From IMG/VR virus record IMGVR_UViG_3300044715_001903: a stretch of DNA of 20,000 nucleotides; one strand, written 5' to 3'. How positions within the stretch are numbered: the stretch's first letter is position 1; every line of letters starts with the position of its first letter. Below the pieces are notes generated by a model. The model was not told the DNA's origin. It ran no database searches and saw only the letters and a program-made list of their open reading frames with translations. The translations under genes and the position numbers were made by a program. This DNA is from an uncultured virus (IMG/VR IMGVR_UViG_3300044715_001903). Taxonomy: Duplodnaviria; Heunggongvirae; Uroviricota; Caudoviricetes. Below are positions 1 through 20,000 of this stretch, in pieces.

Positions 1-2
1 AA

Positions 3-1649
3 ACACGGTATCAACGGGTTTTAAGGTGGCAATCCTACACACAAGCAACTGAAGTTAAACTTGCATATCCCAACAGCGCATTATTTGGGTTTAGTTTTAA
101 GGCGGCTCAGTTCCAATCATTGCCCCAAATATCCCTGAAGTTAGCAGGGCGGAAAATTCAAATTCCCAGCAATGCCACCCCTACCGCTACAAGGGGGCTA
201 ACATTTAGCGGAACTTGGAATGGGACTTTTACTACGCCATCGGTAGCAGTGGCAGATCCGGCGTGGATTTTATATGACTTAATCACCAATACTCGCTACG
301 GACTTGGTAGATTTATCAATCAGTCCCAAATTGATAAATGGGCATTATACGAAATTAGCCAATACTGCAATGAGTACGTCCCTAATGGCTATGGCGGCAC
401 AGAGCATAGGTTTCAATGCCATTTATTGCTAGAGGGCAAAGACGAGGCGTACAAAGTAATTCAGCAGTTTCTATCAATATTTCGTGGCTTCTCCTACTGG
501 ATGTCTGGAGCAATCGGATTTGTGGCAGACAAACCCGGATCACCAGTGGCACAATTTACCCAATCTGATATTGAAGAGGGGATGTTTTCGTACACTCGCA
601 CAGGGCTGAAAACCAGACACACTATAGCATTAGTAACTTGGGCAAATCCTGACGACTTCTACCGTCAATCCGTAGAAGCAATTGACGATCCTGATGGAAT
701 TGCTAAATATGGCGTAAGGGAAATTGAGCTATCTGCTTTTGCTTGCACGTCAAGAGGACAAGCGCGACGGGCTGGGTATGCCACGCTGCTAACTGACAGA
801 CTGGAGCAGGAAACCGTAACTTTTAAAAGCAGGGCATACGGGACTTATACAAAGCCCGGCGATATTATCAGGATCATGGACTCAAAAAGGGCTGATATCC
901 GGTATGGCGGGCTGATCGCGGCGGCCACTACAACAGCAATCACTCTTGATAATCCTGTGGAAATTCTAGAGGATGAAACTTACACCCTCACGGTAATGCT
1001 TGCTGATGGCACGGTTCACGAAAGAGTCGTTACCAACTCGCCAGGAACAGCCGCGATAATCCTCACTTTAAATTTAGCCCTATCATCAGCACCACCCCCG
1101 GAGTCAAACTGGATTCTCGCGTCATCTACGGTACAGCCGCAGTTATTCCGGGTTTTGAATCGTGTTCCAAGTGCTGGCAGCATGGAAATGTTTCACGAAA
1201 TTACGGCCATCGAGTACAATCCCGCCAAATATTCTCGAATTGAAAATGGCTGGAGTCTTGAGCCGTTGCCAGAGCGGCGTAATCCTCCCGTCGTTGTGTC
1301 AGTTCCTAGAAATATCACCTTTAGCTACCGAACAATTGACCTGTTTGATCTCAATGCAGTATGGGATTTTCCATTGCTAAATAGTAAGCGTGATCCATAT
1401 ATCACAGGCTACACAATTGAATTACGCCTTGGCGACGATGGTTTGTGGGGGAATACCAGATTTGAAACAAGTGCCTCAACACAATTTACAAACATATCGG
1501 CTGGGAAATATTACGTCAGAGTCGCGGCAGTTGACATTAACGGCAGGTCATCGCGTTGGGTTGCTTCTAGTCCGATAAACCTGAATAAATATAACTGGAA
1601 TGCGACTTTCACTTCTCGATATGCCTCTGTTTTTGCAATGGAATTTTAA
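3..1649 (+). CDS. Tail tip/host-specificity protein, lambda gpJ-like (5'-truncated by window edge)
   Basis: Frame is open from position 3 (TRYQRVLRWQSYTQ..LAYPNSALFG..GRKIQIPSN), so the TTG at 120 is not the true start. gpJ-like motifs: DPAWILYDLITNTRYGLG, IDKWALYEISQYCNE, FACTSRGQARRAG, PGDIIRIMD. Ends in an FnIII-like domain (YYVRVAAVDINGRSS). Confidence 0.92.
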   Translation, partial: TRYQRVLRWQSYTQATEVKLAYPNSALFGFSFKAAQFQSLPQISLKLAGRKIQIPSNATPTATRGLTFSGTWNGTFTTPSVAVADPAWILYDLITNTRYGLGRFINQSQIDKWALYEISQYCNEYVPNGYGGTEHRFQCHLLLEGKDEAYKVIQQFLSIFRGFSYWMSGAIGFVADKPGSPVAQFTQSDIEEGMFSYTRTGLKTRHTIALVTWANPDDFYRQSVEAIDDPDGIAKYGVREIELSAFACTSRGQARRAGYATLLTDRLEQETVTFKSRAYGTYTKPGDIIRIMDSKRADIRYGGLIAAATTTAITLDNPVEILEDETYTLTVMLADGTVHERVVTNSPGTAAIILTLNLALSSAPPPESNWILASSTVQPQLFRVLNRVPSAGSMEMFHEITAIEYNPAKYSRIENGWSLEPLPERRNPPVVVSVPRNITFSYRTIDLFDLNAVWDFPLLNSKRDPYITGYTIELRLGDDGLWGNTRFETSASTQFTNISAGKYYVRVAAVDINGRSSRWVASSPINLNKYNWNATFTSRYASVFAMEF

Positions 1650-1652
1650 CAA

Positions 1653-2246
1653 ATGGCTACAGCACCATATATTGACGGAACTGGGACTATAAGGCAACGG
1701 GCGTTATCTGCTACGTCAGCAGGGACGACGAACAATCCTGATGTCGCCATTTTTGAGATTAATGGGAGTATTACGGCATCCAACCCGTCCGTCGTTGCGA
1801 CTGGGGGAACAGTGCCGGCAGACGCGACTTTGATCGGTGCTTCTGATGGTACGAATCTACAAGCTCTCAGGGCAACTAACGCAACACCTATGGGGACTGA
1901 GCGAGGTCTAATCGTTAGGAACATTCCTGAAAAACCGACTATCACCCCTGTGTCCGGGACTATTGCAACCAGTGGGGATAATACTATTGTTGCCGCACCT
2001 GGTAGTGGACTTTCAATTTACATTACTCACTTAGTTTTGCAAAATGAATCTACAACGGCAACAACGATAATTCTGAAGGGTTCTAGTAATTTACTTCGAT
2101 GCTTAGGGCAAACCCAAGGAAGCGGTTTAGCACTGACTTTTCCCGAAAGAAGGGAGATAAAATTAGCCACAAATACCGCACTAATTTTAAATTTAAGTGG
2201 TGCTAATTCTGTTGGCTATTCAATTGGATATTACACGGGGGCTTGA
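1653..2246 (+). CDS. Putative virion structural/tail-associated beta-rich protein
   Basis: 197 aa, T/G/A/S-rich, starts 3 nt after the gpJ stop; no specific family recognised. Confidence 0.6.
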   Translation: MATAPYIDGTGTIRQRALSATSAGTTNNPDVAIFEINGSITASNPSVVATGGTVPADATLIGASDGTNLQALRATNATPMGTERGLIVRNIPEKPTITPVSGTIATSGDNTIVAAPGSGLSIYITHLVLQNESTTATTIILKGSSNLLRCLGQTQGSGLALTFPERREIKLATNTALILNLSGANSVGYSIGYYTGA

Positions 2247-2250
2247 TAAA

Positions 2251-2709
2251 ATGACATCGAGAATTGAGATTTTACAAACTGAATTAGCTAATATGGAATA
2301 CGCCGATTTAGTGACAGCACAAAATTATCCGGCTATTGCTAATCTGTTAAACAATCGTCCATTAATAGCAAATCCAGATACGCAAACAGAAGTACCTAAA
2401 ATACCGACAATTGAGGAAGTAATTACTTTGGTTAAGCCGCAAGAAGTGTTTGCAATATACGAAACTAAAACCTATGACCGGGTGTTGGATGCACTTCAAC
2501 AAAAAAATTTAACTTGGATAATTGGCAATACTCAAGCACTGCTTGCAGGTGGTGTTTTGTCTCAATCTTCCTATGACGCTATTATCGCAAAACTAGGAGA
2601 AACCGAACTAGACCCAAGCTACCAATCACAAATACCCGGACAATCACGCGCTGAAGATTTAGGGGTTTACCCTGTCAATGCTTCACAAGTTCAAGAGGCA
2701 CTTAATTAA
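2251..2709 (+). CDS. Hypothetical phage protein (tail module)
   Basis: ATG at 2251 just after the upstream stop is preferred over the overlapping GTG at 2197; 152 aa. Confidence 0.65.
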   Translation: MTSRIEILQTELANMEYADLVTAQNYPAIANLLNNRPLIANPDTQTEVPKIPTIEEVITLVKPQEVFAIYETKTYDRVLDALQQKNLTWIIGNTQALLAGGVLSQSSYDAIIAKLGETELDPSYQSQIPGQSRAEDLGVYPVNASQVQEALN

Positions 2710-3669
2710 ATGCCTTACGATTACATTAATTTTAGTTGCATACTTGATTCTGTTTACGGTACGCCGGGGCTTTATGCAGATTTAACAGCCTGTGAAAATG
2801 CCGTAAATGATGGCAGCGTTAAACCCGTTTTAATTCTTAACCCGTTGTGGAGTGCATCCAAAAAAGCATCACTCCCACTATTAATAAATAAGCTAGGTGA
2901 CGGATATCAGCAAACGGTTTTTCAAGGCGTTGATCAGATAAATGAAGAATGGTCTATAACGTCGCCTGTACTGATTGGGTCACAGGTGAATGATCTATTA
3001 AATCAACTGCGGACTTTATCAGGAACTTCATTTTTATGGAGCCCTAACAATGGCGTGATTGATTACCAAGAATTTACTTGTGAACAATGGCAAAACATAA
3101 GATTGGGGGTGGATCAATATCAAATCACAGGAATATTCAAGACAAGTAAATTATCCAGTGGAACTCTAGTTCTACCTCCGGGACATTACTCTGATGTCTA
3201 TTTTAGCAACCTCCTAGGATATTACAATTCGAGCCTAGGGAATATCCTCCAATTTACAGGGGAAGCGACACTGCCTGAGCCAGATTTAACCCCAGTCGCG
3301 TCTATCTTAGGCGCATGGCTCACAAATCCAATGACGGCTATCGGGAACGGCTATTGGTCGGATCTACAATCTATTCCTCTGCAATGGGTTTTGTTCACAG
3401 AAAACGCGATTATTTACCCTATTAACCTTACTCAAAAATTGAATAATGCAGTAATTGAGGCTGGAATAGACAACGCCATTTTTATCTGGTTGAATGGAGA
3501 ATTTAAATATGGCGCAACAGCCGAAGGTGGTGCATCCCCCCAGGAATACCAGATTAAGTTAGGAAGCTTAAACCCCGGCACTCATTATATCCAAGTTCTC
3601 CGGTCTGATAACGGAGGACAAACAGGCTATTTTTTCCAGTTGCGCGGATTGCAGTTCATACCTGATTAA
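2710..3669 (+). CDS. Distal tail protein (lambda gpM-like) fused to a putative carbohydrate-binding beta-sandwich
   Basis: KLGDGYQQTVFQG..EEWSIT..SFLWSP..FTCEQW..ITGIF parallels lambda gpM (RFGDGYSQRAPAG..SFLWTP..VTCAKW). The C-terminus IDNAIFIWLNG..LNPGTHYIQV resembles galactose-binding-like domains. Confidence 0.75.
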   Translation: MPYDYINFSCILDSVYGTPGLYADLTACENAVNDGSVKPVLILNPLWSASKKASLPLLINKLGDGYQQTVFQGVDQINEEWSITSPVLIGSQVNDLLNQLRTLSGTSFLWSPNNGVIDYQEFTCEQWQNIRLGVDQYQITGIFKTSKLSSGTLVLPPGHYSDVYFSNLLGYYNSSLGNILQFTGEATLPEPDLTPVASILGAWLTNPMTAIGNGYWSDLQSIPLQWVLFTENAIIYPINLTQKLNNAVIEAGIDNAIFIWLNGEFKYGATAEGGASPQEYQIKLGSLNPGTHYIQVLRSDNGGQTGYFFQLRGLQFIPD

Positions 3670-3692
3670 TTGTCAAATTACAGAAAAATACT

Positions 3693-4475
3693 ATGAGCAT
3701 ATTAGGAAGCGGGTTATTGACAAGCGTTTCTTCTCCCCAACCAGATCCCAATCCTAACGTTGATCCATATTTAAATAGTGTTGTATTGCTTCTTAAAGGC
3801 AATGGCACTAATAATACGAATATTGTTGATAATTCTAGTTTTAATCATTCAATCATGAACCAAAACGGAGTAATTAATACAATTAACCCTAAAAAGTATG
3901 GTCTTGGTAGTTTGTTTTTTTCGGGTGCTAACCACCTCACCCTAGGTTCTGATTTTGTGTCTAATTTTGCTCCCTTTGCAGGGAGCAAAAAAACTATAGA
4001 TTCTTTGATCAAAATAACAGAACCAGCGACATATTGGGTATCAGGCATAATCGGGAATTATAGAGCTGTAGCGGCTAATGGTCGCTGGCGAATGGGTTAT
4101 ACTACTTCATCTCTATTAATAGAAAATCCCACGATATCCCTACACTTCACTTGGACTATAAGCCCAGGTACTGAGACTGAAGTAGTTTTTACTCAACCTT
4201 ATGTAAATGATTTCAATCATTTAGCCGCTTGCATAGATTCTACAATACCTCAAGCAACTATTATCTATCTTTGCATTAATGGAGTAGTTCAAGCTTTTAA
4301 CAATAATAACTTTGCAAGTCAAACAACTTTATACAATGCCCATGCCCATACTATTGGCGGAGGCATGGATTACACAACTGCCATAAAAGCTCATGTAAAT
4401 GTTTTGAGGCTTACTAAAAACGTCAGGTACACAGGTAATTTTAATGTTGAAACAGACACTTACCTAAATATTTAA
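3693..4475 (+). CDS. LamG/concanavalin A-like domain virion protein (putative receptor-binding accessory)
   Basis: DPYLNSVVLLLKGNG..IVDNS, FNHLA..LCINGV and LRLTKNVRYTGNF are the typical pattern of phage LamG-like proteins. Confidence 0.75.
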   Translation: MSILGSGLLTSVSSPQPDPNPNVDPYLNSVVLLLKGNGTNNTNIVDNSSFNHSIMNQNGVINTINPKKYGLGSLFFSGANHLTLGSDFVSNFAPFAGSKKTIDSLIKITEPATYWVSGIIGNYRAVAANGRWRMGYTTSSLLIENPTISLHFTWTISPGTETEVVFTQPYVNDFNHLAACIDSTIPQATIIYLCINGVVQAFNNNNFASQTTLYNAHAHTIGGGMDYTTAIKAHVNVLRLTKNVRYTGNFNVETDTYLNI

Positions 4476-4512
4476 AAAGGGAAAACTAAAGGCAGTCATA
4501 TAAATACATCCT

Positions 4513-5226
4513 ATGCCTTTAGTTATTGCCCGCCCCTCAGTTGTTGAAACTACGCTGGGAATTACCTTCCAGATTGGTGAATTACCCACGCAAACAGTCG
4601 GCAACATTGTTATCAGTTCTAGAACACCGCCCTCCTACACAATCACCACCTCTGCATCTGCACTATCTGGCGCGGAATCTATTAATGTGGCAGCCTTGCC
4701 AGTGGCGTTGGATGCTGGGACTATCCTAACCTTCGGAAGTACCACAGTGACAGTCAGTAATCGCGCTGCCGCTGCTGCAACGTCAATCCAAACCTTGCCG
4801 CTATCAGCCTCAGTTGCCAGCGCGGCAACTGCAACAACTAAAGCCCTTGTGTTCGTCGCAGGGTGCACAAACGCTACCATTACACCCCAGATAAAAAACT
4901 CCGACACCACTAATTATTTAAGTGGCTTAGGCATGGAAAAAGTGACGGTAGGTAATGCCAAGACAATGGCTTTAGACTTCAACCTAGTCTATGGAGACCT
5001 AGGCGGTGGCATTCTTCGGAAGATTGCTCATCAAGACGCTTTTGCTGGGCGTGAGTTTTATTTTAGGCTGGCATTCCCAAGCGGTGAAGCCCATGAGGGT
5101 GTAGCCTTACTTGAATCGGCATCACCTCAAAACCCAGTTCAGGAAAAACGGGCTTTCAGTTGTAGCGCACAGATCCAAGGTGATAGCTATTTCTATACAC
5201 CCCCGACAACTGTAACTATTTCCTAA
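4513..5226 (+). CDS. Major tail (tube) protein
   Basis: 237 aa, upstream of the chaperone and tape measure. The C-terminal half (FYFRLAFPSGEAHEGVALL..FSCSAQIQG) is tail-tube-like, with an A/T-rich inserted domain. Confidence 0.7.
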   Translation: MPLVIARPSVVETTLGITFQIGELPTQTVGNIVISSRTPPSYTITTSASALSGAESINVAALPVALDAGTILTFGSTTVTVSNRAAAAATSIQTLPLSASVASAATATTKALVFVAGCTNATITPQIKNSDTTNYLSGLGMEKVTVGNAKTMALDFNLVYGDLGGGILRKIAHQDAFAGREFYFRLAFPSGEAHEGVALLESASPQNPVQEKRAFSCSAQIQGDSYFYTPPTTVTIS

Positions 5227-5229
5227 TAG

Positions 5230-5493
5230 ATGACATTGCATAAATGCCTCCACTCAACCGGACATACAGTAGCGTTGATTAATTGTAAGCTGCGCTCAGA
5301 TCACTTGATTTGTGGTGCGGCTTATTTCACATCTGGACTACCTGTAAATATGCCTGTGTACAGTTTATCTGGTGAGAAAATCTGTTTAATTGTCGTACCA
5401 GAAGCCATTAGGAAAAATCCCACTTTTACCCGATTACTCTCACCACAAGACGATATAAGGATAGAATATGCAGAACCCCTGGGGAATCCCTGA
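5230..5493 (+). CDS. Hypothetical protein
   Basis: 87-aa ORF tightly packed between the tail tube and chaperone genes. Confidence 0.55.
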   Translation: MTLHKCLHSTGHTVALINCKLRSDHLICGAAYFTSGLPVNMPVYSLSGEKICLIVVPEAIRKNPTFTRLLSPQDDIRIEYAEPLGNP

Positions 5494-6256
5494 GATAGTT
5501 GTTATTGCTGGTTTTCCGCTGCCTAAAATGGGCGGATTAAACCCAGAAGAAAAAGATTATATGGCAGATAAAATCCGTAATGTGCAATTCCAAGAAATTG
5601 CTCCATTGGCGGAAATTGCAGATATTGTTGTTGAGAAAGAAAAAATTTCCCAACAAGAAGCAATTGGTTTAATTCGCAGAACTTTAGAAGGAAACACGGG
5701 TAAAACTGAGGAAGAAATAGACCGATTGCTTACATTTGCGATTGACTACCGCAACGAACTAGGTAGAATTAAAAAGCCTGAAATGATGGTTGAGCGACAA
5801 TCTCAGGAAGTTGCAATCATGATTTTAAAATCACGACTTGCGCCTGATTGGATATTGGCTAATATTGATAATCTCAAAGCATCATTCCGCTGTTCGCCTG
5901 ACAAGGAAAAATGCTCTCAATTGATGGCAGTTCCCGAAGAAAGATGGATGTCTGATCAAAACAGAGATGATATTATCCGTCAAATTGTCCGCAAACTTCC
6001 CCAAAACTTATACTCACAATTATTCTCATTCACGTTAGGCGAAGAGAGGGAATGGGCGGAATTGCCAATATTTACAGTTGAACAAGAACCAGAGGAAGTA
6101 ACGCTGGGGGAGCAATCAAAAGGCTTCAAGAGTACCAAGAGCTCACGGAAAAAGAACGTGAGTTCTACCGAGAGTCCTATTACACCATCCAGTATTTTGG
6201 AGTCACAGACCCCAGTTATCACAGAAGAAACTTCCACCGCGTCCCTTGTTGGGTAA
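5468..6256 (+). CDS. Tail assembly chaperone (gpG-like)
   Basis: Position between tail tube and tape measure; helical acidic protein; slippery G-run at 6106-6110 followed by a low-complexity tail. Confidence 0.7.
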   Translation: MQNPWGIPEIVVIAGFPLPKMGGLNPEEKDYMADKIRNVQFQEIAPLAEIADIVVEKEKISQQEAIGLIRRTLEGNTGKTEEEIDRLLTFAIDYRNELGRIKKPEMMVERQSQEVAIMILKSRLAPDWILANIDNLKASFRCSPDKEKCSQLMAVPEERWMSDQNRDDIIRQIVRKLPQNLYSQLFSFTLGEEREWAELPIFTVEQEPEEVTLGEQSKGFKSTKSSRKKNVSSTESPITPSSILESQTPVITEETSTASLVG

Positions 6257-6534
6257 TTCGGGAAATGGTGGAAAGTTTGTACCGTCAGTACAAATTGCAC
6301 ACCAATTTAGAATCAAGTGCGATCGCTAAAATTGGCGCGTCGTTCTCTGAGAAAGCGACATTACAAGACTTCTTGCCATTTCCAGATACGGAACAGGGGC
6401 AAAAGCAGAAAATACCAATGTCGCGGGAAACAGCACAAATTTATATTGAGTTGCGCGACATTGGTATTCTTCCTCCCCGTGTGCTTGGGGCATTTGCAGA
6501 TATTGAGGGAGAGATTGAGAAATTAGTTAAATAG
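6109..6534 (+). CDS. gpT-like portion of the G-T frameshift fusion chaperone
   Basis: The -1 frame opens after TGA at 6079-6081 and runs without stops through the G-run into the annotated ORF 6265-6534 (AIKRLQEYQELTEKEREFYRESYY..VIREMVESL..). Confidence 0.7.
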   Translation, partial: GAIKRLQEYQELTEKEREFYRESYYTIQYFGVTDPSYHRRNFHRVPCWVIREMVESLYRQYKLHTNLESSAIAKIGASFSEKATLQDFLPFPDTEQGQKQKIPMSRETAQIYIELRDIGILPPRVLGAFADIEGEIEKLVK

Positions 6535-6578
6535 CGTGTTAGATTTACAACACTTCTTTTATTTTGCGGATCACATTT

Positions 6579-7259
6579 ATGACCAAATATTTTCTAGACA
6601 CAGAATTTATAGAGGACGGAACGACTATATCATTGATATCTATAGGGATTGTCTGCGAGGATGGCAGAGAATTTTATGCCGTCAATAGGGATTGTGATTT
6701 AACTAAAGCATCCCAATGGGTAAAGAATAATGTAATTTCTAAGTTACCTCCCAAAGATCCGTTGCCTATTGAGGTTTCACCACGTCTTTGGGAGGAATCA
6801 AAAGTATGGAAAACGAAGGCTGAGATAGCGGAAGAAGTTGCTAATTTCTTCTATTGCTATGGTGAAGTAGAATCAGTAAAACCAACCGGATGGAATAAAT
6901 TTCTACTAAAAATTCAATCTCAATCTCCAATTTGGCTAATCAGGTTAATGCAAGCAACCCAGGTGTTTGCTTATCATTCAAAGACTAAAACAAAATACAG
7001 CTTAGGGATTGGTAGAGCAAAGCCTGAAATATGGGGTTACTATGCAGATTACGATCATGTCGTATTCTGCCAATTATTTGGGGCAATGATTGCATTGCCA
7101 AATGGATTTCCTATGTACACAAAAGACATCAAGCAGTTGTGTGATGACTTAGGTAATCCTGAACTACCAAAACAAGAATCTGGTGAGCATAATGCTTTAG
7201 CTGACGCGAGACACAATCAAGTCATGTATCAATTTTTGATGAATTTAAAGCAGGGTTAG
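6579..7259 (+). CDS. DEDDh 3'-5' exoribonuclease, RNase AS (Rv2179c)-like
   Basis: YFLDTEFIEDG..LISIGIV.EDGREFYAV, WGYYADYDHV..QLFG.M..LP.GFPMYTKD, HNALADARHN. ATG 6579 is preferred over TTG 6564. Confidence 0.88.
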   Translation: MTKYFLDTEFIEDGTTISLISIGIVCEDGREFYAVNRDCDLTKASQWVKNNVISKLPPKDPLPIEVSPRLWEESKVWKTKAEIAEEVANFFYCYGEVESVKPTGWNKFLLKIQSQSPIWLIRLMQATQVFAYHSKTKTKYSLGIGRAKPEIWGYYADYDHVVFCQLFGAMIALPNGFPMYTKDIKQLCDDLGNPELPKQESGEHNALADARHNQVMYQFLMNLKQG

Positions 7260-7284
7260 GGGATAGTCGTATGACTGTCGCAAC

Positions 7285-7312
7285 AACCGCTACACAAGTG
7301 GCGGTTTTGTTG
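7285..7312 (+). terminator. Putative intrinsic terminator hairpin
   Basis: AACCGCTAC-ACAA-GTGGCGGTT followed by TTGTTG, 25 nt after the exoribonuclease stop. Confidence 0.55.
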
Positions 7313-7343
7313 TTACAATGGTGATTTTATTTTACGATCGCAC

Positions 7344-7952
7344 ATGACCTTCAATGTAGATATCCCCCACTTCAAATGTTTTATTAACAAGTCATTTCTT
7401 TATGATTGGGATTTACAGCAAACAGGATGCGTACCCGTCCGGGTATTCGGCATGACTTCTATTCCTGGTCGGGCAGTTGGGTTTAATTTAGTTACTAACC
7501 AGGGAGCGCAATTTGCTAGAGTCCCAATTCATGCTCTCGCTTGGAGAGAAGATTGCGAGCAACTACCATTAGATTGGTTGCAATTGTGGGATTGCTTGAG
7601 TTATCAGCCATGTGCGATCGCCTATTCCTACCTTTCCGAACTACGTTGTAAAACCATTCTCAAAGATGGAAAATGGTATGACGGTGAGTATATGTTCACA
7701 ATTGATTGGGTTGGTGGAGATTGGGCGGAAGATCCAAGCGAACATAAATGTGGCCATGTTTTAAAACTTGATAACGGTTGTTTCGCCATTCAACCCAACA
7801 ACCGAATAATCTGGTTTGACCCCAGTTTTATTACTGAACCATTAACGAAAAATCCTGGCTACAAAATCCATGCTCACAGATACAATAGCGAATCTTCTGG
7901 ATGGATATCAGAAAATAATGGCAATTTTTTCTATGAGATAATTCGATTATAG
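7344..7952 (+). CDS. Conserved phage hypothetical protein
   Basis: Motifs FGMTSIPGRA, LQLWDCLSY, GEYMFTIDW, SEHKCGHVLKLDNG.FA.QPNNRIIW. I recall this pattern from aquatic phage hypotheticals; function unknown. Confidence 0.75.
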   Translation: MTFNVDIPHFKCFINKSFLYDWDLQQTGCVPVRVFGMTSIPGRAVGFNLVTNQGAQFARVPIHALAWREDCEQLPLDWLQLWDCLSYQPCAIAYSYLSELRCKTILKDGKWYDGEYMFTIDWVGGDWAEDPSEHKCGHVLKLDNGCFAIQPNNRIIWFDPSFITEPLTKNPGYKIHAHRYNSESSGWISENNGNFFYEIIRL

Positions 7953-8031
7953 CAATTTTAGATGATCTAATCCTAGCTTTTTAAGGGAAAAATCATTCAA
8001 ATGCCTATAACATTGAGGCGGGTTTATTCCT

Positions 8032-11000
8032 ATGACTTCCCTTGGTACTCTTGAACTACAGCTAACGGCCAACCAAGCCGCACTATACCAACAATTGAAT
8101 CAAACCAAGGCTTACGCCACGCAGGTAGCCAAGGGTATTGAGAAGCAGATAAACCAAGCCTTTGGAAGTGTCGGAGGAAACAGGCTAGGAGGTTTAAACC
8201 AAGCAACTGCTCAAGCTGCGAGTGCCGGACAGGCCGCGGGGAGAACTTTCACGGATAGATTCAAGAACGCAGTTGAGCCGATTAAGGGCATTTTAAGCAA
8301 TGTCTTTAATGGTGTTTTTGTTGGGGCTGGGATTGGGGCGTTTAACTCAATTACTGGTGTAGTTGGTTCGGCACTGGGTGCGGTTCAACAATTCGCGGGT
8401 GAGATTTTCAATGTTACCAAAGACTTCCAAAACTTTGAATCTTCACTAAAAACCTTCCTCAAGGGCAATCAAAAAGAAATTGATGATTTTGTCGGCAAGT
8501 TAGAGAAGTTTGCAGCTACTACACCGTTTGAGCTAAAGGATTTACAGCAAGCAGCAATCCAAAACTTAGCAACCGGTGCAAAACCAGATCAGATTATCAA
8601 AGACCTCAAAACCATTGGTGATGTCGCCGCAGGTGCTAACGCCAGACTTGGCGACTTGATGGAAGTTTACGCCAAATCACGGACTGAGGGGAAATTACAG
8701 AATGAAGACATTGACCAATTTACGGGGCGCGGGGTGCAGCTTCGGGCTGAACTTGCCAAAATGCTAGGGGCAAAGGAATCTGAAATTAGACAACTGGCCA
8801 CAGACGGAAAACTAGAATTTCGTCACCTTGAGGAAGCTTTACGCCGCATGAGTGCTGAGGGCGGGGCGTATTTTGGGGCAATGGAGAATAAAGCAAAAAC
8901 TTTAGAAGGTCGTCTATCCAACGTCCAAGATACTTTTTATCAGTTCCAGAAATCAATCGGCGTGGCATTTGAGCCGATCATGAATTTCATTGTCCAGACA
9001 TTTGGTGATATTGTGTCTGGCTTGACATCTTCTAACGGAATCATGAAGGATGTCCGCAAAGAATCTGAGAAATTAGTCGGAACTTTTAAAGCTAATCCGC
9101 AGTTGGTTCAATCCCTAAATAAAGCTATTCAAGAGTTAGTAGCGGGTGCGTTTAAATTATTATTAGACGGGATAACAAGTTTCACCAAATATTTAGAAAC
9201 TAACCCGAATATTATCAGGGATATGTCTACTGCCTTTAATGATTTTTGGGGAGTAGTTAAAGTCGTTTTTGACGGGTTAAAATTTATTTTTGATGGGATA
9301 AATTTAATTGTTGGTGGTATCCAAGCAGGTGCTAGAGGCGCGGCTGATATTTGGGTTGCCAGTGAACCAACTTTAAATAATATTTGGCAGAAAACCATTG
9401 ATATATCAAAAGCGATCGCTGATGGAATTGTTGCGGCATGGAATACCTGTGTAAATTTAGTTAAATCATTGATTAAGTTGATTCAGTCCTTATTTAATGG
9501 TGTTGTAAATCTCACAACTAACGGCATTAATTTGTTGAATGCAGGGCTAAAAACCGCAGTTTCAATTACTCAAGCTATTGGCGAAAATATTGGTAAATGG
9601 ACATCAAATATTGGTAGTGCTATTCAAAAAGCTGGGGAATTTGCAAGTCAAGGAATACCGGGAATTGGCAGCGCGTTTCAATTAGCTACCAAGAAGGCTG
9701 AGGAATTTTGGAAATGGGCAACAGGACAAAATCAACAACCAACGACACAGCCGCAAGCACAGCTACAGGCATCGTCACCTAACTCTGGTAATGGTAATAA
9801 CATAATAGGGAACATCGTTCAGGGCGTGCAAGGTTTTTTTGGGTTAGGATCACCCGCGAACCCCAAAAGCAAGGTAATCATGCGCCGCACTGGGCAAAAA
9901 GACGAAAACGGGCTAGAGAAAATAGCCTTGGTAGTTTATGACGATCAAGGACGGGCGATCGCTCAACACACTGTAAATAGCGGTACTCGTCGCACCCAAG
10001 GAATGTTCGGGGCAGGTGGAACTACTCAAAGCGGATCACTAGCACCTGTTGAATATGGCACTTACAATATTGGTGGCGAAGTTGCAGGGATGGGAGCAGG
10101 AGTTGGATCAAGATTTATTCCTGTAAATCCCACTTTTCGCACTCAACGATCTGCAATTGGTTTTCACTTAGATGCAAACCGACAGACAGCCCCAGGGAGT
10201 GCTGGGTGTATTGTTTTTGCCAACCAACAAGAGTTTGACAGTTTCCGAAATGCTCTCAAGCAAAGTGGCGCAAAACAATTGATTTTTGATGAAGGGAAGG
10301 GGCAAGTAGGTATTGTGAACGCCGTCGTCGGGACAGAGCTTAATAGCTTTAAGCCTATCCAAGAAGCAGCGAAAAATGCACTACCCACAGGTGCGGGTTT
10401 ATCGTCTCGCACTGCCAATATTGTGCGTGGTAAGAATGAGGAGATTTTCGGTAAAGCTGGCGTGACAGATAGCTTAGTTGCGCTAGTTAAAAAATCAGAA
10501 GGTTTTGCAGCAACACCATACTTTGATCGAACTCAATACTCGGTTGGTTTTGGGACTAAGGCTAAATCAACAGGCGATCGCTTAACAGTTGAAGAAGCAA
10601 ACCAACGGCTATTAAATGAGTTACTTTACAAACGTTCTCGCGTTCAGAAAATGGTCAAAGTCCCCATCAACAATAATCAATTGGATGCTTTGACCTCGTT
10701 CGCTTTTAACGTGGGTGAAGGGGCATTAGGAGAAAGTACCCTACTCAAAAAACTAAACTCTGGAGATTATGCAGGTGCGGCTAAAGAGTTTCTGAGGTGG
10801 AATAAAGGTGAACATCGCGGAGTTAAACAAGCATTGCCAGGATTAACCAAGCGGCGTAACTCTGAGATGCAATTATTTCTGAGCCAGTCAAATACTACAC
10901 CTGCTCAACAAGCAGCTATTGGAGAACGGAGAACGGGGAACGGGGAATTAGCGCAAACCCCAGGTGTCGCTCAAGGTGGCAATGCCGAAGATCAACGGAA

Positions 11001-13143
11001 TTTATTAGCAGCACGGCGTAAACTTGCAGAAACCAAATATCGAGAAATTAAAGATGAGATTGACGCGGCTACTAAACAGGCTGATAACGCTCAAAAACAG
11101 CAGCGAGAATTAGATGCTAAAAAACGTGATCAACTAGACAAAGAAAAACGGGCTGAGTTTGCAGCTTACGAGGCTTTAGCCCCAGATGATGAAGCTAAAA
11201 AGATTATTCAGAAACGCGCCAAACAATACGAGATTGATAACAGGTATCAGGAGAATTTGATCAAATTTTCTCAGGAACGCGAGGATCTTCTTGATGCCAG
11301 AAATAAGAAATTAGAGATTTTGGCAGCGGCTAAAAAGCGTGGTGAAACTGTTACGCCGGATGATGCTGGCGTGGATTACTCCAAAGCAATTAATCAGTTA
11401 GATGAAATCATCAAATCTCAGAAACAGTTGCGAGACTTGGAGTTAGAAACCAATAATTTAAACCAGTCCAGTGCAGAAAAAGAAATCGAGAAGAACAAGG
11501 ATCGTCAGCGAGAAATTGAAAAGTTATCTCGCGTCCATGAAGCGTACATTAATCAGTTGAAATTGCAGCAATCATTAGTTGGCGATGATGCGACAAAACA
11601 GGGTATCCAATTAACAATTGATAAGGCGCAGATTGAATACAGTGCTAAGGCCGCATTAATGCCACTGCAAAATCAACTTTATGATTTACAGGATCGGAAA
11701 GTTTATTTGTTGGGTGAGGGGGGATTGAAAAAAGATTCTGAGGAAGTCAAGCGGCTTCAGAAAGATATTAATAATTTAGTTGCTCAAATTCATTCAATTG
11801 CTAATAAGGGTGGCGTGGATTTAAAACTATTTGAGAATCAGCGTAAACAAATTGAGTTGCAAAATCAACGGCTAAGGGAGTCGGAAAAACAGGAAATTGA
11901 ACACAACAAACAAGTTCTTGAGCTTAATAAAGAAATTTCTACCGCACGGACTCAACAACAAAAAGCTGAGTTACAGTTTCAATTAGATAAAATAAACGCA
12001 ATTCAACAAGAAAAGCAGGTGTTAACCACTCTCAAGCAGGAATATGATGATTTAACCCAAGGACGCGAGAAATTAATCAATGAAGGCAAACTAGACGCTG
12101 CTAGTGATGTAATTAAAGTTTTAGACGGTAAGATTGCTGACTTAAACGAAAAAATTAAAATATTGGGCGAACAGTCAAAATCAAGTTTTGAAACCCTTAC
12201 CAGAGAAGGACAAAAAACCATTGAACAAGGCAGGTTTGCGGATCTAGAATCTGCGCTTTCTAAAGAAGCATCAATGTTACCAGCACAAACTGGTTTAATT
12301 CGCAGACGTGGTGGCAATGAATATGAAGTCTCCGCATTAGAAGCTGAAGCCGCAAGAATGGAGGAACAATTTAGATATAAACAAGAATTACTACAAATTG
12401 AACAACAAATAGCCGCCGCGAAAGGAAAAGCCAACGAGTACACAGAGCAAGAAATAGCTGCACTACAAGCCAATGCCGAAGCAATTAACAAGATTAATTT
12501 AGAGGGTATTTCTCAACAAGTGAAAACACTCGGCAAAGACTTATTAGATGTTGGTAAAAACGCCCTCGGTTCATTCTTTGGTGACATCATTTCTGGGTCT
12601 AAATCTGCGGGGGATGCCTTCAAAGACCTGATCGGAAGCATCGCCCAACAATTAACCCAATTGGCGGTTAACTCCCTTATTTCTAGTATCTTTGGTGGAG
12701 GTGGTGGTTTGTTCGGCGGTGGAGGCGGTAAAGGCGGTGGGATACTGGGATTTAGTGAAGGATATGTCCCCAATTACGCCACAGGAAATAGTAACCCCAT
12801 ATCAGAAGCACTAAACCGCGAGAGGGTTCAGTCAGGGGGCAGGAAAGCAATACTGGGCGTGTTTAATGAAGATGAGATGATATTGACCGCAGAACAATCT
12901 AAGCGTTTTCAAGAACTGCGATTAGACAAAATATTGAATTTTGCGAATGGTGGTATTGTCGGAGGTGGTCAAAATTTAAGTAATGAAATCGGGTCTAAAA
13001 ACATGAACATAAATATCCCCGTCACTGTAGAGGGCGGCGGGGATAGCTCGGTCAATGTTCCACAATTGCAAAATTCTCTAAGATCAGTTGTGTTGGCGGA
13101 AATTCAGAAACAACAGCGTCCGGGCGGGGCGTTGAATAGGTAA
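8032..13143 (+). CDS. Tape measure protein with internal Tlde1/LD-transpeptidase-like and GH24 lysozyme domains
   Basis: 1703 aa. N-terminal LGTLELQLTAN and tape-measure domain (FAATTPFEL..GKLQNED..TLEGRLSNVQD); amphipathic repeats; IGFH..SAGCI motif; lysozyme EG..D..GFG/NQLDALTSFAFNVG/GLTKRR.E; coiled coil; lambda-type C-terminus QKQQRPGGALNR. Confidence 0.95.
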   Translation: MTSLGTLELQLTANQAALYQQLNQTKAYATQVAKGIEKQINQAFGSVGGNRLGGLNQATAQAASAGQAAGRTFTDRFKNAVEPIKGILSNVFNGVFVGAGIGAFNSITGVVGSALGAVQQFAGEIFNVTKDFQNFESSLKTFLKGNQKEIDDFVGKLEKFAATTPFELKDLQQAAIQNLATGAKPDQIIKDLKTIGDVAAGANARLGDLMEVYAKSRTEGKLQNEDIDQFTGRGVQLRAELAKMLGAKESEIRQLATDGKLEFRHLEEALRRMSAEGGAYFGAMENKAKTLEGRLSNVQDTFYQFQKSIGVAFEPIMNFIVQTFGDIVSGLTSSNGIMKDVRKESEKLVGTFKANPQLVQSLNKAIQELVAGAFKLLLDGITSFTKYLETNPNIIRDMSTAFNDFWGVVKVVFDGLKFIFDGINLIVGGIQAGARGAADIWVASEPTLNNIWQKTIDISKAIADGIVAAWNTCVNLVKSLIKLIQSLFNGVVNLTTNGINLLNAGLKTAVSITQAIGENIGKWTSNIGSAIQKAGEFASQGIPGIGSAFQLATKKAEEFWKWATGQNQQPTTQPQAQLQASSPNSGNGNNIIGNIVQGVQGFFGLGSPANPKSKVIMRRTGQKDENGLEKIALVVYDDQGRAIAQHTVNSGTRRTQGMFGAGGTTQSGSLAPVEYGTYNIGGEVAGMGAGVGSRFIPVNPTFRTQRSAIGFHLDANRQTAPGSAGCIVFANQQEFDSFRNALKQSGAKQLIFDEGKGQVGIVNAVVGTELNSFKPIQEAAKNALPTGAGLSSRTANIVRGKNEEIFGKAGVTDSLVALVKKSEGFAATPYFDRTQYSVGFGTKAKSTGDRLTVEEANQRLLNELLYKRSRVQKMVKVPINNNQLDALTSFAFNVGEGALGESTLLKKLNSGDYAGAAKEFLRWNKGEHRGVKQALPGLTKRRNSEMQLFLSQSNTTPAQQAAIGERRTGNGELAQTPGVAQGGNAEDQRNLLAARRKLAETKYREIKDEIDAATKQADNAQKQQRELDAKKRDQLDKEKRAEFAAYEALAPDDEAKKIIQKRAKQYEIDNRYQENLIKFSQEREDLLDARNKKLEILAAAKKRGETVTPDDAGVDYSKAINQLDEIIKSQKQLRDLELETNNLNQSSAEKEIEKNKDRQREIEKLSRVHEAYINQLKLQQSLVGDDATKQGIQLTIDKAQIEYSAKAALMPLQNQLYDLQDRKVYLLGEGGLKKDSEEVKRLQKDINNLVAQIHSIANKGGVDLKLFENQRKQIELQNQRLRESEKQEIEHNKQVLELNKEISTARTQQQKAELQFQLDKINAIQQEKQVLTTLKQEYDDLTQGREKLINEGKLDAASDVIKVLDGKIADLNEKIKILGEQSKSSFETLTREGQKTIEQGRFADLESALSKEASMLPAQTGLIRRRGGNEYEVSALEAEAARMEEQFRYKQELLQIEQQIAAAKGKANEYTEQEIAALQANAEAINKINLEGISQQVKTLGKDLLDVGKNALGSFFGDIISGSKSAGDAFKDLIGSIAQQLTQLAVNSLISSIFGGGGGLFGGGGGKGGGILGFSEGYVPNYATGNSNPISEALNRERVQSGGRKAILGVFNEDEMILTAEQSKRFQELRLDKILNFANGGIVGGGQNLSNEIGSKNMNINIPVTVEGGGDSSVNVPQLQNSLRSVVLAEIQKQQRPGGALNR

Positions 13144-13563
13144 TTATCTGTGCAGTCTCAACTTCAAATCCCAACCCTGATCCTTTAATTGTTGATGGGA
13201 AAACGTTTCGCTCCCACGTCGCCCTATCTCGACGCTATAAAAAACTGATTTTGGGATATTCTCAACCCGAAAATTAAAAATACATCTTACCGCTGAATGT
13301 TCTTCGGGTTGTTTACCTGTCTCTGTTTTCCCGACGGCAATAACTGTCCCCGACTCGTTTTTGATGATTACCGGGATTTGACCCATTATGTCGATAAATC
13401 CATTTCGCCCATAACACTCACCCCTACTATTTACGCCCATGCCAGATGAGATTAATTCCAAGTATCCAGTCAATGTATCGCCATTTTGTGCATTTTGTGC
13501 GATCGCGTAAGGGCTAGGTATTGCGACCATTAACATAGTTCCGACAATTATTTTGTGCAACAT
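13144..13563 (-). CDS. Putative exported protein (signal peptide, two Cys), moron-like
   Basis: MLHKIIVGTMLMVAIPSPYAIAQ is signal-like; convergent with the tape measure, with abutting stops (TAATTA). Confidence 0.75.
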   Translation of the reverse strand: MLHKIIVGTMLMVAIPSPYAIAQNAQNGDTLTGYLELISSGMGVNSRGECYGRNGFIDIMGQIPVIIKNESGTVIAVGKTETGKQPEEHSAVRCIFNFRVENIPKSVFYSVEIGRRGSETFSHQQLKDQGWDLKLRLHR

Positions 13564-13949
13564 AAATTAGATCAGATTGGTTGTTTATCCAGAATACCAA
13601 TCTGATTTACCAGTTTTACGGATATTTATCACCCCATACCCAAAGAACAGGGAATGAACATTCTACGTAATTCCCAATGAAAAGTAAGCCAAGATACATC
13701 AATAAACCCAATTACACCCAAAAAGTAACGTTGTTCACTATCTGTAAGGTTACTCGATATTTATCACGGTAGTTGCTAGATTTCAGCACACATAAGGCAT
13801 ACACGCATTTTTTGTATGCCTTTTATCCCTCATAATTAAATTTAAAAATCCTCCAAAGTCTTATACAAAAGCACTTTGGAGGATTTTAAATTATTTTAAT
13901 AGAAACTAAATGGCCGTTGACTTCACGCCATTTGTTTAAGTAACTGTGC

Positions 13950-13981
13950 AAAAGACAGGGTATCTAAGTACCCTGTCTTTT
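13950..13981 (-). terminator. Intrinsic terminator of the minus-strand accessory operon (possibly bidirectional)
   Basis: Perfect 13-bp inverted repeat AAAAGACAGGGTA-TCTAAG-TACCCTGTCTTTT, 5 nt after the stop at 13987. Confidence 0.75.
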
Positions 13982-13986
13982 AAAAA

Positions 13987-14418
13987 TTATGAATTGTGCA
14001 ACGCCGATCTCTCGGCGTGTTTCTGTTCAATGGTAGGTGAAACACCTACCCACTGCTCTTTGTCTATTATTATTCTCTTTATCCGCACCAGTCCAGTGTA
14101 GGAGAAAATCGGTTCTCCGTCAACCACTTCCCGTGTGGTCTGGGGGATAAGGAAGGTCCTTATCCCCGCGTTAAGCCAGTCTATTTGGAGGTTTAGTGGT
14201 GCAACTGCTACCACTATTGAGTCAGCCGAGATCGTATGGCATACTATCTCTTGAACGCTATCTGTGTCTTGAGCAAGAATTATCTCGCTGAATGTGATAG
14301 TGTCGCCAGTGCGGCGAATATCTTTGATCGTCCCTCTAACCTGGTTTATAGCACCACCCCCCAGGTCTTCGACCATTTTAGGGTCTATTTTGTGCCGACT
14401 GAAAAAATAAACACTCAT
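13987..14418 (-). CDS. Small alpha/beta protein with N-terminal FFSRH motif; candidate Csx16-like ring nuclease
   Basis: 143 aa, AGGAG RBS upstream. YFFSRH..DSIVVAVAPLNL..AGIRTFLIP resembles my recollection of Csx16 (WFxSRH..GDxVIGTLPV.LA..GARY). The CDS is solid; the function is tentative. Confidence 0.5.
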   Translation of the reverse strand: MSVYFFSRHKIDPKMVEDLGGGAINQVRGTIKDIRRTGDTITFSEIILAQDTDSVQEIVCHTISADSIVVAVAPLNLQIDWLNAGIRTFLIPQTTREVVDGEPIFSYTGLVRIKRIIIDKEQWVGVSPTIEQKHAERSALHNS

Positions 14419-14521
14419 TCATTTTGAACTCCTAATGTTATGTTTGCGAATAAACCGCCAAGATATAAGCAAATATTACTTGTATCTTGGCGATCGCGGA
14501 ACTAAGAAGCTCCGCAAAAGT

Positions 14522-14884
14522 CTAACCCCACTCCAAAAACTCTATTTTCATCTTTACAGATTGCTTGAACAGTCTGTAGTCAAACTTAGATGACAGCATC
14601 AGGTTCGATTCATAGGGCTTTATGCCTTTACACCAACTAACAGATATGTGAGGATATTTGTTAGCGCAGGGAATATGATCAGGAAGTTTGACAGCTACAG
14701 CTTGTATTTTGCCGTTCCAAGCTTCATATAAAGTTGTGGCTTGGAACTCTTCGCCTATCCAGTGTGTCCAGTTTTCCCGATGCACCCCAAACTGAAGGGT
14801 TATATGGCGGGGACTCCCAACGGGGTAGCGTTGGGGAATTAATAGGGGTGTCTGGATGACAGCCCACAAAATTCCTTTAGTCAC
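14522..14884 (-). CDS. 2H phosphoesterase (cyclic phosphodiesterase; LigT/tRNA-ligase CPD/Acb1 superfamily)
   Basis: Two Hx[T/S] motifs, RHITLQFG and YPHISVS, followed by GIKPYESNLML (GVKPxxSNxML-like CPD motif). Confidence 0.8.
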   Translation of the reverse strand: MTKGILWAVIQTPLLIPQRYPVGSPRHITLQFGVHRENWTHWIGEEFQATTLYEAWNGKIQAVAVKLPDHIPCANKYPHISVSWCKGIKPYESNLMLSSKFDYRLFKQSVKMKIEFLEWG

Positions 14885-15239
14885 CTAAAGAAACCAGTGA
14901 ATAAATAATATCCGCTTTTATGTCCTCCGTCTGTTGCTCCAGTGGCAACCCTACCAACTCTGAATCAAGCAGACTAACCCTAACACCGACTTTGAACAAC
15001 TTGATCAAGGTCAGTCCACCTACCGAATCAGCGATTATGTGGTCGCCTTTATTTAGGATGATTTTAACCTCTTTCACGAGGTCTTTATCGTCGTAGCAGT
15101 GTTCAAATTCCTCAACTACGAGGACACCTTCCCTGATATAGAAATAAAAGGTGTTACCTTGACTTTCCCTCTCGTAGGAAAAGTCGGGATTAATCCCTAA
15201 CTTCTGGTTAAATTCCTGACTTAAAAACGAGTAGATCAT
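14877..15239 (-). CDS. Hypothetical protein
   Basis: ATG at 15239 with a GAGG RBS (120 aa). The ORF-track GTG at 15278 lies in the ribozyme stem I. The stop overlaps the start of the 2H gene. Confidence 0.7.
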   Translation of the reverse strand: MIYSFLSQEFNQKLGINPDFSYERESQGNTFYFYIREGVLVVEEFEHCYDDKDLVKEVKIILNKGDHIIADSVGGLTLIKLFKVGVRVSLLDSELVGLPLEQQTEDIKADIIYSLVSLGD

Positions 15240-15267
15240 GTTTATTTCCTCTTGTGGGGTGAAATTG

Positions 15268-15329
15268 TGACTTCCCACGACTACCAGGTGGTAGTTTCGT
15301 CCGGTAGTCAGCCGGACTCGTCAGGCGGG
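15268..15329 (-). ncRNA. Hammerhead ribozyme, type I, with loop II pseudoknot
   Basis: Minus strand: CCCGC CUGACGA GUCCGG[CUGACUA]CCGGAC GAAA CUACC[ACCU]GGUAG UC^ GUGGG A AGUCA. All core nucleotides, three stems, a GUC cleavage triplet, and loop II UGACU complementary to the 3' AGUCA are present. Confidence 0.9.
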
Positions 15330-15355
15330 CTATTCAAACTTTATGCCCCTCTCTT
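15286..15355. repeat. 70-bp direct repeat, copy 1
   Basis: 64 identical nt + 1 mismatch + 5 identical nt versus 16501-16570; spacing 1215 bp. Confidence 0.97.
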
Positions 15356-16452
15356 GACTCTTGTTTGAGCCACTTCTCAAAGGGCTTAACAACACCGTTC
15401 TTTATCTTCTGATCGTGCCTGTACTCGTCGTACCTTTTTTCTTGTTGCTGCTTAATTTCTTCTTGTTGCGCGAGCAACTCACTTGCCCGTCTGCGTTCAG
15501 CCAATAGGCTGTTTATATGGTTCATAATCTCATCTCTATCTGAACCCAAGGATTTAGATTTCCTGGTGCGTTCAGCCAACCCACGGGTGCGGTCTTCACA
15601 TTGTTGCCACACTGTCCCATCTTGGGTGTCCCACCAGAATGAATAAATGTAATCATCACCAATCCAAAAGCGATTGACGCTGCCCTTGGAATAAACCTCT
15701 TTCTGAAACCACTCAGGCATGGGTATGGCGGACTCAGCCGCTTTTATGGCTGCTTGTCTTGCTGCTAAATCTGCAGCATCAAAAGCCGCGTTCTTTTGTT
15801 TTCGATTTTCAATGTCACTAACAAACAGTTCCCATGTCATTTTTTCTCTTTTGCAGTGTTCATAAATTAAAACCTGTATTCTCCCCACTACTTCCTGTTC
15901 AGTAGGAATAGTGTATGTTTTCTTATTTTCAGTAACCCAGATGATAGTACCATCTGAGTGTTTATATTCATATTTTGTGTATACGTGTTTGTCAACAGAA
16001 TCGGCAAAGCCAAAACCGTCCATTTGGTCATAAGTAGCTACTTCTTTATCACGTCCGGTAGCTTTAAAAACTTGACCGCAATATTTACGGTCTAATTCGT
16101 GTATATAGTAGCTAATCCCGGAAGATAAACCTGAACCGAAGAAGCCCCAAGCACCTCTTGTTTGGTACTTGTGCCAGTCATCTAACTTATTAAACCCATT
16201 CTTAATGTCAGACAACAAAGCATCTTTTACTTCTAATTGCTCTTGCTTTTCTTCACCCCAGGAAACACACTGGGATAGTCTGTCGCAATCAAAATCTATG
16301 CTGCCGTAAATTTCAATTTCTGTTTCTTCCCAGTCAAGTTCATCAGGGTTAATCCCTGTTGCAATAATTCCATCAACTAAAGATCCGCCAAGGATCTTAT
16401 TTAATTTCTTCTGAATAGTAAAGTGTAAATCCTGAGCATTAATCTTAAACAT
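15334..16452 (-). CDS. Hypothetical protein (372 aa) flanked by the hammerhead repeats
   Basis: ATG at 16452 with a GAGGA RBS is preferred over GTG 16485; charged, coiled-coil C-terminus; no family recognised. Confidence 0.8.
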   Translation of the reverse strand: MFKINAQDLHFTIQKKLNKILGGSLVDGIIATGINPDELDWEETEIEIYGSIDFDCDRLSQCVSWGEEKQEQLEVKDALLSDIKNGFNKLDDWHKYQTRGAWGFFGSGLSSGISYYIHELDRKYCGQVFKATGRDKEVATYDQMDGFGFADSVDKHVYTKYEYKHSDGTIIWVTENKKTYTIPTEQEVVGRIQVLIYEHCKREKMTWELFVSDIENRKQKNAAFDAADLAARQAAIKAAESAIPMPEWFQKEVYSKGSVNRFWIGDDYIYSFWWDTQDGTVWQQCEDRTRGLAERTRKSKSLGSDRDEIMNHINSLLAERRRASELLAQQEEIKQQQEKRYDEYRHDQKIKNGVVKPFEKWLKQESREGHKV

Positions 16453-16477
16453 TTTTTCTTCCTCATTTATATCAATT

Positions 16478-16544
16478 TGAATCACCTCGTCTACCCAACG
16501 AGGTGGTAGTTTCGTCCGGTAGTCAGCCGGACTCGTCAGGCGGG
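16478..16544 (-). ncRNA. Second hammerhead-like motif, variant/degenerate
   Basis: Same 5' core and stem II as copy 1 and stem III CUACC/GGUAG, but the cleavage triplet is GAC, the stem I 3' strand is GAGGU and the pseudoknot partner is AUUCA. Confidence 0.55.
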
Positions 16545-16570
16545 CTATTCAAACTTTATGCCCCACTCTT
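16501..16570. repeat. 70-bp direct repeat, copy 2
   Basis: See 15286-15355. Confidence 0.97.
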
Positions 16571-16697
16571 CTAGCTGGGCTAAAGCCCAAGTGCAGCCAT
16601 TTTTGGCTGCTTCTTCAACTGAAGTGATCGCTTCAAGCGTTATATATTCTGCAGTTGCTTCCATTTGGCAGTTGTTCTCAACTTTTACTAGCTTCAC
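16545..16697 (-). CDS. Small hypothetical protein (50 aa), missing from the ORF track
   Basis: GTG start with AAGGA RBS right after the sigma70 promoter: MKLVKVENNCQMEATAEYITLEAITSVEEAAKNGCTWALAQLEEWGIKFE*. The stop TAG abuts hammerhead stem I. Confidence 0.65.
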   Translation of the reverse strand: MKLVKVENNCQMEATAEYITLEAITSVEEAAKNGCTWALAQLEEWGIKFE

Positions 16698-16730
16698 TTG
16701 TTTCTTTCCTTTGCTTTACCCTATATTTAT

Positions 16731-16759
16731 AGTCTACTAGAGTTATTCTAGTTTGTCAA
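16731..16759 (-). promoter_or_regulatory. Sigma70-type promoter of the accessory operon with a palindromic operator in the spacer
   Basis: TTGACA-N17-TAGACT on the minus strand; ACTAGA-N5-TCTAGT palindrome at 16736-16752. Confidence 0.8.
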
Positions 16760-16979
16760 GTGGTTTTTCAATTATTTTAGAAGATATTTTCAAAATAACT
16801 GAGGACGCTCTAGGATCACGATCTAGCAGTGCTTCTAGAAATTCCCCATACATAGGATAAATATTTTCTTTTTGCCGGAAGAAAAAGCCGGCTTCTATCA
16901 AAACCTTATCCCAGGCTGCTTTTTTGTCTTTTGGCAGTCGGCATTGAATCCGAACTTTGTCTTCATTAGGTCTGGACAT
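16743..16979 (-). CDS. Small putative DNA-binding protein (ribbon-helix-helix-like)
   Basis: 78 aa; MSRP..KVRIQCRLPKDKKAAWDKV fits the RHH strand-helix pattern; GGAG RBS upstream. Confidence 0.55.
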   Translation of the reverse strand: MSRPNEDKVRIQCRLPKDKKAAWDKVLIEAGFFFRQKENIYPMYGEFLEALLDRDPRASSVILKISSKIIEKPLDKLE

Positions 16980-17009
16980 TTGGGATTAACTCCACTAGAT
17001 ATATCTGAA

Positions 17010-17024
17010 CTATAGACTATAGCA
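17010..17024 (-). promoter_or_regulatory. Possible extended -10 promoter (TGcTATAGT) overlapping tandem CTATAG palindromes
   Basis: CTATAG-A-CTATAG at 17010-17022, about 35 nt upstream of the RHH-like start. Confidence 0.35.
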
Positions 17025-17211
17025 GAAAATCTGTAGATGATCCGACATTTGAATTGCGGCTTTAGTTTTGCTTAAATGCTATTCTCCATGTTGCGGATCA
17101 GCTTACCAGATGGACAATCTCCATAATTATCTGTTTCAATGGGTATTATTTGGTAGGGGTTTATATTGAGTAACCGCAAAAACTCAACTTCTCTGATTAT
17201 CGTCTTTGACC

Positions 17212-17967
17212 CTACCCCACCCACCGGCACACGAACCGAGTAGCCGTCTCCCAATATCCACCATACATAAACAACTCACTCATCCGCCCTTCACCTAAAT
17301 TGTGGAGGGCTTTGCCATTTTTAGGATCTAGCAAAATTGCGGAGTGGTGAGTCTGTGTGCCAGAAATGCACATCAATATAACATCATTAGTTCGTAGTGG
17401 TTCATCGGTTAATTTCCTAAAGCCCGCCCTTTCAAAATTGCCTACGAACATATTCCATCCAGGTGACGTGGTTTCTTGGATGTTGTTGCGGGGAAAATCA
17501 GGTAAATTTATGCCAAGCATCCCTTTATAGTACGAACGAACCAGCGTGTAACAATCACTGCGGTTATAGTCAAATCTCCATCCCAGATAAAACGGTAATT
17601 CTTTCGGCAGCCAAGGATTTGGGATTAACGGGTAGGGGTAAATATCGGCAGGATCATAATAGTCCCATTCCCCAAAGTCCGTATGGTACAAAGCGTAGGG
17701 TATTTTCCTTGCTTTGCTATTGGCGATGTCCTTGGCACTTAAAATAGCCGGCTGTGAATCAAGGCAATGACTGTGGTAGATTCCCACTGCGGAGTCAGCG
17801 ACTAACTCAAACTCATCTTCATTAATCAGAAATTCGTGTTGCGGTTCATTTGCACAATTGTTCATTTGTATAATTGTGCCGTTGTTCAGAACTACGCCAC
17901 AGATTTCTACATCCGGCGTGGCGATCGCTTGCTCAATAATTTGCCGCTTGATTTGTGAGGTTAGCAT
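17212..17967 (-). CDS. Tail tip assembly protein K-like (JAB/MPN + NlpC/P60)
   Basis: EICGVV..IYHSH..LSAKD (JAB), then F.YNRSDCYTLVRSYY..HHSAIL..LHNL..RMSE..YGGYW (NlpC/P60), which is the lambda gpK architecture. Confidence 0.92.
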   Translation of the reverse strand: MLTSQIKRQIIEQAIATPDVEICGVVLNNGTIIQMNNCANEPQHEFLINEDEFELVADSAVGIYHSHCLDSQPAILSAKDIANSKARKIPYALYHTDFGEWDYYDPADIYPYPLIPNPWLPKELPFYLGWRFDYNRSDCYTLVRSYYKGMLGINLPDFPRNNIQETTSPGWNMFVGNFERAGFRKLTDEPLRTNDVILMCISGTQTHHSAILLDPKNGKALHNLGEGRMSELFMYGGYWETATRFVCRWVG

Positions 17968-17999
17968 TTGAGAGTGGGATAATTTTTAGTATTGTTGAC

Positions 18000-18027
18000 A
18001 AAAAAACTCCTGATTTTCTCAGGAGTT
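18000..18027 (-). terminator. Intrinsic terminator downstream of the tRNA-Met-like gene
   Basis: AACTCCTGA-N5-TCAGGAGTT hairpin followed by a T-run on the minus strand. Confidence 0.75.
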
Positions 18028-18046
18028 AAGGGGTCAGAGTCTCAAC

Positions 18047-18118
18047 TGTCGGGGATGGGAATTGAACCCAATATTTCGAGCTTATGAGACTCGCGTGATC
18101 CGTTTCACTCCCCCGGCA
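18047..18118 (-). tRNA. tRNA with CAT anticodon (Met-like), atypical
   Basis: GCCGGGG-GA-GTGA(AACGGA)TCAC-G-CGAGT(CTCATAA)GCTCG-AAATA-TTGGG(TTCAATT)CCCAT-CCCCGAC-A. C-A mismatch in the acceptor stem, T-T in the T stem, no encoded CCA. Confidence 0.75.
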
Positions 18119-18264
18119 ACCGCCATTCCTGTTAGTCCGCAAGGCATGAAGCCTGTGCAAGATCAATCAGTTCTGGCGTAAAATCATGATAGCACAGATT
18201 TAGTTCAATGTTTCTGAACTACCGTCAAAATCCCTGTTAGCGATAGATTCTAAAGATTTATTTA

Positions 18265-18310
18265 CCGCCTTCTAAGCGGACGGTCACAGGTTCGAGCCCT
18301 GTCGTACCCA
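18265..18310 (+). other. att core: 3' half of tRNA-Arg(UCU)
   Basis: CCGC-CTTCTAA-GCGG-ACGGTC-ACAGG-TTCGAGC-CCTGT-CGTACCC-A. No D arm or 5' acceptor strand upstream; 142 nt before the integrase. Confidence 0.85.
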
Positions 18311-18320
18311 TTAACTTAAG

Positions 18321-18344
18321 ATCCTTGCAACCGCGAGGGTTTTC
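18321..18344 (+). terminator. Hairpin/terminator following the tRNA 3' half
   Basis: ATCCTTGC-AACC-GCGAGGGT followed by a T-run. Confidence 0.5.
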
Positions 18345-18452
18345 CTATACCTATGGTTATTTTAGCCATTGGTTTGATCATCTTGAATGCTCTGGAATGT
18401 ACCGGAATATGCTAGAACGTAATTAAGATTTAGTTCAGAACTAGCACAACCA

Positions 18453-19526
18453 ATGAAAGGAAAATGGACTTTAGAAGAAGTGAATCAACGCCTAAAAGCC
18501 GGAAGAATCGGCGTTACAGTTTGTCAACGTGGAGACAGGCTTTCACTTCGTGGTACATTTCCGGCAAAACCAGGAATTGGTAAACCACCTCACCAACAAT
18601 ATCTAGCTTTAGGATGCTATGCCAACCCCGCAGGGCTGCAATATGCCGAAGCTGAAGCTAAAAAAGTTGGTGGAATACTGGCCCAAAAACAATTCACCTG
18701 GTCTGATTATCTAGAAGAACCATTGGCACCGGTTGGCGATGCTCAATCATGGGTTAGGAAATTCGAGATTGATTATTACACCCGCAAAGGCCGCACCCCT
18801 ACTACTGAAACCACTTGGAAATCAGATTACCTGCCAGCATGGCAACTTCTAGAAGGGGAATTAACAGCGGCAACAATCATCACCGCAGCAGGTAAAACCA
18901 GAGCCAATACCCGCAAACGTAAACGGGTATGTGAAAAGTTGCTGGCATTAGCTAAATTCGCAGATGTAAATGTAGATTTAAAACCATACCTGGGGACTTA
19001 TGGGAGCGCTGAAACCATGCCAAGGAACATCCCCAACAAAGCTCAGATTGAAAAGAGTAGAAATTTATTTACTGGCCATTGGCAATGGGGATATGGAGTA
19101 TTAGCAGCTTACGGACTTCGACCCCATGAATTATTTTTCTGTGAAATCTCACCAGAGCATCCGTACTTATTAAAAGTTCTAAAAGGCAAAACAGGCTATA
19201 GAGAAGTTTACCCTTACCATCTAGAATGGGCTAAAGAATGGCAACTATGGGAGCAAGTCACACTCCCATGCAATGCTGATACGTTTAAAGAATATGGTGG
19301 TCGCGTGACCCGGACATTTGCTAGGAAGAATGTTCCCTTTACTGCTTATTGTCTACGCCACGCCTACTGTATTCGGTTGGCTACAGAATACAAAATCCCG
19401 GTTGCGATCGCTGCTAGTTGGGCAGGACACGAACCGGGAATATATTTAAAAACTTATCAAAGATGGATCGGGAAATCTGAGAAGCGGCGAATATTTGAAG
19501 AGAGTCAAAAATTAATTATGTCGTAA
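18453..19526 (+). CDS. int: Tyrosine recombinase/integrase (cyanobacterial type)
   Basis: Catalytic motifs YGLRPHE (R), GKTG (K), YCLRHAY (xxxR), WAGH (H), KTYQRWI (Y); N-terminal LSLRGTFPAKPG arm-binding-like region. Confidence 0.95.
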   Translation: MKGKWTLEEVNQRLKAGRIGVTVCQRGDRLSLRGTFPAKPGIGKPPHQQYLALGCYANPAGLQYAEAEAKKVGGILAQKQFTWSDYLEEPLAPVGDAQSWVRKFEIDYYTRKGRTPTTETTWKSDYLPAWQLLEGELTAATIITAAGKTRANTRKRKRVCEKLLALAKFADVNVDLKPYLGTYGSAETMPRNIPNKAQIEKSRNLFTGHWQWGYGVLAAYGLRPHELFFCEISPEHPYLLKVLKGKTGYREVYPYHLEWAKEWQLWEQVTLPCNADTFKEYGGRVTRTFARKNVPFTAYCLRHAYCIRLATEYKIPVAIAASWAGHEPGIYLKTYQRWIGKSEKRRIFEESQKLIMS

Positions 19527-19761
19527 TCCAAAAGTTTTTCTTACAAAAGTATAAAATCTTTGGGTTCCAATTGTGGTTATTTTTGCCACGGCGGGAAACG
19601 TTTTCCGTCATGACTTTAAATTGGTAAAACTGTTTAATATTCTAGTGATCCCTCATTTCAGTTGAATTATATCCGTTCCTGTTATCTAACCTGAGTTCGA
19701 CGTAAGAAAATCCGCTAGAAAGCAAGTGGGAAGAGAGTTAGAGACTTTTAGCCAAAGAAAT

Positions 19762-19857
19762 TTTATTCTCAATAATTAGTAATTATTGAGAATAAAGAAA
19801 AATAAGGGTAAACTCAAGTAAATATTTGTAACAAAATCTAAATTATTGTTACAAATA
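19762..19857. repeat. Two AT-rich inverted repeats
   Basis: 35-bp palindrome TTTATTCTCAATAATTA-G-TAATTATTGAGAATAAA (19762-19796) and 12-bp IR TATTTGTAACAA-N11-TTGTTACAAATA (19823-19857). Confidence 0.85.
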
Positions 19858-20000
19858 AATTAGGCGTACCAACGTATTTACATTCAGACGATAGATCCGT
19901 TTGACATATTTATTTACTGAAGATGTTCCAAAATACTTCGACCTATAACTTCTCCCAATTTAACAGGAACAGCATTACCAATTAATCTTCCTATGGGAAT

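Follow-up and report, generated by a model that had tools for sequence, protein, structure and literature searches.

A variable cyanophage operon with one complete type I hammerhead and a conserved downstream complement of its stem I strand

The locus described here, on the minus strand of a 20,000-nt stretch of DNA from an uncultured virus (IMG/VR record IMGVR_UViG_3300044715_001903; hereafter the window), is a variable accessory operon of a freshwater cyanobacterial tailed phage, and it contains one hammerhead that is complete in sequence, not two. Downstream of this hammerhead lies a conserved CCCAC that could re-pair the cut stem I strand, which is the new element here. In this phage group, the cassette order is gene, stop codon, type I hammerhead, CCCAC, ribosome-binding site, and next gene. 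Hammerhead anatomy, position at a gene boundary and the conserved CCCAC can be read from the sequence itself; cleavage and the later steps are proposed. The best explanation of the whole, to which we give a slightly better than even chance, is a cassette-built operon with a hammerhead cut and a CCCAC hairpin, in which the two terminal genes, for a 2H phosphoesterase and a protein termed FFSRH, are cargo.

All five ORFs of the gene order proposed by the sequence-only reading were found on the minus strand. The first, orf50 (16545..16697; 50 aa, GTG start), matched no family in the family model searches but has a homologue in locus L010 (60% across residues 17-46). It is followed by orf372 (15334..16452; 372 aa, ATG), which corresponds to no Pfam or NCBIfam family at cut-off and whose family usually heads such arrays, and by orf120 (14877..15239; 120 aa, ATG), from a family without a name that commonly occurs as tandem paralogues, each with its own hammerhead in front. 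The start of the 2H gene (14522..14884) overlaps the orf120 stop, and the FFSRH gene (13987..14418) comes last. The hairpin and terminator of that reading were also recovered: two adjacent hairpins (14440..14515; z −7.6) lie in the 103-nt gap between the 2H and FFSRH genes, and are absent in relatives whose two genes overlap, and a terminator-like hairpin (13978-13945; z −5.5) with T runs on either side faces the convergent tape-measure gene. The near-consensus promoter was recovered as well. This sigma70-type promoter-like site TTGACA-17-TAGACT (16759-16731) matches the consensus at 10 of 12 positions and ranks best among seven such sites in 6 kb, but shuffled sequences average 13.4 sites, that is, more than seven. 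TTGACA is conserved 50-90 nt 5′ of the first gene at array starts (13/15 by eye, 7/15 by a strict spacer test). A 78-aa ORF (16743..16979, minus strand), inferred to be a probable small DNA-binding regulator, ends on this site; it has homologues in loci L017 and L074, and a short gene just before the array is also found in relatives L004, L007, L008, L011, and L081. The operon is probably expressed early. Fourteen RNA runs contain part of it, none as much as half, and four RNA runs yielded, as contigs, identical pieces of orf50, orf372, orf120, 2H, and FFSRH. Among the pieces listed, not one spans the predicted cut site, and these contigs, which carry no strand, end or level and are broken by repeats, are no evidence either way.

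The complete type I hammerhead (15330-15268) has an open stem I (15329-15325/15278-15274), stems II and III, no mispairs next to the core, and a pseudoknot in which loop II (15310-15306) pairs with 15272-15268; the predicted cut is 3′ of C15279, in a GUC triplet. All core positions named in PMC3088659 (C3 U4 G5 A6 N7 G8 A9, G12 A13 A14, A15-U16, and H17) are present. Across 39 sequences, 94.8% of 814 cells were paired, with two-sided changes at 13 of 21 pairs and none of 500 shuffles as high; the pseudoknot helix showed two-sided changes at 4 of 5 pairs and was 80.5% paired. Copies inside one array diverge in sequence and keep the structure. An invariant catalytic core, and compensation at the pairs of stem II, stem III, and the pseudoknot, show that the hammerhead RNA structure is under selection. 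Against the Rfam model RF00163 (Hammerhead_1) the element scored 23.1 bits (E 0.14), under the gathering score of 34; that model is based on short repeat-type forms.

The upstream element, described as hammerhead-like in the sequence-only reading, is not a second ribozyme. It is part of a 73-nt direct repeat, copy 1 of which (16498..16570, minus strand) comprises the tail of orf50, whose stop codon abuts stem I, and a hammerhead 5′ half (stem I 5′ strand, core, stem II, GAAA, and stem III 5′ strand). The repeat ends within stem III, beyond which the sequence is coding DNA belonging to the 372-aa gene family. Accordingly, the copy (16545-16498) is without the A15-U16 pair, the UH cleavage triplet, and the stem I partner, and it scored 45 bits with the hammerhead model versus 79.8 for the complete element. 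The Arg-Trp-Val-Asp-Glu codons of orf372 start at 16500, about 27 N-terminal residues having been lost, and the scar sits in stem III where the 372-aa gene has a short match. By its sequence, the upstream copy is a hammerhead 5′ half apparently joined by recombination to about codon 28 of the 372-aa gene. A second ribozyme releasing a circular mRNA of this gene was ruled out, since the upstream copy has no cleavage site. In loci L074-L076, a 5′ remnant of a hammerhead is fused to the start of the 2H gene.

In related cyanophages, the same locus consists of variable gene-hammerhead-gene arrays whose cargo between hammerheads differs. This recurrence in relatives supports punctuation of the operon by ribozymes, but this genome has a single cut site. 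A stop codon lies within 10 nt upstream of stem I in 28 of 35 cyanophage-clade hammerheads, often at 0-4 nt, and 27 of the 35 have an ATG no more than 60 nt from the cut; in other phages, the stop is this close in 9 of 47 only. The 44 proteins encoded just 3′ of such hammerheads (44 of 66 listed) matched no Pfam anti-defence family at E ≤ 0.001. Such a layout is of a kind already described for prophages, in which clustered hammerheads flank single genes or gene blocks, one array surrounding the anti-restriction gene ardA; tandem hammerheads cut themselves both in vitro and in E. coli, and processing to gene-length mRNAs was proposed (Perreault 2011; PMC3088659). Intergenic pseudoknotted hammerheads and variable flanked genes are common to both. 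The sequence-only reading knew of no description of the combination; the layout has been described, and searches of the open-access literature listed no paper on hammerheads combined with 2H enzymes.

The conserved CCCAC (15254..15258, minus strand) is able to base-pair with stem I's GUGGG strand and lies directly 5′ of a GAGG ribosome-binding site (15251-15248). The possible fold would be either the 5′-terminal hairpin of the 3′ product or an inactive alternative fold. CCCAC was present downstream of all 35 cyanophage-clade hammerheads (shuffles: mean 1.1, maximum 5). These 35 belong to 19 related loci and do not count as independent cases; their hairpin loops, of 12-20 nt, have 19 different sequences. 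Among hammerheads from other phages, 43 of 47 are followed by a complement to the first 4 nt, and the eight hammerheads with an altered strand (GCGGG, GCAGG) have an altered partner. When uncut RNA was folded with ViennaRNA, the CCCAC hairpin beat stem I in 30 of 35 (0.66 versus 0.23 in the window), so that cutting would need the pseudoknot or a co-transcriptional time window. Asking only whether the 5′ end is paired in the MFE is less strict, and by that test the shuffles already reach 23.6/35, a high background. The same open-access literature searches listed no paper on a downstream stem I complement in phage hammerheads.

We propose that the ribozyme would cut the nascent RNA right after the upstream stop codon, and that in the 3′ piece a GUGGG/CCCAC hairpin at the 5′-OH end would take the place of stem I. 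This hairpin would release the product, disfavor re-ligation, and protect the end from 5′-dependent decay while leaving the ribosome-binding site free, each gene or block becoming its own stable message. In this genome, after recombination had left one cut, the messages would be orf50-orf372 and orf120-2H-(FFSRH). By analogy, the re-pairing could serve as a natural counterpart of the RiboJ insulator, or else as an off-switch. RiboJ, a synthetic insulator, also combines a hammerhead cut with a 5′-terminal hairpin before the ribosome-binding site; its terminal hairpin 3′ of the hammerhead increases mRNA about twofold (PMC6206723). Unlike RiboJ, the phage element is natural, and its hairpin is formed with a strand taken from stem I of the ribozyme itself, which is why it competes with the active fold.

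The 2H phosphoesterase is minimal (120 aa), with the motifs His27-x-Thr and His79-x-Ser; His27, Thr29, His79, and Ser81 are invariant in 23 of 23 sequences. It scored 31.7 bits against PF08302 (cut-off 23), the match covering residues 56-103 only. In a fold search with a low-confidence model (pLDDT 66.8), CNPase was the best match (Z 8.4; rmsd 3.8, 119 aligned) and Acb1 the second-best 2H enzyme (Z 5.5; rmsd 4.7, 106 aligned). Together with the two H-x-T/S motifs, this resembles the fungal Trl1 CPD domain (PF08302) and vertebrate CNPase (PMC5434554); unlike Trl1, the protein stands alone, and no kinase or ligase domain is encoded in the operon. To Acb1 (PDB 7t27) it is similar in its compact phage 2H fold and C-terminal aromatic residue, and its family retains a C-terminal Glu-Trp and several aromatics loosely resembling the Acb1 lid (PMC9117128). 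It differs from Acb1 in a fold score below that for CNPase, 15% identity, and a His-His spacing of 52 versus 69. No Acb1 chain was found at E ≤ 1 among PDB sequences, and there was no PHROG match. The Acb1-like assignment made earlier thus gives way to an enzyme modeled as Trl1-CPD/CNPase type rather than Acb1 type, and this favors RNA cyclic-phosphate ends over CBASS signals. The chance that the enzyme opens 2′,3′-cyclic phosphates is about even; Acb1-like cleavage of cyclic dinucleotides is rather unlikely.

FFSRH (143 aa) represents a largely phage-borne family, here called SRH, with a conserved Ser-Arg-His, a small alpha/beta fold and inserted hairpins. This family comprises well over a hundred proteins, found in cyanophages and in gut phages, and the Pfam copy searched contains no family for them; Ser, His, and Pro are invariant, Arg is near-invariant, and members sit in scattered phage contexts. 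Among 401 host-phylum genomes, the SRH profile matched in 2 and the 2H profile in 3, so both look phage-borne in the genomes searched. The description of FFSRH as Csx16-like is supported by no model tested: FFSRH matched neither Csx16 (TIGR02620) nor Csx20 (NF040559), nor any other family, at E ≤ 1. For 92 SRH members, the 25 families listed out of 43 include neither Csx16 nor Csx20, the remainder being single-member matches at E ≥ 0.06; the Csx15 model drew weak matches from 5 of the 92 (best E 0.0099). SRH family profiles had no PDB sequence match. Fold searches with FFSRH produced no clear-cut hit (best E 0.025 in PDB Foldseek; best Z values 5.0 and 4.9 in VIA), the Z of 5.0 belonging to an unrelated reductase; a new fold does not follow from this. 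Rossmann-like chains of CARF type, including Csm6, Cdn1, and Can2, followed at Z 3.6-4.3, and BFVD held one close unnamed relative. In the Atlas neighbor cluster, 23% carry PF27247 MJ1673, with scores of 0.85 and 0.76, where scores below 0.9 count as leads only; MJ1673 would be Csx20, given an NF040559 match in M. jannaschii. This weak Atlas lead is what suggests a ring nuclease. Like Csx16, Csx20, Csx15, and AcrIII-1, FFSRH is a small alpha/beta protein whose strand 1 is followed by a conserved polar motif (10.1101/2024.09.24.614671), and like an anti-CRISPR it is phage-borne; unlike those ring nucleases, it matches no curated model and has an inserted beta-hairpin and a C-terminal helix. Csx16 and Csx20 were not found in the 201 and 151 host-phylum genomes searched, respectively, and no CRISPR genes were noticed in the cyanophage loci read. 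FFSRH is a candidate cyclic-oligonucleotide nuclease or sponge, and its likeliest role, at less than even odds, is to bind or cleave a cyclic nucleotide signal. As a separate matter, the idea that orf120 might be a distant paralogue of the SRH family was dropped (hhalign probability 0.6%; neither NCBIfam nor PDB support).

How the two proteins relate to each other and to the ribozyme bears on two other readings. Their genes adjoin in 13 related loci and overlap by 4 nt in 8 of 12 listed, including gp125/gp124 of the cultured phage vB_AphaS-CL131, which also has a related hammerhead; by these sequences, they appear to be terminal cargo often travelling as a pair. An anti-defence pair, in which 2H would degrade CBASS signals as an Acb1-like nuclease and FFSRH would be a Csx16/Csx20-like cA4 ring nuclease directed at type III CRISPR, would account for this adjacency, and the place of Acb1 in the fold search, the loosely lid-like C terminus, the conserved SRH residues, a small Rossmann-like core, the scattered phage contexts, the Atlas cluster, and the weak Csx15 matches are consistent with it. 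However, the PF08302 cut-off and the better fit to CNPase, the missing Csx16, Csx20, and PDB sequence matches, a best fold hit to a reductase, Atlas scores at lead level, and host genomes in which neither Csx16 nor Csx20 was found make it unlikely. If, instead, 2H were a dedicated end-healing partner, turning the 2′,3′-cyclic phosphate left by the hammerhead into a 2′-phosphate/3′-OH and so preventing re-ligation or initiating turnover of the upstream pieces, the chemistry would fit, and of 22 loci whose 2H homologue is close, 15 indeed have a full hammerhead upstream (at 311-1743 nt in 13 measured). Yet none was found in the DNA covered for the other 7 (L006, L023, L074-L076, L079, and L082; some short) or for 4 distant homologues (L022, L073, L089, and L090; 0/4). 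Arrays L004, L040, and L045 have hammerheads but no intact 2H gene within about 5 kb downstream. In unrelated phages, the neighborhood of hammerheads from the same subfamily yielded no 2H homologue. Around the wider SRH family, our own hammerhead model found none in 53 loci, and Rfam at gathering score, applied to 16 of these plus L009 and L010, found one tRNA. Neither enzyme is obligately tied to hammerheads, and shared ancestry of one locus explains their co-occurrence; dedicated end-healing is quite improbable. The pair is probably counter-defence or RNA-repair cargo, not a set of dedicated ribozyme partners.

Two further readings concern the hammerhead itself. A translation-coupled switch, in which the terminating ribosome covers the stem I 5′ strand, CCCAC captures GUGGG, and the ribozyme is off, with cutting only if the upstream gene is untranslated, draws on the close stop codons (28/35) and the thermodynamic preference for the alternative hairpin (30/35). 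Other phages, however, keep the downstream complement in 43 of 47 with a close stop in 9 only, and compact genomes by themselves yield short gaps, which leaves such a switch distinctly improbable. That hammerheads are mainly repeated landmarks for recombinational cassette shuffling, cleavage being incidental, is suggested by the scar in stem III, the remnants in L074-L076, and the variable gene content, but a conserved structure in copies of diverging sequence, with an invariant core and compensatory changes, speaks for selection on RNA structure, and we regard this as very improbable. Several of these ideas can be joined: a widespread phage type I hammerhead subfamily would be a two-state cassette, its stem I strand passed from the upstream gene's tail to the downstream complement, with ribosome traffic at the upstream stop deciding the cut and each cut giving a hairpin-capped, ribosome-ready message, while cyanophage arrays ending in a new ring-nuclease-like SRH family with a minimal 2H would together disarm nucleotide-signal immunity. 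This joint reading is highly improbable as a whole.

What self-cleaving ribozymes do for phages has yet to be settled (PMC6765202). For the operon of cassettes with a hammerhead cut and a CCCAC hairpin, the conserved CCCAC is a concrete, mutable element that permits a compensatory test, and because cultured vB_AphaS-CL131 carries a related hammerhead together with the 2H and SRH genes, the question can be addressed during infection. As a new anti-signaling protein, SRH is a plausible candidate; cleavage of cA4, if it occurs, would make this an additional family of viral ring nucleases.

The window belongs to a cyanobacterial tailed phage or prophage. It carries a tape-measure gene (8032-13143; lysozyme domain, weak Tlde1-like match), an NlpC/P60 tail gene (17212-17967), a tRNA (18047-18117), a putative integrase as read from its sequence (18453-19526), and nine HIP1 sites (GCGATCGC); the nearest named relatives are Aphanizomenon phage CL131 and a Dolichospermum MAG. 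A stretch adjoining the integrase (18264-18314) was matched by contigs with tRNA-like flanks, which points to either an attachment-site fragment or another tRNA gene. Amid the tail genes (6564-7952) lie genes for an Rv2179c/RNase AS-type 3′-5′ exoribonuclease and for PHROG 3704.

The operon (16759-13987, minus strand), convergent with the tail genes, is real and contains one real ribozyme. Its five ORFs, promoter-like site, hairpins and terminator-like stem all lie where the sequence-only reading had placed them. The promoter scan by itself did not rise above chance (7 sites versus a shuffle mean of 13.4); judged by eye, 13 of 15 array starts have TTGACA ahead of their first gene, and under a strict spacer rule 7 of 15 do. 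We infer that the operon may be early, may serve anti-defence, and may be cotranscribed into the last gene, FFSRH, across the hairpin gap. Two more strong hairpins (z −6.5 and −3.7) occur at 13790-13900, between the operon terminator and a 139-aa ORF.

Two hammerheads had been claimed in the operon, and the two stretches form a 73-nt direct repeat (97% identity, 1215 nt apart). The downstream copy (15330-15268, minus strand) stood: it is complete, with a type I fold and GUC at the predicted cut, and an Rfam score of 23.1, under the gathering score of 34. Pattern-scanning of viral contigs for hammerheads yielded 48 stretches, and 39 distinct hammerheads, out of 58 listed, were aligned. Pairing was present in 94.8% of cells, with two-sided changes at 13 of the 21 pairs; this level was matched by none of 500 shuffles, and slid controls dropped to 26-48%. 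Loop II and the 3′ tail form a pseudoknot, four of whose five pairs covaried across the same 39. With the model built from this alignment, the downstream copy scored 79.8 bits and the upstream one 45.

The upstream copy (16570-16498, minus strand) fell as a second ribozyme. It stops within stem III, and the next codons (Arg-Trp-Val-Asp-Glu) match the 372-aa family from its residue 28 on, as seen in four other viral loci (L004, L040, L045 and L018), the DNA of which is similar to stem III at this junction. The 372-aa gene was thus fused to a half-ribozyme by short-homology recombination, with the loss of ∼27 residues. At its own 3′ end, the 372-aa gene reads the orf50 tail in a different frame. 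A second instance of a ribozyme lost through deletion is the remnant in L074 (4976-5000), and likewise in L075 and L076, where the hammerhead 5′ start (stem I strand and core) abuts the 2H start codon.

The 2H protein (14884-14522) was aligned with 22 of its 25 matches, and His27-x-Thr and His79-x-Ser were invariant in all 23 rows. It scores above the threshold set for the phosphodiesterase family of fungal tRNA ligases, and its modest structural model (pLDDT 66.8) resembled CNPase (Z 8.4) more than Acb1 (Z 5.5); all top Foldseek ranks were CNPase (E ≥ 0.0045). The proposed co-occurrence with hammerheads recurred in relatives: a full hammerhead lies upstream in 15 of 22 close-homologue loci, counted without near-identical copies of the window phage (L015, L016, L085 and the duplicates of one contig), and is absent in seven (some short); upstream of distant homologues it was found in 0 of 4. 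Hammerhead arrays also occur without an intact 2H gene nearby (L004, L040, L045); downstream of the array in L004, a stretch of 20 codons (4192-4251) that matches the C-terminus of 2H at 75% is possibly a remnant. A dedicated end-healing enzyme is possible and not required by the data. In CL131 (L072), gp120, annotated as polynucleotide kinase/phosphatase (9022-9537), lies 1.7 kb past 2H on the opposite strand, an annotation that would suit RNA end repair.

Because 2H and FFSRH (14418-13987) are paired in 13 loci, and overlap translationally in 8 of the 12 with the junction shown, a shared role is suggested; however, either gene can also be present without its partner (L017, L018, L074, L077; L009, L010). 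The FFSRH family was defined from 46 close matches, 56 representatives and 124 further matches; Ser, His and Pro residues are invariant in it, and Arg residues nearly so. The family was found in 53 more viral loci, in very mixed contexts (15 of 53 read) and with no window-type hammerhead nearby in any. The label "Csx16-like" found no support, as the protein matched neither the curated Csx16 model nor that of Csx20. Its confident model (pLDDT 89.4) found no clear solved-structure match in fold searches. Leads toward ring nucleases are a nearby Atlas cluster with 23% MJ1673 members (score 0.85) and Csx15 matches, all weak, for 5 of 92 family members. Both Csx16 and Csx20 have been proven to cleave cA4, and phages rarely carry them (10.1101/2024.09.24.614671). 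The unnamed FFSRH family is worth an assay.

In relatives, a short gene with a promoter is followed by up to four hammerheads, every one at a gene boundary. The cargo varies: the 372-aa family comes first, orf120 paralogues and other small unknown families are present, and 2H and then FFSRH often come last. Of the 35 distinct hammerheads in the cyanophage clade, which come from 19 loci sharing descent, 28 have a stop within 10 nt upstream of stem I and 27 an ATG within 60 nt past the cut. The gene-hammerhead-gene layout is already known: according to Perreault et al, prophage hammerheads likewise sit at gene borders, flanking single genes of inconstant identity, cut in vitro and in E. coli, and in one array surround ardA, with circular products absent (PMC3088659). 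Operons of unrelated phages (L043, L054, L065-L070, L033-L059) are punctuated by the same subfamily, with up to six or more hammerheads per array; encoded downstream of them are, among others, LPD25, DUF3846, an AAA protein and a MazE-like one. Variants of the core or junction (one additional base following CUGAUGA, a core G-to-A change, or U at the stem II base) occur in L007 (3827), L008 (2512), L017 (5549), L084 (3771) and L011 (4805), and a divergent member in CL131 (5671-5739) overlaps the annotated 24-codon gene gp130.

In all 35 cyanophage-clade hammerheads, CCCAC (15258-15254, minus strand, in the window) follows the GUGGG strand of stem I by 12-20 nt (shuffled mean 1.1, maximum 5). 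The intervening loops comprise 19 different sequences, and 27 of the 35 have a purine-rich site no more than 8 nt past CCCAC. In unrelated phages, the complement of the first four stem I bases follows in 43 of 47 hammerheads (18 loci); CCCAC proper is not enriched there (13 of 47 versus a shuffled maximum of 14), only its four-base form is (42 of 47 versus a maximum of 37). All eight hammerheads with a GCGGG or GCAGG strand have a matching partner (CCCG or CUGC), seven of them sharing one variant and probably being close kin. In uncut RNA, the GUGGG/CCCAC hairpin was favored over stem I in 30 of 35 (ViennaRNA, pseudoknot ignored), and in the looser MFE test shuffles alone give a high background (23.6 of 35 in the clade and 34.8 of 47 in unrelated phages).

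Before cutting, the CCCAC hairpin would compete with stem I; cutting would leave a 5′-terminal GUGGG/CCCAC hairpin with the ribosome-binding site free behind it. The proposed product is like that of RiboJ, in which a 5′-terminal hairpin has been engineered before a free ribosome-binding site (PMC6206723). CCCAC may be a device for product release and end protection; a bolder reading would make it a translation-coupled off-switch. No description of a downstream stem I complement in phage hammerheads was found in the literature searched. The conserved CCCAC allows a direct test of what phage hammerheads are for, a question of long standing.

Follow-up and report, generated by a model that had tools for sequence, protein, structure and literature searches.

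A probable type I hammerhead ribozyme between two genes of an uncultured virus, and a family of related elements in phage contigs

Between two genes encoded on the same strand of an uncultured virus (IMG/VR IMGVR_UViG_3300044715_001903) lies a short element that a first, sequence-only reading took for a canonical hammerhead ribozyme, and it raises the question of whether this is a genuine self-cutting RNA and, if so, what role a cut at this place would play. The window referred to throughout is the whole 20,000-nt stretch of DNA that was analyzed. On the comparative evidence described below, we hold it very probable that minus-strand positions 15329..15268 are a genuine type I hammerhead, with an active fold stabilized by a pseudoknot between loop II and the 3' tail, and that it likely serves as an intercistronic cutter.

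The element is part of a row of minus-strand features consisting of a promoter-like site, a 50-aa ORF, a decayed ribozyme copy, a 372-aa gene, the hammerhead considered here (HH1), a 120-aa gene (orfA), a 2H phosphoesterase gene, a 143-aa gene, and a hairpin followed by a U-run. Those that frame HH1 are as follows.

16731..16759, minus: sigma-70-like promoter match TTGACA-17-TAGACT (10/12), the best upstream of the operon; a consensus match only
15334..16452, minus: upstream gene, 372 aa, hypothetical, with its ATG at 16452 preceded by GAGGAAG and its TGA at 15336-15334
15237..15251, minus: GAGG Shine-Dalgarno site (15251-15248) and ATG (15239-15237), the start of the 120-aa gene
14877..15239, minus: downstream gene orfA, 120 aa, no family match
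14522-14884, minus: mini 2H phosphoesterase, 120 aa, with motifs H27-I-T and H79-I-S; its first 8 nt are also the last 8 nt of orfA
13950..13977, minus: hairpin GACAGGGUA/UACCCUGUC and then UUUU, past the 143-aa gene; found by eye and absent from the terminator scan

The promoter scan as a whole shows no enrichment (7 sites against 11.7 in shuffles), and the hairpin with its UUUU is a possible end of the operon. The upstream ORF is counted as 372 aa from the ATG at 16452, and the ORF listing gives 383 aa from an upstream GTG. Its product has no Pfam or NCBIfam match, and its homologues are all hypothetical, two of them labeled as a Sphaerospermopsis kisseleviana MAG. Neither the orfA product nor the 143-aa protein has a family match, and an NCBIfam search with seven proteins gave none; homologues of orfA follow the hammerhead in related contigs. 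The stop codon of the upstream gene is 4 nt before stem I and the next ATG (15239) is 39 nt past the predicted cut, just as the sequence-only reading had placed the element, past the stop of the 372-aa gene and about 40 nt before the next start. Its description of the operon as that of a cyanophage is also reasonable, because the sole deposited phage found to carry the element, CL131, infects Aphanizomenon and homologues of the 372-aa protein occur in Sphaerospermopsis-labeled contigs.

Read along the minus strand from 15329 to 15268, the RNA is CCCGC/CUGACGA/GUCCGG-CUGACUA-CCGGAC/GAAA/CUACC-ACCU-GGUAG/UC/GUGGG/A/AGUCA, and our re-reading matches the earlier transcription of it exactly. Its parts are these.

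15268..15329, minus: putative type I hammerhead ribozyme (HH1), from the sequence reading, the RF00163 alignment and the covariation of its relatives
15329-15325 with 15278-15274, minus: stem I, open, 5 bp
15324-15318, minus: core CUGACGA
15317-15312 with 15304-15299, minus: stem II, 6 bp, with loop II (7 nt) at 15311-15305
15298-15296, minus: G12 A13 A14
15295-15290 with 15285-15280, minus: stem III, 6 bp, with loop III (4 nt) at 15289-15286
15281-15279, minus: GUC, with C17 at 15279 and the predicted cut at 15279/15278 (C15279/G15278)
15306..15310, minus: loop II half of the pseudoknot, UGACU, pairing with 15272-15268
15268..15272, minus: 3'-tail half of the pseudoknot, AGUCA, beginning 1 nt past stem I

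All of the sequence features of a type I hammerhead are present. The nucleotides C3 U4 G5 A6 N7 G8 A9 and G12 A13 A14 are in place, and the core columns are invariant in 36 aligned relatives (alignment A1, below). Three helices are arranged round this core, stem I being open and stem II closed by G10.1-C11.1, and the pair A15.1-U16.1 (A15295-U15280) followed by C at position 17 makes an NUH site. UGACU (15310-15306) is complementary to AGUCA (15272-15268) over 5 bp. Together with the comparative evidence, these features bear out the original description of a canonical core with three stems.

Searching with the Rfam hammerhead models, a check that had been proposed with that description, gives a divided answer: RF00163 aligns every core position (CUGAcGA, GAAAC and GUC) with an E-value of 0.0021 in a 301-nt search using an E-value threshold, but its score of 23.1 bits lies under the gathering cut-off of 34. 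The shortfall is attributable to loops II and III, where the element has insertions of 11 nt and 10 nt that the 45-position model lacks, and it is because of this score that the element has gone unannotated; at gathering thresholds the whole window reports tRNA only, and no hammerhead. The copy in CL131 is unreported by RF00163 at E-values up to 1.

Thermodynamic predictions give the nested hammerhead fold -23.6 kcal/mol, to which the pseudoknot duplex adds about -3.7. For the 69-nt element, the minimum free energy (MFE) structure is an alternative fold that competes with the hammerhead by pairing CUACCGG, from loop II and the 3' strand of stem II, with CCUGGUAG; at -24.1 kcal/mol it is favored over the nested hammerhead by 0.5 kcal/mol. 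The competition arises because CUACC is duplicated, being present on the minus strand both within 15299-15311, at the loop II/stem II junction, and within 15280-15294, in the stem III 5' strand. The hammerhead is the MFE structure for prefixes of 52, 58 and 63 nt, and the folding model therefore predicts that co-transcriptional folding should reach the active form first. We note that the same duplication occurs in CL131 and in four related viral loci (L003, L007, L009 and L010) and is absent from more distant relatives.

The relatives of HH1 provide the main evidence. A blastn search with 14800-16500 against 50,697 phage records returned a single match, covering 15257-15329 only, at 82.7% identity (E 1e-8). 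This is a 73-nt element of Aphanizomenon phage vB_AphaS-CL131, located between gp142 and gp141 on the same strand as both and with no annotation at the site. Relative to the window, the CL131 copy has two compensatory pairs in stem II, and its pseudoknot reads UGGCU/AGCCA rather than UGACU/AGUCA. A strict sequence pattern matched eight IMG/VR viral contigs, one of which has a G-U at the pseudoknot position that differs in CL131, and a looser pattern matched at least 135 stretches in viral contigs. Among the looser-pattern matches listed, 59 of the 118 unique sequences pass a strict parser; most of the others are versions of this ribozyme in which stem II has a bulged A, and some two dozen resemble random sequence. 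Alignment A1 consists of 36 parser-selected sequences, and a covariance model, R1, was built without the pseudoknot. In the loci collected here R1 finds 165 matches in 140 viral-contig loci (117 in 85 sources and 48 in 55 further sources); its score of 76.7 bits for HH1 is circular, because the window sequence sits in the R1 seed.

A larger alignment, A2, contains 85 distinct rows. Pairing holds for 92.0% of its cells; shuffles give 71.6%, with none of the 500 attaining the real figure, and slid controls give 44.8% at most, although these percentages lean toward the structure, since stems I-III were parser-selected in A1 and model-fitted in A2, and the shuffle counts are not probabilities, since the aligned sequences are related. 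Changes on both sides are seen in 20 of the 22 pairs and affect all four helices, stems I-III and the pseudoknot; stems I, II and III account for five pairs each, counts that lean toward the model fitted. Stem I did not vary in the initial set but shows covariation once the set is enlarged (CCCGC/GCGGG, CCUAC/GUAGG and CCCGU/ACGGG). The A15.1-U16.1 pair is AU in 84 of the 85 distinct relatives, the exception being the window's own decayed copy, and some relatives have GUA at the cleavage site, consistent with the NUH rule.

The evidence for the pseudoknot is free of the biases of parser selection and model fitting, because the pseudoknot is outside both the model and the filters. Covariation is found at alignment columns 28-118, 29-117 and 30-116. 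The three central pairs are paired in 76, 79 and 74 of the 85 A2 rows, the rest being unpaired or gapped, with compositions of GC:63 GU:8 AU:5, of GC:67 AU:11, and of CG:34 UA:32 GC:5. The mean Watson-Crick run is 3.61 in the 49 unique loop/tail combinations and falls to 2.75 when the tails are permuted among them (sd 0.12, maximum 3.18, 1000 permutations). The UGACU/AGUCA pairing proposed in the sequence-only reading is thus complementary in the window, covaries in its relatives, and agrees with the permutation test. These alignments show stems I-III and the pseudoknot to be maintained by compensatory changes across a large family present in phage contigs, and from comparison of sequences we conclude that HH1 is a genuine hammerhead whose active fold is maintained by selection.

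The strict pattern has no match in 185,579 prokaryote genomes. The looser pattern finds 31 stretches in prokaryote genomes, in Oscillospiraceae, Selenomonadales, Clostridia, Desulfoscipio, Barnesiella, Verrucomicrobia and Geminicoccaceae, as well as in three cyanobacterial or Melainabacteria-like MAGs. As pattern matches, these 31 putative hammerheads show the breadth of the wider hammerhead family.

The location of HH1 between a stop codon and a ribosome-binding site is shared by many of its relatives. Among 124 instances with flanks of at least 200 nt, 79 have an upstream ORF of at least 40 codons that ends no more than 12 nt from stem I, and 62 of those 79 end within 4 nt of it; a Shine-Dalgarno site and start codon are present no more than 120 nt past the cut in 105 of the 124, at a median of 43 nt. 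Judged by these flanks, the family is typically intercistronic, in the order stop codon, ribozyme, about 40 nt, Shine-Dalgarno site, AUG. Hammerhead arrays are common: CL131 has two copies, and a 118-kb contig (G002) has four, at intervals of about 400 nt. The four in G002 (locus L007, 2065-3375) each lie past a stop codon and flank orfA paralogues, and two of them have GUA in place of GUC at the cleavage site. All eight strict-pattern matches (L003-L010) are within about 3 kb of a viral contig end, and the CL131 element is 7.6 kb from the end of its linear record; the hammerhead module may be near a genome terminus.

These positions suggest how the ribozyme could act. The operon would be transcribed from the minus strand as a polycistronic RNA, and the ribozyme would fold once its tail emerges in the transcript made by the polymerase. 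The predicted cut after C15279 would leave the mRNA of the 372-aa gene with a 2',3'-cyclic phosphate and the mRNA for orfA, the 2H protein and the 143-aa protein with a 5'-OH, and with these distinct ends the two parts of the operon would acquire separate stabilities and translation. We infer that the 5'-OH downstream mRNA may be stabilized, as the sequence-only reading had suggested. One study provides four metatranscriptome runs, and the contigs of these RNA libraries cover 14479-15258, 15325-15491 and 15982-16692; they are strandless, and DNA carry-over is possible. None covers 15259-15324, a gap that can be read neither way, since the contigs are short and of low depth and carry no information on ends or strand.

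A further step may follow the cut, and it involves one more feature.

15254..15258, minus: CCCAC, complement of the stem I 3' strand GUGGG (15278-15274), abutting the Shine-Dalgarno site

More tentatively, the freed GUGGG might pair with CCCAC (15258-15254) after cleavage; the hairpin formed in this way would take the place of stem I, prevent reversal of the cut, and leave the 5'-OH end capped immediately before the ribosome-binding site. The GUGGG/CCCAC hairpin is the MFE structure of the 3' product (-7.2 kcal/mol), and in the window alone it is not significant, as 12% of shuffles do equally well. Across the family, 76 of 113 unique 3' products contain, within 32 nt, a 4-nt stretch complementary to their own 5' end, and of ten hammerheads with a variant stem I, seven carry their own complement and one the majority CCAC. 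The pairing probability of nucleotides 1-4 is 0.88, against 0.66 with shuffled downstream sequence, and is higher in 90 of 108 products, which are not phylogenetically independent. A post-cleavage hairpin at the 5' end of the downstream mRNA is plausible on these grounds, if somewhat short of an even bet. An adjacent hairpin, GUGG-GAAA-CCAC, was rejected as independent evidence: three-quarters of its 3' nucleotides are already pseudoknot partners, and its covariation is thin (82.9% against 81.2% paired, with six cells changed on both sides, a number reached by 29 of 500 shuffles), with stem I varying very little. Judged by its listing, a literature search on product release or alternative hairpins in natural hammerheads gave nothing relevant, though such a hairpin may already have been published.

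The second gene past the cut bears on the fate of these RNA ends. Its product matches PF08302 at 31.7 bits (cut-off 23), and both histidines are invariant in 19 sequences. A structural model of it (pLDDT 72.9) has the CNPase catalytic domain as its top 40+ Foldseek matches, which are weak (E 4.8e-3, TMq 0.52), and its sequence has no meaningful match in the PDB (best E 0.13); two H-x-T/S motifs and a predicted CNPase/LigT-like fold place it among the 2H phosphoesterases. The gene is syntenic with hammerheads in the window, in six relatives (L003, L007, L009, L022, L049 and L062) and in CL131 (record 96757-97113). CNPase and Trl1-CPD family enzymes open 2',3'-cyclic phosphates.

These observations favor the idea that HH1 is an active ribozyme selected for a different role, be it to form the upstream mRNA's 3' end, with a 2',3'-cyclic phosphate that would bar 3' exonucleases and tailing, to make ends for repair or ligation by the 2H enzyme, or to produce excised or circular RNAs where a gene has a copy on either side. 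A small phage 2H enzyme could equally degrade signaling nucleotides, however, and the gene is present in none of four unrelated multi-hammerhead phage contigs (G005-G008, 32-72% complete). Excision of the 372-aa gene would require the second ribozyme copy, which lacks U16.1. Splicing or circular products were raised as a possibility by Perreault et al. in 2011 (PMC3088659), but they report detecting none. We regard a role of this kind as unlikely compared with intercistronic cutting. A general link between 2H genes and hammerheads was likewise rejected as unsupported, because of the same four contigs, and the association may be plain synteny within one lineage; that the 2H enzyme acts on cyclic phosphate ends made by the ribozyme is only an idea. 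Also doubtful is a more elaborate form of the cutter, in which the hammerheads would be complete "cistron separators" that carry their own switch: after the cut the 3' strand of stem I would re-pair downstream, a ribosome terminating at the stop codon could gate the folding, and in this cyanophage lineage the 2H enzyme might act on the cyclic ends.

The second copy itself, and a repeat that includes part of both copies, are located as follows.

16473-16546, minus: second, decayed hammerhead copy (R1 44.2 bits, E 1.9e-11)
15283..15355: 73-nt direct repeat, copy 1, made up of the last 24 nt before the ribozyme and the ribozyme's 5' two-thirds
16498..16570: 73-nt direct repeat, copy 2

The decayed copy is 21 nt upstream of the ATG of the 372-aa gene. 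Its 5' 47 nt are identical to HH1 and its 3' part diverges, with A at 16.1, three of five stem I pairs, four of five pseudoknot pairs, and the capacity to form a competing 7-bp hairpin, ACCUCGU/ACGAGGU; it is probably inactive. The two copies of the direct repeat are 97% identical and bracket the 372-aa gene, and the boundary of identity falls inside loop III, which suggests that the ribozyme copies have recombined with each other.

One might accordingly ask whether such elements, 60-70 nt in length, are kept mainly as blocks of homology for the shuffling of gene cassettes, with catalysis secondary. The repeat and its boundary inside loop III fit this explanation, as do the four hammerheads about 400 nt apart that flank orfA paralogues in G002 and the differences between relatives in the genes beside the ribozymes; Perreault et al. 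(PMC3088659) also describe flanked genes that are not constant. Recombination needs only identity, however; it has no need of helices and a pseudoknot that covary, or of a catalytic core that does not change, and a function in recombination can coexist with catalysis without replacing it. As the principal reason for the presence of HH1 we therefore consider it quite unlikely, and an active ribozyme acting between cistrons remains our preferred reading.

If helices are disregarded, 0.14 matches to the core pattern are expected in a shuffled 20-kb window, and 4 of 200 shuffles give two or more, which makes the core by itself weak evidence. That HH1 is a chance or fossil hammerhead-like sequence without activity, an explanation to which this frequency, the unreached Rfam gathering score and the clearly decayed copy 1.2 kb away (evidence that decay does occur in this genome) lend something, is highly improbable in view of its helices, its wholly intact core, a blastn match to CL131 that within 14800-16500 is confined to the element, and compensatory changes in all helices and the pseudoknot among 85 distinct relatives, whereas the decayed copy, unlike HH1, has lost U16.1 and two stem I pairs.

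Protein-dependent processing of phage mRNAs between cistrons is familiar from the RNase III sites of T7 and the RNase E and RegB sites of T4. There too a polycistronic phage transcript is cut between genes, and the products can carry terminal hairpins; in contrast, HH1 is predicted to cut itself without a nuclease and to leave a 5'-OH and a 2',3'-cyclic phosphate rather than a 5'-phosphate and a 3'-OH. The RAGATH-1 hammerhead (RF03152) has a hammerhead core with an upstream hairpin, and cmscan aligned the window to it; membership was rejected at 18.1 bits against a cut-off of 56.3 (E 1.1).

The closest known elements are the type I hammerheads (RF00163, clan CL00010) described by Perreault et al. 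(PMC3088659), who found that about 40% of representatives, across all three hammerhead types, have pseudoknots, reported hammerhead clusters flanking prophage genes, and proposed that hammerheads cut long phage transcripts into shorter mRNAs. HH1 shares with the hammerheads of that paper the core, the open stem I and a pseudoknot replacing loop-loop contacts, and likewise the position between same-strand genes of a phage operon, sometimes in arrays, for which transcript processing was proposed. Because its layout and pseudoknot match these descriptions, we class it as an ordinary representative of a family already described in 2011, and not new in kind. Unlike the hammerheads described there, the present subfamily has long loops II and III, and in many of its members stem II has a bulged A or A9 is followed by an additional U; for these reasons it falls below the RF00163 cut-off. 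The paper makes no mention of cyanobacteria, stop codons, Shine-Dalgarno sites or ribosome binding, and describes neither adjacency to a stop codon nor a downstream complement of stem I. According to a 2019 review (PMC6765202), what hammerheads do in bacteria and phages has yet to be proved; in bacteria, small ribozymes close to phage-like genes, twister among them, which have a different fold and core from HH1, have been suggested to process polycistronic transcripts into products of differing stability, and their role is likewise unproven. A literature search on hammerheads and cyanophages gave no paper on such an element by title or abstract.

With the present analysis, a lineage of phages that infect bloom-forming Nostocales gains a well-supported hammerhead; CL131, one member of that lineage, is a cultured phage-host system with two copies, both unannotated. 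It also reveals a large phage subfamily missed by the Rfam type I model (165 R1 matches in the loci collected here), and phage annotation would benefit from a model of the R1 type. The regular layout and the downstream complement of stem I lead to concrete hypotheses on the role of phage hammerheads that can be tested by mutation in a system amenable to experiment.

The CL131 genome paper does not mention a ribozyme or a hammerhead. The two CL131 elements are on the minus strand of its record, at 105167-105234 and 98375-98443. The second CL131 hammerhead (L146 / MG209611.1, 98375-98443, minus) is located directly past the gp131 stop, and the annotated 24-aa gp130 (98349-98423) falls inside it; gp130 is probably not a gene. 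A sub-threshold SAM-II riboswitch match (L001, 3973-4029, minus; 26.5 bits, cut-off 44) overlaps both the A-rich leader of the CL131 hammerhead and its 3' part, and is most likely a chance match to the A-run.

The remainder of the window carries tail genes, including minor tail proteins and a tail-tip-like gene (17212-17967, minus). A 1703-aa tape-measure protein (8032-13143, plus) contains an internal phage lysozyme domain (PF00959, E 1e-32), and before its gene in the tail module are those for a ferredoxin-phrog protein (7344-7952) and an Rv2179c-like 3'-5' exoribonuclease protein (RNase H phrog, 6564-7259). A tRNA-Met gene with anticodon CAT (18046-18118, minus; 48.4 bits with Rfam) is followed by a hairpin and T-run at 18027-18005.
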